Shown here one piece after another: positions 1 to 64,000 of a DNA stretch of 64,000 bases (within the stretch, counting starts at the first letter, position 1; the number at the start of each line of letters is the position of its first letter). Under the pieces are notes generated by a model. That model ran no database searches and was not told the DNA's origin. It worked only from the letters and a program-made list of their open reading frames with translations. Origin of the DNA: Candidatus Saccharimonadales bacterium (GTDB lineage Bacteria > Patescibacteriota > Saccharimonadia > Saccharimonadales > JAXHNE01); NCBI GenBank assembly GCA_041600755.1, contig JBFIJL010000002.1, positions 144,850-208,849 on the forward strand. Reading direction: 5' to 3'. The position numbers and the translations under genes are program-made.

Positions 1-38
1 ACACCAATAACTGGTTGACTCATATTTGAAGTCGCCAT
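1..38 (-). CDS. 5' end of an unidentified gene running off the left edge (MATSNMSQPVIGV...)
   Basis: ATG at 38..36 (minus) is preceded by GGAGGG (47-52). Only 12 codons are visible, so the product cannot be identified. Confidence 0.25.
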   Translation of the reverse strand, partial: MATSNMSQPVIG

Positions 39-316
39 AAAATTAACCCTCCATAGGTTTAAAAACTCGCAATTAAATAACCAGGCAACGTTCACGGCAA
101 CTAGTATGCGAACGAATCCCTCGGAAAAAGTAGTCTCCACCAACTTCTTCAATGCGAATAGTACGTCCGGTCGTTAAGTTTGTAAACCGAGTTGTCCACA
201 CCTGACTTTCTACCCCCTGGTGGCATACGAAATTTAACAACAAAGCTGTCATAATAATTGCAACAACATGCTATTCATGTCGCATATATTTGCAGTTTTA
301 GTGATATAATTGTCTT

Positions 317-1039
317 ATGAAGAAGTTTGCGGCCTTCGATATCGACGGCACATTATTCCGAAGTGGACTATATCGAGAAGTTGTTGGCGAGCTGATTGAA
401 ATAGGTGCACTACCAGCACAACTTCATGACGCTCTTGCTGATAAGCACGATGCCTGGCGACGTCGCACCCATGGTCGGGCCTTTAAAGAATTTGAACAAT
501 TGCAAGTTGATCTATTTGAAGCTGAGCTTACAAAGCTCAAAATTTCTGATTTTGAGCGTGCAGCCGAACGAGTCATTACGAAGCACCGCGACAATGTCTA
601 CGTGTACACCCGTGAACTCGCCAAATCACTTAAAAACGAGGGTTATTTCCTTATTGCAATTTCTGGCTCTCAAACAGAGCTAGTTGCACCATTCGCCGAA
701 CATTACGGATTTGATGCCTGGATTGGTCAAGAGTACGAAAGAGGTGATGAATATTTCACTGGTATTGCTAAGAAGACGCACAAGAACAAAGGTCCGCTCC
801 TTCAATCTTTTATCGATAAGCATCAGCTGTCGCTCAAAGACAGCGTAGCAATCGGAGATTCTGCTGGCGATGTTGACCTCCTGACTATTGCCGAGCAACC
901 AATCGCCTTTAATCCTGGGCAAGATTTGATAGAGATTGCCATGAATAACCAATGGCCAATAGTCGTCGAGAGGAAGAACGTTATTTACCACATGAATCCT
1001 AGCATAGGAGGCTACCTTGTTGCCACGGCAAACGCCTGA
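317..1039 (+). CDS. HAD-superfamily hydrolase, subfamily IB (SerB-like)
   Basis: Carries the FDIDGTLF (DxDGT) motif plus ISGS and GDSAGD motifs. An extended -10 TGATATAAT lies at 302-310. Confidence 0.8.
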   Translation: MKKFAAFDIDGTLFRSGLYREVVGELIEIGALPAQLHDALADKHDAWRRRTHGRAFKEFEQLQVDLFEAELTKLKISDFERAAERVITKHRDNVYVYTRELAKSLKNEGYFLIAISGSQTELVAPFAEHYGFDAWIGQEYERGDEYFTGIAKKTHKNKGPLLQSFIDKHQLSLKDSVAIGDSAGDVDLLTIAEQPIAFNPGQDLIEIAMNNQWPIVVERKNVIYHMNPSIGGYLVATANA

Positions 1040-1046
1040 ATCACCG

Positions 1047-1793
1047 ATGTTTCCAGACCTGTTGTGGAGCAGGCCAGAAAACAAGCTTCATGCCGGAAAA
1101 CTGTTAGTAATCGGAGGAAACTCGTTTGGATTTTCGGCAGTTGGCGAGGCGTACGCGGAGGCGCGCAAAGCTGGAGCAGGGGAAGTACGCGTATTAATGC
1201 CAGATGCAATTAAAAAGATCGTTGGTGGCGTATTTGAGCACGCTCTGTTTGTCGCAAGCACTCGAGCTGGCAGTCTTGCCAAAGAAGCCTTAAGAGATTG
1301 TCTGGATGCGGCTACTTGGGCAGATGCGGTGCTAATTGTGGGCGACGTCAGTCGAAACGCCGAAACAGCCAGTTTGCTTGAGCAATTTGCCGAACACTAC
1401 AAGGGACAACTCACAGTCACCAAAGACGCACTCGAACTATTGCTCAAGCAAAATGACGCAATCTTGCAACGTGAACATACAACGCTAGTTATGACTATGT
1501 CAGACCTGCAAAAAGCTGCCCAAATTCGACATTTAGACGAGGCGCTAACTTTTGAAATATCTTTGGAAGTTTTTGCCGAGCGAATACGTCACCTATTGGA
1601 TGGTCTGGCGTGCTCTATCATGGTCAGGCGCCATGAGCTCATTATCACCGCTCATGCCCAAATGCTCTCCGTCACTGATTCCAATCCAGGAAAATGGAGG
1701 GTCAAGGCTGCTACAAACGCCGCGGTCTGGCGTCTTCAAAACCCAGAAAAACCCTTTGAATCTCTCACTACGAGCATCATTTCTGAAGCCTGA
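1047..1793 (+). CDS. YjeF_C/carbohydrate-kinase-like protein (possible NAD(P)H-hydrate dehydratase)
   Basis: LLVIGGN..GAGEVRVLMP and AVLIVGDVSRNAET resemble YjeF C-terminal domain motifs. The ORF-track start 1017 is TTG, and the first ATG is at 1047. Confidence 0.55.
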   Translation: MFPDLLWSRPENKLHAGKLLVIGGNSFGFSAVGEAYAEARKAGAGEVRVLMPDAIKKIVGGVFEHALFVASTRAGSLAKEALRDCLDAATWADAVLIVGDVSRNAETASLLEQFAEHYKGQLTVTKDALELLLKQNDAILQREHTTLVMTMSDLQKAAQIRHLDEALTFEISLEVFAERIRHLLDGLACSIMVRRHELIITAHAQMLSVTDSNPGKWRVKAATNAAVWRLQNPEKPFESLTTSIISEA

Positions 1794-1868
1794 ATAACAC
1801 CCCCGTGCTACTAAAACTTTTGAATATAAATAGCTTAACTACGATGGATATGGTATAATATTGATAAT

Positions 1869-2453
1869 ATGATGCGAAGAGTCAAGCCGGGAACACGGCC
1901 AAGCAGTGCAAGTGCATTCGGCGTTTTACGGCCGATTAACGAAAATTCACTTCCTTGGTTTCGTGGATTATTCGAAGGTGTGCCAGGCATAGTTCGAGGC
2001 ACCACACATCAAGACCAAAATCCTGCGCTTTCACTAGTAATGCGTCGAGCAGTTGAGATAGAAGCATTTGGCAACTACGATACGAAAGAAGTTCAGTCGC
2101 TCTTGTATGACAATATTCCGTCTTTGCGAAAACCTGTTAAATTTCAAATCGGTAGCATTGGTAAGTTTGTAACGAAGTCAGCCAACAGGCTCGCCATTGT
2201 TCCAGATCAGGAAACCTGCGATCGATTCAAAGAAGAAACTGCTCAGATTATCGACACTCTAGCTATAAATCTAGACGCATGGGACCTATACAACTTGATA
2301 ACCATGAAGCATGTTCCGCATGTTAGTGGCATACGCCTATACGAGAGTGCAACAACCGATGATATTCATGACGCGCAAAGAAGAGTGTACGCAAATTTGA
2401 AAAACACCCCAGATATCCCGGCTGTTCGAGCAGACGCCTTCATAGTTGTGTAG
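1869..2453 (+). CDS. hypothetical protein
   Basis: A 194-aa ORF with TGGTATAAT at 1851-1859 just upstream. No confident motif was found. The stop codon abuts repeat copy 1 of the tRNA-Leu duplication. Confidence 0.5.
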   Translation: MMRRVKPGTRPSSASAFGVLRPINENSLPWFRGLFEGVPGIVRGTTHQDQNPALSLVMRRAVEIEAFGNYDTKEVQSLLYDNIPSLRKPVKFQIGSIGKFVTKSANRLAIVPDQETCDRFKEETAQIIDTLAINLDAWDLYNLITMKHVPHVSGIRLYESATTDDIHDAQRRVYANLKNTPDIPAVRADAFIVV

Positions 2454-2459
2454 CACTAA

Positions 2460-2523
2460 TCCCAAGACAAAATAAAAAGCCCCATTTCTGGGACTCTTTA
2501 TTTGGTGCCGGAGGAGGGACTTG
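2460..2523. repeat. 64-bp direct repeat, copy 1 (orphan tRNA-Leu 3' end of 21 nt plus 43 nt of downstream flank)
   Basis: Identical base for base to 2626-2689 (TCCCAAGACAAAATAAAAAGCCCCATTTCTGGGACTCTTTATTTGGTGCCGGAGGAGGGACTTG). Confidence 0.9.
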
Positions 2524-2625
2524 CCTCGTAGAGAAAGAAAAATTACTTTCTCTGACACGACCCCAACCCCCTTAGGTCGTTCTGGGGCAAGGTGCGGGGA
2601 TTGCAGACATGCAATCCCGTTCAAG

Positions 2626-2689
2626 TCCCAAGACAAAATAAAAAGCCCCATTTCTGGGACTCTTTATTTGGTGCCGGAGGAGGGACTTG
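2626..2689. repeat. 64-bp direct repeat, copy 2 (overlaps the 3' end of intact tRNA-Leu and its weak terminator)
   Basis: Identical to 2460-2523, with an offset of 166 bp. Confidence 0.9.
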
Positions 2690-2753
2690 AACCCTCAATC
2701 CCGAAAGAACACGATTTTGAGTCGTGCGCGTATACCAATTCCGCCACTCCGGC
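2669..2753 (-). tRNA. tRNA-Leu (anticodon CAA), type II with long variable arm, encoded CCA
   Basis: The minus strand reads GCCGGAG..CACGA-CTCAAAA-TCGTG..GAGGGTTCAAGTCCCTC-CTCCGGC-ACCA. The acceptor, anticodon and T stems all pair. Confidence 0.9.
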
Positions 2754-2813
2754 TCGTCTTTGCAAGTAGACACCTGCTAAAACAGCACAATTGTACTATA
2801 CTTATATCTGTTT

Positions 2814-4046
2814 ATGCTACCCAATGATGACAATTTAACCAATCCAAATACTCACGCCTTGCCAAGTCGGAAAGAAAAGGTGCTTGAGCCGCTGCGTGCT
2901 TCTGCGCTCGTTGATGATCCAGATGCCGAAAACGCAATAAAGCTAATACGCAATAAGCTTGATTCAATTTATGGCAATGAACCTGATGTCAAAAAAGAGA
3001 TTGAAGAGGATAACGCTCATCACGGTCGACGCTCAAAACACCAACAGTTCATGCATGAACTGAGTACGAGCGGAAAATCGCTTGCCGAGATTCAAACTGC
3101 TTGGCATGAATATTATCAAGGGCTTACCGATCCTGAAAAACATAAAGTTTGGCAAGAATTCTACGCCGACTACAATAAACAGCCAGCTAGCAAAAGAACA
3201 GAACCCATCCATCCGGCAGCGCCCAAAGTAAGGCAGCCAAAGCAGCCCGTAGCCGTCCATCACGAGGCACCCCTAACCGACCCAAAAGCAATAAAAAAAC
3301 ACATCAGAGAAACTGCAAAGGCCAGGGCAGCCCAAAAAAATCATCACTTTGCCTCGATAAAATTTGGTCTAATGAGTGGCGTCTTAGTAGTTTTTGTTCT
3401 AATGTTTGGTTTTTTTAACGAACGAGTATTGACGCCGTTTATCCGCCCAAATGCCAATGCCAGTAACATCCCCCTCATCCTTGACGCCAACGAAGAAGTT
3501 GGACCCGAACCAATGCTAATTATTCCTAAAATAAATGTTCAAACGCCTGTTGTGTACGACGAAGAATCGATCGAGGAGGCGGCTGTCCAAACAGCCCTTG
3601 AGCGCGGTGTACTTCATTACGCGACCACGCCTGAACCGGGCGAGTTCGGAAACTCGGTTATTTTTGGCCATTCCAGCAACAACATACTCAACGGCGGCGA
3701 TTATAAATATGTGTTCGTGCAACTCAACAAAATGGAAATTGGCGACACTTTCTACATCCACAAAAATGGAACTCGATATGTCTATAAGATATTCGATAAA
3801 AAAATTGTCAGGCCCGACCAAGTATCAGTGCTTCAGAACGACGAATCTGACGCATCTATGACGCTCATTACTTGCGATCCGCCGGGAACAGCAATTAATA
3901 GACTCGTCGTAGTCGGTGAACAAATCTCACCAACTACTGACCAAAATACGCAAAGTTCGGTAGCTACAAGCCCAACTGAACCAGCAATATTACCATCGAA
4001 TTCACCTTCACTCTGGAGTCGCATTACAGGATGGTTCAGTAGCTAG
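2814..4046 (+). CDS. sortase-family transpeptidase with long N-terminal extension and one TM segment
   Basis: The C-terminal domain carries VIFGHSS and the TLITCDPPG catalytic Cys motif. Confidence 0.85.
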   Translation: MLPNDDNLTNPNTHALPSRKEKVLEPLRASALVDDPDAENAIKLIRNKLDSIYGNEPDVKKEIEEDNAHHGRRSKHQQFMHELSTSGKSLAEIQTAWHEYYQGLTDPEKHKVWQEFYADYNKQPASKRTEPIHPAAPKVRQPKQPVAVHHEAPLTDPKAIKKHIRETAKARAAQKNHHFASIKFGLMSGVLVVFVLMFGFFNERVLTPFIRPNANASNIPLILDANEEVGPEPMLIIPKINVQTPVVYDEESIEEAAVQTALERGVLHYATTPEPGEFGNSVIFGHSSNNILNGGDYKYVFVQLNKMEIGDTFYIHKNGTRYVYKIFDKKIVRPDQVSVLQNDESDASMTLITCDPPGTAINRLVVVGEQISPTTDQNTQSSVATSPTEPAILPSNSPSLWSRITGWFSS

Positions 4047-5536
4047 TTTGTCTGCTGCGTAGTTGCGTCGACAATCAATTCTGTTCGCTGAAGCGCAGCA
4101 CGCCCATCAACTGCCAGCGACGGAGCGATAGTAAAGCTTGCTGAATAATTTCCATTAAAGTACGGAATAATGCCGTCGTACGAACTACCCAAGGTGTGCT
4201 TATTGGTGCCGTCAAAATCAAATACGGTATGCACTCCTTCGCTAATTGCCGTTAAACGGTGTCCGTCCATCCAGGTGACCTTATGTGCAGCCGGAAGCGT
4301 AAGTTCGCTATCGAAACGAACGGTTTCTGCGTTTTCTGCATCATACACAATAAATTTCGATCCAGACTGTAAGGCTATAAACTGAGCATTCTGAGAAAAT
4401 GACACAAACTCAGGGTTATCTATCGGCAAGACAGCAGCCGGAACGATCGTTGCTGAAGAGTTCCTGCGCAGCGGCACAAGCGGATTTCGAAGCACATAGA
4501 CCTTGTTTTCGCTAGCAGCTCCGGCAACAACGTACCACTTGCCACTGTATTGAGCCATCTCAAGTAAGTACTTCTCAGCCCGCGGCAAAGTTTTTACAGT
4601 ATACGCCTCGCCACTCTCCACCATTCGTACCGAAACTTGTTCAGAGGCGGCATCTCCGCCATCCGTTACATAGACCATTTCATCATCACCATGGGTATGA
4701 AAATCAATCACATTGCTCACTACTACTTCATTTTCTCCGGTTCCTAAATCATACGTCAAAAGATCACGTGATTGCGCCTGATATATGTAGTACTGATCAA
4801 ACTTTTTATCTCTAAGTTGTAATCGCGTAAAAGGCGTGGTGATTGTTTTTGACAGATTCACAGAAAGTGTCGGCTCCTCAATATCAACTAAGACAAGTTC
4901 CACCTGATCGTCAAAAAAGTGGCGCAAAACAACACGCCGATTATCGTTCGACCATTCATTCAACTCGAAACGGTGAATGCTACCAGATTCGGTAAGCAAC
5001 CCTTCAGCAAGGTTTAAAACACGAGCAGTCTGCAAATCAGAATTAAGGTTAAACAGGTCAAAACTCATGAGTGAACCGGGTTCTTGTGCAAGTAGCCACT
5101 GTCTATCTGGGCTCTGCGTTGTGAATGGTGGTTGTCCTGCAAACAAGAATGCATCTGCAGTTTCGGGATTAACAGGGAACAGGAATGGGTACTGGAAACG
5201 TTCAATAAACCCACCGCGCAAAAGTACAGTTTGCGTCCATGAATGATACCCCTCGCGCTCAACAGAAATATCATAACTACCTTCATCAAGGATTAGGCGT
5301 TGGTCAGTCTGCCCCCTTAATCGTCCATTGATCACGACATTCGCTTGTTGCGGACTGGCGTCAACAAATAGAAGTCCATTTTGGGAGATGTTTCCTGTTC
5401 TAATATTAAACGTATAGCCGTAAGCCTGGAACAACAAGAGAACAGCAATCATCGTAATCAAGACACCCATCAATGCGTATCCGATGTAGAGTCTTGTGTT
5501 ATGTGCTTTTCGTTTTTTGGGATCTAAGAAATCCAT
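4043..5536 (-). CDS. membrane-anchored PEGA-domain protein
   Basis: An N-terminal TM helix is followed by a PEGA-like segment (VVINGRLRGQT..EGSYDISVEREGYHSW). The ATG at 5536 is preferred over the ORF-track start 5617. Confidence 0.65.
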   Translation of the reverse strand: MDFLDPKKRKAHNTRLYIGYALMGVLITMIAVLLLFQAYGYTFNIRTGNISQNGLLFVDASPQQANVVINGRLRGQTDQRLILDEGSYDISVEREGYHSWTQTVLLRGGFIERFQYPFLFPVNPETADAFLFAGQPPFTTQSPDRQWLLAQEPGSLMSFDLFNLNSDLQTARVLNLAEGLLTESGSIHRFELNEWSNDNRRVVLRHFFDDQVELVLVDIEEPTLSVNLSKTITTPFTRLQLRDKKFDQYYIYQAQSRDLLTYDLGTGENEVVVSNVIDFHTHGDDEMVYVTDGGDAASEQVSVRMVESGEAYTVKTLPRAEKYLLEMAQYSGKWYVVAGAASENKVYVLRNPLVPLRRNSSATIVPAAVLPIDNPEFVSFSQNAQFIALQSGSKFIVYDAENAETVRFDSELTLPAAHKVTWMDGHRLTAISEGVHTVFDFDGTNKHTLGSSYDGIIPYFNGNYSASFTIAPSLAVDGRAALQRTELIVDATTQQTN

Positions 5537-5641
5537 AATCTGACTTATTGTAGCGTATTGTTGCTCAACTATCCAGGAAGCGGTGTGCATTTGGCCGAAT
5601 ATTTTTAACTTGCACAACCGTCACCATTAGCGGTAAGATAC

Positions 5642-6715
5642 GTGGTAACGCCAATAAAGAGGGTAAGCGGCAAAATAGTGTCAACAAAAAACGATACAAT
5701 CGAGTTAAACGGTTATAAATACGACGCACGTACCGGCGCTAAGCTTGGCACTAGTTCTGGCGGTAGCGTGCGAAGCATGGATGGCCTTGTTCGTAATACG
5801 CGCACATCTGCTGTGCCCAAGAATATTGCCCCAACTTCTCCTAGCAAACACAGTCCCAAATCACCTCAACCGTCCCATACTGTTCACCAAAAAACCATTA
5901 AATCTAAGACACTCATGCGCAACAGCGTCAAAAAGCCAGTTCACGCCCCTAAGCCCGTGAATAAGCACTCAATACAGCCCAGGACCGCAAATCCACATCC
6001 GACACGTGTTGCTCGAGCAACTGAAACTCAAAAACACCCACATGTTTCAAAATTTCAAGCGAAAACATCCAGTCAGCCGCTTCCAGTAAAATCGGCACCG
6101 AACCATCAGCCGGCAGCAACTAGCAAAACAACTGAGCCATCTCGGGCTGTACTTCCACTTTCTCCTTTTGATATGGCGCTCAAAAAGGCCGACAGTCATC
6201 AACAGCTAGCTCCTTCAAAGCAAAACATTGCAAAACGAGCAGCAAAACAACTAAAAATAAGCACCCGTACACTTTCTGTAGGTCTAGGAATTATTACCGT
6301 CCTAGTAACTGGCGGATTATTTGCACGGCAACACATGTCATCGCTCGCAGTTCAGCTAGCTGCAACAAGGGCGGGGGTTGAGGCAAGACTTCCTGGCTAT
6401 CAACCAGCTGGTTTTGCGCTCGCTGGACCAATTGAATATTCTGCCGGACAAATCACATTGGCATACCAGTCAAACTCAGACACCCGTAACTTTAAAGTTG
6501 TACAGAAAAACTCCGACTGGACCAGCCAAGCCTTACTCGAAAACTTCGTACAAGCGAACGACGAGCCTTTTCAAACCGTCCAGGAAAATGGCAAAACAAT
6601 TTATATATATGACGGCAACAACGCAACATGGGTAAGTGGTGGCATTTGGTATCAGGTTGAAGGCGAGTCATCGCTCAACACCGACCAACTCTTGCGCATC
6701 GCCTCTGGCCTCTAG
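5642..6715 (+). CDS. hypothetical membrane protein (basic Pro/Lys-rich N-terminus, one TM, DUF4367-like C-terminal domain)
   Basis: A 357-aa ORF with a GTG start. It has a TM segment (LGIITVLVTGGLF) and a C-terminal beta-rich domain. Confidence 0.5.
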   Translation: MVTPIKRVSGKIVSTKNDTIELNGYKYDARTGAKLGTSSGGSVRSMDGLVRNTRTSAVPKNIAPTSPSKHSPKSPQPSHTVHQKTIKSKTLMRNSVKKPVHAPKPVNKHSIQPRTANPHPTRVARATETQKHPHVSKFQAKTSSQPLPVKSAPNHQPAATSKTTEPSRAVLPLSPFDMALKKADSHQQLAPSKQNIAKRAAKQLKISTRTLSVGLGIITVLVTGGLFARQHMSSLAVQLAATRAGVEARLPGYQPAGFALAGPIEYSAGQITLAYQSNSDTRNFKVVQKNSDWTSQALLENFVQANDEPFQTVQENGKTIYIYDGNNATWVSGGIWYQVEGESSLNTDQLLRIASGL

Positions 6716-6749
6716 AAAATCACCTCTGTTTGTGGCATACTAGCTATCT

Positions 6750-8177
6750 ATGAAGACACGCACTAGATTCGCACCAAGCCCAACTGGCTATTTACATGTT
6801 GGAGCAATGCGCACAGCCTTGTTTGCCTGGCTATTAGCGCGCCAAGATGGTGGAAAGTTTATACTGCGCCTTGAAGACACAGACCAAAAACGTGAGGTTA
6901 GTGGAGCCGATGAACACATCATGAAATCTCTCAAGGCTTTAGGCCTTCAATATGATGAAGGGCCAGATGCTGATGGCGATTTTGGACCTTACCGTCAATC
7001 CGAGCGTCTAGAAATCTACCAAGAATGGGCAAAAAAACTAGTTGAAAAGGGTAGAGCGTATGCTGATCCCTATACGTCCGCCGAAGTTCAATCATTCCGT
7101 GAGCAAGCACAGAAAAGCAAAAAGCCATTTTTGTATCGCAATCACCGCCCGAAGACACCGCCCACCTGGGACGACAGTACGCCATTGAGGTTAAAATCTG
7201 ACCCAAAAAGCTACACCTGGACTGATGCCGTAATGGGAAAGCTTCACTCTGGGCCAGAAGTGATAGACGATATTATTCTTATCAAATCTGATGGCTTTCC
7301 AACCTACAATTTTGCGCATATTATCGATGACTTATTAATGGAGTGTACACATGTAATTCGCGGCCAAGAATTCACAGCCAGCACACCAAACTATCTAAAC
7401 ATATACGAAGCACTGGAAATCACACCTCCAATTCTTGCAACTGTGCCACCAATCTTGGGACCAGGTGGCAACAAAAAACTCAGCAAACGAGATGGCGCCA
7501 AAGACATCCTTGAGTACATCGAGGACGGAATCTTACCGGCGGCATTGATCAACTTCATTGCCAGTTTAGGCTGGAACGATGGCACCGAGCAAGAATTATT
7601 TTCTGTTGATGAATTAATCCAAAAATTCAGTTTAGACCGCGTCCAACGCAGCGGAGCACAGTTTGACGATCGGCGATTGCTATGGATGAACGGCGGACAC
7701 ATCCGGGCTATGGATATCGACACCCTATACGAGAAGGTTGCCGCCTACTGGTCAGCTAGTGCGGCCACGGCTGACGAAGAATACAAAAAACAAGTCCTTG
7801 CGCTTACTCAAGAACGTCTCAAGTTGTTTTCAGAGCTACCAATGCTTACTAATTTTTTCTTTGAAGACCTTCCTGTTGATATGACACTTATAACAGAGCA
7901 CAAGCAGCTAAAGAAGCTTGAACAAGAAGAGCTAAAAAAGCTCCTGAGTGACGCCAAACAGACACTAGACGCTAGTGATTTCACAGCCCCAGATATTCAA
8001 GAACGATTAAACACACTTCTTGAGACTAGTGGACAAAAGCCGGCCGTCTTATTTAGCCTGATTCGTATCGCTACAACCTGGGCGCCATTCAGCCCGAGCC
8101 TTGCCGAAACCCTAGAAGTAATCGGCCGCGAAAAAGCCATGTCCCGCTTGGAAAATTCACTGAATTCGCTGAACTGA
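6750..8177 (+). CDS. gltX: glutamate--tRNA ligase
   Basis: RFAPSPTGYLHVG (HIGH-type) and KLSKRDG (KMSKS-type) motifs are present, and the length is right. Confidence 0.95.
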   Translation: MKTRTRFAPSPTGYLHVGAMRTALFAWLLARQDGGKFILRLEDTDQKREVSGADEHIMKSLKALGLQYDEGPDADGDFGPYRQSERLEIYQEWAKKLVEKGRAYADPYTSAEVQSFREQAQKSKKPFLYRNHRPKTPPTWDDSTPLRLKSDPKSYTWTDAVMGKLHSGPEVIDDIILIKSDGFPTYNFAHIIDDLLMECTHVIRGQEFTASTPNYLNIYEALEITPPILATVPPILGPGGNKKLSKRDGAKDILEYIEDGILPAALINFIASLGWNDGTEQELFSVDELIQKFSLDRVQRSGAQFDDRRLLWMNGGHIRAMDIDTLYEKVAAYWSASAATADEEYKKQVLALTQERLKLFSELPMLTNFFFEDLPVDMTLITEHKQLKKLEQEELKKLLSDAKQTLDASDFTAPDIQERLNTLLETSGQKPAVLFSLIRIATTWAPFSPSLAETLEVIGREKAMSRLENSLNSLN

Positions 8178-8237
8178 ACTTAACCATCGCGCCCAAACAC
8201 TAGCATCATAGGCCCGTAGACTGGTACAATGCACACA

Positions 8238-9380
8238 ATGGAAAATCAAGACACTCACGCACCCGGCCCTGGCATTGCGCCGCCACCAAAAAAACATGGC
8301 AAGATAAAGGCAAAGATTCATCAACTAATTGCGCCTTGGCAACGTTTGCCGCTTAGAAACCGTGTACTTATTTTGGTAATTTTTGGGATTTTTATTACAT
8401 CCGCCACGGTTACTGCTCTTAAGGTCTTTACTAAGACTCCGGAACCTGCCCCGGTTGCATATGCGCCAGCTCCAGAACCGGAACCAGAGCCAATCAAAAC
8501 AACCGCTCCATCACCTCTAACTGGAGTCGAAGTAGACATACCGCTCAGTAAACTACCCGTTACTGCTGTCATGATAGAAAACAGCCCTGATGCTCGCCCG
8601 CAGTCTGGACTCAATCAAGCGGGTGTAGTTTTTGAGGCTATCGCCGAAGGTGGTATCACACGGTTCAACGCCTTGTTCCAAGAAGCTCAGCCAGACTATA
8701 TAGGTCCAGTTCGATCAGTGCGACCATATTATCTAGACTTCTTCGTGCCGTTCGATGCTGCGATTGCACACGCTGGCGGTAGCGGACAGGCTTTGGCCGA
8801 AATACAAAATCAAGGAATAAAAGATATCGACCAATCGTTCAACCCCGGATATTATCAGCGCGTCAGCAGTCGATACTCTCCACACAACCTCTACACAAGT
8901 CGCGCTCAACTTCTTGAACTGCAAAAAAGTAAAGGCTTTACCGAGAGTAAATTCATTGGCTATCCGCGCAAGGCAGAAGAGCCAGCTGAAGTCACGACCG
9001 CCAATAACATCGCATTTGATATATCTGGATTTCTATATAACACCAGCTACACTTACGACAAAGCTAGCAACAGCTACCTGCGAAGCCTAGCAGGCAAGCC
9101 ACACACCGATGAACGCTCTGGCGCACAAATCTCACCGAAAGTTGTCATCGCCCTGGAATCTTCCCATCACTACCAAGGTATTTACTCTGTTTATCAAGTT
9201 ACTGGCAGCGGTGGAGTGACCGTTTTTCAAGATGGGGTCGCAACCAAAGGCACTTGGTCAAAGGCCGGCCGAACTAGTATGTTTGAATTTAAAACCACCG
9301 ATGGTGAGCCGCTCAAACTAAATGCAGGCCAAACCTGGATAACAATGATACCGGCTGGCAAATACAGCTTCGGACTTTAG
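8238..9380 (+). CDS. DUF3048-domain protein (secreted or membrane-anchored)
   Basis: MIENSPDARPQSGLNQAGVVFEAIAEGGITRF is typical of DUF3048. The -10 TACAAT at 8225-8230 overlaps the ORF-track ATG at 8229, so the ATG at 8238 is more likely. Confidence 0.7.
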   Translation: MENQDTHAPGPGIAPPPKKHGKIKAKIHQLIAPWQRLPLRNRVLILVIFGIFITSATVTALKVFTKTPEPAPVAYAPAPEPEPEPIKTTAPSPLTGVEVDIPLSKLPVTAVMIENSPDARPQSGLNQAGVVFEAIAEGGITRFNALFQEAQPDYIGPVRSVRPYYLDFFVPFDAAIAHAGGSGQALAEIQNQGIKDIDQSFNPGYYQRVSSRYSPHNLYTSRAQLLELQKSKGFTESKFIGYPRKAEEPAEVTTANNIAFDISGFLYNTSYTYDKASNSYLRSLAGKPHTDERSGAQISPKVVIALESSHHYQGIYSVYQVTGSGGVTVFQDGVATKGTWSKAGRTSMFEFKTTDGEPLKLNAGQTWITMIPAGKYSFGL

Positions 9381-9389
9381 GGAGATAGG

Positions 9390-10931
9390 GTGGACCACTA
9401 TTCACAGTTGCGCAGTCGAATACGACTGATATTTGCAATTAGTGGAGCGGTAATTTTCGGTGTGGGATTTGGTACTTTCTGGCTCTTGGAACAGGTTGAG
9501 ATTGGCATGGTGTTTGCTGTGATATTCTCGTTAATTGCCGCATTCTTGGTGAGTATTGTCATCGGCGGCTTCATAACTGAACTTGCCATGTCACCACTTC
9601 ATGTTCTGTGGCAAGGCATAGTTCACGTCGCATCAAATTCACCATCTAGCGCAGCTCCTAGAACCCAACAACTGCGACTTGGTAGGGAACTAGTATCAAC
9701 GACACTATCCCAAATATATGAACTTGGTAGCGCTTCCAAAAATGGATCAAATGGAGGTGAAGAAAAGCGAAGTGCAATCGTCCAATCGGCAAATATCGTC
9801 AGCCATATGCCCCTGCCGCTATTTGTGTTTAATAAGGATTTGCTTGTCACAAATGCCAGCGATATCGGGCTAACGTACTGCAACCTTGAAAGTAGTCAAC
9901 TTTTTGGAAAGAAGCTTGACGAATCTATGAATATTGAGTTTCCGAGCGAAGAGACGCTGGACACCTGGATCGCTGACTGTATTGACAATAAAGTCACAGA
10001 CACCGGGCACTGGGAACGGGTGAGGATCGTAATTCCTGGCAAAACAAGTACGTATAAGCGCTGTGATATAGCCGCTTACTACAATAAAGATAATCCAAGC
10101 GGAACTGAGTTCATTGTAACAATGTTTGATCGTTCAGAACGCTATCAACAAGATGATAGCAGTATGAGTTTCATGGCGCTAGCGGTGCACGAACTGCGCA
10201 CACCACTTACTATGCTGCGAGGCTATATCGAGGTTCTGGTGGACGAACTAGAGCCGACAGTTAGTGATGAGCACAAAGAGTTTTTGAAAAAAATGGATCT
10301 ATCAGCCAAGCAATTGAATGCGTTTGTCGGAAATATCCTAAACGTATCCCGCGTTGATGAAAACGCACTTGTACTGCATCTCACAAAAGCCGATTGGAAA
10401 TCCGAGTTAAGTGAGATAGTCGAGCAACTTCGACCAAAAGCCGAAGTTCATGGTAAGAAAATCGAACTGCTCATTGCTGATAAATTACCAGAAGTAGGCA
10501 TAGATAAAATCAGCATGACTGAAGTTGTTGGCAACCTACTCGATAATGCCATCAAATACAGTGGCGAACAAAAACGAATTGTTATATCAACCGACCTCGG
10601 TCAAAACGGACTAGTAGAGACAACTGTACAAGATTTTGGGGTTGGCATCCCAGCCAGTGTTGTGCCGCACGTCTTCGAAAAATTCTACCGCAACCACCGG
10701 ACCAAAGGACAGGTTGGAGGTAGCGGCCTTGGCCTTTATCTCTCAAAGGCGCTCGTTAGCGCACACGGTGGACAGATATGGGTATCGTCAAAAGTCGATG
10801 AAGGCAGTACCTTCGGATTTTCTCTACTTCCGTATGAGCAACTGGCTGCAGAACAGAAGAGAACGGGCAACGACGCATTTACGCGTAACGCTGACGGCTG
10901 GATAAAAAATCATTCACTTTATAGAAGGTAA
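9390..10931 (+). CDS. sensor histidine kinase
   Basis: Two N-terminal TM segments. The H-box is AVHELRTPLT, with N, G1 and G2 boxes (DNAIKYS, DFGVGI, GSGLGL). GTG start with GGAG upstream. Confidence 0.85.
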   Translation: MDHYSQLRSRIRLIFAISGAVIFGVGFGTFWLLEQVEIGMVFAVIFSLIAAFLVSIVIGGFITELAMSPLHVLWQGIVHVASNSPSSAAPRTQQLRLGRELVSTTLSQIYELGSASKNGSNGGEEKRSAIVQSANIVSHMPLPLFVFNKDLLVTNASDIGLTYCNLESSQLFGKKLDESMNIEFPSEETLDTWIADCIDNKVTDTGHWERVRIVIPGKTSTYKRCDIAAYYNKDNPSGTEFIVTMFDRSERYQQDDSSMSFMALAVHELRTPLTMLRGYIEVLVDELEPTVSDEHKEFLKKMDLSAKQLNAFVGNILNVSRVDENALVLHLTKADWKSELSEIVEQLRPKAEVHGKKIELLIADKLPEVGIDKISMTEVVGNLLDNAIKYSGEQKRIVISTDLGQNGLVETTVQDFGVGIPASVVPHVFEKFYRNHRTKGQVGGSGLGLYLSKALVSAHGGQIWVSSKVDEGSTFGFSLLPYEQLAAEQKRTGNDAFTRNADGWIKNHSLYRR

Positions 10932-10946
10932 GGGTACACTAGAAGC

Positions 10947-11336
10947 ATGGAAGAAAATATACAACCAAACGGCAAAAAAATTCTCTGTATTGAAGACGAG
11001 CGATTCATTAGCGAACTTTACTATAGGGCACTCAATAAAGCTGGCTATGACACCACGATTGTAGTGGACGGCAACGACGCACTTCAGGCAGCACTTACTG
11101 ACACCTACGATATTATTTTGCTCGATATCATGATTCCATCGCTAACTGGTTTTGAAATTCTAAAGAAAATCCGCGGTGGCGACACACACTTAAAAGCCAA
11201 GGTTATTATCACGACTAACCTCGAGCAAGCCAAAGAAGACCGAGCAGAGATTGAAAAACAAGTAGACGGCTACATAATAAAAGCCGAAGTTACACCCAAA
11301 CAACTTGTCTCATTCCTAGAACAATTCAACCAGTAG
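10947..11336 (+). CDS. single-domain response regulator (receiver only)
   Basis: CIEDE, ILLDIMIP, ITTN and IIKAEV motifs are present. There is no output domain. Confidence 0.85.
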   Translation: MEENIQPNGKKILCIEDERFISELYYRALNKAGYDTTIVVDGNDALQAALTDTYDIILLDIMIPSLTGFEILKKIRGGDTHLKAKVIITTNLEQAKEDRAEIEKQVDGYIIKAEVTPKQLVSFLEQFNQ

Positions 11337-11450
11337 TCTTTGGGCGGGTAGTGACGCTTAATCACAGGCTCATTAATCGACAGCACGATATCGCCTTGCT
11401 ATAAGTATAAGCAGTTAATAGTGCAAACTTCAAAAACAAACTACTAGAGG

Positions 11451-13187
11451 ATGTCTATGCCAAAGAAGTTGAAAAAACCAAAAAGAACATCTATGTTCGG
11501 TTCTGTGAGCTTGAAATCAAAAAAAATGCTACTATTCGCTGCTGTATTTGGAGCAATAGGACTGTATATGATTGTCTTTAGCTCGGCAGCAACACCAGGA
11601 AGTTCTAGCAGCTGCAAGTATGAAGACCGCAGCTGTATGTATAACAGTCATCAAGGACACATTATGCGCCTATATAAAGGCACATTTAACAATTATGGCG
11701 ACAAGGGAGGGGTGGACTATTGGACAGGCGTTTACAAGAATGCGGGGTATGATCTATCCGAAGCTGGCCAGCATATAGTTTACTCAAATAGCAAAATTGC
11801 GAACATGGGCAAGGCTGACTTCGTGAAAGCCATGTACAGCAACTATTTAGGGCGAACACCGTCACAAAGTGATATCGCATATTGGAGTGGTGTCATGCCT
11901 AACAATACTGCTAAGCAAAAAGTCACAGTTATGTACAACATATCCCAGGGTACCGAGGCAACCAACCGCATACAGAAACCACTGAGCGACAAAATAATAT
12001 CATTCTATAACATTACTCCGACTCCAAAACCGGCACCTGCGCCAACACCACCACCAAGCGGGGGTTCAAGTGGAACAGTTACTACTAGCGAAGTAAAAAC
12101 AAACAGCCGATTGTCTAGCTGTGGCACCGATACGGCATGTATATACGGAACACGAGAAGGCCATATTTCTCGAATCTACTGGGCAATGTCAAAAACCGCC
12201 GGCGACAAAAACGGACTTGGATACTGGATGAGCAAGTATAATTCTTCGTCAAATCAAGTTGGAGCATGGATGCTGGAAACAGATGGCGGACGCGCCCTTC
12301 GCAACATGTCATCTGATGATTTTGTAAAGCGATTATACCTAAACTTTACCGGAAGGAATGCTGATAGCAGCGGACTAGCGTACTGGAAAGCCCGAATTGG
12401 ATCAGGTAGCACCAACGACAGAGCGAAGCTCATACTGCATTTTTCCGAGACAACAGAATCAAAGAATTATGCGCAGGTTACCATCGCAAACAGCCTGCGA
12501 GGCCATTATGGAACTAGCAGCTCCACCCCTCCAGAGGTTCAAGTTGGATACGAATCCGCACCCGCTGATGTAATAAACAATCCAGCACCTGCTGCAGTCG
12601 CAGCCACTCCACCTCCATCAAAACCAGCCCTAACAGCTGGCTGCCCAAGTGACATAAACAGCCGACCTACACTACGAAGCGGTTCAAACCACGCCTGCGT
12701 AAGCTATCTGCAGCGGATGCTCAACTATCGCAATAATGCAGGGCTGCCAGGTACAGTAGTGTTTGGCCCAAGCACAGCCAGCGCAGTTAAGGCCTACCAG
12801 CAAAGATTTGGATTATCTGCCGACAGTATCGTAGGTAAGCAAACTTGGACTCACCTTGAGACGAATCAGGTTGTTTCTGTAGGCACTACGGGGTCTAGCA
12901 GTGGAAGCAGCTCGGCTGCTTCCAGTCGTACAGCGCGTACAGCAGCAGTCTCGAGTCAACCGTCTGCCTCGACTAGCAACAGCAGCCTGGGCGGCACAAT
13001 AAATAATACATTTGACAACCTTACGAATTACACAATCAATCAATACAAACTCAGTCAACTTTCCAGCGCGCTGTCACGATCATCTCGTACCGCCAAGCTA
13101 CTGCTGAGCGTATCAAATGGATGCTCTCCGGTAACCGGCATGCGAACTATATATGTTCAAGGCGTAATGACACTAGAAATATGCTAA
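11451..13187 (+). CDS. secreted protein with two DUF4214-like repeats and a peptidoglycan-binding (PG_binding_1-like) domain
   Basis: Has a signal/TM segment and a repeated Y..YLGR.....G..YW motif. It also carries VKAYQQRFGLSADSIVGKQTW. Confidence 0.65.
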   Translation: MSMPKKLKKPKRTSMFGSVSLKSKKMLLFAAVFGAIGLYMIVFSSAATPGSSSSCKYEDRSCMYNSHQGHIMRLYKGTFNNYGDKGGVDYWTGVYKNAGYDLSEAGQHIVYSNSKIANMGKADFVKAMYSNYLGRTPSQSDIAYWSGVMPNNTAKQKVTVMYNISQGTEATNRIQKPLSDKIISFYNITPTPKPAPAPTPPPSGGSSGTVTTSEVKTNSRLSSCGTDTACIYGTREGHISRIYWAMSKTAGDKNGLGYWMSKYNSSSNQVGAWMLETDGGRALRNMSSDDFVKRLYLNFTGRNADSSGLAYWKARIGSGSTNDRAKLILHFSETTESKNYAQVTIANSLRGHYGTSSSTPPEVQVGYESAPADVINNPAPAAVAATPPPSKPALTAGCPSDINSRPTLRSGSNHACVSYLQRMLNYRNNAGLPGTVVFGPSTASAVKAYQQRFGLSADSIVGKQTWTHLETNQVVSVGTTGSSSGSSSAASSRTARTAAVSSQPSASTSNSSLGGTINNTFDNLTNYTINQYKLSQLSSALSRSSRTAKLLLSVSNGCSPVTGMRTIYVQGVMTLEIC

Positions 13188-13207
13188 ACAAATAAAAGGA
13201 CAACTCT

Positions 13208-13672
13208 ATGCAACCACAATCATTCAACACTCCAAATAACAACAAAAGAACTTCAGGGAGGCTAGTCCGATCGTTATTAATTATCCTTGTTATTGCGATT
13301 GTCTACTGCGCCGGGTTCTTCACTCCAAAAGTACTCAACTACAAAAAATACACTCAAGCCGAATCTGTAGCTCAAGACTTTATCCAAAAACTTACTGCCG
13401 GAGATTACGCCTCAGCCATAGAAATGGGGGATAACGACTTTAAAGAACAGTACCCTAATGAGGACGCTCTCAAAGAGACGACTGGCGACGTAAAAAGCGA
13501 CAACATCGAAGTTACTGACACCTCTAGCTTTAAGGTTGATGACTTCTACTTGTATCGTCAAGTCGTGGACGGACTACCGGAGAATCCAGCAGGACTCACT
13601 GATGGAATGTTTGAAGTCACAGTCCTACGAGTAGAAGGAGAATGGAAAGTCTCGACAGTCAAAGTATTGTAG
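13208..13672 (+). CDS. hypothetical membrane-anchored protein
   Basis: A 154-aa ORF with an N-terminal TM segment and no known motif. Confidence 0.5.
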   Translation: MQPQSFNTPNNNKRTSGRLVRSLLIILVIAIVYCAGFFTPKVLNYKKYTQAESVAQDFIQKLTAGDYASAIEMGDNDFKEQYPNEDALKETTGDVKSDNIEVTDTSSFKVDDFYLYRQVVDGLPENPAGLTDGMFEVTVLRVEGEWKVSTVKVL

Positions 13673-13889
13673 GTTGGCGAGTTGAATCTTTGAGTCGGCT
13701 TGCAGGCGTACTGTATAATAATACATAGCAATGTAGGTACTTGAGCACGCTCATTTCCACGTACAAGCTTCATACACCCATCTTCTCGGCATGGCACAGT
13801 CAGGCGGGGATGATCACTCCAAACCAGTCGTATAAATACTTCGGTGACGCGACCACCAACCTCTCTTAATTCTCCTTGGAGTTTATTCT

Positions 13890-14234
13890 ATGTATTACGA
13901 AAACCCTCAGGGCGTCGCCGTTCACGATGGCTTCCCGAATGCCGCCACCGACACGGCCATTCAAACCCTAGACCTCAATAAATTGTTAATCAAAAACAGC
14001 GTCAGTACCTACTTTTTCCGCGCCGGCAGCGATGACTGGGCGAGTCATAACATACTGGCTAGCGACCTGCTAATTATCGACCGCGCGCACCCAGCTGGCA
14101 AAAACATGCTGGTTGTATGGTGGAATGAAGAAAGCTTTGGCCTATCCACACGCTCCCGGGTGCCAGCAGGGAGGCAAGTCTGGGGCACGCTTGTGGGCGT
14201 TGTTCGACAATACGGAGTGGCAACTCATGGCTAG
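13890..14234 (+). CDS. umuD: UmuD-like S24-family protein lacking the catalytic Ser/Lys dyad
   Basis: DGFPNAATD...[19 protein letters not shown]...SDLLIIDR aligns by eye with E. coli UmuD (CGFPSPAAD...IDLNQLLIQHPSATYFVKA...GDLLIVDS). The gene overlaps umuC by 8 nt. Confidence 0.7.
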
Positions 14235-15513
14235 GCCGCTAGTAGCCTTGATTGACTGCAATAACTTCTTTGTCAGCTGTGAGCGACTGTTCAGGCCAGA
14301 CCTGGAAGGCAAGCCAGTCGTAGTGCTCAGCAACAACGATGGCTGTGCAGTGGCGCGTAGCAACGAAGCTAAAGCGCTGGGGATCCCTATGGGCGCGCCA
14401 GTCTTCAAGTTTCGTGAAGTATTTGAACGCAATAAAATTGTTCGATTTAGCGCAAACTTCGAACTTTACGGTGATATCTCACGGCGCATCACCGACGTAC
14501 TTGCCACGATCACGCCGCATCTCGAAGTCTACTCAATTGATGAGTCATTTTTAGACCTTAGCGAACTGCACATAACAGATTACGAAGCATGGGGCAGGGC
14601 AGTCCGTCAAAACATCCTAGACTGGATTGGCATTCCCGTATCTATTGGCATTGCTCCCACCAAAACTCTTGCCAAAGTTGCCGTAGACCGTGCTAAAAAA
14701 GACACCGGAAGCAGCGGCGTATTCAGCTTTGAAGCCATCCCTAAAGAGGAGCGGGACGCCGCTCTAAAGCGTACGCCTATCGAATCCGTCTGGGGTGTTG
14801 GCAGAAAGTTTGCGCCCAAACTTAAATCTTTTGGCGTCATGAACGCACTAGACTACAGCCGCATGAACCCGCGCCTGGCCCAAAAACACTTGAGTATTCG
14901 CGGCCGACAAACAATTACTGAGCTTCAGGGCGTACCGTGCTTCAAGCTAGAGCTCGAATCGCGCGTGAGAAAAAGCATTGCCCGCACCCGTACATTTGGA
15001 AGCGATACCAGCCACAAAGAAGACCTCCAGGCGGCGCTCGCTAACTTTGTGCACGCTGCCAGCTTCCGCCTAAGAACTAGTCACCTGCGAGCTCAGAATT
15101 TGTCAATATTCGTCACCACTAACCGATTCAAACCCGGCTATCAGTCGTGGCATCGCGAAATAAAGTTCAACACTCCAACCGCCGACACTGGCCAGCTCAT
15201 CGAAAGCGCCATTAAGCTACTTGATGATTGTTACCAATCTGGCCAAACCTACCACCGAGCCGGCGTGCTCCTGTGGGGGTTTACGCCCGATTCTGTTGTG
15301 CAAACTGACCTTTTTGGCCAGCTCAACATCACCCAAGATGCGACCACCACTAACAGGCTGCGCAGCTTAGATCTCATCAACGAGCGCTACGGCCGACGAA
15401 CCATCCGCTACGCCACCGAACTGCTCGGTACCTCACATGAATCAAAACAATCCATCCGTAGCCCGCGCTACGTAAGCGACTGGGGCGAACTCCCAACTGT
15501 TACAATGAGCTAA
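14227..15513 (+). CDS. umuC: Y-family DNA polymerase (UmuC-like)
   Basis: [31 protein letters not shown] plus SIDESFLD motifs. The ATG at 14227 ([10 protein letters not shown]) is preferred over ORF-track 14113. Confidence 0.9.
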
Positions 15514-15941
15514 TGAGATTACACATTGTTACTGTTGGCAAGCCAAAGAAAGCCTACGCCCAGGAGGGCTTCGCCATGTTTACAGATCGACTAAATAAAC
15601 TGCACGATCTACGCACAACGCACATTCCAGATAAACACAATGACGCCGATCACATTCTGGCGGCAACCAACAAGTCCTATCGTGTTTCACTCATAATCAA
15701 TGGACCGCAATTAACCAGCGAAGAACTAGCTGGTTTTATGAAAAAACGTGAGCTGGAGGCCAGGGAGGTGAGCTTTATAATTGGTGGACCGGATGGATTG
15801 CCGACAGAAGTCATCGAAGCCTCTGATGCAACGCTAGGCTTTTCTAAACTTACATTCCCACACGACCTCGCTATGGTTATACTGGCCGAAACACTCTATC
15901 GCTCAAGTAGCATAAATGTCGGCCACCCATACCATCACTAA
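15513..15941 (+). CDS. rlmH: 23S rRNA (pseudouridine1915-N3)-methyltransferase
   Basis: SPOUT fold motifs FIIGGPDGL and TFPHDL. The start overlaps the umuC stop. Confidence 0.9.
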   Translation: MRLHIVTVGKPKKAYAQEGFAMFTDRLNKLHDLRTTHIPDKHNDADHILAATNKSYRVSLIINGPQLTSEELAGFMKKRELEAREVSFIIGGPDGLPTEVIEASDATLGFSKLTFPHDLAMVILAETLYRSSSINVGHPYHH

Positions 15942-15944
15942 AAA

Positions 15945-16532
15945 CTATTCAGAAGTCGTGAATTCAAAAACTGGAATATCGCCAGCCGCTTCTGCATCTT
16001 CGAAATAGCTCAAGTATTCTTCGGCACGGTAAAGACCGCCATCGCCAAACATGCGAGCTGCAACACCGTTTACTTCAAATTCGACTGTTGCTATCACGCT
16101 CGATGGGTCAGTAAATGCATTGTCAATAATTTGATCGCAAGACTGGTCGTCAGCAACATCCAAATGTTCGCTAATGTGACGCAAGCGGGTTAGTTTATCC
16201 TGTGCAATTGTGCCACCATGAGTTCGAGTGGTCACTACATCTGCCTCTATTGATAGCACCTTGCCACGAGATGTCGTATCTTGGCAGCCCAGCTTCACCC
16301 CTGCAACAACATCAGCATCAAAAGTATCGTCAACAAGACCTGCAACGAAAAAATCAGGCTCCGTCGGAAACTCTTCATTTAATCCACCAGATGCAGCAAA
16401 GACACCAAAGCCAATTGCTCCCGCCGCCGCAATGGAGCCTGCAATTAGCGACGCCTTACTTCTGCGTCTTCCGTTTTGATCGTACTGATCATGTGAGTCA
16501 TGCTCAGGATATAAATCATAGACCTTGCTCAT
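15945..16532 (-). CDS. hypothetical membrane-anchored protein
   Basis: A 195-aa ORF with one TM segment. TATAAT and GGAG lie upstream on the minus strand. Confidence 0.5.
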   Translation of the reverse strand: MSKVYDLYPEHDSHDQYDQNGRRRSKASLIAGSIAAAGAIGFGVFAASGGLNEEFPTEPDFFVAGLVDDTFDADVVAGVKLGCQDTTSRGKVLSIEADVVTTRTHGGTIAQDKLTRLRHISEHLDVADDQSCDQIIDNAFTDPSSVIATVEFEVNGVAARMFGDGGLYRAEEYLSYFEDAEAAGDIPVFEFTTSE

Positions 16533-16743
16533 GAGCTAACTCCTTGTTTACTTCTATTACGATTATACTATATTTTAGACTATAAATCAATCTATCTAAG
16601 TGCCTGTCAGCAATAGAGTGCCATCCATCCACATTCACTCTTTATGGCCCCGCAGACTCTTAGATCCCTGAAGTTTGCGAATTTTGAGTCTTTCGACTTT
16701 TTGGCTTTTTTAATTCTCAAGTGGCTCTTGCCAATAAGAATAA

Positions 16744-17121
16744 TCAGTTAAGCGCCACCACCAGGAATACAATCGCCAGAACTAAAGAAATCGGCACCAT
16801 AACGGCGCGCTCCTTCTTGCTTCTGGATATAAGATTCATGGCGACACCTAGCATGAAATAGCCCGTAAAAGCCCACATGCCATTATTCAAAACACTCTGA
16901 TTGGTGACGACATTCACTAAATCTGCTTTTGAAACCAAAAAAGAAGCGAAAACTCCGTACAAAGCAATTGCCAACACACTGCCGAGCCTCAGCTTAACCG
17001 GCAGCACTTTGTGTTGGCCGCCCCAAGCAAACTCTCCATAGGGTCTACCCATTACCAGTAAAATCTGAAATACCGTTAGTCCCAACAGTATAAACAGTCC
17101 AGCGTACGTCAATATATTCAT
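16744..17121 (-). CDS. small integral membrane protein
   Basis: 125 aa with four predicted hydrophobic helices. Confidence 0.5.
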   Translation of the reverse strand: MNILTYAGLFILLGLTVFQILLVMGRPYGEFAWGGQHKVLPVKLRLGSVLAIALYGVFASFLVSKADLVNVVTNQSVLNNGMWAFTGYFMLGVAMNLISRSKKERAVMVPISLVLAIVFLVVALN

Positions 17122-17266
17122 CCCACTAATGATACATCAATAAATTTGTTGGGTTCGGCTCAGCCATAAACAATAATGCCAACTATCATCACAGACTGAA
17201 GTGCCAGCCAAAGTGTAATTTTGATTCTTTCTTTAAATGGAGACACTACTCACAAAAATATTTTTC

Positions 17267-17289
17267 GTGGTGATCCCGAGGGGAATCGA
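17267..17289. repeat. orphan copy of the tRNA-Glu 3' end (att-like, left island boundary)
   Basis: GTGGTGATCCCGAGGGGAATCGA is identical to 21857-21879 and in the same orientation. Confidence 0.85.
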
Positions 17290-17494
17290 CCTGCATTCTG
17301 CAGGCCCGAAACTTCATTCTTGGCAACAAGTTGCCAGAAGAAGGTTTCCTTGCGAAATGCCGCTGGCATTCCTCACCCAAATAATGCTCCAGCTCTCGTT
17401 GCATCAATAAATCTCCAATACCGATCGTAGTTTCAAACAATCGCACAACCTGGTACAGGGCAGCCTCAATAGCAGACCACAACGCGCGCAAACT

Positions 17495-17956
17495 TTACGA
17501 CCGAATGTTGGCTATGCGCTCTTTTGCATGTGCCAACATATCCACTTTAAGGCCGTCATAAAGCTTGTCTTTATCACTCCTTTGATTAGAAATAGGCTCT
17601 ATGTTTTTAATAACTCGTCGATCTGGTTTTGCGTTTATAAATTGTGTAATCATATCTTCAACTTTATTTGGACTGGTTGTGCGACTAGCTACTATTATGT
17701 TCGCTTCAAGCAGCCTCTCTACACTCTGCAGAACACGAGTATCGCTCATTAGGATTATGAGCTTCAGCGGTTCAGCTAACTTAACTAGTTCATTATCTGA
17801 CAGCTTCTCAGCCGCTTCGTGATTAACGAGCAGTACTTCACATCCGTCTGATACCCTGTAGCCAAGTGGGTCGGCAAAAGTAGAAACTGTGTAATTTTGC
17901 TTGTGGAGAAAATATTCCGCTAAATAATTTTCATTTTCAATTATAATAATGTTCAT
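17495..17956 (-). CDS. receiver-like (pseudo-receiver) protein
   Basis: Receiver-like beta-alpha pattern (MNIIIIENEN.., EVLLVNHE, LIILMSD). Asn sits where the phospho-accepting Asp is expected, by eye. Confidence 0.45.
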   Translation of the reverse strand: MNIIIIENENYLAEYFLHKQNYTVSTFADPLGYRVSDGCEVLLVNHEAAEKLSDNELVKLAEPLKLIILMSDTRVLQSVERLLEANIIVASRTTSPNKVEDMITQFINAKPDRRVIKNIEPISNQRSDKDKLYDGLKVDMLAHAKERIANIRS

Positions 17957-17982
17957 AAGTCGTATTATACGTAAGGATATTC

Positions 17983-19704
17983 ATGAAAGCCAAAGATTAT
18001 AAAAACTGGATACTCCACTATGCTAAAAAGCAATGGTATCTAATTGCCGCATCCTCAATCATCGCCTTAGGTATGGTTGGGCTTCAGCTAGCCTCTCCGA
18101 TTCCATTAAAAATTCTTATCGATAATGTATTCGGTGCAGAGAAGCTAACCTGGTTATTTTCAGGCTCAAAATCAGGTAAAGACTTGCTTCCATATGTGGC
18201 GGCGTCTTTCATTGGAATTGTGCTAGTAAGAGAACTTTACTCTGTATTCCAACAATACACCTTTAGATTATTCTCTCAGCTGGTTGATAAACGGGTACTG
18301 AGAGACATCTATAAGCGAATCACACAAATTCCAGAGCACAGTACGTCCAAAAAGAGTCCTGGTGAATACATATTTGCAGCAACGAATGAAAGCCAGCAAA
18401 TTTCTCAATTAATATTAGTTAGCCTCGTCACCATAATCGGCTCAATTTTAACAATAATTGCAATCGGCACATTACTATTCAAGCAAGATAAAAACCTCAC
18501 GCTGCTTTCTTTGTCAGTGTTCATACCTGCAATAATTCTAGTCGCATTCGTATCAAGAAAACTGGATAAAGTATCTCAAAAAACCGAAGACACCCACTCT
18601 AAACTATTCGATATCATTAGTGAGGGAATCCACAAGATGCGACTGATACACTTATTTGTTTTAGAAAAAACACAGCTAAAACGGATTGAATCTATGGTCG
18701 CAATACGCAACAAGAACGCAAGATCCCAGACAATGACCCAATCAACCCTGAGTGGCTTGGATGAGATTATATTAGGTGTTTCAACTGCAATTGTTGTTTA
18801 CGTTGGAGGTGTACGCGTTTTTGACGGAGCACTAAGCCTGGGGGACCTCCTTTTGTTCATGGCTTATCTTGGCTTTCTATACGATCCTTTTGCCGCTATA
18901 GTCAGCAGCATCGGGGAGTCGCTCTCTCAAATGTCCGCAATCCGACAAGCTTTCGAAACAACTCAGTACACCGAGCAGGCACCTCAATCAGACAAACCAG
19001 ATCTCGTAATAAGCAAGGGGAGCGTTGAGATAGACGGCCTGACTGTTATGCGCGGTCAGACTACAATCCTTGACTCTATTAATCTAGAGATAAAGCCGGG
19101 CGAATTTATCGCAATAATTGGCCCAAGCGGTTCAGGAAAATCCACCCTGATTAATGCACTCCTAAGGTTTACCGACATGACTGCAGGGCGTATAAAAATA
19201 GATGGTCAGGATATCATGCAGGTAAACGAGCAGAGTCTTAGAAAATCGATTAGTGTCGTCGACCAAGAGCCTGACCTGCTGTCCTTAAGTATCGACGAGA
19301 ATATTGCCATCCACGACATAGAGCGACCGAACCACCTGCCCGACAGCATGAAAGGAGCCTTGTTTGCCGAGCTACAGGATTTTGTAGAAGATCGAGAAAA
19401 TAGATATCAGTCACAGATAAATCCCGACTCCGTTAGTGGAGGTCAACGACAGAGGCTAGGTCTCGCGCGTGCATACTATAAAGATTCACTAGTTTACATC
19501 ATGGATGAACCGACTAGTGCACTCGACGACCATACAAAAACCACAATCGCAAGAAACATCGTTGAGTACCTTGCTGGCACGTCCCGAATTGTCGTTACCC
19601 ACGATCTAGGCCTGATAAAATACGCTGACAGAGTCCTAATGTGCAAAGATAAGACCCTGGTGGACATAACTGGCTCAACCAATATCGAGGAACTCCTGAA
19701 ATGA
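17983..19704 (+). CDS. ABC exporter, fused permease and ATPase (MsbA/type I exporter architecture)
   Basis: Six-TM N-terminal half. Walker A is GPSGSGKST, the signature is VSGGQRQRLGLARA, and Walker B is LVYIMDEPTSALD. Confidence 0.9.
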   Translation: MKAKDYKNWILHYAKKQWYLIAASSIIALGMVGLQLASPIPLKILIDNVFGAEKLTWLFSGSKSGKDLLPYVAASFIGIVLVRELYSVFQQYTFRLFSQLVDKRVLRDIYKRITQIPEHSTSKKSPGEYIFAATNESQQISQLILVSLVTIIGSILTIIAIGTLLFKQDKNLTLLSLSVFIPAIILVAFVSRKLDKVSQKTEDTHSKLFDIISEGIHKMRLIHLFVLEKTQLKRIESMVAIRNKNARSQTMTQSTLSGLDEIILGVSTAIVVYVGGVRVFDGALSLGDLLLFMAYLGFLYDPFAAIVSSIGESLSQMSAIRQAFETTQYTEQAPQSDKPDLVISKGSVEIDGLTVMRGQTTILDSINLEIKPGEFIAIIGPSGSGKSTLINALLRFTDMTAGRIKIDGQDIMQVNEQSLRKSISVVDQEPDLLSLSIDENIAIHDIERPNHLPDSMKGALFAELQDFVEDRENRYQSQINPDSVSGGQRQRLGLARAYYKDSLVYIMDEPTSALDDHTKTTIARNIVEYLAGTSRIVVTHDLGLIKYADRVLMCKDKTLVDITGSTNIEELLK

Positions 19705-20015
19705 ACCGCATTTTTGCAGTTTTTGCGAACTTTATTCATGCCCTAATCATGCTGGGGTACGGAGTATCTCCATTCTTTCTATCCATATATTGGGTGCTTG
19801 CGTTCTTTTTAATAATCTATATACATCAAATTATTTTTAGTGGTTGTCTAATTACAATTATCCAGCATCGATTAAATTTACTGGATAAAGATCGTGATTT
19901 TGTTGATAACTTTATCGTCACTGTTTTTAAGGTCAAATTAAAAGAGGAGCAGTACGAGTTGATTGGTGAATCACTTTTACTTGCTCCTCTAATTTTAGCT
20001 ATTTTTATTAGCTAA
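19701..20015 (+). CDS. small integral membrane protein
   Basis: 104 aa and hydrophobic. An ATGA overlap couples it to the ABC gene stop. Confidence 0.5.
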   Translation: MNRIFAVFANFIHALIMLGYGVSPFFLSIYWVLAFFLIIYIHQIIFSGCLITIIQHRLNLLDKDRDFVDNFIVTVFKVKLKEEQYELIGESLLLAPLILAIFIS

Positions 20016-20106
20016 GAATTTTTTATCTTCTATTTCTTGGAGAACCGCGACGTGGTCGTCTTGCATAACCCATGGTGTTTCCTTTTTTTAATTTATACTT
20101 TTTAAA

Positions 20107-20943
20107 TTATATCATGAGCTCTTTTAAGATGTAATCCACCGATCTAACCTCTTTTGCGTATGTAATTCCATTATATAATTTGGCGTACTGATACACCGTG
20201 CCAAGACTTTGTCCTCTTGACTTTGCTGTAAGATAGTCGCTGGCTGCGTCAACACTTTCTTCGTCGGTGTTAGGATAACTATACTTAACCTGCATTTTGC
20301 CTGTTGAAGTCACGAAAGGCAGCCATGAAAGACTTGATTCGATTAATCTTACAATCTTTGGTCGATTTATAAGCTCAACTATCAAAATTGCACTAAGTGT
20401 ATCTTTTAATATTTGAGGCTTCTCAAGATCTGATATATAGGATAGGATTTTCTTATTTTTATTTACATGATGAAAAATAAGCTCCCTATACTTTTCATCG
20501 GAGTTGTATGCATTTGCAATCGGCTTCTCTTTAGAAAGAAGCCCAACCAATACAATAAAAATTAACACCACTAGCCAGTATTCATATAAGTGGAACGGGG
20601 TAATGGCTGCTAGGGAGGCTAACGCTAGCGACACGGCTAAACTCATAATTATTTTACTATTCGAAAGTATTCCGCGCTGTTCGCTGAGGCATGCAAAGGT
20701 AACTCTAGTAAACCAAAGTGAAGCAACTCCACCGATGACAATCAATCCTCCAGTTTGCGAGTCATATATATCTGAAAACAAGCTTACGAAGAGCAGGACA
20801 GCGATTACATCACCCACAATTAAAGCGCTTTTCATAAAACCATAGAATAATAGCCTATTTATATTCATAAACGAATAATCCTGCTGTCGGAGTGCAATCA
20901 AAAGTACGAAGATGCACTGAGTTAATAAAGGAATCGCTATCAC
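20107..20943 (-). CDS. multi-TM protein with C-terminal SLT-like (lytic transglycosylase-like) domain
   Basis: The C-terminus shows ES (LIESSL), GKMQV and LYNG motifs. Their order and spacing match the ES / GLMQ / AYNxG motifs of family-1 lytic transglycosylases, by eye only. Confidence 0.45.
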   Translation of the reverse strand: MIAIPLLTQCIFVLLIALRQQDYSFMNINRLLFYGFMKSALIVGDVIAVLLFVSLFSDIYDSQTGGLIVIGGVASLWFTRVTFACLSEQRGILSNSKIIMSLAVSLALASLAAITPFHLYEYWLVVLIFIVLVGLLSKEKPIANAYNSDEKYRELIFHHVNKNKKILSYISDLEKPQILKDTLSAILIVELINRPKIVRLIESSLSWLPFVTSTGKMQVKYSYPNTDEESVDAASDYLTAKSRGQSLGTVYQYAKLYNGITYAKEVRSVDYILKELMI

Positions 20944-20944
20944 T

Positions 20945-21154
20945 TCAAACCCAGCAATCTATTATTTTTGACCATATCGCCCAACCTGATCCATAAGATA
21001 TATGCTCAGGTATTGCGCTTAACTTATTCCTGACAGGGATATTCTCCTTTAGGAGTATTCGAATTACTATTATCAAGGTAGGAACTTTTAATAAATTAGA
21101 GCATCCGATGTTTAATGCCGAATTATTGATCTTTTTTTCGTTCTCTAAATTCAA
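20945..21154 (-). CDS. small one-TM protein (holin-like by size and position only)
   Basis: A 69-aa ORF lying between the peptidase and the SLT-like gene, adjacent to the next start. Confidence 0.3.
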   Translation of the reverse strand: MNLENEKKINNSALNIGCSNLLKVPTLIIVIRILLKENIPVRNKLSAIPEHISYGSGWAIWSKIIDCWV

Positions 21155-21170
21155 AGAATATATCCTTTAG

Positions 21171-21851
21171 CTATAGTCGCGCTAATCTATTTTGTTTGTA
21201 TAATTCATCGCTATAACGCCAGTGCCAAGACTCATGCTCCATGCCGACTTTGTTATTCTCAGGATAAGAATTTACGAAACCAAACCTTTTAGCTTCCATG
21301 CTTAGCCACTTCTTAACATCGGAATCTAACTCTGTCCTGTGATGCTGCCCGACATCTATTGCCAAATATTCCATAGAATTGTGCTCTGATTCTCCGGGAA
21401 GCTTTACGAGCCGTTTCGCTTGGTTAATATTAAAATTTTGCAAGTATACTTCTTTTAGGAATAGCATTCCTTGGTGAGCGGGCGTCCTATACCCAGATAA
21501 AATATAAATTTGTTTTCCAGTATTTTTTCGTAACTCAATGGCCATTTCATTAAAAGCAGATCTACAATTGACAGTGACTTTAATGAATCTTTTCGCTTTT
21601 ACGGAAAAAGGGCGGGCTGTTACTAATCGCTCGCTGGATGGCAAGGAGCTATCCAGCGATGTGCATTTTTCTTCATTCAATTCCCATATACTGTATAGAC
21701 AGTTAACCTGATCGATGTTTAGTAGGCCAAATAACTGACTGAATGTGAGTTCGCAAAGTCTAAAGCGCCAATAATGCAACTGAAAAACATTTAGTACGCC
21801 CGGAATGATGAGCTCTGACCCTGCAGGTGTTTTCATTTTCACATCTTTCAT
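21171..21851 (-). CDS. VanY-type D-Ala-D-Ala carboxypeptidase (peptidase M15B)
   Basis: SGYRTPAHQ, SEHNSMEYLAIDV and HESWHWRY match the VanY/M15 zinc-peptidase motifs. Confidence 0.8.
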   Translation of the reverse strand: MKDVKMKTPAGSELIIPGVLNVFQLHYWRFRLCELTFSQLFGLLNIDQVNCLYSIWELNEEKCTSLDSSLPSSERLVTARPFSVKAKRFIKVTVNCRSAFNEMAIELRKNTGKQIYILSGYRTPAHQGMLFLKEVYLQNFNINQAKRLVKLPGESEHNSMEYLAIDVGQHHRTELDSDVKKWLSMEAKRFGFVNSYPENNKVGMEHESWHWRYSDELYKQNRLARL

Positions 21852-21856
21852 TTACA

Positions 21857-21879
21857 GTGGTGATCCCGAGGGGAATCGA
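21857..21879. repeat. att-like repeat, right copy (T-arm to CCA of tRNA-Glu plus 1 nt)
   Basis: Identical to 17267-17289. Confidence 0.85.
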
Positions 21880-21932
21880 ACCCCTATTGCCAGGATGAGA
21901 ACCTGGTGTCCTAACCGTTAGACGACGGGACC
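21858..21932 (-). tRNA. tRNA-Glu (anticodon CTC), encoded CCA
   Basis: The minus strand reads GGTCCCG..CCAGG-TTCTCAT-CCTGG..AGGGGTTCGATTCCCCT-CGGGATC-ACCA. The cloverleaf pairs, with one G.U in the acceptor stem. Confidence 0.9.
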
Positions 21933-22131
21933 ATGCTTAGGATGTATCTGGCAAGCCAAATGATCCTAAGCTCGTTGTTTGGCACAACTCGGAAATAGTA
22001 GCATAACAGGGGCCGTCTGTCGATAGAGCCTTGGTGGTATTTCGTCTGTATTTCTCGTATACTCTAACCATAAGCAAATCGATAAATGTGGGATTCATGC
22101 AACAGATTAAAACTAAGTCGGCGGAGATTGG

Positions 22132-23874
22132 GTGTTCATGCAGTTCGTAGCTGATACCTATTATTTCTGGTATAACCGCGTTGCTACCGCCATGAGTGGA
22201 GTTCTTTTGTTGGCGGTGCTTGCTACTTGGGCTTTGCCGCCTCTTCAAGATCTTGCAAAACCACTTGGCCTTTCTGCCGTTACGCTCGTTCTGGCATTCG
22301 TGCATATTCTGTATGGCGTACTACTTTTCAAGCGTGAAGCTCGTGGTAACCCATGGGCGGCGGCGCTGTACAGCTCCATGATTCTCACGCTAAATCTGAT
22401 CAACCTCATACACAACACTGGGCAATTAGAATCTCCTTACGTAATTGTGTGGGCAGTCATGGTCTTCTTCAGTGGGCTTTTTGGAAGCTACGGAGTAGTG
22501 GGGTGTAGTTTCCTTATTACCATCTACTACGTCATTTTAGAAACCGGCCCTGGATCGACAGGCCAACTGCAGCCTCGGATACTTTTAGCTGTGTTTGGCA
22601 GCTACCTAGCTGGCGCTGTTGGCTATCTGCTGTGGCGAAGAATGTTTATTAATGCTGAAAGTCAAAAAGTCCAATTACTGACAGGACAGCTAAAATCCAA
22701 GCAGCAGCAAGCAGAGTTGCTAATTCAGTCCATCGCTGACGGCATGATCGTGGTCACGCCAGAAGGTATAGTGAGCCTTATGAACCCGGCTGCAGCGACA
22801 TTAACCGAATGGGGAATCGACGAAGCCGCCGGTATAGACGTGCACCTTGTAGTCAAGCTTCAAACTGAAGACAATAAGGATATAGACCCAAGTGAAAACC
22901 CGTTTAGTACGGTTTTTGCAACCAAAGAAACTGTTGAGCAAACTTTACAGCTTATTGGTAGAAATGGAGCACAGCACATAGTTTCATTGGTAATTTCACC
23001 AGTAAAGAACGGTAAGTCAGAAGACATAAATGGAGCAATCGCAATTATTCGTGACGTGAGTGTTGCAAGAGCCGAAGAAAAACGGCGTGCCGACTTTATT
23101 AGCACAGCCAGTCATGAAATGCGCACGCCAGTTGCCGCCATTGAAGGATATTTAGCTCTGGCGATGAACGAAAGAGTGTCGAGCATCGATGCAAAAGCTC
23201 GTGACTATCTTCAAAAAGCACATTCAAGCACACAGCATCTTGGCAAGTTATTCCAGGATCTCCTCACTAGCGCAAAGGCCGAGGATGGTCGCCTGGTGAG
23301 CAATCCTACAGCAGTCGAGATGGGCAGCTTCTTGGAGCAACTCACCGACTCGCTACGCTTTGCAGCCGAGAAGAAGGGGCTACTTCTTGACTTTGTCATA
23401 GGCGCAAACAGCGATGGCGGGGGGGACAAGGTAATCAAGCCTCTCTACTATGTATTTGTTGACGCAGACCGTCTCAGCGAAGTCATAACCAACTTGTTCG
23501 ACAACGCAGTCAAATACACCGAAACTGGCAAAATCACCATGGCACTTACCGGCAATAATGACGTCGTGCAGCTCTTTATTAAAGATACTGGTCCAGGAAT
23601 CCCAGCCGATGACATTCCTCATTTGTTCCAAAAATTCTACCGCGTTGACAGCTCCGCTACTCGCACTATAGGCGGGACGGGATTAGGACTTTTTATCTGC
23701 CGCAAAATTGTTGAACTTTACAAGGGACGAGTATGGGTAGAGAGCGAAGAGGGATCAGGAAGTACTTTCTTTATTAATTTACCAAGACTTTCATCACAGA
23801 GAGCAACAGAGATCACCTCACAATCACAAGCCAATCAACTTGCCGCAACCAACCCCAGTGGAAGCGCGGGCTAG
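22132..23874 (+). CDS. sensor histidine kinase with multi-TM N-terminus and PAS-like domain
   Basis: H-box SHEMRTPVAAI, with DNAVKYT, DTGPGI and GTGLGL boxes. Confidence 0.85.
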   Translation: MFMQFVADTYYFWYNRVATAMSGVLLLAVLATWALPPLQDLAKPLGLSAVTLVLAFVHILYGVLLFKREARGNPWAAALYSSMILTLNLINLIHNTGQLESPYVIVWAVMVFFSGLFGSYGVVGCSFLITIYYVILETGPGSTGQLQPRILLAVFGSYLAGAVGYLLWRRMFINAESQKVQLLTGQLKSKQQQAELLIQSIADGMIVVTPEGIVSLMNPAAATLTEWGIDEAAGIDVHLVVKLQTEDNKDIDPSENPFSTVFATKETVEQTLQLIGRNGAQHIVSLVISPVKNGKSEDINGAIAIIRDVSVARAEEKRRADFISTASHEMRTPVAAIEGYLALAMNERVSSIDAKARDYLQKAHSSTQHLGKLFQDLLTSAKAEDGRLVSNPTAVEMGSFLEQLTDSLRFAAEKKGLLLDFVIGANSDGGGDKVIKPLYYVFVDADRLSEVITNLFDNAVKYTETGKITMALTGNNDVVQLFIKDTGPGIPADDIPHLFQKFYRVDSSATRTIGGTGLGLFICRKIVELYKGRVWVESEEGSGSTFFINLPRLSSQRATEITSQSQANQLAATNPSGSAG

Positions 23875-23946
23875 TCGTAAGCAAAAGCATCATGTACAAT
23901 AAGTCCATATAATGACCAATAAACAATTGCAACGAAAAGGATAACT

Positions 23947-25098
23947 ATGTCAAAAATAATGCTCGTCGAGGACGACAACAATCTACGCGAAATTTATGAG
24001 GCTCGTCTCCTTGCTGAGGGCTATGAAATTGTTAGCGCTAAAGATGGCGAAGAAGCTTTAGCTCTTGCAGTAAAAGAAAAGCCTGATTTGATTATCTCTG
24101 ATGTCATGATGCCTAAAATTAGTGGTTTTGACATGCTAGACATCCTTCGAAGCACACCCGAGACAAAAGAAACAAAAGTAATTATGATGACGGCACTTTC
24201 CCAGGCCGAAGACAAGACTCGTGCAGATAAATTGGGTGCCGATCGTTACCTAGTAAAATCACAAGTTACATTGGAAGACGTGGCAAACGTCGCCAAGGAA
24301 GTACTAACTGGGGAATCTCCAGCAGCGGCACCAGTGGCTGATGCTACACCAGCTCCAGCGACTAGCCCGGACCCAGTAGTTTCACCAGAGCCAGTAACGC
24401 CGGCTCAACCAACCGTTTCAGCGCCTGAGCCGGTTGCTCCAGCCCCAACTAACGACGCAGCAGCACAAACTTCAATGCCTACACCAGCTCCAGCGACTAG
24501 CCCGGACCCGGTAGTTTCACCAGAGCCAGTAACGCCGGCTCCAGAGCCGGTAAGTGCAACACCGCTCGATCCAAGCGCTGCAGATACGACCGCACACGAA
24601 CAAGAAACCATAAACCAACAGATCAACGAATTTGTTGCTGCCCAGGATGCTGGACAACCATTACCTCCCGAACCAGCACCTGCAACCCCGCCAGCTCCAG
24701 AGCCAGTCGCCGGGCTCACCACACCGGAAGTTGCAAACATTGCAGTCCAAAATGCACCAACAGATTCACCAACAGCAACCGCTACCAAGACAGCAGAACA
24801 GCTCGCCAACACAGTAAATGACATGATTCAAAGCACCCCAGAACCCGCCGCTACAGCACAGCAATCGGTCAGCGGCAAGAAAGTCATTTCGCCAATTAGT
24901 GACCCAACCCAAAAGCCTGACCTACAAAAGCTCGCGGCGGCTGAAGAGGAAGAAGCGACAGCCCAAGCGCCGATTGTAACCAACCCAGTCGCTGATGCGG
25001 CTCCTGTTGTCACCCCTCAGGCAGAAGGTACATCTTCTACGCAACCCCCATCGCCAGGAAGTGTCGTTGGGCCAGATCCAAACTCAATCGCCCTCTAA
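23947..25098 (+). CDS. response-regulator receiver fused to a ~260-aa Pro/Ala/Thr-rich low-complexity tail
   Basis: Canonical receiver motifs (LVEDD, IISDVMMP, MMTA, LVKS) are followed by a PAPE-rich tail. The tail contains a 63-bp internal repeat. Confidence 0.8.
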   Translation: MSKIMLVEDDNNLREIYEARLLAEGYEIVSAKDGEEALALAVKEKPDLIISDVMMPKISGFDMLDILRSTPETKETKVIMMTALSQAEDKTRADKLGADRYLVKSQVTLEDVANVAKEVLTGESPAAAPVADATPAPATSPDPVVSPEPVTPAQPTVSAPEPVAPAPTNDAAAQTSMPTPAPATSPDPVVSPEPVTPAPEPVSATPLDPSAADTTAHEQETINQQINEFVAAQDAGQPLPPEPAPATPPAPEPVAGLTTPEVANIAVQNAPTDSPTATATKTAEQLANTVNDMIQSTPEPAATAQQSVSGKKVISPISDPTQKPDLQKLAAAEEEEATAQAPIVTNPVADAAPVVTPQAEGTSSTQPPSPGSVVGPDPNSIAL

Positions 25099-25117
25099 AC
25101 CTGCTACACTACCTTTC

Positions 25118-25780
25118 ATGAGACTTAATCAATTCATTGCTCGCGCCACCGGACTGAGCCGTCGAGCAGCAGACCGCGCCATTGAGGCCGGTCACATTAA
25201 AATTAACGGCGAAATTGCTAATTTTGGTGATCCGTTCGACGAAACTAAAGATATAGTGACTCATTCTGGTAAGCGGCTGTTCGCCCCCAAGACAACTACA
25301 ACTATCGCACTTAACAAACCCAAGCACTACGTTTGCTCACGCGACGGACAGGGAAGTAAAACTATATACCAATTGCTGCCAGAGAATCTCCACGACCTTA
25401 AGCCAATTGGTCGCCTGGACAAAGATTCAACGGGGCTACTGCTCATGACTAACGACGGGAATTTTGCCCACGAAATGACACACCCGTCATTTAAAAAGTC
25501 CAAAGTCTACGAGGTGACGCTTCGTCTGCCGCTCAGCATACAAGACCAGCAAGCAATTAAAAAAGGCGTGCTACTCGATGATGGACCGTCAAAACTCAAG
25601 CTTAAAATAATGAATGATGACTCTAAACGTTGGCAAGTCACTATGAGTGAAGGACGCAACCGTCAAATTCGTAGAACATTTAGTGAACTTGATCACACAG
25701 TCACCAGGCTGCATCGTACTCGCTTTGGTCAGTTCGACATTGCAGGACTTAAAACAGGGAAGTACGAACCAATTCTCTAA
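25118..25780 (+). CDS. pseudouridine synthase, RsuA/RluB family
   Basis: An S4 domain (MRLNQFIARATGLSRR) plus GRLDKDSTGLLLMTNDG. The ATG at 25118 is preferred over ORF-track 24995, which overlaps the upstream gene. Confidence 0.85.
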   Translation: MRLNQFIARATGLSRRAADRAIEAGHIKINGEIANFGDPFDETKDIVTHSGKRLFAPKTTTTIALNKPKHYVCSRDGQGSKTIYQLLPENLHDLKPIGRLDKDSTGLLLMTNDGNFAHEMTHPSFKKSKVYEVTLRLPLSIQDQQAIKKGVLLDDGPSKLKLKIMNDDSKRWQVTMSEGRNRQIRRTFSELDHTVTRLHRTRFGQFDIAGLKTGKYEPIL

Positions 25781-26639
25781 TAAGTGGTGGAATTGAAGTT
25801 TTTACTTGGGCGGGATAAGCCTCATAATGCGCTTCGATGCAATCTGCCACCAATTCGCTCCCAACCACAATCGCTGATTTTCTACTTCGCTCTAAAACCT
25901 CCGGCTCAATTCCAAACTCTTCAGAATAGGTCATAGCGATAGAACCAAGCTTTGGGTAGGTGGCGAGGCGAACGGGACAGCCCATTGATGGCGGAGAGCT
26001 ATCGAGCTCTTTGGCATTTGACTTGGATCTGAGGTCACGAATCTCGTTAATAAATGCCATGCCCAAGCGACCATTTTCATATCCAGGGTTGGTCCTTCGA
26101 TAAAACAATGAACTGGCGTCGGGGCTAGTGGACATTAATCCATACGTATCGTTAGGTGCATGGCTAAGCAAAAGCAGTTCGGCTTGAAAATTTTTGCTTT
26201 TCAGAAACCCTGTAATAACCCGATGATCTATGGAGTCTAGCCATCGATAGTCTACTGATGAATAATCTTTATCAAGTTTCAGCTTCTTGTGCAGCGCCTT
26301 CACTGGAACAGCAATGCCGCTACGCAAGCCCTCTCGAATTGCCGCTGAAGCCGAAATAGTAATAGGTCTGTCATGATTATTTTGTGCATTTGAGCAATCC
26401 AGCATCAACTGTGTTTGCGAACCAGCAAAAGCTGATTTCTCCCAATCTCTAAGTTCGTCGTCCAACGCCGAAGATATCTCTTTAGCGGTGTTCTGGGTTA
26501 CGCCGTCGGGAGGGAACTCTTCAGTTGGCTGCCACTGCTCTCCAACCTGTTGGTACAACTTTGTGGCAATATGATTAATAATAGGACCAACGTCTTCAGC
26601 CTGGACTTCAGGTCGACTGCGGTAAATTTTCGCGCTCAT
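25749..26639 (-). CDS. hypothetical protein
   Basis: A 296-aa ORF with no recognised motif. Its 3' end overlaps the convergent pseudouridine synthase gene by 32 nt. Confidence 0.45.
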   Translation of the reverse strand: MSAKIYRSRPEVQAEDVGPIINHIATKLYQQVGEQWQPTEEFPPDGVTQNTAKEISSALDDELRDWEKSAFAGSQTQLMLDCSNAQNNHDRPITISASAAIREGLRSGIAVPVKALHKKLKLDKDYSSVDYRWLDSIDHRVITGFLKSKNFQAELLLLSHAPNDTYGLMSTSPDASSLFYRRTNPGYENGRLGMAFINEIRDLRSKSNAKELDSSPPSMGCPVRLATYPKLGSIAMTYSEEFGIEPEVLERSRKSAIVVGSELVADCIEAHYEAYPAQVKTSIPPLIRELVRTSLF

Positions 26640-26711
26640 ATCTTTTTATTATGGCATAATTATAATGCTATTGTCAATATGGTGCACCTCTGTTATACTA
26701 TTGTCTAACTT

Positions 26712-28085
26712 ATGAGCAAAAAACTACCGATTATTGCAATTGTCGGACGTGCCAATGTGGGCAAGTCTAGTTTGTTTAACGCCATTTTACACAAGCGCGA
26801 AGCCATTGTTGCCCGAGAAGCCGGAACAACTCGTGATAGCATCTTTGCAATCGCAGAACATGAAGAAAGCAGCTTCTGGCTGGTTGACACAGCCGGCATT
26901 AAAGACGCAGAAGATGATTTTGAGTTCACGATTCAAGAGCAAATAACACAAGCCGCTGACAGCGCTGACGTAATCTGGGTGGTAGTCGAAGCCGACATTC
27001 CGGTGTCTGACGAGGATCGCCGCGTAGCTAAGTTGGCGCTCAAAACTGGCAAGCCTGTATTTTTGATTATCAATAAATGGGATAAAAACCGTAAGGTCAA
27101 ACACGCTGATTACGCCAAGCTCGGAATTAAGCAAATGTTTATCACCTCAACAACTCAGAACACTGGTATCCACGATTTACTTGATGCACTAGTCTTGGCA
27201 ATTCCGCACCGGGAATCGTCAGCGCCAGAGAATGAAATAAATATCGCGCTTCTTGGTCGTCCAAATGTTGGTAAGTCACAGCTCTTTAATACGCTCGCCA
27301 AAAAACAGCAGGCGATTGTATCTGACAGGGCAGGGACTACTCGTGACGTTAACCGAGTGACGGTGCGCTTCCAAGGACACGACATCAACCTAATGGACAC
27401 TGCTGGTATTCGTAAAAATGGCAAAATCGAACGCGGCATCGAGCACTTCAGCGTTATCCGGTCAATTGCCGCCATTGAACAAGCCGACATCTGCTTCTTG
27501 CTGATTGATGTCAACGAAATCGGCACCGCACTCGACCAAAAAATCGCTGGGATGATCAAGGACGCCACTCGTGGACTCGTAATCGTAGTAAGCAAGTGGG
27601 ATGACGTCGAAGGCAAAGACGCTTTCACACGTGACGCACTGGCGCCAAAAATCAAGCGTATTTTTGACTTCGTTCCGTGGGCACCACTAATCTTCACCAG
27701 TTCAGTTACCGGACAAAATGTCACCAAGTTATTCGAACTAGCTGTGCAAATTCACGAAAAACAACAAACGCAAATTAAGACCGCCAGCCTCAACCGCTGG
27801 CTACGCGACGTCATCGATAAACACCCACCAGCTGGACTCAAGAACAAGCGACCGAAGCTTAACTACATCATGCAGGAATCCGACAACCCAACTAACTTCA
27901 AAGTGTTCGGCGGAGATACAAAGTTTCTTCATTGGTCATACAAGCGCCACATGGAGCGCATGCTGCGTGAAGCCTACGGTTTTGAGGGTGCAGGTATTCG
28001 CTTCTGGTTCTTTGATAAGCACGACCCGAAACGCTCTGACCGCCGCCTAAAGACCGAAGAGTCGGCCACAGACCAAGATTCTTAG
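26712..28085 (+). CDS. der: ribosome-biogenesis GTPase Der (EngA)
   Basis: Two tandem GTPase domains (GRANVGKSS / DTAG and GRPNVGKSQ / DTAG) plus a KH-like C-terminus. Confidence 0.95.
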   Translation: MSKKLPIIAIVGRANVGKSSLFNAILHKREAIVAREAGTTRDSIFAIAEHEESSFWLVDTAGIKDAEDDFEFTIQEQITQAADSADVIWVVVEADIPVSDEDRRVAKLALKTGKPVFLIINKWDKNRKVKHADYAKLGIKQMFITSTTQNTGIHDLLDALVLAIPHRESSAPENEINIALLGRPNVGKSQLFNTLAKKQQAIVSDRAGTTRDVNRVTVRFQGHDINLMDTAGIRKNGKIERGIEHFSVIRSIAAIEQADICFLLIDVNEIGTALDQKIAGMIKDATRGLVIVVSKWDDVEGKDAFTRDALAPKIKRIFDFVPWAPLIFTSSVTGQNVTKLFELAVQIHEKQQTQIKTASLNRWLRDVIDKHPPAGLKNKRPKLNYIMQESDNPTNFKVFGGDTKFLHWSYKRHMERMLREAYGFEGAGIRFWFFDKHDPKRSDRRLKTEESATDQDS

Positions 28086-28360
28086 TCTTTTCTGAAGCTC
28101 AGCTCACTATGTATCGAGAACAAAACTGTTCCACTTACTAGTAGCGTTGCAGAGCCCAGCGCCAGTTCAAGACCTTCCTGAAGAGCTGTGTCACGATGCA
28201 CATCATGGCTTAAAGTAGCAACCGAATCATGAATAGTTTGAATATCTGCCGCCGAATCCTCGGTAGGCGCGCTCAAAACTTCAACTGTGCTTGCCAGCGC
28301 TAGTATTGCACCTGCAGCCAAAAACCCGCCGCAGACACCTGTTATAGCTTTTTCTTTCAT
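28082..28360 (-). CDS. small hypothetical membrane protein
   Basis: A 92-aa ORF with hydrophobic ends. Support is weak. Confidence 0.3.
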   Translation of the reverse strand: MKEKAITGVCGGFLAAGAILALASTVEVLSAPTEDSAADIQTIHDSVATLSHDVHRDTALQEGLELALGSATLLVSGTVLFSIHSELSFRKD

Positions 28361-28436
28361 GTTTGTAATTATGCCTTAAAAATCTGCCCTATAGCAATCA
28401 TTTTTTATGATAATATTTTACGCCGCTTAGTGTTAC

Positions 28437-29111
28437 ATGTATAGATTTGATACACTAGCCACAACTATGGCCTTATTTCAGAAAAATCCGTTCAGCGAAG
28501 ATGTCGGCAAACAACTTTACAGTTTTGGACATACCAAGACAATGCTGGTTGTGGGGCTTGGAAATGTCGGCAAGAAGTATGAGCTCACTCGGCATAACTT
28601 GGGTTTTTTAACTGTCGATCATTTTGCAGTGAATAACGACTTCCCAGGCTGGATAGAAAAAAAAGACACCAGGTGTCTGTTGACCAAAAAAACTATGGGT
28701 GAAACGGAGGTGATTTTAATTAAGCCAACCACCATGATGAACCTCAGCGGCGAAGCAGTACAGGCGATTTCCCACTTTTATAAAATTCCTACAGAGCATA
28801 TATTGGTCGTCCACGACGAGCTAGACATTAACTTTGGGCAAATCAGGACCAAAACTGGTGGTGGGGCAGCAGGCCACAACGGGATCAAAAGCGTTACACA
28901 GCACCTAGGTGAAAACTATGGACGGATTCGGATTGGCGTGAACTCTCCGGACCGCCCCGAACAGATGGACAGTGCCGATTACGTCCTAGCAAGCCTTTCA
29001 AAATCCGAACAGGCAGAGCTTCCACACCTCAACCGTGAAGTTGCAAGCATCTTAACCGAAACAATCTACAGCGGCACGTTGGCTACTGAAACCCGTAATT
29101 TTATTATCTAG
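28437..29111 (+). CDS. pth: peptidyl-tRNA hydrolase
   Basis: LVVGLGNVGKKYELTRHNLGF and HDELD motifs. The true start may be an internal ATG (for example 28467). Confidence 0.9.
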   Translation: MYRFDTLATTMALFQKNPFSEDVGKQLYSFGHTKTMLVVGLGNVGKKYELTRHNLGFLTVDHFAVNNDFPGWIEKKDTRCLLTKKTMGETEVILIKPTTMMNLSGEAVQAISHFYKIPTEHILVVHDELDINFGQIRTKTGGGAAGHNGIKSVTQHLGENYGRIRIGVNSPDRPEQMDSADYVLASLSKSEQAELPHLNREVASILTETIYSGTLATETRNFII

Positions 29112-29431
29112 AAAAAGTCATCGGGCTGGCATGTCCGAATGCGCACTTGGAAATCTCGAATATTCACTTCCGACTCAAGATCTTCTATCGGGACACCCAG
29201 CTCCCACTGCATACTTTCTAATGTTGATAAGTGTGTCTGGATTTCAATTTGCTCTGCATCCGAAATGCTATCCTCTAGTGAAACCATTTGTAGATTTAAG
29301 CGGCTATTTTTTATAGCGCGCAGCAGCCAAGACTCGCTGAGCACCCAACTCATAGGCAAATCGCCATATCCAAGCGCTGCACTTTCGCCAGGAGATGTGA
29401 AAACTGTGTCATTCTCGCGCTCAAACTTCAT
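29108..29431 (-). CDS. small acidic hypothetical protein (third of three)
   Basis: An ORF rich in D/E. The ATG at 29431 lies inside the last codons of the upstream gene (ATGAAGTTTGA overlap), which suggests translational coupling. Confidence 0.45.
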   Translation of the reverse strand: MKFERENDTVFTSPGESAALGYGDLPMSWVLSESWLLRAIKNSRLNLQMVSLEDSISDAEQIEIQTHLSTLESMQWELGVPIEDLESEVNIRDFQVRIRTCQPDDFF

Positions 29432-29798
29432 AGATCTGATCCGTACCTTCCTGATATTCCTGCTCAGCAACAGTCTCTCTAAAGATCGACAAAGACATGG
29501 CTTCGTCTTCCAGCAAAGAATCCAGTTGCTTTACTTCATCCAACATCTCATCAAGCAACCAAATTTCGTCAGCACATTCATCCAGGAATTGACGCAATGC
29601 ACTACTTGATGACTCATAAGACTCGTAGGACTCTTGATCTTGGATTAGTCCCACAAGGCAATATCTACGGACTGGTAGTATATTTTTCAGTGCACCAATT
29701 GCATCCTCAACCAACTCAACAGGCTCAAATTCAAAGCCTACAACCTTTGCCTCGTGCTCATTTAGAGTCAGAGTACGAGTAAAATAATCAAAATTCAC
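29421..29798 (-). CDS. small acidic hypothetical protein (second of three)
   Basis: 125 aa and very acidic (EDE, DE runs). It contains FEFEPVELVE. Confidence 0.45.
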   Translation of the reverse strand: MNFDYFTRTLTLNEHEAKVVGFEFEPVELVEDAIGALKNILPVRRYCLVGLIQDQESYESYESSSSALRQFLDECADEIWLLDEMLDEVKQLDSLLEDEAMSLSIFRETVAEQEYQEGTDQIYEV

Positions 29799-29850
29799 GA
29801 GTATAGACCCCTATTTACAAGCACAAATACTAACGAAGCAATGCCTTGAA

Positions 29851-30168
29851 TCACTCCGAAGCCTCTCTTATGAATTTATCGTAATCCAGATCAACAGTCT
29901 TGATATTGCTAATGTATTCAACCAATTGCTCTGAAGCTAGCAACAGAACACGTCTAGTATGTTCTGCCCGCTGTCGAGCAGTCATGGCATCTGCCGAAGA
30001 ATGAAACATGTAGACAGACTTGCCCTCATCAATATCGGCAATACGATCCACAATTAAGTGCAGAAAATCTTCAGAATTAGCAAATGCTAGTAGATCGCCC
30101 GGTGCCGGCACTGCTCGTTGCTCTACAGGTTCGAGCTCCCAGGACTGTGTTTCAAAATTTGGACGCAT
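29851..30168 (-). CDS. small acidic hypothetical protein (first of three)
   Basis: The ATG at 30168 has GGAG 10 nt upstream. The 23-codon N-terminal extension in the ORF track is the translation of a terminator hairpin. The protein contains WELEPVEQ. Confidence 0.45.
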   Translation of the reverse strand: MRPNFETQSWELEPVEQRAVPAPGDLLAFANSEDFLHLIVDRIADIDEGKSVYMFHSSADAMTARQRAEHTRRVLLLASEQLVEYISNIKTVDLDYDKFIREASE

Positions 30169-30185
30169 ATATTTTTTACTCCAAC

Positions 30186-30231
30186 AATATATAAAAGAGC
30201 CTCCAGAGGGGGTGGGCACCGCTGGAGGCTC
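30186..30231 (-). terminator. intrinsic terminator (10-bp perfect GC-rich stem plus T-tract)
   Basis: The minus strand reads GAGCCTCCAG-cggtgcccaccccct-CTGGAGGCTC-TTTTATATATT. Confidence 0.75.
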
Positions 30232-30628
30232 ATTCAAGCAGCCAATAGCCTTGGCTTATTAATCATAGCCGGAGAGCTCTGTTCTCGCAAAAGTACAGAC
30301 CTCTCCAGTTTTTGAACGACTTCGCTAAAAATCGTCCATCCACCCTTCAACCCACACCCGGCAAAGCGTGTACAACGTACGCATTGACGGTCACGCATCG
30401 TCCCGAGAGACGAATACTGGATATTTGCCATTGAATTGTAGTTAAAGGGGTTAGTTTGTTTTAGAACGGTGCCACTCCGAAGAGAGCAGCAAATGAAAAA
30501 GCGGAGGGTAACAACTTGATCGCACGCTCTAAAACAACCTAACAAAACCATTCTTTCAAGTAAACTTGAAATTCAGGTGTTAGAATTGGGGGTATAAGGT
30601 GCATAAAACGCCTTAACGACGCTTACAA
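30186..30628 (-). ncRNA. candidate structured RNA (~440 nt) of unknown class, or a long structured leader of the acidic-protein operon
   Basis: No credible ORF is present. TGcTAGTAT (-10 at 30635-30640, minus) lies upstream. Several nested helices are present, including an 8-bp long-range pair, a C(UUCG)G hairpin and an 11/12-bp hairpin. The region ends in the intrinsic terminator. Confidence 0.4.
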
Positions 30629-30682
30629 GTTGCAATACTAGCAAATTTGTGACGATATGTCAATACTAAAAAACATTTTATT

Positions 30683-31540
30683 ATGAAATGCAAGACGCTT
30701 ATGCTTTCAAAATCTGAGATGCCTGAACAGCTTCGTCAGATTCCGGATCCTCCGGAAAAACTCTATGTGCGTGGCAACCTTACAAACTGCCTGACTGCAC
30801 CGCTCCTCGCTGTTGTAGGGAGCAGAAAAGTATCAACTTACGGACGACAAGTAACAAGCAAGCTGGTAAGAGGTGTTGCGGGGCAGGGGGTTGGCATCGT
30901 TAGTGGGTTGGCGCTTGGAGTAGATGGACTAGCTCACAGTGCAGCACTTGAAATGAGCGCACCAACAATTGCTGTTATGCCGTGTGGTCTGGACGCCATC
31001 TATCCACAAAGCCATTTTCATATGGCCAAACAAATCCTAGAAAGCGGGGGAGCGCTAATTAGCGAATACCCGGACGGCACACCGCCACTTAGACATCATT
31101 TTATTGCTCGAAATCGATTGGTGTCGGGCCTGGCCGATGCCGTACTAATCACTGAAGCCGCGGCCAAAAGCGGCACACTTCATACTGCCAACTTTGCGCT
31201 CGATCAAGGCAAGACCGTTCTAGCCGTTCCCGGTAATATCACCAGCGAACTAAGTCAAGGAACCAACAATTTATTAAAGGCTGGGGCGCTTATAGTGACC
31301 GAACCAGCAGACATATTACTAGCTATGGGTGTTGACGATTCTGTGTCGCAGCGAGAATTATTCGGAGATACTCCTGCCGAATCAGCTGTCCTGCAACACC
31401 TACAAGCCGGCATTACCGACAGTGCTACGCTTCAAAAAATAACTAAGCTAAGTGCAAGCGAATTTAGTCAGGCTTTGACGATGCTCGAAATTAGGGGAAT
31501 TATAAAAAATCATGGCAGTGGGCAGTGGTCAACTAGATAG
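30683..31540 (+). CDS. dprA: DNA-processing protein DprA
   Basis: VVGSRKVS.YG, SGLALGVDGLAHSAAL and GTLHTANFALDQGKTVLAVPG motifs. Confidence 0.9.
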   Translation: MKCKTLMLSKSEMPEQLRQIPDPPEKLYVRGNLTNCLTAPLLAVVGSRKVSTYGRQVTSKLVRGVAGQGVGIVSGLALGVDGLAHSAALEMSAPTIAVMPCGLDAIYPQSHFHMAKQILESGGALISEYPDGTPPLRHHFIARNRLVSGLADAVLITEAAAKSGTLHTANFALDQGKTVLAVPGNITSELSQGTNNLLKAGALIVTEPADILLAMGVDDSVSQRELFGDTPAESAVLQHLQAGITDSATLQKITKLSASEFSQALTMLEIRGIIKNHGSGQWSTR

Positions 31541-31678
31541 GCTCTCTTACTGAATTTTTAACAGATCAATGTGTAGCGCTACGTCAGTTATCGTCTTTCA
31601 TTTATAAATATAATCGATCTTCTAATTTAAAGACCCGCAACCTTGCGCTTTGCCAATAAATCATGCTAAATATGTCTC

Positions 31679-32410
31679 ATGGACGCTCGCGAGCAAGATG
31701 CAAAATTTGAGACTGGCATTTCGGTTGAAGAAATCGCGGACATTGTCGATTGCCATGAGCGCCATGCTCAGCTCTGGCAAGATAGACATTTTTGCCAAAC
31801 TTTGGGTACGATTGCGCTCATAACTCCACTAGCTCTACGTCAACACAGTTCAGCGCGGGGCGCTAAAAGAGAACGAAAAGCATATATTAATGAAACTGAG
31901 GACTTTAGAAGACAGCTAACTCAAAGTGGTCGGGACGTAGTAATCGCCTACGGTGCAACTGCGGTAGACGTTGCCGAACTAGCAGGCGACGAGCTTATCA
32001 GTGAACTTTACTTTATTGGCAATGGATCGTTCTCATCAGTCTGGACTCAAACTTTGTCAGTTTCGTGGAGAACACTTTCAGAAGCCAGTGATCACCTTAA
32101 AGAAAAAATTGTACAAAGAACCTGTGGTGGCTCAGACGATGGCATTGATCTGCCGATTGGGACATTCAACGTACAAGACCAGAGAATGATAACAACCCCT
32201 CGCTATGGACGCTCTGTGCCTGACAAAAATCCAGGCGATGAGTGTTTTATCCAGCCCTTCAATAAACCAGTGCAGTCTATTGAAGACCTCCTCAACCTGG
32301 AAGACAAGCTCAGTCGGTCAATTCATATCTCAACAAGACAAGCTCAGCTGGCAGAAGCGGCCCGCCAAAGCTTTGCTGTCGCGCTCCAGCCAATACTATC
32401 AAATATTTGA
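31679..32410 (+). CDS. hypothetical protein
   Basis: A 243-aa ORF between dprA and topA, with no recognised motif. Confidence 0.45.
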   Translation: MDAREQDAKFETGISVEEIADIVDCHERHAQLWQDRHFCQTLGTIALITPLALRQHSSARGAKRERKAYINETEDFRRQLTQSGRDVVIAYGATAVDVAELAGDELISELYFIGNGSFSSVWTQTLSVSWRTLSEASDHLKEKIVQRTCGGSDDGIDLPIGTFNVQDQRMITTPRYGRSVPDKNPGDECFIQPFNKPVQSIEDLLNLEDKLSRSIHISTRQAQLAEAARQSFAVALQPILSNI

Positions 32411-32474
32411 CTCTGACCGGTTTTAGCTATATTGTTGCTTGCCGTATACATATAAACAGGTACACTAAAAGCTA

Positions 32475-34763
32475 ATGGCAAAAAACCTCGTAATCGTAGA
32501 GTCACCCGCAAAAGCAAAGACAATAGAGAAGTATCTTGGCAAAGATTACTCTGTTAAGAGCAGCTTTGGTCATATTCGTGATTTGCCAAAAAAAGGCATC
32601 AATATTGATATAGAAAACAACTTCGAGCCAACATACGACATTAGCGCCGACAAGAAAAAAACAGTCGCAGAGCTTCGTAAGGCAGTAAAAGCCGCCGATA
32701 CAGTTTGGCTAGCAAGTGATGAAGACCGTGAAGGGGAGGCGATAGCCTGGCACCTATGTGAGGCGCTCAAGCTTGATCCAAAAGAAACTAAGCGCATTGT
32801 ATTTCATGAAATTACCAAACCGGCCATCGAGCACGCAGTAGCCAACCCACGCACCGTGAACATGCAGCTCGTAAACGCCCAGCAAGCCAGAAGAATCCTG
32901 GACCGAATTGTGGGCTACGAACTCAGCCCAGTCCTGTGGCGTAAAGTTCGCCCTGGCACCAGTGCCGGCCGCGTACAATCAGTAGCCGTAAGAATTATTG
33001 TCGAACGAGAACGCGAAGTAAAAGAATTTACGGCTGTTTCTAGCTTTAAAGTTTCAGCTATATTTGATGCCAAGGGCGCAGACCTGCCTGCAGAACTTCC
33101 TAATAAATTTGACGCCGCACCAGAAGCCAAAAAGTTCCTAGAAGCTGCCAAAGATGCAGACTTTACAATTGAAGCTATTACTAAAAAGCCTGGGAAGCGT
33201 AACCCTAGCGCGCCATTCACCACCAGCACATTGCAGCAAGAAGCCGCCAGGCGACTTGGCTTCAGCGTCAAGCAAACCATGACGCTTGCTCAGCGTCTTT
33301 ACGAAAGTGGGAAAATCACCTATATGCGTACCGACAGCACTACGCTTTCTGGAACTGCTATTAAGTCGGCTGAAGAATATATCAAGAAAACTTACGGAAA
33401 CGAATATCACCAGGTCCGACAGTACAAAACCAAAAACGACAGCGCCCAAGAGGCTCACGAAGCCATTCGACCAACAGATTTCAAGACAGAAAGCGCCGGC
33501 AGCGATCCAAGCCAAGAAAAACTATATAACTTGATTTGGCGCCGAGCTTTAGCCAGTCAGATGGCCGAAGCGGTGTTTGACCGAACCGAGATTGCCGTTG
33601 CGCTATCCAATCGTCCAGAAAAACTCCTAGCCAAAGGTGAAATCTTAAAATTTGATGGATTTATCAAGGCTTACGGCGGCGGAAAAGATGATGTACTGCT
33701 GCCGGAATTATCTGAGGGCGACAAGATAGCTCTAAATGAAATGACGGCTCATGAAACATTTAGCCAACCACCCGCTCGATATTCTGAAGCCAGCTTGGTG
33801 CGCAAGCTCGAGGAGCTTGGCATTGGCCGGCCAAGTACTTACGCTCCTACCATTTCGACAGTTCAAGCTCGTGGCTACGTAGAGAAGGTTGACGTTGAGG
33901 GCGCAGAACGAGACGCACAAAACATGCTACTTACTAATGGAACAATCACCGAAACGACCGACAAAGAGAACTTTGGAGCAGACAAAAATAAACTTGTCCC
34001 TACATCTCTCGCCAATGTCACGACCGACTTCTTGGTCAAGCACTTCTCTTCGGTCGTTGATTACGACTTCACGGCTACCGTTGAAGATGCTTTTGACAAA
34101 ATTGCCGATGGCGAACAGAAATGGCAAGAAATGCTAGCGGATTTTTATAAGAACTTTCACCCATTAATCGACGGAGCAGCCGATGTTAGCCGCGAAGAAA
34201 CAAGCCAGGCAAGGCGCCTAGGTGACGATCCAAAAGACGGACGACCAATTATTGCTCGTTACGGCCGTTACGGCCCAATGCTACAGCGCGGAGAAACAGA
34301 GTCAGAAGACAAGCCAGACTTTGCACCGATGCCGACAGGAGTTGACTTAGAGGATGTTACATTCGAGCAAGCAATGGAAATGTTTAAACTTCCTCGTCTT
34401 GTAGGCCAAACAACCGACGGCAAGGACATAAAGGCTAATATTGGCAGGTTTGGCCCCTACATCCAGGTAGAGAAGCTGTACGTATCCATTAAGCCACTCG
34501 ATCCAATGACTATTACTATTGAAGAAGCTCTGGAAATGTATGCCGATAAACTTCAAAAGGAAAAAGAAAAGCACATCAACGAATTTCCATCCGGAATCAA
34601 AGTTCTAAACGGCCAATACGGACCTTACGTAACCGACGGAAAAAAGAACGTTAAGATCAAAAAAGACCAAGATCCAAAGACTATTACCGAAGAAGAAGCC
34701 AAGGAAATGATCAAAAAAGCGCCTGCAAAAAAGAAGCGCAAAATTGTTCGCCGCAAAAAATAA
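32475..34763 (+). CDS. topA: DNA topoisomerase I
   Basis: TOPRIM domain (LVIVESPAKAKTI, ASDEDREGEAIAW) and active-site region ITYMRTDS. The C-terminal tail is Lys-rich. Confidence 0.95.
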   Translation: MAKNLVIVESPAKAKTIEKYLGKDYSVKSSFGHIRDLPKKGINIDIENNFEPTYDISADKKKTVAELRKAVKAADTVWLASDEDREGEAIAWHLCEALKLDPKETKRIVFHEITKPAIEHAVANPRTVNMQLVNAQQARRILDRIVGYELSPVLWRKVRPGTSAGRVQSVAVRIIVEREREVKEFTAVSSFKVSAIFDAKGADLPAELPNKFDAAPEAKKFLEAAKDADFTIEAITKKPGKRNPSAPFTTSTLQQEAARRLGFSVKQTMTLAQRLYESGKITYMRTDSTTLSGTAIKSAEEYIKKTYGNEYHQVRQYKTKNDSAQEAHEAIRPTDFKTESAGSDPSQEKLYNLIWRRALASQMAEAVFDRTEIAVALSNRPEKLLAKGEILKFDGFIKAYGGGKDDVLLPELSEGDKIALNEMTAHETFSQPPARYSEASLVRKLEELGIGRPSTYAPTISTVQARGYVEKVDVEGAERDAQNMLLTNGTITETTDKENFGADKNKLVPTSLANVTTDFLVKHFSSVVDYDFTATVEDAFDKIADGEQKWQEMLADFYKNFHPLIDGAADVSREETSQARRLGDDPKDGRPIIARYGRYGPMLQRGETESEDKPDFAPMPTGVDLEDVTFEQAMEMFKLPRLVGQTTDGKDIKANIGRFGPYIQVEKLYVSIKPLDPMTITIEEALEMYADKLQKEKEKHINEFPSGIKVLNGQYGPYVTDGKKNVKIKKDQDPKTITEEEAKEMIKKAPAKKKRKIVRRKK

Positions 34764-34795
34764 CAACACAGGGCGCCAGCCAAAAATACTTTTAC

Positions 34796-34826
34796 ACAAC
34801 TTGCAACCAGGTCAAGTTGTTTTGTA
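34796..34826 (+). terminator. intrinsic terminator of topA
   Basis: ACAACTTG-caaccaggt-CAAGTTGT-TTTGT. Confidence 0.7.
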
Positions 34827-34961
34827 GTGATATTGGTATCCATTTTGTCTGCAATTCTGTCTAGAATGTGCTAAAATAAGATAAGTGGGGAAACACCTTG
34901 ACATTAACTGTCTTATGTTATAAAATTATACAAATATCGAATAGTAATTAAGGATAAAAGT

Positions 34962-35996
34962 ATGGCTGACCAGCAAGCAACTTTACAGACAAAAGCAATC
35001 GTAAACGACATCTTAAACACGATAGATCGTGACCGAGAGCGCGAAATCATCTCGCGACGTTTTGGACTCTTCGATCGAAAAGAAACTTTGGAACAAATTG
35101 GTGAACTGCTAGGAATTACACGCGAACGAGTTCGTCAGCTCGAAAAAGCTATAGTTGCTAGACTCAAGGCACAGGCCAGTGAAGGGGACTTACCCCATGT
35201 TGCTGACGTACAGCAGCGTATTATTAAGCAACTCCAGCTCAGTGGCAACGTAGCGCGTGTCAGCGCACTAACAGAAGCTATCGCAGACGACACAAGCAAG
35301 ATAGGGCAGTCACGTGTTGCATTTCTAGCTCAACTAAGCCCACGGCTCAGCTATGTCGATGAAAACGATCACTTCCACCACTCTGTTGCAATTCGCGAAG
35401 TGCATGATGAAAAATCTGTAAAAGACAACGTCAAAAAAATCATTGACGCCATCAAGGGCATTGGTGAGCCAACGGAAATTAAGCCAATTGCGGAATCTGC
35501 AGGACATGATGACCATGTGCACGCCGCAGCGCTAGCTAGCACCAGCAAGAAACTTGCAACACTCAATAACCGTTGGGGACTCATAAAATGGCCAATGGTT
35601 AATCCGAAAAATATTCGCGATAAAATCTATGTCATCTTGCACGACACCGGCAAGCACATGCACTTCAACGAAATTGCCGAAGCGATTAAGGACAGTGACT
35701 TTAAGCGAAAAGAAGTTACTACGCAGGCGATCCACAATGAACTCATCAAAGATAAGCGCTTCGTACTCATCGGTCGTGGCATCTATGCCTTAAAAGAATG
35801 GGGCTTCAAAAAGGGAACTGTTTCTGACGTAATTATAGATGTTCTCCAAAAGGCAGGTGAGCCACTTCACCGCGACGATATCGTTCGCGAGGTCCTCAAG
35901 AGCCGTAAAGTTAAAGAAACGACTATCCTCCTTAACCTCCAGGGCAAAGACCAGTTCAAGCGCGTTGCAAAAGCCACCTACGCTCTCGCAGAATAA
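34962..35996 (+). CDS. sigma-70 region-4-like HTH protein with two C-terminal HARE-HTH-like domains
   Basis: ETLEQIGELLGITRERVRQLEKAIVARLK matches sigma70_r4. FNEIAEAI..DKRFVLIGRGIYALKEWGF and a second similar segment resemble HARE-HTH. The promoter is TTGACA plus TGtTATAAA. Confidence 0.65.
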   Translation: MADQQATLQTKAIVNDILNTIDRDREREIISRRFGLFDRKETLEQIGELLGITRERVRQLEKAIVARLKAQASEGDLPHVADVQQRIIKQLQLSGNVARVSALTEAIADDTSKIGQSRVAFLAQLSPRLSYVDENDHFHHSVAIREVHDEKSVKDNVKKIIDAIKGIGEPTEIKPIAESAGHDDHVHAAALASTSKKLATLNNRWGLIKWPMVNPKNIRDKIYVILHDTGKHMHFNEIAEAIKDSDFKRKEVTTQAIHNELIKDKRFVLIGRGIYALKEWGFKKGTVSDVIIDVLQKAGEPLHRDDIVREVLKSRKVKETTILLNLQGKDQFKRVAKATYALAE

Positions 35997-36013
35997 CAAG
36001 AAATAACCATTCC

Positions 36014-36610
36014 ATGTACGCACACGATTCTATTTTGCGCGGCGAAGCGGGCGATACGACTGTTTCGGTTGCAAAAGCTCTATTAGCGGCCGATCCTGGA
36101 ACTTATCATGCCGCAATAACACCTTCCGGTCTTTCTTCTGATGCGTTAGATGTTCTTGATGACGGGGTTCTTAACAGTACACCACACTGTACTAGCCACG
36201 AGCAAAACTTACTAAAATCTGAAAAATTCGCTGCACTAATTGCCTTCATGGTTCAATCGGAGGAAGAATCTCTTACTACCAGCATCAGAGCAAAAAATAC
36301 TTCAATTCATCCACATATAGACCTAACCACAATCTTCAGACATCTTGGCTGGAGCCTAAGAACTGACAAAATTCCCGCTTCGCGAACGTTTCATGTACTT
36401 AATCATACCGAGAATAACCCTAGACCGACCTTACCGGAGCTATACAACGTAGTTGAGAAGGCTAAACAATCAGAAACATTCGCCCCGCTTACTCCAGTAG
36501 AGCAGAGACGCGGAGACATAGTCTTATTTAATAACGGACATCAACCAACAGTACATGCAGTCCAAGGGTATGGCAGGGCAATCGTTGGCCTTGCTGCTCT
36601 AATAAATTAG
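36014..36610 (+). CDS. hypothetical protein
   Basis: A 198-aa ORF. GDIVLF..GH..HAV is faintly NlpC/P60-like but not convincing. Confidence 0.4.
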   Translation: MYAHDSILRGEAGDTTVSVAKALLAADPGTYHAAITPSGLSSDALDVLDDGVLNSTPHCTSHEQNLLKSEKFAALIAFMVQSEEESLTTSIRAKNTSIHPHIDLTTIFRHLGWSLRTDKIPASRTFHVLNHTENNPRPTLPELYNVVEKAKQSETFAPLTPVEQRRGDIVLFNNGHQPTVHAVQGYGRAIVGLAALIN

Positions 36611-36826
36611 ATCTACAAATAATAGACAAAATACGAACAGAACGCTCATTGGACACAAAGTTACAAATCATGGGCCTATAAGTGGAATTACGTAATTTCA
36701 GGTCCAAGATTGTACTGAAGCCAGTAAGTGGGGGTCATAATTTAATTAGTAAGCAGTACTCCAAGAATCGTCTAGAAAATTAGAGGGTAGGCAGCAAAGC
36801 AGAGTAGCAATCCTGAAATAGACATG

Positions 36827-36854
36827 ACGTCGCACAATGTATATTTTGCGACGC
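36827..36854. other. dif-like site (candidate Xer recombination site)
   Basis: ACGTCGCACAA-TGTATA-TTTTGCGACGC. The arms are 10/11-bp inverted repeats around a 6-bp centre identical to that of E. coli dif. It lies in the convergent strand-switch gap. Confidence 0.35.
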
Positions 36855-37282
36855 AACTTAGACAGTAATAGTTGAGTATAGGGTCATCCCCATACAGGGG
36901 ACTTTTTAATAAATTCACTATCTCTTTATGCATTATGCATAGTTACTCAACTGCACTCTCTGTTGCTGATTACGCTCAGGACGACTTGGTGTATGAATTG
37001 CATCACTTAGAACTTATCCACAGAAATCCGTGAAAACATTTGCTTTTTCACGCACTTTGTTTTATTTATTTGCATTTCCCCGCTTTTGTATTCATATATG
37101 TTTTTGACTTTTGCCCTGCTTTGTCGTTTTGTATAGTTTTTTTGCCATGCAACGATCGTCAAAGCAATATGAACATTTTACGAACACGAAGGGGAACGGA
37201 GGAGTGTGGGGGTGTTTTATGTTTTACGGGCGCCATCGCTCACATAGATGCGATTGCTTAAATTAACTTGAAAGCTTTTCGC

Positions 37283-38227
37283 TTATTTATAAAATACCTT
37301 ACCGTCTACTCTGACATCAATGTATTCATTTACTGCACTCCCCCGCTCAGATACATATGAAATAGCAGACAGTAAAGATCCTATTTGCCTCCTTGAGTCT
37401 GATGTTGTGTCGAGCTTCGCGAAGTACGGCTTTCCAGAGAACTGTATGCGAAGCTCATTGGGAGTCACTCGTGGCAAATACACACTCTTGACCTCCAAAG
37501 AAGTAAGTGCAAGCTGATCACTTATATCGAGCATGAATTGAGTAGTCTCCTCTGTTACTACGCGATTGCCAACTGATACTTCAGTGGCTGTCTGGTCTTC
37601 AATTAGCGGCAAATCGACTAGATCGTTAAGCTCATTATCGTCTAGTGAAATATCAGCAATGTTTGCTAATACTGTGCCGGTAGAATCAATTAGATAAATC
37701 CCCTTTGTGGTTTGAAGTTTAATTACAGGTGACCGCGGAGTAATTGATACAATCGGTCGATGACTGATGAGTGGAATGCTCACAACCACATCACCAAATT
37801 CAGGGAATTGCTTAAGAATTTCAGCTGAAACTGCGTTTGAGTTCATGAACAATTTAGAGCGATTAACAACCGATTGTTTGAGAATTGCTGAGATGCCGTC
37901 CAGATAGACTGATTCTTCACGTAGCAATACGGCCGACGAAGCTGTGTTCTGGGAGGGCGTAATAACCTTAATGCGTGGCGTTGTCTCCAGCCACAAGACA
38001 TAACCGATACAGCCAACCGAGAGAGCCGTTAGTAATCCAAAAAAAACCCTTTCAAAACGATTTTTTGAATCTTTCGGCTTCTTCTCTCCTCGAGAAGCAG
38101 CTCGCGATGAGTCTCTGTCGCGAGCTGCATGATGCGAGAATGTTTGAGCGCGTAAATTATTAGAATTTCTCGACCTATGTAGCAAGCTCTGCGTTTCGCT
38201 GGATTGTTTTTTTCTAAAAAACTTCAC
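37283..38227 (-). CDS. ftsQ: cell-division protein FtsQ-like (POTRA-containing)
   Basis: A basic N-terminus, one TM segment and an extracytoplasmic POTRA-like region. It sits downstream of murG in the dcw cluster. Confidence 0.65.
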   Translation of the reverse strand: MKFFRKKQSSETQSLLHRSRNSNNLRAQTFSHHAARDRDSSRAASRGEKKPKDSKNRFERVFFGLLTALSVGCIGYVLWLETTPRIKVITPSQNTASSAVLLREESVYLDGISAILKQSVVNRSKLFMNSNAVSAEILKQFPEFGDVVVSIPLISHRPIVSITPRSPVIKLQTTKGIYLIDSTGTVLANIADISLDDNELNDLVDLPLIEDQTATEVSVGNRVVTEETTQFMLDISDQLALTSLEVKSVYLPRVTPNELRIQFSGKPYFAKLDTTSDSRRQIGSLLSAISYVSERGSAVNEYIDVRVDGKVFYK

Positions 38228-38232
38228 TTTAA

Positions 38233-39369
38233 CTAATTAGTGTTAAGCAGTAATTTTGCGATATCAGCAGCTGCATGTGACTTAGTAATATTCTGAAGAT
38301 TTTTTGCAATTTTATTAGCATAAGTCTTATTGTAAAGCACCTTGTGGATTGCATCGAGTAATTGTAGTGGATGATCCATAGCTGCCGACTCATCAACGAT
38401 TATGGTCGCATTAGCTTTGGCCAACTCACGAGCATTAGCCAGTTGATGTCCACCAGCCAAAAATGGACTTGGTATAACAATTGTTGACTTACCAACAATG
38501 CCGAATTCAGCCATACTAGTAGCCCCAGCTCTCGTGACAATGACATCAGATGCCATCACTACCTCTGAGAAGTTATCGAAAAATGGCGCAACAATCAATC
38601 TCTCATCCGAAAATGTTTCATACAAATCTTCATTCCCATGACCTACGTGGTGGATCATGGTCACTGACTCGTCGGCTAGCAATTGCTCAATAGTGACCTT
38701 TATCATTTCATTTATCCGTTGCGAGCCCTGGCTTCCGCCGGTTACCATGACAACCTTTTGGGTCGGCTTAATACCTAGTTTCTTTTTTGCAGCCTTAACT
38801 AAAGCCGGTGCAGAAGGAACATATTTGTTCGATACAGGTACGCCAACACACACAGTTTTAGATTTTGGGTAAGCGTAAAAAGACTCTGGCATGCCGGTTG
38901 CATGCTTCCTTGCCCAGCGAGCTATAATCCTATTAGCCCTACCGGGTACAACATCAGAATCATGCGTAATAAACGGGATTCGTAGCATTGCAGCGGCAAG
39001 ACCAATTGGTACGCCAACAAAACCACCTTTTATGAACACTACGTCGGGTCGAAGTCGCGCTAATTGCACGCTGGCCTCGACAATACCAATTATCACCTTA
39101 AATGCGTCCCGAACATTTAATGCATTTGTCTTTATATCTAAAAGCCGCTGCATGAATGACTCGTCATGATATACACGAAGTTTTCCAGCCGAAACATAAA
39201 TTGATTTAGAAATTAACGGGCTCTCCTCCATGAGGCGACCAAATGAGCTTCCGCGCTCGCCTGCATAACTCAGGCGGACTTCAGGTTGTTGTATTTTTAA
39301 TTCATCCGCGACGGCTAACAGGGGTGTGACGTGTCCCCCGCTTCCCCCGCCCGTGAGCAAAACGTGCAT
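38233..39369 (-). CDS. murG: UDP-N-acetylglucosamine--N-acetylmuramyl-(pentapeptide) pyrophosphoryl-undecaprenol GlcNAc transferase
   Basis: TGGGSGGHVTP G-loop and GGSQGS motifs. The ATG at 39369 has AGGA upstream. Confidence 0.9.
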   Translation of the reverse strand: MHVLLTGGGSGGHVTPLLAVADELKIQQPEVRLSYAGERGSSFGRLMEESPLISKSIYVSAGKLRVYHDESFMQRLLDIKTNALNVRDAFKVIIGIVEASVQLARLRPDVVFIKGGFVGVPIGLAAAMLRIPFITHDSDVVPGRANRIIARWARKHATGMPESFYAYPKSKTVCVGVPVSNKYVPSAPALVKAAKKKLGIKPTQKVVMVTGGSQGSQRINEMIKVTIEQLLADESVTMIHHVGHGNEDLYETFSDERLIVAPFFDNFSEVVMASDVIVTRAGATSMAEFGIVGKSTIVIPSPFLAGGHQLANARELAKANATIIVDESAAMDHPLQLLDAIHKVLYNKTYANKIAKNLQNITKSHAAADIAKLLLNTN

Positions 39370-40546
39370 TGGAGTTCCTTTCTGGTAATACTTCATCATG
39401 AACAGTGAACGTCGTATATTTGGAAATGTGAAAAACTAGGCCTAGAGCCGCACTCACAAATAGGATACTAGTACCACCATAACTAATAAATGGTAGTGTT
39501 ATGCCCTTCAATGGCAATAGGCCAGCTATGGCGCCGATATTAACAAGCGATTGGAAGCCTAGCCATGCCAGCACACCGATCACCAATAAGCGTGATTGCA
39601 TATCTGGTGCTCTTTCTGCAATATTTTTTAATCGGCCAAAAAGTGCTACAAATAAAGCTAGTAGTACTGCGATCCCTACGAAGCCAAACATTTCGCTATA
39701 AACAGCAAATATAGAGTCGTTGGCTGATTCTGGCACGTATCCATAGCCCGCCACTCCTCCATCAAAACCCTTCCCGATCAAGCCTCCTGAACCAACTGCA
39801 ATCAAAGCTTGGCAGGCCTGATAGCCAGCGTCCTGGCAATCTTGCTCAGGATTTAAAAAAGTCGAGACACGCTCGCGTCGATATTGACTAGTCGAAACAA
39901 ACAAGACCGTACCAATTCCGATAACACCAATAACCAATGCAATCCTGCCCATTGGAAGCCCAGCAACAAACGCCATTGCACCAATTACAGCCACCAATAC
40001 TCCAGCCGAACCAAGATCACTCTGGAGTCCAGCCACTACAACGCCAATAATACCGATAACTACCATTAATGGCTTAAAAGTCATATCCATACTGCCCATT
40101 TCTTTATCGCGTGACCTGCGTGCAAAAAAATATGACAAACCGATAAGAATTGCAAACTTAATAAGCTCCACAGACTGTAGGGACAAGCCCCCTGCCCTTA
40201 TCCAGCGCCGAGCTGGATACTCTGGTGTCACTGGCAGAATTAGCGCGATGATGGTCGCAGCAATGGCCATGTAGAGCAGCGGCTTAATAAGCTTTGCCCA
40301 CATACTTCTAGGTATTCGAGATGCTACAAAAAAGGCTACAATGCCAAGCACGATTGCAATCAATTGCTTCTGTACGAAATAACTCGATTCGACATTGCGC
40401 TGAGCGCTGAGCCCGGGACTGATGGCATAGACAACTATCAAGCCGATCACCATGAGACTCATCGCCAGTACCACTAATACATAGTCTGGTTTGTGCCTCC
40501 TGCCTTCACTCGTCTCTACTGCACGTTGCCTTGTGGCCCGTCTCAC
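39302..40546 (-). CDS. ftsW: SEDS-family peptidoglycan glycosyltransferase FtsW
   Basis: A ten-TM SEDS pattern with motifs such as GLPLKGITLPFISYGGTS. The GTG at 40546 forms a GTGA overlap with the mraY stop, while the ORF-track ATG at 40639 would overlap mraY by 97 nt. Confidence 0.85.
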   Translation of the reverse strand: MRRATRQRAVETSEGRRHKPDYVLVVLAMSLMVIGLIVVYAISPGLSAQRNVESSYFVQKQLIAIVLGIVAFFVASRIPRSMWAKLIKPLLYMAIAATIIALILPVTPEYPARRWIRAGGLSLQSVELIKFAILIGLSYFFARRSRDKEMGSMDMTFKPLMVVIGIIGVVVAGLQSDLGSAGVLVAVIGAMAFVAGLPMGRIALVIGVIGIGTVLFVSTSQYRRERVSTFLNPEQDCQDAGYQACQALIAVGSGGLIGKGFDGGVAGYGYVPESANDSIFAVYSEMFGFVGIAVLLALFVALFGRLKNIAERAPDMQSRLLVIGVLAWLGFQSLVNIGAIAGLLPLKGITLPFISYGGTSILFVSAALGLVFHISKYTTFTVHDEVLPERNSNARFAHGRGKRGTRHTPVSRRG

Positions 40547-41586
40547 GAAAGCGTCCCAAGAAGATATACGAGTAGTCCTCCAACTGCAGCAACCTGCCCC
40601 AAAATCCAAAAGCGCATTGTAATCTTTGTCTCTGGCCAACCACTAGCCTCAAAATGATGGTGAATTGGTGATGACTTAAAGACCTTTTTGCCATTACGTA
40701 ATAACTTTGAAGTGCGATTAATGATGACTGATCCAGTTTCAGCGACATAGACGATTCCTATAATCGGCAAGATGAATATTGTATCAGTTTGAACGGCAAT
40801 AATACCAAGTGCCGTACCGAGGGCAAACGAGCCGACGTCCCCCATGAAAAAACGTGCTGGGAAAATATTAAACCAAGTGTAGCTAAGCAATGCGCCGACA
40901 ATTGTTAAACAAAAGCCAGCTAGTGCAAACTGACTCTGGACAATTGCGATTACGGCGTACGCAGAGAACGAGGAAACCAGTAGACCACCAGCAAGCCCAT
41001 CGAGACCATCAGTGATATTGACCGCGTTTGCAGTAGCCACTACCACCAACCAAAAGATTGCTATCATCAAAATTCCTACCTGCAGTTCACCAAGCCACGG
41101 CACATGAAGCGAAGTAACATCCAGCTTGAAGAACAACCACCAACCTCCTGCAAGGGCTACCAAGCTGTGTAAGGCAAACTTAATCTTTGACTGCATGCCT
41201 GCAACTCCACCCTTTTGGCCTCGAATGTTCATCCAGTCATCTATTAATCCAATAAGCCCAGACAAAATCATCCCAGCGAGCGGCAGCCAGGTTTGACTTC
41301 TTTCAAGATTTCCAAGCAAGGTCGTAATAAGCACCGAACTGACAAAGATAACCCCAGCCATAGTTGGAATATTCCGCGCATGCTTTTGGGCGTGAATTTT
41401 TTTATAAACAGTCGCCTTACCACCAGACCAAGAATCGGCCCGCATCTGCTTCCACCACTTATATTTGTAGGCCACCGTTGTATAGATTGGCGTAATCAAC
41501 ATACTCAGTGAGAAACTCATGAATGCAAGAGCCAAAATTCTAATAGTGTCGCTCGTGCCGATAGTAAGTGTAAGTGTGTCTGTCAT
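40543..41586 (-). CDS. mraY: phospho-N-acetylmuramoyl-pentapeptide transferase
   Basis: NAVNITDGLDGLA, FMGDVGS and PIHHHFE motifs. Confidence 0.95.
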   Translation of the reverse strand: MTDTLTLTIGTSDTIRILALAFMSFSLSMLITPIYTTVAYKYKWWKQMRADSWSGGKATVYKKIHAQKHARNIPTMAGVIFVSSVLITTLLGNLERSQTWLPLAGMILSGLIGLIDDWMNIRGQKGGVAGMQSKIKFALHSLVALAGGWWLFFKLDVTSLHVPWLGELQVGILMIAIFWLVVVATANAVNITDGLDGLAGGLLVSSFSAYAVIAIVQSQFALAGFCLTIVGALLSYTWFNIFPARFFMGDVGSFALGTALGIIAVQTDTIFILPIIGIVYVAETGSVIINRTSKLLRNGKKVFKSSPIHHHFEASGWPETKITMRFWILGQVAAVGGLLVYLLGTLS

Positions 41587-41612
41587 GTTTATGTTCCCTA
41601 TTATACTTTATT

Positions 41613-43379
41613 TTACTGTGACTTTGGGCTGACACCAAAATTATCAATCAGAACATCAGCAAGCTTAACAAATATTGGTCCGGCAGCCTTTGAACCAGCA
41701 TAGCCGACCACTTTAGGTATGTCCACGCGAACTATCACCACATACTCTGGGTTGTCGCCTCCAACATAACCCGCAAACATACCATTATCTCTATCCTCAT
41801 AATATCCACCTTCAGGATTCGCGACCTGAGCAGTTCCAGTTTTGCTGCCAATGCTGTAAGATTCGCGAAGTTCCGGCATGCCGTATACGCGGTGATTACT
41901 ACTAAATACATACTCCATCAGTTCAGCAATCTTACTGCCGACTTCAGGCTTTACAGTCTGAGAATTGATAATCTCTGGCTCAACTGCAGTCTTGTTGCCG
42001 TCTTGGTCTTCATAATAATCTACTAGCTGCGGCCGATAGTACGTTCCGCCGTTAAACACCGACGTATAAACAGCAGCCATCTGTAGCGGAGTTGCAGTCA
42101 TACCCTGTCCAAAAGCTGCGTTTGCATAACGAATATTAAGCCCGTAACCCTCGTCTGGGTCTGGAATAACGCCTGGAGCCTCATAGCCCTGCTCCACTCC
42201 TGTCAACTTGCCAAACTGATAATGGTCAGTCATGTAGTTATGCCAAGCGTTACGCGCCTGAGAATTTATCTCTCCGCCACCCATTTGCATCAGCAACCAG
42301 GTTGCTCCAGTATTTAGCGACAGCTGCAAAATGTCTCCTAACGATTTAACGCCCGCGTTGCCTGAGCCAGGAACATTAGTAATAGGTGAGCCATCAATTA
42401 CATAACGATACGGGTCGTTATAGCTAGTGTTGGGGCTGACCACCCCCTGATCAAGTGCAGCCGCCATCGTAAGAGGTTTCATAATAGATCCAACCTCTAG
42501 TGGTGAGCTGACCGTGTTGTTCTGGAACACATCAAAACCATCATCAGGCACTTCATTTATCTTTGCTGGGTCATAGGTTGGATAGTTCGCCATTGCCTTA
42601 ATTTTTCCAGTGGCAACCTCCATGATCACAACACCTCCCGATGGGGCATTAGAATCAATAACTCCTTGCTTCAAGATATCCTCCACCTGCTGCTGTAATG
42701 ATAAGTCTATAGTCAAGACTGTCTTTGCGCCTGCGACTGGCTCAATTAACGTATTGTCCTTGTTGGCCGCAAGCGGCACTCCACGAGCGTCAGTAATCGC
42801 CTTAACCAGACCAGGCTTACCCTGCAATTTGTCATTAAGAGCCTCTTCGACACCATAGCGTCCATCTCCTTCATCACTCACGAATCCCAGAAGCTGTGAG
42901 GCTAATGAGCCTTGAGGATAGGTTCTATAGACCGCTTCACGAGTCCCCACGCCTTTCAGTTTTAAGTCACGAATTTTATTGCTAACTTCTTCACTTTGCT
43001 TTTTTGCAAGTATTGAATAGCGCGTATCCAAAGCGAGAGACTCCTTGTAATCATCTGCCGACCCTCCCAATATGGAGGCAATTTTCTGAGCAGAATCATT
43101 GACATCGTTAATATATTTTGGATCTGCAAAAACCGTATACTTAACTTCATTTAGCACAATAGGAACTGCTTGCCCTGCGTTTTGCGCGGCTATAATTCCC
43201 CGCTCTGGCTCAATCTCGTATTCTTTCAGCTGTGCAGTATTTGCTGCATTTGAGTAATAATCATGTTTGATAATCTGCAAATAAAAAAGCCTCACAACAA
43301 AGAGGCTAAATACCAATACTAATAATCCATATCCAATCCGGATACGCTGCAAAGCAGTTAGTCGTGGAATGGTGTGCAT
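41613..43379 (-). CDS. ftsI: class B penicillin-binding protein (FtsI/PBP2-like transpeptidase)
   Basis: An N-terminal TM anchor, a PBP dimerisation region, and transpeptidase motifs (SIMKP = SxxK, a later SxN-type region, KTGT). Confidence 0.9.
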   Translation of the reverse strand: MHTIPRLTALQRIRIGYGLLVLVFSLFVVRLFYLQIIKHDYYSNAANTAQLKEYEIEPERGIIAAQNAGQAVPIVLNEVKYTVFADPKYINDVNDSAQKIASILGGSADDYKESLALDTRYSILAKKQSEEVSNKIRDLKLKGVGTREAVYRTYPQGSLASQLLGFVSDEGDGRYGVEEALNDKLQGKPGLVKAITDARGVPLAANKDNTLIEPVAGAKTVLTIDLSLQQQVEDILKQGVIDSNAPSGGVVIMEVATGKIKAMANYPTYDPAKINEVPDDGFDVFQNNTVSSPLEVGSIMKPLTMAAALDQGVVSPNTSYNDPYRYVIDGSPITNVPGSGNAGVKSLGDILQLSLNTGATWLLMQMGGGEINSQARNAWHNYMTDHYQFGKLTGVEQGYEAPGVIPDPDEGYGLNIRYANAAFGQGMTATPLQMAAVYTSVFNGGTYYRPQLVDYYEDQDGNKTAVEPEIINSQTVKPEVGSKIAELMEYVFSSNHRVYGMPELRESYSIGSKTGTAQVANPEGGYYEDRDNGMFAGYVGGDNPEYVVIVRVDIPKVVGYAGSKAAGPIFVKLADVLIDNFGVSPKSQ

Positions 43380-43398
43380 GAAGATGGCAATATCTTTC

Positions 43399-43746
43399 TT
43401 AGTTTTGCAAGGTAGCTGCTGGAGCTACGCTCACAAGGTTGCTGGCAACAGGACTACTCTTGAGCCGTTCTATGGACTGGAGTCTTGCTGATGCGACTTC
43501 TAGTTCATCATGCTCTTTTTGTAATGTAGACTGTTGCGACTGCAATTCGTTAATCTTATAACCATAGGCATTGGTTTTAGTAACCTGCGTAAGATATAAG
43601 ACACCCAAGATGCACGCAAGCACAATAAGCAAAATAGAATTACTGATTGGGCCAATTGACACATTTTTTTCACGCTGACTTGTAATGTTTTGATTGCGGC
43701 TGCCGTAACGCTGCCGTCCCATCGCAATTGAACTTGAGTATGTCAT
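43399..43746 (-). CDS. ftsL: FtsL-like small bitopic division protein
   Basis: 115 aa with a single TM segment followed by a coiled-coil-like segment. It lies between rsmH and ftsI. Confidence 0.55.
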   Translation of the reverse strand: MTYSSSIAMGRQRYGSRNQNITSQREKNVSIGPISNSILLIVLACILGVLYLTQVTKTNAYGYKINELQSQQSTLQKEHDELEVASARLQSIERLKSSPVASNLVSVAPAATLQN

Positions 43747-43769
43747 AGATTTTTGTTTTTTGTTTAGTG

Positions 43770-43801
43770 CTTTCCTGTCTCCAATAAAAGAGACAGGAAA
43801 G
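43770..43801 (+). other. 12-bp perfect hairpin between rsmH and ftsL; the T-tract is only on the antisense (+) side
   Basis: CTTTCCTGTCTC-caataaaa-GAGACAGGAAAG followed by CTTTTATTTTTG on the + strand. Confidence 0.5.
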
Positions 43802-43886
43802 CTTTTATTTTTGTTGCTTAGTGCAGTACGCGAACGCGTACTTTATAAGCGCGGGATGAGCTTTTAACCTGTATTGGCATGAGCTT

Positions 43887-44780
43887 CTACCCTTTCCTTT
43901 TTATTTTAACTGCGGCCCGAAGTTTGGCACTTCGTGCTCGTGGATTGAAAACTAATTCATTGTCGCTAGCCGTCATTGGCTTTTTGGTAAGTGCACGCAG
44001 CTCTGCATCAAAACGATCACCAGCATGAGCAGACAGATACTGTTTGACCTGTCGATCTTCTAAGCTGTGGAACGAAATGATGGCGATTCTTCCTCCTGGT
44101 TTCAGCAATGAAACCCAAAGTGGAATCGAACGCTTCAGCATTCCTAGCTCGTCGTTCACTTCAATGCGTATCGCTTGAAATGTACGCGTTGCAGGGTGTA
44201 CTTTGCTCTTACCACTCCTGTGTGGAGCGACTATATTTGCAAGTTGACTCGTAGACATAACTGGTCTGCTGTCAATGATGGCCTCAGCTATACGTGCAGC
44301 TTTTGGCTCTTCACCGTACTCACGAAGTATACTCATGAGCTGTTCTTTGCTATATGTATTGACCACCTTTTCGGCCGTAAGTCTTTGTCGGCTGTCCATA
44401 CGCATATCAAGCGGACCATCAGCAGCAATGCTGAATCCACGACTTGCGACGTTAAGGTGCGGTGATGATACTCCTAAATCTGCCAACACAAGATCGTACG
44501 TTCTACCCTGACCAATTAGCTGCTTCGCTGCAGCCTCGAAATCAAGATGTACCCGCTCTACGTCATCGCCAAACCGCTCAGCAAGTGCTTCTTGAGCAAA
44601 TGCATCTCGGTCGACAAGCGTTGCTTTACTAGGTGCATTGGTTCGTTTCAAAATCTCGTCAGCGTGCCCACCATATCCGGCCGTAAGGTCAAGATATGAT
44701 TCGCCTGCTTGCGGATCCAGAACGGACAGTACTTCTTGTAAAAGAACTGGTAGATGATGTGTGTTTTTGTTTTTGAGCAT
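43887..44780 (-). CDS. rsmH: 16S rRNA (cytosine1402-N4)-methyltransferase
   Basis: HLPVLLQEV, DLTAGYGGH, DLGVSS and ISFHSLEDR motifs. Confidence 0.95.
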   Translation of the reverse strand: MLKNKNTHHLPVLLQEVLSVLDPQAGESYLDLTAGYGGHADEILKRTNAPSKATLVDRDAFAQEALAERFGDDVERVHLDFEAAAKQLIGQGRTYDLVLADLGVSSPHLNVASRGFSIAADGPLDMRMDSRQRLTAEKVVNTYSKEQLMSILREYGEEPKAARIAEAIIDSRPVMSTSQLANIVAPHRSGKSKVHPATRTFQAIRIEVNDELGMLKRSIPLWVSLLKPGGRIAIISFHSLEDRQVKQYLSAHAGDRFDAELRALTKKPMTASDNELVFNPRARSAKLRAAVKIKRKG

Positions 44781-45350
44781 CTTCTTTTTGTTTTGGTGTT
44801 TGTTTTATTGCCCACTACTTACTTTTAACGCTTGTTTTGGCTACTAAAGTGTTTGTGAACATTTCAAGGGCACCTAATCAGCAGTCAACTGTTTGTTTTT
44901 TGAATGTTTTTGTTTTTGTTTGAAGCTACTAAAAGTAGTTTCGGTATAGAAGAGCCGTATGAGCGGAAGGTATTTTGTGATTTTAAAAATCATCGAACTT
45001 CCTACTTCTCTTCTAAAAAGTTTTGAGAGACTTATGTGTGAGGTGGAGTTTTGGGAGGTGTTTTTGGTTAAATGTACTTAGGTTTTTTATGTGGTTACCT
45101 ACGTCCCACATGTTGACTGCCGAATAGCTATCCTCGAATTCTGCTTTTGTGTCACATTTGCCTGCTCTCTGGTGATACCAGAAACCTGCAAATGCTCTTG
45201 ACGGACTGCTGCGACAGCTGCAACGAATGCTCGTTCACCGTACCAGAGTACGCTTCACTGTGCTTCGTTTTGCTTTCTTGCATTCCATTCAAGCACAAAA
45301 CCATAATTTTGGTTATTTATTCGGTTTTTGCTTGGATTGTTAACGTACTA

Positions 45351-45716
45351 CTAAGCGGCATCTGCCATGATTCGCCAGTATTTGCCGACCCGTACTGCAA
45401 CAACGTCTTTATCGATGTTTGCGTAATCCAGTAAGTGCTGTTCAATACTCACTCGACCCTGCTTAACATCTAACGTTGCCTCGGTCTTACCCATCCGAAA
45501 TTGAACGTTAAGATCAGCTACTCGCTCGTCGAGGATATCCCCGCCTAGCTTTGGCTCAACCAGTTCATTCCAGACCGATTTTGGGTACATATGCAAATAG
45601 TTTTGGAATCCTCGAGTAATCACTACACCGCTTTCAAACTCTTCACGAAGTTCCGTCGGTATGGTTAACCGCCGCTTATCATCGAGTTTGCGCTGAAAGT
45701 AATCACTACTGGCCAT
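45351..45716 (-). CDS. mraZ: transcriptional regulator MraZ
   Basis: Two SpoVT/AbrB-like halves carry DxxxR motifs (DDKRRLTIP, DVKQGRVSI). It is the first gene of the dcw cluster. Confidence 0.9.
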   Translation of the reverse strand: MASSDYFQRKLDDKRRLTIPTELREEFESGVVITRGFQNYLHMYPKSVWNELVEPKLGGDILDERVADLNVQFRMGKTEATLDVKQGRVSIEQHLLDYANIDKDVVAVRVGKYWRIMADAA

Positions 45717-45789
45717 TGCTACTGCTTCGTATTAATTTACTAGTGGTTTTTTATTTTTATTGTGTTCGAGGTAACTTGTGTTTTGAGCT

Positions 45790-45842
45790 ACCCACGATTA
45801 CCCACTGACAACAGCATACTACCCACCCTGACCCACATGCAA
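45790..45842 (-). promoter_or_regulatory. mraZ promoter (TTGCAT-18-TATGCT) interdigitated with four GTGGGT direct repeats (candidate MraZ operator)
   Basis: ACCCAC occurs on the + strand at 45790, 45800, 45821 and 45831, with spacing of 10, 21 and 10 nt. The -35 is at 45837-45842 and the -10 at 45813-45818 (minus). Confidence 0.55.
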
Positions 45843-45894
45843 GTCTTTTTTTATATTCCACCACTAGAATTTAGCGACTTATCCACAGTTGTGT

Positions 45895-45930
45895 AATAAA
45901 AAAATAACCACCGCTAGATGTGGTGGTTAT
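45895..45930 (-). terminator. intrinsic terminator of the upstream hypothetical gene
   Basis: The minus strand reads ATAACCACC-acatctagc-GGTGGTTAT-TTTTTTTT. Confidence 0.75.
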
Positions 45931-45953
45931 TTAAGAACGGGATTACGCGCGAT

Positions 45954-46427
45954 CTAGTTTTCTGGACCAGGTAGTCCGGTCTGCCCTTCCCGACTAATCA
46001 CCTCAGGGTCAAAATGGCCATCGTCATGCTGCTGGGTTGGAGTAAAACCTGGCTCGCCCGGAACCGGATCACTTGTGGCGAGAAACCCGGTAGTTGCTGC
46101 AAGAGCAATTGCTGTTACAGCCATACCTAGTCTTTTTCTGCGAGTCATGGCCGACACTGGACTTTCTTTATCGGCGGCTGCAAGAATCCCCACTACATCA
46201 TTACGATTTGGAGAGTTGGGTGCGCTGCTATCTAGATGTGGAGTTAGGTCAACGACATTAGCTATCGTTTCTGTGTCTCGTTGGCTTGGTGCGTCCAATA
46301 TATCTACAACATTATCACCGCGGTACATTGATGGTGGTTCGGGTAGTGCATTTATATCGTTAACTGCTGCTTCTGCAGTAGCAGTGAAATCTTCCATTTG
46401 TGATGTTGGTGTTTCAAATTGACTCAT
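45954..46427 (-). CDS. hypothetical protein with one TM segment
   Basis: A 157-aa ORF with TM segment LGMAVTAIALAATTGFLA, followed by a strong terminator. Confidence 0.45.
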   Translation of the reverse strand: MSQFETPTSQMEDFTATAEAAVNDINALPEPPSMYRGDNVVDILDAPSQRDTETIANVVDLTPHLDSSAPNSPNRNDVVGILAAADKESPVSAMTRRKRLGMAVTAIALAATTGFLATSDPVPGEPGFTPTQQHDDGHFDPEVISREGQTGLPGPEN

Positions 46428-46471
46428 ACTAACATTATAGCAAGCATTAGCGTTATTGTCAAGTATACTGC

Positions 46472-47737
46472 TTACTTGGACCTATGCTCCTTTATTCTGG
46501 CAGCAAACCATTTGGCACTTGGTCGAACGGTGCGTTTCATAGTTTTACGATCAACTTCAATCAATCCAAACTGTGGCCACCAGCCATATTTCCATTCAAA
46601 ATTATCGAGCAAACTCCAGTGCAGATAGCCCCGCAAATCTACGCCTTCGCTTAAGGCTCGCTCCATCGCCACAATTGTTTCTTCTATCCACCACCGCCGA
46701 TATTCATCCTTTCTGTCTGCTAAGCCGTTCTCGGTAATGATGATTGGTTTTTTATAGCGCTTCCAGGCTCGCAACATAAGCGGGTATAGCCCCTCGGGCT
46801 CCATGTACCAACCAAGGTCACTTAGGGGCACTTTCGGGTTCTGACGTTTCAGCATGCCGGTATAGTAATCGGTAAAGTAATAATTAATACCTACAAAATC
46901 CTGAGTCCTGCGGATTCGATTCAGGAACCACCAATTCCAGAATATTCGCATATATTTGGTCGATAGCTGGTCGAAAAAGTTGTGAGGTCTCTTGGCCTGA
47001 ATATTTCCAAGCTGAGCTGCAACTCCAACTTGCAAATGCTTATTATGAGCTTTTAATATTTTATAGGCGCGCTTGTGAGCGACACTTAGATTCCAGTATA
47101 CTTTGCAAAATCGCCAAATGTTTTTAACCTGCGGCACCCACTCACCCGTTAGGTAGCTAAAGCTAGCGTAAACGTTTGGCTCATTGAGCGTAATAACGTG
47201 CTTGAGCTCACTTCCATATTCATCGGCAATCTTTTGCACAAAACGATCGAAGTGTACTAAATTCTTGCGATTCTCAAATCCACCTTTTTCCGTAAACCAA
47301 GTTGGCATTGTCCAGTGCCAGATATTTAAAAATGGCTCAAGCCCCTGTTTAATCAACTCTCCGATATATTCTCGATAATGCTCAATCTCTGATTCGTCCC
47401 ACTCGCCCTCGCGTGGCTCGATACGTGACCATTCAATACCGAAACGAAATGAGTTAAGATTTAATCTTTTGGCGATTGCAAAGTCTTCTTTGTACAGCTG
47501 ATAGTGTTTTACACCCTTACCTGAAACGTAGTTTTCTGGGGTTTCAGCCTGCTTTTTGATGTCCTCCCATGCCGGCGTCCACGACAATCGCTCCTCAGCA
47601 CTCACGGCAAGCTCACGAGCATTAGCAAGCTCCCATTCACTCCACTGATTTACCGTCCCACCTTCTACCTGGTGACTTGCAGTACTGGCTCCCCAGAAGA
47701 AATCTCTTGGGAATATATGTTTTTCGTCTTTTTGCAT
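46472..47737 (-). CDS. glycoside hydrolase family 1 (beta-glucosidase-like)
   Basis: FFWGASTASHQVEG, TLNEPNV (acid/base Glu) and ITENG (nucleophile Glu) motifs. Confidence 0.9.
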   Translation of the reverse strand: MQKDEKHIFPRDFFWGASTASHQVEGGTVNQWSEWELANARELAVSAEERLSWTPAWEDIKKQAETPENYVSGKGVKHYQLYKEDFAIAKRLNLNSFRFGIEWSRIEPREGEWDESEIEHYREYIGELIKQGLEPFLNIWHWTMPTWFTEKGGFENRKNLVHFDRFVQKIADEYGSELKHVITLNEPNVYASFSYLTGEWVPQVKNIWRFCKVYWNLSVAHKRAYKILKAHNKHLQVGVAAQLGNIQAKRPHNFFDQLSTKYMRIFWNWWFLNRIRRTQDFVGINYYFTDYYTGMLKRQNPKVPLSDLGWYMEPEGLYPLMLRAWKRYKKPIIITENGLADRKDEYRRWWIEETIVAMERALSEGVDLRGYLHWSLLDNFEWKYGWWPQFGLIEVDRKTMKRTVRPSAKWFAARIKEHRSK

Positions 47738-47756
47738 TGGCCTATTCTAGCACGCG

Positions 47757-48179
47757 CTATACACCTATAATGCCGATAGTGAGCCCCATAACGAGCAAGG
47801 TGACAAGCTGGCTGGCTAACTTAATCATGGTTAGCTTAGGAGGTTTTAGCTCAAAACCGTCGTGGATTACAAGTGTAGTGGCTGATATTCCAAGCCATAG
47901 ATAAAATCCTGTAAGTACACCACTCATAGTAAACGATACGTCGGTATAAAATTGCGCCGACAAATACGTAACATGCGCCAAAATATAGGCAGTTATTAGA
48001 CCCCCAATTGCTGCAACAAATATTCCTTTGTTTCCGCCTTGCTTGAGCTGCTTGTCGCTAATTTGTGCCAGTTTTTGCCATTGCTTGCCAAAAACAAATG
48101 GCGAATACCAGAGTGCGCCCACGAACATTGATAAGACAGTTGCTGCGATTACACCTATCCATGAAATTTGAACTTCCAT
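47757..48179 (-). CDS. DUF1761-family membrane protein
   Basis: VGALWYSPFVFGKQW motif. The ATG at 48179 is preceded by AGGAGG. Confidence 0.65.
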   Translation of the reverse strand: MEVQISWIGVIAATVLSMFVGALWYSPFVFGKQWQKLAQISDKQLKQGGNKGIFVAAIGGLITAYILAHVTYLSAQFYTDVSFTMSGVLTGFYLWLGISATTLVIHDGFELKPPKLTMIKLASQLVTLLVMGLTIGIIGV

Positions 48180-48327
48180 AAAACCTCCTATTACTAACAC
48201 CATTGTAGCAAACTTATGTGCGACAAAACGTAGGCCAAACTAGTTGATATCAGTAATGATAATTACTAATTTATTGAGCTGGCTTAATTCAAGGAGTATT
48301 CGGGCATAAAGTTGCCCATAAGCCAGA

Positions 48328-48945
48328 CTATCTTTTAGGGTTATTGCGCTTTTTTACAAAGTGAGAAAGCTCGTTCCTATGATTAGTAAGGTCCACAACC
48401 TTGTCCTTGTAGACATTAAGCAGCGAAGAAAAGTGTCTGTTTGGAACCAAAATTTTATCAAGCTTCTTCATTTCTGCAAGATGGTCTATGAGAGAACGAA
48501 AATCACCGTCCCCAGACACAATGATCGCTTTGTCGTAATTTGGAAATTCTTTCATGGTCCAGAGCACCATATCGGCATCGACATTTCCCTTGATGTGCAT
48601 TTCTTCCTCTGCGGCCTTCTTGTCCTTATCGGACGCTTCCTCGTCCATGACGATTTGCGGACGCGATAAGTCGAAAGTCTGTTTTAGAACAATCTTGAAT
48701 CCAGACTCGTGCAACTGGTTGTACATTGGCTCGAATTCAGGAACATAGCCAATAAACATAAATGCTTCATCTACCTTGTGGGTTTCTTTTAAGTAGGCCC
48801 GGAATTTCTTCCAGTCCATCTTCCATCCAGCCTTTTGAGTTGATACGTTTAAGTTTTGACTATCAATAAATGCATACGTTCGTTGCGGACGTTGCGGTTT
48901 CCTATTATTTTTATTGCGGTTTCTACTAAAAAATCTTTGTGCCAT
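48328..48945 (-). CDS. NYN-domain (LabA-like) protein
   Basis: YAFIDSQNL and IVSGDGDF motifs. Confidence 0.75.
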   Translation of the reverse strand: MAQRFFSRNRNKNNRKPQRPQRTYAFIDSQNLNVSTQKAGWKMDWKKFRAYLKETHKVDEAFMFIGYVPEFEPMYNQLHESGFKIVLKQTFDLSRPQIVMDEEASDKDKKAAEEEMHIKGNVDADMVLWTMKEFPNYDKAIIVSGDGDFRSLIDHLAEMKKLDKILVPNRHFSSLLNVYKDKVVDLTNHRNELSHFVKKRNNPKR

Positions 48946-49154
48946 TTAAGAAAGTATATCACTTTACGCTTTGTTCTGATTTTAATACTAAACTTCTACT
49001 CAAGATTAAAGTCAATTGATTGCCTGGCGGCTAATTTATATGCATTTTGATTGCTGAACATTTTAGTAAGCTCACTTCTGTTATATGACAGTGTTTTGTA
49101 TTAGTACAAGCGTATTGGTACACTATCTTTAGTATGAACTAAACGGAGGGTTTC

Positions 49155-49853
49155 ATGGACGATGTAAAAAGTTTAACCGACAGGTTCTCAGACTCGTTTG
49201 ACGAGCTTTGGACGACTGCCGGAGATTACCTACCAAAGCTAGTCGCGGCATTGCTACTAGTTATTGCAGCACTCATTGTTGCAAAGCTGGCTCAAGCACT
49301 AGTTGAGCGAATTCTTAAGCTTGCTCGAGTCGACAAGCTTGCAAAAAATAAACAAGTTGTAAAAACTTTAAAATCTGCCGAATTTAACATTAACTTCATT
49401 GATGTTGCCGGCCGGACTGCCTATTGGGTGGTCATCGTGGTGTTTGCCCTGACAATCGCCGACGTCCTAGAGCTCACTGCAATGAGCGACGTCATTCGTG
49501 AACTGCTAAATTACCTACCGAATGTGTTGGCTGCAGCCATTGTACTGACAGTTACATTTGCAGGTGCAAAATTAGTACGTGACGCAGTTGCGGGAGCTCT
49601 GCGACACATGCGAATAGACTTCTCGCACACAGTGGCAGCTGTAGCGTTTTACGTACTGGTTATCTTTGGCGGCCTAATGGCGCTAGATCAGCTTGGATTC
49701 GACACCACTATTCTGGCTGCGAATATCACACTCATAGTTGCCGGTATAGTATTCGCCATCACATTAGCCTTTGGGCTTGGCGGCCGCGACGCCGCAAAGA
49801 AGGTTATCGACGAGGGTTACGCAAACTACAAAAAATCCATTCACAAAAAATAA
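49155..49853 (+). CDS. membrane protein with repeated conserved-TM-helix segments (mechanosensitive-channel-associated type)
   Basis: Four repeated amphipathic/TM segments, with GGAGGG upstream. Confidence 0.55.
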   Translation: MDDVKSLTDRFSDSFDELWTTAGDYLPKLVAALLLVIAALIVAKLAQALVERILKLARVDKLAKNKQVVKTLKSAEFNINFIDVAGRTAYWVVIVVFALTIADVLELTAMSDVIRELLNYLPNVLAAAIVLTVTFAGAKLVRDAVAGALRHMRIDFSHTVAAVAFYVLVIFGGLMALDQLGFDTTILAANITLIVAGIVFAITLAFGLGGRDAAKKVIDEGYANYKKSIHKK

Positions 49854-49876
49854 CTACAATTTCATACTGGGAAAAG

Positions 49877-49900
49877 CTGCCTGTAATGGGCAGTTTTTTT
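49877..49900 (+). terminator. intrinsic terminator
   Basis: CTGCC-tgtaatg-GGCAG-TTTTTTT. Confidence 0.6.
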
Positions 49901-49943
49901 CGTGAGGCCATTAAAGTTAAACTTATCTGCTATATTTAAAGAC

Positions 49944-50384
49944 ATGAGAAGAATTGCAGTACGTGGCGTAATCGTGCATGAAAACAAACTATTGTGCGTT
50001 CGGCACAAAGACTACCAGCACAATATACTGTCCAAAGATTTTTGGTGCTTGCCTGGCGGCGGTGTCGACGAAGGCGAAGACCTAATATTGGCCGTAAAAC
50101 GTGAAATGCTCGAGGAAACCGGCATAAAGGCAGAGGTTGGAAGTATTCTTCATATAAACCATTTTACATTCGGAGAAATGGAGCACCTCGAGTTCTTTTT
50201 TCACATCACAAATCCGCAAGATTTTTTGAATATTGATCTGTCGAAGGCATCACACGCCGAAGCCGAAATTGCTGAGATTGAATTTATTGATACAAAACAG
50301 AACCATATCTTGCCAGAATTTCTTACCAAAAAATCTGCCAATGAACTACTTAAAGCTCAAGCAGAAATAATAACTGCACTCTAG
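49944..50384 (+). CDS. NUDIX hydrolase
   Basis: Nudix box GGGVDEGEDLILAVKREMLEETG. The ORF-track start 49902 abuts the terminator, so the ATG at 49944 is preferred. Confidence 0.85.
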   Translation: MRRIAVRGVIVHENKLLCVRHKDYQHNILSKDFWCLPGGGVDEGEDLILAVKREMLEETGIKAEVGSILHINHFTFGEMEHLEFFFHITNPQDFLNIDLSKASHAEAEIAEIEFIDTKQNHILPEFLTKKSANELLKAQAEIITAL

Positions 50385-50396
50385 CTATTACGAGCA

Positions 50397-51155
50397 TTAA
50401 GCGGTAGTAAGTCGCCTACTTTTTATCTTCTCTTCAGATGAATGTTTATCTAAATACCGTGATAAATTGTCGTCCAGCTCATCAGCAACAATAGTCATGT
50501 GGGCGATGTATGACGGAAGGTCTTTCAAAACGGATACTCTGCCAGGAATTATAAAGTACAGTTGATTTCCAAGTATTTCAATATCGGCATTTTTAGAATT
50601 TTTGTTTATAGCATCCAGAAGATCTGGAGCACCAATAACTAGCGAATCTATATGGTAACCAATTGGGGCATAGAGTCCATATTTTTGTTGCATAACACCC
50701 TCATAGGATACTAATCCTGCATTCTTTAGCTTTATCGGAAGCTCTCTTCGCAACCAAGCATTATTGGCCTTGTTGTCAAAATAAAGATGTGGCGATTGGA
50801 AATTCAGAGGCATCATAATTATTGTAAATATTCTATTTATGGGAAGCAGGCTGTTTTTACTCGAAAGATCATAGAATCCACATGCCCAGAAGCTTCCCTC
50901 GATGTGACCAATGATCCTACTGTCTTGATGCGCCACAATCAGTGAAGCGCCTACTCGCTCTTTAACTAAATTATGTGAAGTCTTTCTTGTTTTGTAATCA
51001 TATTCAGGAAACGATTTAAGGTTCTGTCTTATATCCTTTCTAATCATTCGTTCTTTAAACAAGCTTGTATTTCTATATACCCACACGATAAGTGCGCCTA
51101 AAATAACGTCACTTAAAAAAATAAGCATAAGCGGAGAAAGTATCCTGTCGTTCAT
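50397..51155 (-). CDS. hypothetical membrane-anchored protein
   Basis: A 252-aa ORF with an N-terminal TM segment and no confident motif. Confidence 0.5.
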   Translation of the reverse strand: MNDRILSPLMLIFLSDVILGALIVWVYRNTSLFKERMIRKDIRQNLKSFPEYDYKTRKTSHNLVKERVGASLIVAHQDSRIIGHIEGSFWACGFYDLSSKNSLLPINRIFTIIMMPLNFQSPHLYFDNKANNAWLRRELPIKLKNAGLVSYEGVMQQKYGLYAPIGYHIDSLVIGAPDLLDAINKNSKNADIEILGNQLYFIIPGRVSVLKDLPSYIAHMTIVADELDDNLSRYLDKHSSEEKIKSRRLTTA

Positions 51156-51157
51156 TG

Positions 51158-51574
51158 CTACAACTCTTCACCCATACGGGCGCGGTTAGCCCACTCGTCT
51201 GCGAGTTCGTTTTGCTCGGTGCCAACATGTGCTCTCACCCAAGTAAGCTTCACTTCCCCATCGTTGTATAAATCATACGCTTTTTGGACTAAATCGAGGT
51301 TCTTGATTGGACCTTTGGCTTTCTTCCAGCCTTTAGCGTGCCAACCTGGTGCCCATTTAGTAATAACATTTATCCAAAATTCACTGTCTGTGCAGATTTC
51401 ACATGGCTTACCATCGGCTAAAGTCATGGCCGCTATCAACGCTTCGCCTTCCATCCTAATGTTTGTGGAGTCTTTCTCGGCACCAAGTGCTACTGGTTTT
51501 TTATCTTGTATTACTGCAAAGCCTCCGGGACCTGGATTTGGGCTGCAACTTCCATCTGTATAGTAAGTAATCAT
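51158..51574 (-). CDS. rnhA: ribonuclease HI
   Basis: YTDGSCSPNPGPGGFA, the E of MEGEA, D of CTDSE and D of ELADEWAN match the DEDD catalytic pattern. Confidence 0.9.
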   Translation of the reverse strand: MITYYTDGSCSPNPGPGGFAVIQDKKPVALGAEKDSTNIRMEGEALIAAMTLADGKPCEICTDSEFWINVITKWAPGWHAKGWKKAKGPIKNLDLVQKAYDLYNDGEVKLTWVRAHVGTEQNELADEWANRARMGEEL

Positions 51575-51606
51575 CTGTATAAGTATACTGATTAATTGTA
51601 GTAGCG

Positions 51607-52338
51607 CTAGTTTCTTTCGAGGATTGCACGCATTCGTTTACCGGCAAGTCCGCCGCGCTTTAGACTACTTAATATTGTCTCCAAGTCGCTCACCGTTACT
51701 ACTGATTGCTCTCGTTCACACTTTTGGGTGTCGAGTAGTTTCTCGCCAAACCTTACAAGATTCTCCAAGTCATCTTCCGGAACTGAATCAAGCAACATTT
51801 CTGTACGATAGCCGAGTTCGCTTGTTATCTGTTTTTCATCGGCAGAATAAAAGTCGTAGCGCAGTCCCTTGCTCATATCGCAACCACTACCACTTTTAAA
51901 TATTGCAAAGAATATAGTTTCAGTAATCAGAATATGCCCAACCTCTTGTGGCTCTTCGTATGTATCTCCTGTATCGAATGGCTCGTCAAATATTTGATCC
52001 TCATCTGGCTCATCGCCATCCATTACCATGTACGCGTTCACCTGTTCGGGGATCGTGAACACAGGCTCACGGTGCATTAATTCAACTGCATAGGTTTCGG
52101 GCAATAACTCATCGTCGTCTTCGTCAAAATCTTCGCGCATGGCCCTAAAATGAAATGCAAAATCAGGATACGTTCCGTCATCAACCGCCCAATTCACATC
52201 TACCTCGTCCCAAAGATCTCCACCTAGCCTGTTGGCTGCGCCCCGCAATGCCCGAACGCAAAAGCTTCGAGCCTGCGACTCGGTAACCTCTGGAGATGGA
52301 ACATCAAGCAAAGCCTCGGAACGATTTATTTCACTCAT
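51607..52338 (-). CDS. acidic hypothetical protein
   Basis: A 243-aa ORF with D/E-rich runs and no recognised motif. Confidence 0.45.
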   Translation of the reverse strand: MSEINRSEALLDVPSPEVTESQARSFCVRALRGAANRLGGDLWDEVDVNWAVDDGTYPDFAFHFRAMREDFDEDDDELLPETYAVELMHREPVFTIPEQVNAYMVMDGDEPDEDQIFDEPFDTGDTYEEPQEVGHILITETIFFAIFKSGSGCDMSKGLRYDFYSADEKQITSELGYRTEMLLDSVPEDDLENLVRFGEKLLDTQKCEREQSVVTVSDLETILSSLKRGGLAGKRMRAILERN

Positions 52339-52382
52339 TACTATTATAGTATGTGATTCACTGTCTGAATCAAAGCACTAGC

Positions 52383-52799
52383 CTAAACAACCGAAAGCAT
52401 AAAATTTCGGATAGCACTTTGTGAAAATACTGTCGTCAATAAGCACATAAGAATAAACAATGCAGAACCGAAAAATCTATAAAATATTTTTTGTCTCTGC
52501 TTGCCAGCCACTAAATACGCCGAGATCGTAAGTACGCCCGCAATAACCGACCAATATACCACTGCATAAGAGAGTCGGCTAATTGCACTATTTAGCTCGT
52601 CAGTTCGTAAATTCTCGTCAGTGAACTTTATGACAGGGCTGGTGTCTGCCATGAAATACAAATTTACTATAATGCTTATTTGCACAAATACTGAGATGAT
52701 GGCTGTCAGTCCAACCATAAAAACACTTACTACCTGCGCGGCAAACAGCATTAAATACCTGGCTGAACTTAGCCTTGATCCGTTATTAGATAATTTCAT
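52383..52799 (-). CDS. integral membrane protein
   Basis: 138 aa with four hydrophobic helices. It overlaps the glyQS 3' end by 14 nt. Confidence 0.45.
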   Translation of the reverse strand: MKLSNNGSRLSSARYLMLFAAQVVSVFMVGLTAIISVFVQISIIVNLYFMADTSPVIKFTDENLRTDELNSAISRLSYAVVYWSVIAGVLTISAYLVAGKQRQKIFYRFFGSALFILMCLLTTVFSQSAIRNFMLSVV

Positions 52800-54120
52800 C
52801 GATCTTAACTCGCTTCTGATTAGTGGTGTCGCGGTCGCGGATGGTTACAGTATCGTCTTCTAGGGTATCGAAGTCGATGACGATGCATTCTGGTGTACCG
52901 ATCTCGTCCTGGCGCCGATACCGCTTACCGATGTTTCCGTTATCGTCCCACATGACATTTCCGTGCTTCTTCTTCATTAGGTCGTAGACTTCCCTGGCCT
53001 TCGCAACAAGCTCTGGCTTGTTCTTGAGCAGTGGTGATACTGCGCATCTGTATGGTGCGAGCTCAGGCTTAAGCTTGAGTACAACTCTCTTGTCGCCATT
53101 AATTTCCTCTTCTGTATAGGCATCTGTCATAACTGCCAAGAACATGCGACCAACCCCAACCGAAGACTCAATAACGTTTGGTAGTACTTTTTCGTTATTC
53201 TCTTGATCGAAGTATTCGAGGTCTTTGCCGCTCGCCTTTTGATGACTGGCTAGATCGAAATCAGTTCGGTTGTGAGTACCCCATAACTCTTTAAATCCCT
53301 GTGGAAACTTAAAATACACGTCGTGCGCTGTAGCGGCATAATGGGCTCGTTCGTTTTCTTCATGTTCGTGCCACTGTAAGTTTTCTTTATCAATACCTAG
53401 TCGATCAATCAAGAACGACCATGCAAAACTTCTCCATTCTTCGTATATTTCATCTTGCATGCTCGGCTTTATGAAGTATTGCATTTCCATCTGTTCTAGC
53501 TCGCGAACGCGGAAAATAAAGTCACGAGGTGATATCTCATTGCGAAATGCTTTACCAATTTGCGCTATACCAAACGGAAGTTTTGCGCGCATAGTTTCTT
53601 GGACATTTTTGTAATTAACAAAAATTGAACCGGCTGTTTCTGGGCGAAGATAAGCTATAGAATCATCATTTTCAATTGGACCAATCCAGGTCTTCATCAT
53701 CATATTATAGGTTCGTGGCTCTGTAAGCTCACGCTTGCCGCATGTCGGACATTTCTTGTCTTTCAGCAAACCTTTAAGCTCTTCTAAATCTGTAGAGTCA
53801 GTGTCTGCCAAGTGGTCTGCACGATGTCGAGCACCACAACTCTTGCAATCCACTAATGGGTCTGTAAAACCAGCTACATGCCCACTTGCTTCCCATAGCT
53901 TAGGGTTTTGAATGATCGCACCGTCAACGCCAAAAACGTTGTCACGTTCTGTCACGATCGCCTTCCACCATTCTGCTTTTATTTTATTGACCAGTTCAAC
54001 ACCTAAAGGACCGTAATCCCAAAATCCAGCTAATCCGCCATAAATTTCACTTGCTTGAAATACAAACCCGCGGCGCTTGCACAGGCTTACAATATCTTCC
54101 ATTTTTACTTCTTTGCTCAT
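52786..54120 (-). CDS. glyQS: glycine--tRNA ligase (dimeric class II type)
   Basis: CKRRGFVFQASEIYGGLAGFWDYGPLG, GIAQIGKAFRNEISPR and a C-terminal anticodon-binding domain. The ATG at 54120 is preferred. Confidence 0.95.
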   Translation of the reverse strand: MSKEVKMEDIVSLCKRRGFVFQASEIYGGLAGFWDYGPLGVELVNKIKAEWWKAIVTERDNVFGVDGAIIQNPKLWEASGHVAGFTDPLVDCKSCGARHRADHLADTDSTDLEELKGLLKDKKCPTCGKRELTEPRTYNMMMKTWIGPIENDDSIAYLRPETAGSIFVNYKNVQETMRAKLPFGIAQIGKAFRNEISPRDFIFRVRELEQMEMQYFIKPSMQDEIYEEWRSFAWSFLIDRLGIDKENLQWHEHEENERAHYAATAHDVYFKFPQGFKELWGTHNRTDFDLASHQKASGKDLEYFDQENNEKVLPNVIESSVGVGRMFLAVMTDAYTEEEINGDKRVVLKLKPELAPYRCAVSPLLKNKPELVAKAREVYDLMKKKHGNVMWDDNGNIGKRYRRQDEIGTPECIVIDFDTLEDDTVTIRDRDTTNQKRVKIDEII

Positions 54121-54170
54121 GCCACTAGTATACGCGGAAACCGACATAATTTACAGTGGTGCACCGAAGT

Positions 54171-54863
54171 CTACAATAAATGGTGTTCGGCCATGCGACG
54201 AGTAAGCACACAACAGATAGAAATAATATCCTGAGGTGCCTCAAGTTTGGATAAGTTTTGTGCACGAGACATGTGTGATACGAGACGCAATAACTTGATA
54301 TGTGGTGCACTCAGCGAACCAGATGGTGCTTGCATGAAACTCATGTCGGCAACATCAAATTCATAGGTCTGGTCTGGAAGCAGCTTCTCTCCTGCCGAAT
54401 CTTGCTGTAAATCTGGCTGAATTCCCGAACGCAGCAGCATGTGCATATAAAACCAAAGTTCAGATAACTCAATTGAAACATTGTCATCATTCAGTCCGCT
54501 CAATCCCTCTGCAAGCACATCAAAATATTCACTTTCGTCAGCATTCTCGGCCACTACTCTGTCTATTGCTTTTATAAAATCATAGGCCTTCATGGTTCGT
54601 TCAATATTTTTACCAATCTCAGAAAACTGCTTGTCGACTCTTGACGATGTCAGAGTATGCAAATCACTCTTGCCTTTTATGTAGCTCAACGTATTCACCG
54701 CAAATAGCTCTATACCTCCCGCCAGCTTCGACTTTGATCGCCGGGCACCTTTAGCGATAACACTCACCTTGCCATGGTCGCTGGTGAGTACATTCAAAAT
54801 TCTATCCGCCTCCTGATAGTTGGTGCGTCGCAGCACAATTGCTTTAGTAGTTGTCTGAATCAT
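54171..54863 (-). CDS. recO: DNA repair protein RecO
   Basis: An N-terminal OB-fold pattern (AIVLRRTNYQEADRIL) and matching length. It lies upstream of glyQS, an arrangement often seen in bacteria. Confidence 0.8.
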   Translation of the reverse strand: MIQTTTKAIVLRRTNYQEADRILNVLTSDHGKVSVIAKGARRSKSKLAGGIELFAVNTLSYIKGKSDLHTLTSSRVDKQFSEIGKNIERTMKAYDFIKAIDRVVAENADESEYFDVLAEGLSGLNDDNVSIELSELWFYMHMLLRSGIQPDLQQDSAGEKLLPDQTYEFDVADMSFMQAPSGSLSAPHIKLLRLVSHMSRAQNLSKLEAPQDIISICCVLTRRMAEHHLL

Positions 54864-54866
54864 GAG

Positions 54867-55250
54867 CTACTCAACAGCTTTATTCACACTACGTTCAACC
54901 GCCAAAACAAGCTGCTGTAATGTCGAGGTTGTTTTTTGCAAATATGCCACTATTCCGAGCTTGGCGTGAACCACTTCATCAGACGTGAAGTCGTGCGGCG
55001 ATACATATGTATAGAGCACAATTGGAATGTGCATCATGTCTGCATATGATCGAAGTTCATATATAAACTCCAGCCCGTTATGGCCTCCAAGCGCAAGCTC
55101 CAGCACTATACAATCTGGTGTAAATTCATCGATTGACTGCACGCCACTCTCTGCACTAATTGCGACAGTTGTGTCATGACCTGCCATTTTTAAAGCCTGT
55201 ACCACCTGAGAACTAATTATTTTGTCAGAATCGACAACAAGCACATGCAT
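54867..55250 (-). CDS. single-domain receiver protein with Glu at the phospho-acceptor position
   Basis: The receiver pattern VLVVDSD / CIVLELALGGHNG / VLYT / YLQK. By eye, E replaces the conserved Asp. Confidence 0.7.
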   Translation of the reverse strand: MHVLVVDSDKIISSQVVQALKMAGHDTTVAISAESGVQSIDEFTPDCIVLELALGGHNGLEFIYELRSYADMMHIPIVLYTYVSPHDFTSDEVVHAKLGIVAYLQKTTSTLQQLVLAVERSVNKAVE

Positions 55251-55251
55251 G

Positions 55252-55968
55252 TTACAAAAGGGCCAACTGTGGGCTCGGCGTTAAAGTGATTGCAAATCCA
55301 TTCATGTGTTTGTGTTTTGCTGGACGCACCTGTGCTCCCAATTGTCGAAACAGCGCATCCGCAACCACTACACCACTCATGCTCGCATGAGAAGCGCTGG
55401 GCATTGCCTGCCTGCCAGAAGTTGTTACATCAAGCGCCTGTCTAAAAGATTTGGTGGAAACCGTGTCCAGTCCCTGTGAGTATACGCCAGCGACAATTCC
55501 CCATCGATTTTTTCGTAATCCAATTGTGATTGATTCATCCTGTCCAGCCCCCGCTTCTATGCAAGCTAGCCCGAGTGAGCTTAGCCCGGCTGAAAGCACT
55601 TCTGCATCAGTTACAATTGGGCCAGCTTTGCTAGATATATCCAAATTTATCGACAACTGAGATCTAGCCGTAATAGAACGCAACGCCGCCGCCACATCGT
55701 GTAGTACCGCAGACAATCCAGCCTGGCGTAGCTCTATACTTTCACCTCGAATTGCAAATCTTTGCCAGGTCATAAAATGCTCAACCAGTTGAAGGCTGAC
55801 GGACGTTTGGTCGACTATCATGCCAGGGTTTAATTTACCGTCATTCGATAACACGAGTTCTGCTTGATTGCGCACTCGCACCAATGGCTCGCGCACGTGT
55901 TCCATGACTGCCAAAAGCAAACGCTCATGCTGCATTACTTCATATGCTACCTGTTTTTGCTCACTCAT
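55252..55968 (-). CDS. cytoplasmic histidine-kinase-like protein with a degenerate ATP-binding domain
   Basis: An H-box-like MEHVREPL is present. The C-terminal half has only faint N/G1/G2 equivalents, and there is no TM segment. Confidence 0.5.
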   Translation of the reverse strand: MSEQKQVAYEVMQHERLLLAVMEHVREPLVRVRNQAELVLSNDGKLNPGMIVDQTSVSLQLVEHFMTWQRFAIRGESIELRQAGLSAVLHDVAAALRSITARSQLSINLDISSKAGPIVTDAEVLSAGLSSLGLACIEAGAGQDESITIGLRKNRWGIVAGVYSQGLDTVSTKSFRQALDVTTSGRQAMPSASHASMSGVVVADALFRQLGAQVRPAKHKHMNGFAITLTPSPQLALL

Positions 55969-56024
55969 AGCGTGCTTGTTGTTACCCTTAATATGAACAA
56001 GTATAGCACCAAAAAGTGTTCAGG

Positions 56025-56813
56025 CTATGGAATGAAACTCATATTTTTTAAGATAATATCGTTAAAATCGCCAATGAATTGATCTGATAAGACGCTAACT
56101 TTGATTGTCTTATCGCGAAGTGGAAACAATACAACACTACCGTTCTTGTCCTTATCTACAAGTCCATCTGCACGTGATCCGGCGACCGACGGGACTTTAT
56201 CGAGAGTAACTGGAGCTATCTTGACTGTGCCTTTCTTGACAGCCGAAGCAAATTTATCCAGCTCTTTGTCATACGAACTTTCTAACACCTCGAGCTTTAG
56301 TGCGAAAGAAATACCAGAGTCCACGCCTGGAACAAACCCAGGATGGAAATACCCATCAATAGGCGCTGAACCCTTTCCAGATTCATCTACATATGCAGAC
56401 CATGTTTTAGGATACGTCACACTCACACTGCCGAACTGCGATGGGCCAGTATAAACGACATATGGTTCTTTTTCTTTCTCTATAAATTCGGCATTGAGCT
56501 CTTCAGTATTAGCGGTTACTGCAACTTCATTAGCAGCTAGGATCTTCTCCTCTACATTGTCGCGAAAATCATTTCGGCTACTCATCATCGAAAATGCGTA
56601 TCCTGCTGCTCCTAAAAATAACAGCACAAATAGTACAAGTAGAATTATGAGAGCAATCGGCTTTTGCGGCTTCAGTTGTGAAGCTGTCATTGGCGCTGCA
56701 CTGGGTTGCGGCATAGCACCCTGTGGGGGTGCTTGGTATTGTGGATTTGGCCCGGGACCTTGTGGCGCTGACGGCTGAAAAGGTTGTTGGTTTTGGGGAG
56801 TGTTGGGTTGCAT
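56025..56813 (-). CDS. hypothetical bitopic protein (Pro/Gln-rich N-terminus, one TM, extracytoplasmic domain)
   Basis: A 262-aa ORF with a low-complexity PQ-rich start and TM segment IALIILLVLFVLLFLGAAGYAF. Confidence 0.5.
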   Translation of the reverse strand: MQPNTPQNQQPFQPSAPQGPGPNPQYQAPPQGAMPQPSAAPMTASQLKPQKPIALIILLVLFVLLFLGAAGYAFSMMSSRNDFRDNVEEKILAANEVAVTANTEELNAEFIEKEKEPYVVYTGPSQFGSVSVTYPKTWSAYVDESGKGSAPIDGYFHPGFVPGVDSGISFALKLEVLESSYDKELDKFASAVKKGTVKIAPVTLDKVPSVAGSRADGLVDKDKNGSVVLFPLRDKTIKVSVLSDQFIGDFNDIILKNMSFIP

Positions 56814-56831
56814 AGTGCTTATGATAGCAAA

Positions 56832-57326
56832 TTAATACTCGTACAAGAAGAGCCCTTTGCTCGTTTTGATAGCGTTGCGGCTTGGAATCTCAAACGCAAA
56901 GCTCAAAAGTTTGACAGACTTATGCTTATAGGTTTGAGTAATCTTTTTATCCAACTTGATCATGTATCTGTCTAATAAAAATACAAATATTGCGTCTGTT
57001 TCATCTGGCAATGACTTGTTCCAAAAATTACCACACACCACCCGAACACGCCCATGATACTTCCTGGTGCGCGCCCAACACAGCAATGCGAGTATTGGGT
57101 TCAGCTCGTAGCCAACCGCACAAAGACCCCTTTCTCCTGCCGCAATCAACAGCCTACCATCACCGCAGCCTAGCTCCACAATAGTCTGCCCTTCTTTTAG
57201 GCTTAGCAGCTCAAAAGCCTCATCAACCTGGGGCTTCAATGTTGGCAGATACGGAGCACCAAAGAACACGACAAAAGCAAACAGTAATCCAATCCCAATT
57301 ACAAGCCACAATGCAACAAAGAACAC
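56832..57326 (-). CDS. class I SAM-dependent methyltransferase with N-terminal TM segment
   Basis: VELGCGDGRLLIAAGERG motif I. Confidence 0.7.
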   Translation of the reverse strand: MFFVALWLVIGIGLLFAFVVFFGAPYLPTLKPQVDEAFELLSLKEGQTIVELGCGDGRLLIAAGERGLCAVGYELNPILALLCWARTRKYHGRVRVVCGNFWNKSLPDETDAIFVFLLDRYMIKLDKKITQTYKHKSVKLLSFAFEIPSRNAIKTSKGLFLYEY

Positions 57327-57328
57327 AG

Positions 57329-57520
57329 TTAGGCTGTCTTCTTGGCCTTTACGATTTTCAACTCGTGAGCTTTTAGCTCGGCCTCAAGTTTAACCAATAA
57401 CTCTGTGCCTTTTTCATGCAGAGCTAACGCCTGCTCGACCGACACATCTGACGCTTGTAGCTGTTCAAGTATCGATTCTAATTCCTGTTTCATATCTGCA
57501 TATGACTTCTTTTTACTCAT
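57329..57520 (-). CDS. xseB: exodeoxyribonuclease VII small subunit
   Basis: A 63-aa helical protein overlapping the xseA stop (ATGA-type coupling). Confidence 0.8.
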   Translation of the reverse strand: MSKKKSYADMKQELESILEQLQASDVSVEQALALHEKGTELLVKLEAELKAHELKIVKAKKTA

Positions 57521-58644
57521 TTTTTCTCCTTATCGATGCTGTTAATTGTGGCCTCAAAAGAACCATCTTGCAAACGCACCTTAACTTTCATAGCTAATGC
57601 AAGACTGTCGATCGAACTAAGTGCACCGCTAGTCTGACTAGAAACTAGCGCATAACCTCGACTAAGCGCCATTTGCGGATCATAGGCCTGGATGAGCTCG
57701 TGAGCTCGTGACAAAAACCACCGCTCTTTTTCAAACACTCCATGAATTATTTCAATCAACCTTAGTCGTTGCCTGTCCAGCTCCTCCCTTTGTTGATCTA
57801 TGAGCCTGTCTAGCGCATGTGAGTGCAGCTCTTTGGAGGTCAGTAACCAGCTTCTCTCATGTGTCAAATCTGGCACCAAAAGTTCCGCAGCGTTGCTCGG
57901 AGTACTTGCCCGCACGTCTGCAACTAGCTCTGCCAAAGATTCATCTCGTTCGTGACCAATTGCAACCAAAGTTGGTATGCGGCTAGCTGCAACAGCTCGC
58001 GTCAAACGTTCGTCGTTAAATGCTGCCATGTCGTCAGCGCTGCCGCCGCCGCGTGTGACCACCAACACATCAACCTCAGAGGACATTTCGTTAAAATATT
58101 TCAGAGCCTCTGTCACTTGACCAACAGCTGGTTCACCCTGGACCTGTACATCATAAAAAACCACCTCTGTAGCCGGCCATCGTTGTTTCAGTATTTTTAT
58201 AAAATCAGAGTATCCGGCAGATTCACCAGAGGCAATCAAGCCAATCCGGCTTGGTGGATATGGCAATTGACGTTTGCGTGACGGTTCGAACAATCCTTCC
58301 TTCTCGAGCTTTTTAAACACAAGCAACGAGGCTTTTTTGATTGAACCCTCACCGCTAGGTGTAATCGATTGCGCGGTCAAACTAAATCCAAACTTATTGT
58401 GCAAACGTGGATTTCCAGACACGCGCACCATCATGCCGTCCTCTAGAGGGCCCGGCAGCTGATAGATCGTCGCAAAGCACTTCACGCTAGCGTTTTCATC
58501 TTTCAAATCAAAATACACCCAACGATTCTTGCTGACTCTAAAATTACTTAGCTCCCCTTCGATGGTCACGAACGGGTATGCAAACTCCAAAGTCTGATTA
58601 ACGAGTGCAACGAACTCTACGGGACTAATAATCACATCGTTCAT
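57517..58644 (-). CDS. xseA: exodeoxyribonuclease VII large subunit
   Basis: An OB-fold N-terminus (V.GE.SNF....SGH-like WYFDLKDE) and the catalytic region RGGGS..DL..FN. Confidence 0.9.
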   Translation of the reverse strand: MNDVIISPVEFVALVNQTLEFAYPFVTIEGELSNFRVSKNRWVYFDLKDENASVKCFATIYQLPGPLEDGMMVRVSGNPRLHNKFGFSLTAQSITPSGEGSIKKASLLVFKKLEKEGLFEPSRKRQLPYPPSRIGLIASGESAGYSDFIKILKQRWPATEVVFYDVQVQGEPAVGQVTEALKYFNEMSSEVDVLVVTRGGGSADDMAAFNDERLTRAVAASRIPTLVAIGHERDESLAELVADVRASTPSNAAELLVPDLTHERSWLLTSKELHSHALDRLIDQQREELDRQRLRLIEIIHGVFEKERWFLSRAHELIQAYDPQMALSRGYALVSSQTSGALSSIDSLALAMKVKVRLQDGSFEATINSIDKEKK

Positions 58645-59681
58645 GTGGGGGTCGAATGTTCTCGAAGATTTTTTTGGTAGAAGAAGTAGCCTGTTGGTAA
58701 TTGAATGCCCATACTTACCACACGAAACGCCAGTACAACCGGCAAGCTGAGCGCCGGTGACACGCCAGCCGTCGCGAACACACCCGTCATTAGCGCTTCA
58801 TAAATTCCTATACCGCCAGGCAGTATCGACACAATACCCGCAAAGTTTGCTACAGCGTAGGCGATTATGATCGCGCCAGGATTTACAAATTTACCAAATG
58901 CCTGGAACATTACAAAAATAGCGCCAACCTCGACTATATTGGCAAGCAGAGCAAAAAGTAATGGTTTTTTAAGCTGTGAGAAATCTTTCTTGATTTTCAT
59001 GTAATTATCATGCAGTTCACCAAAAGTTTCACGTACCCCGTCAATATTAATTGTCTCTGGATGATTGGGTCTCACAACATGAATTGCACGATTCAAGACT
59101 CGGGTCATAAACACGAAGAATGTGTTGATTCGTTTTTTGCTGCCAATTATGTAGGCGACCAACGAGGTTCCAGCCAGCAAGAATGTTGCAAGCGAGCCAG
59201 CTACCAACATCATGAAATTGTTTGCGTTTCCGCTAAACGCCAGCAAGAGCAATCCTATACCAAGCAATATCTGAAAAGAGATGAACAGCAGCACAAATCT
59301 CATGAGCTGCACAAGTGTCGTTTTTCCCGAGCCAACATGCTCGTTCTTTAGGCGAAGTCCGAGGTAAGAGAAGCCACTAACGCCTGCGCTAGGAAACACA
59401 TTGTTCACAAAGTTCAACTCTAGACTTAGTCTAAACATCGCTTTCGTACGAAAGCGCTCACCAAAAATCCTGAACAATGATTGATACATGCGTGCTTGTG
59501 AATAATGATTAGTAGCTGCTAGTGGCGCAATCAAGACAATCAAAAACAGATTTGCATCACTTAGATTCTCTATAGTTTCACTAATTTGCGTTCTCAAGGC
59601 GTAGACAGTAGCAAATAGCGCAATGAAAGTTACAATATTTAGTATAGGTTTCCAGCTCAATCGCTTGATTATTACAGACAT
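58641..59681 (-). CDS. UPF0104 / LPG-synthase-TM-like (flippase-like) membrane protein
   Basis: An eight-TM protein with the GGIG motif region (LPGGIGIYEA). The ATG at 59681 lies 8 nt downstream of a TATACT -10 (59690-59695, minus). Confidence 0.55.
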   Translation of the reverse strand: MSVIIKRLSWKPILNIVTFIALFATVYALRTQISETIENLSDANLFLIVLIAPLAATNHYSQARMYQSLFRIFGERFRTKAMFRLSLELNFVNNVFPSAGVSGFSYLGLRLKNEHVGSGKTTLVQLMRFVLLFISFQILLGIGLLLLAFSGNANNFMMLVAGSLATFLLAGTSLVAYIIGSKKRINTFFVFMTRVLNRAIHVVRPNHPETINIDGVRETFGELHDNYMKIKKDFSQLKKPLLFALLANIVEVGAIFVMFQAFGKFVNPGAIIIAYAVANFAGIVSILPGGIGIYEALMTGVFATAGVSPALSLPVVLAFRVVSMGIQLPTGYFFYQKNLREHSTPT

Positions 59682-59744
59682 GTGCAAATAGTATACCGCA
59701 CTCCCCCTGCGTCTATGGACCAAGTTGCGCTATACTAGTGGATA

Positions 59745-60896
59745 ATGAAATCTATTGCACTTCTTGGGCGTCAGCCAGCTATTGGTCTTGCTGAACTTGA
59801 ATCACTGTACGGCAGCGCAGCAATCCAGCCAGTTGGTTCAGTTGGCGCTTTGCTAAATATTGATGTAAACGATGTCGATTTCAAGCGACTTGGTGGCTGC
59901 ATGAAACTTGGAAAAGTACTAACCACGATCGATACCGCCCGATGGGAAGACATAGAAAAACATTTGGCGAATATCTTGCCGAACTTTGCTAACGAGCTTC
60001 CCGAAGGAAAACTAACTGTCGGCATTAGCACTTATGGATTTAATCTTCGTCCACAAAAAATCAATGTTGCCGCCCTAACTATCAAAAAACAACTTAAGCG
60101 CACTGGCCGCCCTATTCGCATGGTGCCCAATAAATCTACAGAGCTCTCTAGTGCTCAAGTGCTACACAACAAACTATTCACTTCGCACAATTGGGAGCTT
60201 CTACTGATTCGACACAAAAAACGAACCATACTTGCTCAGACCACGAATGTTCAAGACATCGAAGCCTACGCAGCGCGGGACCAAGCGCGCCCAAAACGCG
60301 ATGCTCGCGTAGGAATGTTGCCTCCAAAATTAGCGCAAATTTTGGTTAATCTGTGTAACCCGGTAGAAGATGCAGTTGTCCTAGACCCCTTCTGTGGCAC
60401 CGGCGTCGTCCTGCAAGAAACTTTTATCATGGGGCGAACACCGTATGGAACAGACCTTGAACCGCGTATGATTGAATACACCAAGATCAACCTAGAATGG
60501 CTGACTGGCAAGGTTTTTGAAAACGCCTACGTCGGCGATGCTACGAACTTCGAATGGAAACCCTTTGACACCATTGCCTGCGAGACATATCTTGGCCGTC
60601 CTTTCACCAATCAACCCGACCGCGAAACACTTCGTAATGTCATGCAAGATGTCGATACCATACACCAGAAATTCTTGAAAAATGTCGCCAGTCAAACAAA
60701 ACCAGGGTTTAAAATGTGTATCGCTGTTCCTGCATGGCGGATGGGCAACTCATTCTTGCACCTAAAAACACTTGATTCTCTCGAGGAACTGGGGTATACT
60801 CGTGAGAGTTTTGTTCTAGCCAACAATAACGACCTGATCTATTACCGTGATGGACAAGTTGTTGGACGAGAACTAGTAGTACTTAAGAGGATCTAA
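59745..60896 (+). CDS. putative RNA (guanine-N2-type) methyltransferase, Trm11/RlmL-like
   Basis: VLDPFCGTGVVLQE (motif I). The motif IV position reads ACETYLG rather than DPPY. The N-terminal domain is THUMP-like. Confidence 0.6.
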   Translation: MKSIALLGRQPAIGLAELESLYGSAAIQPVGSVGALLNIDVNDVDFKRLGGCMKLGKVLTTIDTARWEDIEKHLANILPNFANELPEGKLTVGISTYGFNLRPQKINVAALTIKKQLKRTGRPIRMVPNKSTELSSAQVLHNKLFTSHNWELLLIRHKKRTILAQTTNVQDIEAYAARDQARPKRDARVGMLPPKLAQILVNLCNPVEDAVVLDPFCGTGVVLQETFIMGRTPYGTDLEPRMIEYTKINLEWLTGKVFENAYVGDATNFEWKPFDTIACETYLGRPFTNQPDRETLRNVMQDVDTIHQKFLKNVASQTKPGFKMCIAVPAWRMGNSFLHLKTLDSLEELGYTRESFVLANNNDLIYYRDGQVVGRELVVLKRI

Positions 60897-60899
60897 TAT

Positions 60900-61172
60900 A
60901 TGTCACATGTAAAAGCAGGCGGAACAGCCAAAAACGTTCACGATAGTCCCGGGCAACGCCTTGGTGTAAAGCTATTTGGTGGTCAAGTTGTTAAAACCGG
61001 ACAAGTAATCGTTCGACAAACCGGTGCAACAAAGCGCGCTGGAAAAGGTGCATTCATGAGCAAAAATTTTACTATCCATGCTGAAAAAGATGGAATCGTG
61101 CACTTCAAGAAGCGAAACTTCAAGCGTTTCACCGGCAAGTCTGCACCTCGTACTGAAGTATCAGTAATCTAA
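60900..61172 (+). CDS. rpmA: 50S ribosomal protein L27
   Basis: AGGTAKNVHDSPGQRLGVK..G..I.RQ.G motifs. Confidence 0.95.
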   Translation: MSHVKAGGTAKNVHDSPGQRLGVKLFGGQVVKTGQVIVRQTGATKRAGKGAFMSKNFTIHAEKDGIVHFKKRNFKRFTGKSAPRTEVSVI

Positions 61173-61205
61173 ATAACTGTTCGAAGCCTCACAAAATCTC
61201 TTTCT

Positions 61206-61610
61206 ATGAACTTACCTAGACCCTACCTTCCCTCTCTAGAGACGATAGGGTCTTTTTATGACCATCTTGTAGAGCACGGTATTCATGATCAATCTAAAGC
61301 AGTGCGCCCAGATTGGGTAACGACACTTACAGAGCTGCCAGAAGAGCTTAGAACTGGTCGTTGGATGAGCCTGGAACTCCATGCCGGATCACTTGCCCTA
61401 TGTGGCGCCAGCAAATCGATTGATAGAGTTCGCACACTAATGACGCGAATAGAGGAACCAGCAGCAGAAGAATATATTAACGAGTTCGAAAACTCCGCAC
61501 CCCCCGAGAAAGCTACGTCGAATGGCTCGATATTTCACCTAATGATCAGTCAACTAAGCCACTACACTTCCCCGCTAAACTATCACAAAAGCGAGACACC
61601 ATTAGACTAG
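61206..61610 (+). CDS. hypothetical protein
   Basis: A 134-aa ORF with no motif. Confidence 0.4.
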   Translation: MNLPRPYLPSLETIGSFYDHLVEHGIHDQSKAVRPDWVTTLTELPEELRTGRWMSLELHAGSLALCGASKSIDRVRTLMTRIEEPAAEEYINEFENSAPPEKATSNGSIFHLMISQLSHYTSPLNYHKSETPLD

Positions 61611-61627
61611 TCGACGTAGCGACCGGA

Positions 61628-63169
61628 CTAAATCGAATCGGCCGCTAGCGGCTTACCTCTTTGTTTATACTGTTTGATGGGTGCCAGTTCAGCTAAAAAA
61701 CCTGAAATATCTGTATAGCTACCACTAATTTTTTGCGCTTCTTCAGGTGAAAGTCCATTTGTTTGGTTGTCGTAATCAATCGGTTTGCTTGTTAAGATCC
61801 CGGAGTACAGCATCTGAGCATCAGTGCCATGAGCCGTTGGTGTCGAGTCTTCAAGGCGTATTCTGTCTACCCAGACCCTTCCTTGTGTATCTTCGGCCAT
61901 ATGCCACTCCAGAACGACTCCATTAGGCATTTGCGACTCGTATACATCAGTGGTAAAAGATCCAAGAATTGGATGCTCACGAACAGTTGATGATTTTGGA
62001 CGAGACTCAAAATTTGGCATAATCCCAGACTCCTCAAGCTTACTATTTAAGCTAGTCACGTAAGTATCTAGCGCGGCTGGTATACCGGCTTCGTTTGTCT
62101 GAAAAGCGGCTTGTAGGTCACCTGAGCTCAACATTCCAGCTTTAACCTTTCGCAACATTCCATCCAGCTCTGCATAACCCGTTCCATACACCTGCACCTC
62201 AGACTCAAAATCTTTTAGCATCGCATCCGTTGTGGCCTCGTCAAAAAGCAAGTCTTCAGGATCTATCATTTGCACGCCAGCTGCTGTAGCCTCTTTGACC
62301 TCTGTGTAAAATTCTTCAAAATCTGGATGAAGCTGCGTATCTTGAGTATACTGAGCAAAGCGAGACAGCTCAGGGCCTTTCATGAATCGACTGCCCTCCT
62401 TTTCAATCCCCTGCGAAACACGCAATCCTCCTTCAGAATTAGAAGTATACACAAAGTAATTTACTCTTTTACCCGTCTCATCGGTTGACTCAAACACAAG
62501 TGGATTACCCCTACTTTCTAGAGCCAGAGCCCCTTTGAGGACATGAGTTTCGTTGCCAATTTTTCTCTCTAGATTTTTTGGAGCGGCAAGTGTCTCGGCT
62601 TTTGGCTGTGTGATAATCGATGTACCATTGGTCGAGTTAAGATCAACCACTGAAAGTACACCGTCTTCTACGGAAACTGATAGATGTTCTCGAGAAACAT
62701 GCTCATTGAATCCAAGTCTAGCTGCAATGGCTGAGTTTCCTCGTCCTAGATTAAGCGCCTTACCTTCACTAATCAATACCGGTATCTTATTCACTGGAAG
62801 CGCATTGTCTGTTGCTTCCTCTGATGGGTCATACATATTCGATGCAAGAAACAAAAAATCCTTACCCGCGACCTCATCCTTGTGATTGAGAATACTTACT
62901 TCAACACCACCGATGTCCATCACCCCCAGAAGCTGCGTACCATTTTCATAGATGTTCAAAGGTTCTAGCTCCGAAAGCGCTAAAGACACTGGTTGCTGTG
63001 CTGCATCATGAAGCTCAAGCTGCCCCGAACGAAGTGCTTCATGAAGTTCAGGTGAGCCCACATCAAAAGCTTTTACCTGCTCATTTTCCGCAGTAGGTGG
63101 TGGTCCATGCTCAAAGAACTCTTGCGGACCTATTTCTGTGCTTACTGGTATGTGTTCTGATCTAATCAT
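61628..63169 (-). CDS. FHA-domain protein with a ~310-aa C-terminal region of unknown function
   Basis: LGRGNSA....VSREHLSVSVEDGVLSVVDLNSTNGTSI is an FHA core. Confidence 0.65.
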   Translation of the reverse strand: MIRSEHIPVSTEIGPQEFFEHGPPPTAENEQVKAFDVGSPELHEALRSGQLELHDAAQQPVSLALSELEPLNIYENGTQLLGVMDIGGVEVSILNHKDEVAGKDFLFLASNMYDPSEEATDNALPVNKIPVLISEGKALNLGRGNSAIAARLGFNEHVSREHLSVSVEDGVLSVVDLNSTNGTSIITQPKAETLAAPKNLERKIGNETHVLKGALALESRGNPLVFESTDETGKRVNYFVYTSNSEGGLRVSQGIEKEGSRFMKGPELSRFAQYTQDTQLHPDFEEFYTEVKEATAAGVQMIDPEDLLFDEATTDAMLKDFESEVQVYGTGYAELDGMLRKVKAGMLSSGDLQAAFQTNEAGIPAALDTYVTSLNSKLEESGIMPNFESRPKSSTVREHPILGSFTTDVYESQMPNGVVLEWHMAEDTQGRVWVDRIRLEDSTPTAHGTDAQMLYSGILTSKPIDYDNQTNGLSPEEAQKISGSYTDISGFLAELAPIKQYKQRGKPLAADSI

Positions 63170-63291
63170 ATTTGTTTTTGATTTACATCTATAACACTAG
63201 CATTTTATTGCTAAAATGTCAACTAGTGGGCCAACTAAAAACTACGACTGTGTAGCCGTAGTTTATTTGTGCTTTGATTTTAGTATCTAGA

Positions 63292-63732
63292 CTAAAGCAT
63301 GCCGAGGTGTTTTTTGACACGCTCAACCACATCAGCAATCACTACTTGAGATTTGACTAAATAATCATTTACACCGAGGTTGATAGCCCGCTCTCGGTCG
63401 CTTTCTTGGCTAAGCGCAGTAAGCATAATGACCTTCATATCAGCAGTCTCTGGTGTATTACGCAAAATATCCAGTACATCAAACCCACTCACCTTTGGCA
63501 TCATTACATCGAGCAAGATAATGTCAGGTCGGTATGCTAGAGCTGATGAAAGAGCTTCCTCGCCGTTAGGAACGCGCTTGGTATCAAAGCCTTCTGCCTG
63601 GAAACGAGTCGTATAAACACTCGCCAAGGCGTCGTCGTCCTCTACTAAGAGAATCTTCTTGGCAGCTGGCGCTGGATCATTTGATGGGTTTGGTTGCACG
63701 GGGTTTGTTGGGTTTTGGTTTTCTTCATTCAT
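63292..63732 (-). CDS. single-domain response regulator (receiver only) with a short Pro/Asn-rich N-terminus
   Basis: LLVEDDD, IILLDVMMP, MLTA and YLVKS motifs. The ATG at 63732 lies 5 nt after the pyrG stop, whereas ORF-track start 63768 would overlap pyrG. Confidence 0.8.
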   Translation of the reverse strand: MNEENQNPTNPVQPNPSNDPAPAAKKILLVEDDDALASVYTTRFQAEGFDTKRVPNGEEALSSALAYRPDIILLDVMMPKVSGFDVLDILRNTPETADMKVIMLTALSQESDRERAINLGVNDYLVKSQVVIADVVERVKKHLGML

Positions 63733-63737
63733 AAGCA

Positions 63738-64000
63738 CTATAATGCCTGATTTTTTGCTTTTTGACAAGCTGAAATAAAGCCATTAAACAGTGGATGAGG
63801 CTTATTCGGTCGAGATTTAAATTCCGGGTGTGCTTGACTGGCAACAAAGAATGGATGATCGACGCCTTCGATAAATTCGACAAGCGTTCCATCTGGACTC
63901 AAACCACTGGCCTTAATTCCCCACTTTTGGTATTTATCTCTAAACGCATTGTTACACTCGTAACGATGCCTGTGCCGCTCGATAATTTGCGGTTTGTTAT
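63738..64000 (-). CDS. pyrG: CTP synthase, C-terminal (glutamine amidotransferase) part; the gene continues beyond the right edge
   Basis: The minus-strand translation is ...[18 protein letters not shown]...[27 protein letters not shown]... Confidence 0.85.

Follow-up and report, generated by a model that had tools for sequence, protein, structure and literature searches.

The minus strand of a 445-bp-scale gap adjoining dprA very probably carries a stand-alone gene, whose product is a stable and highly structured non-coding RNA from a new, uncatalogued family. The gap lies in the window, by which we mean the whole 64,000-nt stretch of Saccharibacteria DNA that was analysed. We regard the signals that delimit the gene, its conservation and strand, its helices and its independence of the neighbours as established. 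Our high confidence covers the identity of the gene only and does not extend to the mechanism that we infer for the RNA. An earlier note on this DNA had listed a set of sequence features here, which are present at or near the places it gave, and had offered a novel non-coding RNA or a giant leader as readings; the first of these is supported by our data.

Promoter, terminator and coding potential

The gene and its flanking signals are as follows.

30186-30631, minus: whole RNA gene, ~440 nt from predicted start to U-tract (homologues by nhmmer and covariance model; fold z-score)
30658-30663, minus: -35 hexamer TTGACA (promoter scan)
30635-30643, minus: extended -10 TGcTAGTAT, 17-nt spacer (promoter scan)
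30186-30196, minus: U-tract UUUUAUAUAUU, which finishes the intrinsic terminator (sequence)

TTGACA-17-TGcTAGTAT was the top-ranked candidate in a promoter scan, with 10/12 matches plus the TG extension, and is predicted to be a strong, near-consensus promoter of the sigma-70 type. TTGACN is kept in 109/109 homologues, as is TGnTAnnnT with a spacer of 16-17 nt. At the other end, a G+C-rich hairpin and U-tract occupy 30186-30231; this terminal hairpin is predicted to form in 108/109 homologues, and the homologue alignment also shows a T-run 3' of it. A simple terminator scan missed this hairpin because its loop, as the scan measures it, is above the limit of 3-8 nt. The criteria for a stand-alone gene (conserved -35 and -10 elements at the right spacing, and a 3' hairpin with a U-tract) are fulfilled, and the signals of the ~440-nt minus-strand gene that the earlier note had proposed are thus in place and conserved. 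Transcription would start at ~30626-30631, a position predicted from that of the promoter and not from measurement. The transcript itself, its ends and its abundance are likewise deduced from sequence signals alone, in the absence of expression data.

The sole long ORF of the gap (30234-30551, minus strand, 105 aa) is Cys-rich and had been described as unprotein-like. We found no ORF conserved in frame among the homologues, whose RNA strands run for at most 35-122 aa (median 59) without a stop; indels at hairpin tips disrupt any common frame. The neighbouring 128-aa ORF (29851-30237) reads the terminal hairpin as MNEPPAVPTPSGG, the N-terminus that the earlier note had called spurious, and an ATG at 30168, with GGAG at 30179-30182, is a preferable start.

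Secondary structure and covariation

The minimum free energy (MFE) of the minus strand is -157.2 kcal/mol, compared with -121.5 +/- 7.4 kcal/mol for shuffled sequences (z = -4.84; none of 100 shuffles equalled it), which bears out the earlier impression of heavy structure; the plus strand has an MFE of -131.8 kcal/mol. Homologues range from 268 to 525 nt in length, with insertions at helix tips. Hardly any variation is seen at ~100 nucleotides of the junctions and loops, whereas the helices vary and covary. Compensatory changes affect both sides of 12/12 pairs in P3, 7/7 in P1 and 14/14 in P8, and more than 100 homologues supply many such changes in support of the long helix and of the terminal hairpin. 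The covariation score was matched by 0/500 shuffles, and slid controls scored far lower. As read from the alignment, covariation strongly supports P1, P3, P6 and P8, and its support for P5 is more limited. Frequent G·U pairs that are compatible with the minus strand only fix the strand of the RNA; the covariation that the earlier note had proposed to look for is thus strong and strand-specific.

The architecture consists of P1; P2 or an extension of P3; P3 with a three-way junction bearing P4 and P4b; P5 around P6; a variable P7; and a terminal P8. Elements of the 5' domain are listed here from 5' to 3'.

30603-30626, minus: P1, 5' hairpin GUAAGCGUC / GGCGUUUUAU (fold and covariance-model alignment)
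30585-30602, minus: J1/2, near-invariant single strand GCACCUUAUACCCCCAAU (conservation, including the 109-sequence alignment)
30538-30584, minus: P2, UCUAAC (30579-30584) with invariant GUUAG(G) (30538-30543), 98.4% of cells paired
30544-30578, minus: variable tip hairpin of P2, its length differing among homologues
30525-30537, minus: P3 5' strand UUGUUUUAGAGCG, pairs with 30456-30468
30499-30517, minus: P4 hairpin AAGU/GCUU, four inner pairs 94-100% paired
30503-30513, minus: L4, 11-nt loop UGUUACCCUCC, with UACCCUCC invariant
30471-30490, minus: P4b, variable hairpin with a UUCG tetraloop in the window (MFE fold)
30456-30468, minus: P3 3' strand CGUUCUAAAACAA, pairs with 30525-30537
30450-30454, minus: CUAAC, P3 extension, an alternative partner of invariant GUUAG that excludes P2

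Across this domain, 90.9% of alignment cells are paired, compared with 75.7% in shuffled and 31-48% in slid controls. The P1 segment folds as a hairpin in the 89 homologues folded, with 84% of cells paired in the covariance-model alignment. Covariation revealed no partner for J1/2. Two candidate pairings, of loop CGGUG with GCACC of J1/2 and of AAGUGAG with CUCCACUU, were rejected on inspection since they are lost in other subgroups. Changes in P2 are one-sided wobbles only, and its 5' strand is absent from two homologues (L134 and L034). In P3, ~97% of cells are paired, and the GUUUUAGA/UCUAAAAC helix that had been picked out by eye proves to be part of this 13-bp, covariation-backed helix. 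The first pair of the P3 extension is GC in 80 sequences and GU in 18, its remaining pairs are invariant, and GUUAGAU is duplicated in L069 and L003. The closing pair of P4 is U·G in the window and U-A in most homologues; the opposite strand would give an A·C mismatch. At the position of P4b, which contains the C(UUCG)G hairpin of the earlier note, homologues carry a hairpin of varying sequence and length. A resemblance of GUUUUAGAGC to the Cas9 repeat/tracrRNA was also rejected: this segment forms the 5' strand of P3, where covariation replaces it by unrelated sequences, GCAUGCAACG among them, and there are no cas genes nearby.

The central and 3' elements are the following.

30441-30449, minus: P5 5' strand CCCUUUAAC, pairs with GUUGAAGGG at 30343-30351, 99% paired
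30359-30430, minus: P6 domain, closing helix UGGCAAA/UUUGCCG, which covaries, and internal hairpins
30343-30358, minus: G-rich block GGUGUGGGUUGAAGGG, its 3' part being the 3' strand of P5
30232-30342, minus: P7 region, lineage-specific expansion, three hairpins predicted in the window (energy prediction only)
30197-30231, minus: P8 terminal hairpin, stem GAGCCUCCAG/CUGGAGGCUC with inner GG/CC pairs (covariation)
30210-30218, minus: L8, 9-nt loop UGCCCACCC, invariant

The terminal C-G pair of P5 becomes G-C in the AAG/CUU subgroup, and U·G and U-A occur in a ratio of 92:17. One pair in P6 is CG in 42 sequences, UA in 33 and UG in 11; the hairpins inside P6 are MFE predictions only. The 5' part of the G-rich block reads GGGUGGGU in most homologues and is a candidate pseudoknot partner of L8. 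The two are complementary in 94% of cells, with the match broken in L054 and L116, and covariation cannot be seen because both sides are invariant. P7 is a single hairpin in most homologues. The helices that the earlier note had placed at 30314-30337, at 30271-30306 and in a GCCAA/UUGGC hairpin do appear in the MFE fold, but they lie in this variable expansion, which makes up about a quarter of the window's copy and is not part of the core, and they rest on energy prediction only. In P8, 94.9% of cells are paired, compared with 69.6% in shuffled and 45-58% in slid controls, and the stem covaries freely while the 9-nt loop (U/A)GCCCACCC is essentially invariant. The hairpin and U-tract that had been called a textbook terminator are real, but the invariant loop atop a freely covarying stem marks the 3' hairpin as more than a terminator.

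Homologues and distribution

We identified homologues in more than 130 Saccharibacteria genomes and metagenome contigs. With nhmmer, the RNA region was present at 10/10 Saccharibacteria dprA loci, even though the DprA proteins encoded there share just 45-65% identity with that of the window; a comparison of regions upstream of dprA, suggested in the earlier note, thus found it kept in every Saccharibacteria relative examined. The covariance model detected exactly one copy per Saccharibacteria locus and none at 18 dprA loci from other bacteria. DprA proteins of the RNA-bearing lineages are only ~45-70% identical. A motif scan of metagenomes matched at least 120 contigs, all with a homologue and most of these full length. 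These matches were chosen by a motif from the RNA itself, and sequences outside the motif, including those of oral Saccharibacteria such as Nanosynbacter, are not covered. The RNA appears to be characteristic of Saccharibacteria (Saccharimonadales), and we found no description of it in the literature on non-coding RNAs of Saccharibacteria or the CPR.

Possible modes of action

We infer that the RNA works in trans, either in the manner of a ribonucleoprotein RNA or as a regulator, and that its functional surfaces are invariant C-rich single strands: UACCCUCC in L4, GCCCACCC in L8 and AUACCCCC in J1/2. One of these, probably L8, may dock on the single G-rich block GGGUGGGU as a fold-locking pseudoknot, which would leave the others free for a G-rich partner such as a Shine-Dalgarno-like GGAGGG sequence, or for a protein. 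Recognition of G-rich RNA by the C-rich loops is a tentative proposal, and we consider it more likely to be wrong than right. It has a parallel in RsaE/RoxS of Firmicutes, in which invariant C-rich motifs are exposed in hairpin loops and the intrinsic terminator hairpin forms part of the functional RNA; L4 for its part has a complement, GGAGGGUA, that resembles a Shine-Dalgarno sequence. Unlike RsaE/RoxS, the new RNA is built on a complex scaffold that covaries and contains an internal G-rich block; it is 3-5 times larger and has no Rfam match and no identified targets. A search for antisense targets of L4, J1/2, L8 and J3/5 in ~0.9 Mb of Saccharibacteria flanks (at most 15 kb per locus, not whole genomes) yielded no excess over a reversed-motif control.

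The absence of complementary targets from these flanks fits a second possibility, that the RNA is a protein-binding scaffold or sponge, in a ribonucleoprotein of the OLE, 6S or CsrB type, without base-pairing targets. Several invariant single-stranded motifs presented on a rigid scaffold would suit such a role, and most large bacterial non-coding RNAs of known function operate as ribonucleoproteins. However, the gene neighbourhood points to no protein partner: no conserved partner gene adjoins the RNA, its neighbours being the housekeeping genes dprA, topA, pth and der, and the motifs are not repeat units, as they are in CsrB-type sponges. We regard a purely protein-binding role as a serious possibility, albeit one that we would not expect to prevail.

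Junctions and loops that do not vary, helices that covary but differ at their tips, and a likely pseudoknot form a pattern of conservation that is also typical of large ribozymes, and the invariant junctions could be the catalytic core of a new ribozyme that processes itself or acts in trans. Against this, the RNA shows no similarity to known ribozyme families, no processing-site context is conserved, and the majority of large orphan bacterial RNAs have not proved to be ribozymes. A ribozyme therefore seems improbable.

Genomic context

dprA lies divergently upstream of the RNA in 79/98 loci. Downstream is a hypervariable spot, with segments mostly <1 kb, followed in most genomes by convergent pth as the next conserved gene; pth is immediately adjacent (gap <150 bp) in 19/76 loci. 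The acidic-protein ORFs downstream in the window are singletons confined to it, and a Pfam search of these and other ORFs of the variable spot found no domains.

A hypervariable 3' flank is what might be expected if the 3' hairpin were mainly an attachment site, or if a phage or an integrative element carried the RNA. Three loci, L092 (+182 nt), L095 (+981 nt) and L047, do have a second, incomplete copy of the loop and 3' stem further downstream, and one IMG/VR contig bears the RNA adjoining Dam and Dcm methylases, an FtsK-PD-(D/E)XK protein and RecT. However, the RNA is single-copy and occupies a fixed chromosomal place between dprA and pth in most loci, blastn against 50,697 phage and 72,556 plasmid records gave no match to it, and an attachment role would explain neither the conserved promoter nor a covarying structure of ~270 nt. 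We consider a sequence associated with mobile elements very improbable. At most, the RNA gene serves such elements as a place of integration, much like tRNA and tmRNA genes. It shares with those hot spots a highly conserved 3' end, a hypervariable segment next to it and occasional partial duplications of the 3' end, but it has no tRNA-like domain, its variable segments are mostly short, and no integrase was seen.

The earlier note's second reading, a giant cis-acting 5' leader or attenuator of the acidic-protein operon with the terminal hairpin as a regulated terminator, has been largely refuted by synteny. In the window the next ORF is co-oriented, with its ATG ~20 nt past the U-tract and its own GGAG; there is no separate promoter between the RNA and this ORF, such that its expression probably requires read-through, and 43/67 ORFs of the variable spot run in the same direction as the RNA. 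Nevertheless, we found no conserved co-oriented downstream gene, as would be required of a riboswitch or leader. Downstream content differs at nearly every locus, the acidic genes are unique to the window, the convergent pth gene lies directly 3' in 19/76 loci, and the RNA, its promoter and its terminator are kept whatever lies downstream. Little room remains for a leader.

Comparison with known RNA classes

The earlier note could assign the RNA to no recognisable class, and the database check that it proposed gave the same answer: a search of the whole window against Rfam 15 at the gathering threshold returned no family match for the RNA. At E<=10, queries with a 701-nt region and a 311-nt minimal homologue returned only chance matches, that is, sub-threshold matches to eukaryotic miRNA, snoRNA and lncRNA models. 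None of the Rfam covariance models for 6S, SRP RNA, OLE, GOLLD, ROOL, raiA and HEARO matched, nor did those for RNase P RNA (RF00010, RF00011 and related models) at the gathering threshold or at E<=10. ARAGORN found no tmRNA, only two tRNAs elsewhere in the window, and by ARAGORN and Rfam the tmRNA criterion of a tRNA-like domain with a tag frame is not met.

Among large RNAs, the new RNA resembles OLE, GOLLD, ROOL and raiA in being several hundred nt long, with multi-helix junctions, invariant junction and loop nucleotides and variable tips, in being lineage-restricted and in having neighbours that do not reveal its function. It differs from them in lacking any sequence or structure match to their Rfam models, in its host range (Saccharibacteria, as opposed to Firmicutes, Actinobacteria or phages) and in its fixed chromosomal locus with a strong promoter of its own. 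OLE sits in an operon with oapA, whereas the new RNA has no operonic partner proteins; GOLLD and ROOL are typically phage-borne, and the new RNA is not. With class A RNase P RNA it has in common its size, a single-copy stand-alone gene with promoter and terminator, a conserved core and variable peripheral helices, but it lacks a closing P1 and the P4 pseudoknot motifs. The short G-rich stretch GGGUUGAAGGGUG resembles GGGUGAAAGGGUG of E. coli RNase P J11/12; it is demonstrably the 3' strand of helix P5.

That the RNA might be a highly diverged universal RNA missed by standard models (RNase P RNA, tmRNA, 6S or SRP RNA) is hardly credible: its size suits RNase P or tmRNA, reduced genomes keep it as a strongly conserved single copy, and some CPR bacteria have RNase P RNAs detectable only beneath Rfam thresholds (PMC8172020), but it escapes every such model even at E<=10, its ends form separate hairpins, P1 and P8, in place of an acceptor stem or a closing P1, inspection of the consensus revealed no core motifs of the P4 type, class-A RNase P RNA has already been recovered from 35/35 circular CPR genomes in a set that lists two Saccharimonadia (Lui et al.), and PGAP annotates 2 ncRNAs in a Nanosynbacter genome (PMC8830319). 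For RNase P in particular, we reject the identity on the grounds of the architecture and the absence of any model match.

Significance

Few bacterial RNAs are both large and elaborately folded, and the classes with a solved function have nearly all brought new biology; examples are RNase P, tmRNA, 6S and the guide RNAs of IscB, which were originally listed as HEARO. Saccharibacteria live as ultra-small epibionts, and their ~1-Mb genomes leave scant room for dispensable genes. The ~100 near-invariant nucleotides, the near-perfect promoter and the fixed position in such small genomes argue for an important, lineage-defining function, one that current annotation pipelines do not report. The more than 100 sequences and the helix map make the RNA a ready target. 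Some Saccharibacteria can now be cultured and are genetically tractable, such that its function is directly testable, provided that those strains carry it. A more speculative suggestion, which we advance with little confidence, is that it is an unrecognised housekeeping RNA of Saccharibacteria, either a ribozyme or the RNA component of a ribonucleoprotein, in each case a new one, with a core function under strong selection. If so, it would form a separate class on the level of 6S or OLE, and these ~1-Mb genomes would use it for a core task, for example in the control of translation or the processing of RNA, for which other bacteria have different means.

A discrete RNA gene lies upstream of dprA

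The 445-bp gap between dprA and a set of minus-strand ORFs had been proposed in an earlier note, made from the sequence alone, to encode a novel ncRNA or a giant leader. Inspection of the sequence located the features described there.

Features of the gap and its flanks (window coordinates)
30683-31540, plus strand: dprA, one flank of the gap
minus strand: small co-linear ORFs, the other flank
30658-30663, minus strand: -35 element TTGACA of a near-consensus promoter, which as a whole was the top match in a promoter scan
30635-30643, minus strand: extended -10 element TGcTAGTAT, after a 17-nt spacer
30197-30231, minus strand: G+C-rich terminal hairpin of 10 bp
30186-30196, minus strand: U-tract UUUUAUAUAUU, 3' of the terminal hairpin
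30234-30551, minus strand: Cys-rich 105-aa ORF, read out of the structured RNA
29851-30237, minus strand: ORF with a MNEPPAVPTPSGG extension read out of the structured RNA
29851-30168, 29421-29798 and 29108-29470, minus strand: acidic ORFs, in a lineage-specific insert (29108-30185)

The minus-strand RNA has a predicted folding energy of -157.2 kcal/mol, against -121.5 +/- 7.4 kcal/mol for dinucleotide shuffles (z = -4.84), and the plus-strand fold is weaker (-131.8 kcal/mol). We observed a TTGACN hexamer, a 16-17-nt spacer and a TGnTAnnnT extended -10 in 109/109 full-length copies of the RNA, and a terminal hairpin is predicted in 108 of these 109. From predicted start to U-tract, copies measure 268-525 nt (~440 nt in the window). 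G·U pairs are frequent in helix P3 (UG:15, GU:15 and UG:15 among 98 sequences) and occur in helix P8 (GU:12 and UG:7); the closing pair of helix P4 is U·G in the window versus U-A in most homologues. Such pairs are strand-diagnostic because the opposite strand would have A·C mismatches in their place. Promoter, terminator and wobble pairs together indicate that the minus strand is transcribed. No ORF is conserved, in agreement with the earlier reading of the region as lacking a real one; stop-free stretches span 35-122 aa, with indels at helix tips. For the downstream ORF, an ATG at 30168, preceded by GGAG at 30179-30182, is a more plausible start.

The longest dprA ORF begins at 30683, 20 nt from the -35 hexamer of the RNA (window 30635-30701); in the public annotation, the identical protein (P0001, 279 aa) begins 6 codons further in. 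A second GACAT, also conserved, is found in the spacer of the RNA promoter (TTGACATAAtGACAT, consensus), so that ATGTCA occurs twice on the dprA strand, suggesting that the two divergent promoters may interdigitate, with competition for RNA polymerase.

The RNA is conserved among Saccharibacteria

Relatives of its DprA assign the window to Candidatus Saccharibacteria (Saccharimonadales). Intergenic DNA upstream of dprA, where the earlier note had proposed looking for homologues, is conserved in 10/10 Saccharibacteria loci recovered, in which DprA is only 45-65% identical to that of the window. In 7/10 of these loci the 3' hairpin shows 84-98% identity, and 2 more have a shorter core of it that is identical. 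A search motif built from two invariant blocks, TACCCTCCRCTT-N30-58-CTAAYCCCTTTA, is present in all ten and in 0/18 non-Saccharibacteria dprA loci. Similarly, searching with a covariance model built on the 5' domain gives exactly one hit in the window and one per Saccharibacteria locus; the 18 non-Saccharibacteria loci have no hit. At least 120 metagenome contigs match the motif, mostly from JGI (Ga... identifiers), and 120/120 of the matches listed carry a homologue, most of them full length (nhmmer E 1e-19 to 1e-112); the scan gives no sample origin for contigs. Because homologues were gathered through dprA synteny and with a motif drawn from the RNA, its phylogenetic range is undetermined. 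The sequences show a gene that is discrete, conserved and present in single copy and that has strong expression signals; there are no expression data for it.

The RNA has a covarying multi-helix fold

Structural elements (minus strand; window coordinates where assigned)
30603-30626: P1, 5' hairpin, recovered in the 89 copies submitted to folding; 7/7 pairs change on both sides
J1/2: junction GCACCUUAUACCCCCAAU, near-invariant
30579-30584 with 30538-30543: P2, UCUAAC with invariant GUUAG; tip length very variable
30525-30537 with 30456-30468: P3, 12/12 pairs with compensatory double changes, ~97% of cells paired
P4: stem AAGU/RCUU, 11-nt loop (L4) with invariant UACCCUCC
P4b: variable hairpin, with a UUCG cap in the window
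P5: CCCUUUAAC/GUUGAAGGG, 99% paired
30232-30342: P7, variable, 3' of P5; a 111-nt expansion in the window, a single hairpin in most copies

Covariation, the test suggested by the earlier note, is evident as compensatory changes in P1, P3 and P8, and P6 covaries too (one pair is CG:42 UA:33 UG:11). Peripheral tips are variable. P3 is the best-supported helix: UUGUUUUAGAGCG/CGCUCUAAAACAA is swapped elsewhere for UUGCAUGCAACG/CGUUGCCUGCAA, UUACAUACACGG/CCUUGUAUGUAU and others, and a three-way junction inside it carries two arms, P4 and P4b. The outer pair of P5 changes from C-G to G-C in an AAG/CUU subgroup, and another pair is U·G or U-A; between the strands of P5 lie a variable hairpin and the P6 domain. 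In P8, the terminal hairpin, 14/14 pairs change on both sides, and 94.9% of cells are paired versus 69.6% when shuffled and 45-58% when slid. Alignments made with covariance models are biased toward the model structure; MAFFT-based counts agree. Of the helices earlier drawn by eye, three fall in the P7 expansion of the window and have only energy prediction in their support.

GUUUUAGAGC (window 30525-30534) is the sequence with which the Streptococcus pyogenes Cas9 repeat opens, and is conspicuous for that reason. This likeness is a coincidence: the segment is the 5' strand of P3, covaries to unrelated sequences in other lineages and has no cas genes nearby.

The invariant GUUAG of P2 can alternatively pair with an invariant CUAAC after P3 (30450-30454, ACUAAC), extending P3. 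Each pairing is ~98% pairable, with one-sided, wobble-type changes only. The 5' strand of P2 is absent from two homologues (L134, L034), and GUUAGAU is doubled in two others (L069, L003), making both helices possible at once, which indicates that the two pairings are real alternatives; they could represent a switch between folds or an intermediate of co-transcriptional folding.

About 100 nucleotides are near-invariant; they cluster in the junctions and in two of the hairpin loops. Four invariant elements are C-rich (J1/2 AUACCCCC, L4 UACCCUCC, J3/5 AACCCC within P5, and the P8 loop, L8, GCCCACCC), and their counterpart is one single G-rich block. P5 explains one of them by covariation. The invariant 9-nt L8, (U/A)GCCCACCC, is complementary to GGGUGGGU, immediately 5' of the P5 3' strand, and so may explain a second through the G-rich block. 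Judged from complementarity (94% of cells, broken in L054 and L116), an L8/GGGUGGGU pseudoknot is plausible; there is no covariation because both sides are invariant. We found no partner within the RNA for L4 and J1/2, which we infer to be the best candidates for external contact.

The RNA is an independent transcription unit

Read in the direction of the RNA, 79/98 loci have a divergent dprA next to it on the upstream side, and 7/98 have topA there. A convergent pth lies within 6 kb downstream in 76 loci, -8 to 3503 bp from the RNA 3' end; nothing intervenes in 19 of these 76, and the remainder have small ORFs, mostly singletons. Because the ORFs before pth are variable or absent, the RNA is an independent transcription unit; of the two earlier proposals the novel ncRNA stands and the giant leader does not. 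In this genome, the acidic ORFs probably depend on read-through of the RNA terminator. A promoter-like TTGCGA-17-TATGAT (9/12 matches, 30262-30290, minus strand) falls within the P7 expansion that is specific to the window; were it active, its transcript would still have to cross the P8 terminator to reach these ORFs.

The segment between RNA and pth is hypervariable across the homologous loci (L001-L148), with 67 small ORFs, nearly all singletons and often acidic; 0/8 proteins scanned, including those of the 3 acidic ORFs of the window and of 3 ORFs from other loci, had a Pfam domain above threshold. In three loci the terminal loop and 3' stem are partly duplicated downstream on the same strand (L092, ~182 nt, CGGTGCCCACCCCTCTGGAGTCTTTTT; L095, ~981 nt; L047, immediately). 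These partial copies resemble the att-site duplications of tRNA/tmRNA 3'-end integration; no integrase was seen. The only IMG/VR match, L149 (IMGVR_UViG_3300049064_000004), has a full-length RNA at 7927-8379. In the 8.4 kb available, dprA, pth, der and topA are all without a match; the RNA instead adjoins genes for methyltransferases of the Dam and Dcm types and for an FtsK/SpoIIIE-PD-(D/E)XK protein, together with a weak match to RecT. Either a mobile element has inserted next to the gene here, or the copy is carried by an element. Between dprA and topA in the window, a 243-aa ORF (31679-32410) matches only HTH_23, and that below the Pfam cut-off (E = 0.0013), and has no counterpart in the clustered neighbours of other loci; it is a further lineage-specific insert in a block whose synteny otherwise holds.

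Known classes and possible functions

The window has no match at gathering threshold in Rfam 15 (4227 families), the outcome that the earlier note had taken to separate a novel from a known RNA; at E<=10, the window copy and a 290-nt minimal homologue gave only chance matches to eukaryotic miRNAs, snoRNAs and lncRNAs. ARAGORN found no tmRNA. RNase P was given special scrutiny because some CPR RNase P RNAs are detectable only below threshold (PMC8172020). Each end of the RNA has a hairpin of its own in place of a P1, P4-type core motifs are not visible, and RF00010 is unmatched at any permitted threshold. Recovery of a class-A RNase P RNA in 35/35 circular CPR genomes, two Saccharimonadia listed (PMC8172020), also counts against this identity. 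Phage and plasmid collections gave no match, and we found no published description in the literature searched, whose coverage is incomplete.

L4 and/or J1/2 would contact an external partner. A protein scaffold or sponge, a tentative reading, is at least as likely as occlusion of ribosome-binding sites in the manner of RsaE/RoxS. Such occlusion is a concrete possibility since the complement of L4, GGAGGGUA, is Shine-Dalgarno-like; extended complementary sites show no excess in 0.9 Mb of flanking DNA, leaving genome-wide targets neither supported nor excluded, and we regard it as rather unlikely. A ribozyme is very improbable, and cannot be excluded.

The RNA is like OLE, GOLLD, ROOL and raiA in kind, as a large orphan RNA, but no model of theirs matches it, and its host, context and architecture are different. 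All family membership tests that gave a clear outcome failed except that for a stand-alone structured ncRNA gene, and we therefore rate it a new RNA family, function unknown. We infer from its conservation pattern that, unlike a simple antisense sRNA, it has a defined tertiary fold and acts as an RNP or ribozyme.

Follow-up and report, generated by a model that had tools for sequence, protein, structure and literature searches.

A predicted dif-type Xer recombination site in a Saccharibacterial genome, displaced from the skew-defined replication terminus

When the genes on either side of a short non-coding gap face one another, and the gap contains a palindrome that resembles a recombination site, does the palindrome mark the place where replication forks meet, or does it serve recombination only? 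This question is raised by a 28-bp element, ACGTCGCACAATGTATATTTTGCGACGC, which was read directly at positions 36827-36854 (no strand assigned) of the window, that is, of the whole 64-kb stretch of DNA that was analysed. The preliminary description of this DNA had seen in the element both a dif-like Xer target, with a near-symmetry suited to a single-recombinase system, and a candidate replication terminus; the first part of that reading stands, whereas the second does not. The element is not a terminus marker in the window but a dif-type site that is displaced from the skew-defined terminus. From its sequence and its conservation we predict, with a probability of roughly 75%, that it is the chromosomal Xer recombination site (dif) of a Saccharibacterium with a single Xer recombinase.

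The element, whose palindromic sequence, TGTATA centre and coordinates had been given exactly, consists of a left arm, ACGTCGCACAA (36827-36837), the centre TGTATA (36838-36843), and a right arm, TTTTGCGACGC (36844-36854). The two 11-bp arms pair at 9 of 11 positions across the 6-bp centre, and an inverted-repeat search returns an 11-nt repeat with 91% complementarity at the same place, so that the layout is that of dif, with imperfect inverted 11-bp arms on either side of a 6-bp centre. The dif criterion of Kono et al. (2011; PMC3025954) requires that, when positions 7-12 are paired with 17-22, more than four of the pairs be complementary, and the element has five of six, with a mismatch only at positions 9/20 (C/T). 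Within the element, the 24-bp core GTCGCACAATGTATATTTTGCGAC (36829-36852, no strand assigned) is asymmetric, with C opposed to T at an inner arm position and with a non-palindromic centre. The dif site of Escherichia coli, which is the substrate of XerC/XerD together with FtsK, likewise has 28 bp (GGTGCGCATAA-TGTATA-TTATGTTAAAT). The resemblance claimed between the two sites is accurate in its numbers: they share the 11-6-11 layout and all six bases of the centre, the arms match at 6/11 and 5/11 positions, and 17 of 28 positions are identical overall, including inner arm bases (CGCA.AA / TT.TG). One copy of the site occurs in the window when up to three mismatches are allowed, and no second copy of the 24-bp core was found there at up to eight mismatches. 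The symmetry by itself is no evidence for the site, because the window contains 13 inverted repeats of this 11-6-11 layout in which 9 or more of the 11 positions match, compared with 9.0 expected from Markov-1 simulations. Since a palindrome of such quality is not rare by chance, the significance of this one rests on comparison with other genomes.

For this comparison, genomes were searched, one per species, with the degenerate 22-mer pattern TCGCANAATRTAYATTNTGCGA, for which about one chance match is expected by estimate. The pattern matched at least 120 assemblies, each match in a different assembly and with one site apiece, and nearly all of the matches listed come from Candidatus Saccharibacteria, Saccharimonadales or other Patescibacteria. 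The records CP064960.1, CP023991.1 and OY970327.1, which are labelled as complete or as a whole chromosome, also contain one site each. The motif, which had been expected to be single-copy, is so both in the window and, once per assembly, in at least 120 related assemblies. Among the matches listed, the identical asymmetric 22-mer is present, in either orientation, at 98 of 121 loci, and the G and C that flank it are 100% conserved in the 97 loci that could be oriented, so that conservation among related genomes, a feature by which dif sites are judged, is evident here. The inner-arm position is mismatched at 108 of the 121 loci listed, and retention of this mismatch indicates that it is the asymmetry that is maintained, not base pairing. 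No description of a dif site from Saccharibacteria or other Patescibacteria was found in the searchable literature.

The gap that contains the site extends over 672 bp (36611-37282), in agreement with the ~670 bp of non-coding DNA first reported, and separates a 198-aa ORF (36014-36610, +) from a 314-aa ORF (37283-38227, -). The reported flip in gene orientation is also borne out: among ORFs of at least 150 aa, 23 of 29 to the left of the site lie on the + strand, and 18 of 20 in the interval 37283-59723 lie on the - strand. To the left are found dprA, a 243-aa ORF, topA, a 344-aa protein and the 198-aa ORF, and to the right, on the minus strand, a short cell-division (dcw) cluster comprising rsmH, a 115-aa ORF, PBP, mraY, ftsW, murG and, as its last gene, the 314-aa ORF; the remainder of the window encodes housekeeping and signalling proteins. 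The 314-aa ORF, for which no Pfam or NCBIfam match was obtained, is the constant right-hand neighbour of the site, as its homologue ends 390-660 bp away in 78 of the 97 loci listed, and always on the same side and strand. The usual left-hand neighbour is the 344-aa protein (34962-35996, +), in which Pfam recognises sigma-70 region 4 and a HARE-HTH domain. Its homologue is located left of the site in 74 of the 97 loci listed, at a variable distance, with its end from 212 bp to more than 3.8 kb away. The 198-aa ORF that intervenes here gave zero tblastn matches in the 97 related loci and no family match, and the exact protein was found in one other public contig only, in which gene order and ORF lengths from dprA to rsmH equal those of the window. 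Because the distance on the left varies and the 198-aa ORF has no counterpart, the site has a variable slot on its left, which that ORF occupies in the window. In the cultivated Saccharibacterium Southlakia epibionticum ML1, this slot holds ten small non-core ORFs, with CRISPR-Cas9 and a VirD4-like gene further on (PMC10633639). When the Saccharibacterial loci listed are placed with the site in the orientation of the window, homologues of topA and of the 344-aa protein are always on the left and on the + strand, and homologues of the 314-aa ORF and murG always on the right and on the - strand. In Saccharibacteria, the site is thus always positioned between the topA/sigma-like block and the end of the dcw cluster, in one orientation.

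A link to Xer recombinases is provided by the 30 loci, among the matches listed, that lack Saccharibacterial synteny. At 10 of these 30, a gene for a Xer-family recombinase with the C-terminal motif ...RHSFAT...LGH...TTQIYTHV lies within 2 kb of the site, and at L016, L089 and L036 the recombinase gene starts within ~60 bp of it. The best NCBIfam models for the five of the ten recombinases that were tested are XerC, XerD or XerA, matched over the full length with E values of 1e-70 to 1e-75; those of L036 and L100 pass the XerA cut-off. The neighbours at the recombinase loci include gyrA, RNase Y and purB (adenylosuccinate lyase), and such housekeeping genes indicate that the Xer-adjacent loci are chromosomal modules; where both neighbours were called at these loci, the genes usually converge on the site. 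In the window, which reaches 36 kb to the left and 27 kb to the right of the site, no tyrosine recombinase, DnaA or DnaN was found, and a recombinase gene immediately beside the site is therefore a feature of other lineages and not of this locus. The absence of a Xer gene from the window bears neither way on the terminus question. S. epibionticum ML1 has one tyrosine recombinase, SEML1_0117 (PMC10633639, Tables S1/S2), the best structural matches of which are XerC and the transposon phenotype of which runs from non-essential to growth defect, and its FtsK, which is essential, contains a gamma domain (PMC10633639). The earlier suggestion of a single-recombinase system is thus supported by the near-symmetry of the site together with the one tyrosine recombinase in this relative's genome (PMC10633639), and that of a dif-like Xer target by conservation as a single copy per assembly, Xer genes within 2 kb in ten lineages, copies in phages (see below), and the XerC-like protein and FtsK of the relative.

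If the element is indeed the dif of a single-Xer Saccharibacterium, known Xer systems would lead one to expect that two copies of the one Xer tyrosine recombinase bind the near-identical 11-bp arms. In a chromosome dimer, two such sites would be synapsed at the septum, probably with the participation of FtsK, and strands would be exchanged where the 6-bp centre TGTATA meets the arms. The order of exchange may be set by the conserved asymmetry, namely the inner-arm C versus T and the non-palindromic centre.

The predicted system exhibits considerable similarities to that of E. coli, but there are also differences. In both, there is one site per chromosome, and FtsK with a gamma domain is found in a relative, S. 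epibionticum. However, the arms of the present site are near-identical, whereas those of E. coli dif are distinct for XerC and XerD; S. epibionticum encodes one Xer rather than two; and the site in the window lies off the GC-skew shift point, unlike E. coli dif. Xer systems with a single recombinase include XerS/difSL of streptococci and lactococci, XerH/difH of Helicobacter and Campylobacter, and XerA/dif of archaea (PMC2958812). One recombinase and an imperfect palindrome are common to these systems and to the one proposed here. As with XerS, XerH and crenarchaeal XerA, the site is found beside a xer gene in other Patescibacteria, and a xer-adjacent site also occurs in MAGs labelled Clostridia, Eubacteriales, Bacillota or archaeal; the conserved flanks recall those reported for Thermococcales dif. 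Unlike in the XerS, XerH and XerA modules, the Saccharibacterial xer gene is not adjacent to the site, as there is none in the 64 kb, and that of S. epibionticum, at 115 kb, is separate from the junction between the dcw cluster and the topA block, at 264 kb. In its sequence, the site resembles classical bacterial dif more closely than it does difSL or difH, and the adjacent recombinases of the other lineages fit the XerC, XerD and XerA models best, not XerS.

Four other explanations have to be weighed against this reading. The first, an improbable one, holds that the palindrome is an operator bound by some non-Xer transcription factor and that it overlaps the promoter of a ~50-nt RNA that ends at a hairpin at 36887-36907. 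A promoter-like match does span 36819-36847, with a -35-like TAGACA at 36819-36824 and a -10-like TATTTT inside the palindrome, and the weak -35-like hexamer coincides with an upstream flank, ATAGAC (36818-36823, +), which is conserved at 55-81% per position at offsets -12 to -7 in the 97 oriented loci listed. The hairpin itself, TCCCC-ATACA-GGGGA followed by CTTTTT (+ strand), was found by a consensus scan and is also predicted by RNA folding, and its CCCCT..AGGGG and T run are kept at +55 to +76 in the 97 loci listed. Besides this terminator-like hairpin, an ATAGWTG block and the ATAGAC flank also stand at fixed distances from the site in these 97 loci, and the 101-nt region gives a better fold than shuffled versions of it (z = -2.85). 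However, promoter-like matches are as frequent in the window as in shuffled sequence (3 found, 3.1 expected), the palindrome is far better conserved than the putative -35 or the body of the RNA, and no match to an Rfam family was obtained. Furthermore, the core occurs without those flanks beside Xer genes in other lineages and beside phage terminase genes. The hairpin, the DnaA-box-like element described next and the later elements of the gap are absent from the non-syntenic loci, and they therefore lie outside the core site.

Several of these other elements in the gap are conserved. A DnaA-box-like 9-mer, TTATCCACA (37014-37022, +), is part of the conserved non-coding DNA that separates the site from the FtsQ-like gene. 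Between +100 and +400 from the site, the motif TTWTNCACA was matched 96 times, without exception on this strand, versus 4 times elsewhere within 1.5 kb on either side, and TTWTCCACA is present at 82 of the 97 loci listed, some of which have two or three boxes. The 9-mer is associated with the site by its position, ~200 bp away, and its role is putative only. Directly after it comes a conserved inverted repeat, CGTGAAAAC-ATTTGC-TTTTTCACG (37029-37052, no strand assigned), which forms a pair of similar boxes. A replication origin, which the conserved 9-mer and the inverted pair of boxes ~200 bp from the site might suggest, was considered and rejected, because genes converge there, the skew does not change from - to +, and dnaA and dnaN are absent from the window, and because a closed Saccharibacterial genome has its origin between dnaN and dnaA (PMC6031116). 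Closer to the right-hand gene, conserved T-rich stretches containing TTGAC (TGTATAGTTTTTTT) are located at 37109-37143, and TGAACATTTTACGAACA, with the direct repeat GAACA-N6-GAACA, at 37170-37204 together with a G-rich GGGGA..GGAGG block. In the window the latter blocks precede the stop of the 314-aa ORF by ~80-110 bp, and in many related loci they are nearer to it. Neither the 37109-37143 nor the 37170-37204 blocks contain a conserved ORF or match Rfam, and they could be unannotated RNA or regulatory sites. A conserved small protein in the gap was also considered and rejected, as the apparent ORFs are conserved DNA translated in several frames. An Rfam 15 search of the window returned two tRNAs only at the gathering threshold, and nothing better than E = 4 in the gap.

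The reading as a replication terminus, in which forks meet at the site and genes converge on it for that reason, is very unlikely to be correct. It would be in keeping with the convergence of the genes and with the AT skew, which flips at the site, following gene orientation. In three large single-contig or complete records, the site is at 0.487, 0.466 and 0.504 of the length, which would suit both a dif site and a terminus, in so far as the record start, which may not be the origin, allows position to be read in this way. However, gene orientation and, with it, AT skew are all that changes at the site. GC skew is negative to the left and right of the site, and cumulative GC skew falls monotonically over all 64 kb, so that the change from + to - and the cumulative maximum of a terminus are not seen; the extremum that had been expected near 36.8 kb is found neither there nor anywhere else in the window.

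The composition of the genes tells against a terminus as well. When the coding-strand skew at third codon positions (GC3 skew) is computed separately for the two gene strands on either side of the site, its mean is -0.198 for + genes on the left (n = 23), +0.045 for - genes on the left (n = 6), +0.113 for - genes on the right (n = 21), and -0.187 for + genes on the right (n = 3). The difference between left + and right - genes is significant (p = 3.5e-8), and the skew follows the DNA strand regardless of side, minority-strand genes included. Were the site a terminus, the left + set and the right - set would both consist of leading-strand genes and ought to agree in skew; as they differ, the terminus reading fails. 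Strand composition of the same sign on both sides indicates instead that forks pass through the site. Because the top strand is C-rich throughout and a leading strand is usually G-rich, the forks would run from the dcw side through the site to the topA side, and the genes on the topA side are head-on to them.

Any skew shift point must lie outside the window, at a distance from the site of more than 36.8 kb on the left or of more than 27 kb on the right. Across 517 genomes, dif was reported to be separated from the skew shift point by at most 3% of genome length, which the present offset would exceed in a genome of ~1 Mb. The offset also counts against the dif reading, as do the skew of related loci and the map of S. 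epibionticum, both given next. Related loci agree with the window and not with a terminus: 40 of 52 have the same local skew signs, and the pooled top-strand skew of ~50 related 8-kb loci, which are not independent because most share flanking genes, is -0.23 on the left and -0.07 on the right. In Saccharibacteria, the skew is of the ordinary bidirectional kind and the origin is flanked by dnaN and dnaA (PMC6031116), which further argues against a terminus at a site without a skew change. The gene table of S. epibionticum starts at dnaA, and in it the dcw cluster ends at 263,648 on the + strand and is followed by the topA block on the - strand (PMC10633639); by these gene-table positions, the dcw/topA junction, at ~264 kb in a genome that exceeds 813 kb, is ~0.31 of the genome away from dnaA. 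ATP synthase genes of this species are on the + strand at 337-344 kb, and its replication and ribosomal genes are on the - strand from ~388 kb (PMC10633639), which suggests, on the basis of gene orientation only, that its forks meet beyond the junction. The most polar words in the window are A-rich and follow the coding strand, 64 kb being too short for a KOPS-like signal.

Copies of the core are also found in phages. Among IMG/VR viral contigs, 18 match the pattern (L122-L139), of which 17 are not Saccharibacterial chromosome, L129 being a chromosomal fragment. In eight contigs, the closest large ORF to the site (at least 330 aa, one per contig) was tested, and in all eight it is the large terminase subunit, the gene for which is ~0.25-1.7 kb from the core in these tailed phages. 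The phage site is flanked by small-terminase-like ORFs and is located either upstream of terS or between terS and terL. L131 carries the exact Saccharibacterial 24-mer, and most phage contigs have the arm arrangement of non-Saccharibacterial Patescibacteria. Described mobile elements that exploit Xer (IMEX) are mostly filamentous phages and genomic islands. The phage contigs resemble IMEX (CTX-phi) and plasmid Xer sites (cer, psi) in that mobile genomes carry a dif-type core of the host and that no Xer-type recombinase was found in the phage stretches examined; unlike IMEX, the carriers here are tailed phages with the site beside terS/terL. By analogy with these elements, phage copies of the host's dif-type core would fit use of the host recombinase, and they suggest a route to lysogeny or genome upkeep without an integrase of their own in phages of small-genome bacteria.

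These copies might lead one to think that the site is mainly an attachment or multimer-resolution site for mobile elements or phages, and that resolution of chromosome dimers is not its role, but to this reading we give little credence. Apart from the viral contigs that carry the core, it can draw on a Paceibacterota contig, L090, with terminase and portal homologues 2.6-5.6 kb from the site, and on the variable left slot, which is filled by the orphan 198-aa ORF here, by extra DNA of 0.2 to more than 3.8 kb at other loci and, in S. epibionticum, by the ten non-core ORFs followed by CRISPR-Cas9 and the VirD4-like gene. However, a near-invariant 24-bp intergenic sequence in more than 100 species requires a host function, the island is small or absent at most loci, and known elements of such a kind exploit a pre-existing dif. 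Apart from the viral contigs, L090 alone has phage genes near the site, none having been found in Saccharibacterial loci. Integration of islands that would leave a degenerate second site was considered and rejected, as no such copy was found beside any island above chance (7 matches at up to 7 mismatches, 6 expected).

The remaining alternative, a chance palindrome or an RNA/DNA hairpin such as an intrinsic terminator, has a negligible probability: although the window holds 13 comparable inverted repeats where 9 would be expected, and the palindrome could form a 7+3-bp hairpin, the site is invariant across the clade, its stem mismatch is kept at 108 of the 121 loci listed, no T run follows the stem on either strand, and the terminator scan, which picks out the GC-rich hairpin and directly following T run at 36887-36907, omits the 28-bp palindrome. 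A TGTATA centre would be expected among such repeats by chance at only roughly 13 x 2/4096, or ~0.006; given this centre a chance origin is unlikely, and given the conservation across genomes it is untenable.

The dif reading does not explain two further properties of the site: that it is offset from the skew-defined terminus, and that it occurs beside phage terminase genes. A tentative proposal, which we consider possible but rather doubtful, is that Saccharibacterial dif is uncoupled from the meeting point of the forks. Under this proposal, dif would be fixed at the dcw/topA junction, and the forks would run on for at least 37 kb (perhaps 80-100 kb in S. epibionticum, judged by gene orientation only) through conserved head-on core genes, while tailed phages would use the host's single Xer to integrate or to resolve multimers. 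If this is true, tailed phages of Patescibacteria would form a class of Xer-exploiting elements so far undescribed among tailed phages. The locus is, in any case, a test case for whether dif must lie where forks meet or only where the polarity of the chromosome converges. A defined site of 24-28 bp also provides a single-copy landmark, so far unannotated, for Saccharibacterial and Patescibacterial genomes. Cultivated Saccharibacteria are now transformable, and Xer-mediated excision of markers via the site is a possible genetic tool.

Finally, some minor observations on the rest of the window should be noted. Positions 1-36610 comprise at least 36 kb of core genes mostly on the + strand (gltX, der, pth, dprA, topA), the coding strands of which are C-rich at third codon positions; by composition these are lagging-strand (head-on) genes, and a conserved head-on block of that length is unusual. 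The same block occupies 270-325 kb in S. epibionticum, on the strand opposite to the dcw cluster (PMC10633639). At its N-terminus, the 344-aa protein carries sigma-70 region 4 alone, and the HARE-HTH domain, which is RNA polymerase delta-like, is further on. Its counterpart in S. epibionticum, assigned by gene order and length only, appears to be SEML1_0294, which is annotated as 'RpoS', essential and enriched in Patescibacteria (PMC10633639); sigma-70 region 4 combined with HARE-HTH is an unusual architecture for an essential transcription factor. In addition, a 28-nt imperfect palindrome, TAAAAAGCCCCATTTCTGGGACTCTTTA, occurs twice, at 2473-2500 and 2639-2666, 166 bp apart, and its second copy directly adjoins a tRNA-Leu (2669-2753). 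The stretch 16000-22000 has a low GC content (0.38-0.43, compared with ~0.46 elsewhere) and several minority-strand ORFs without a family match, and it may be acquired DNA.
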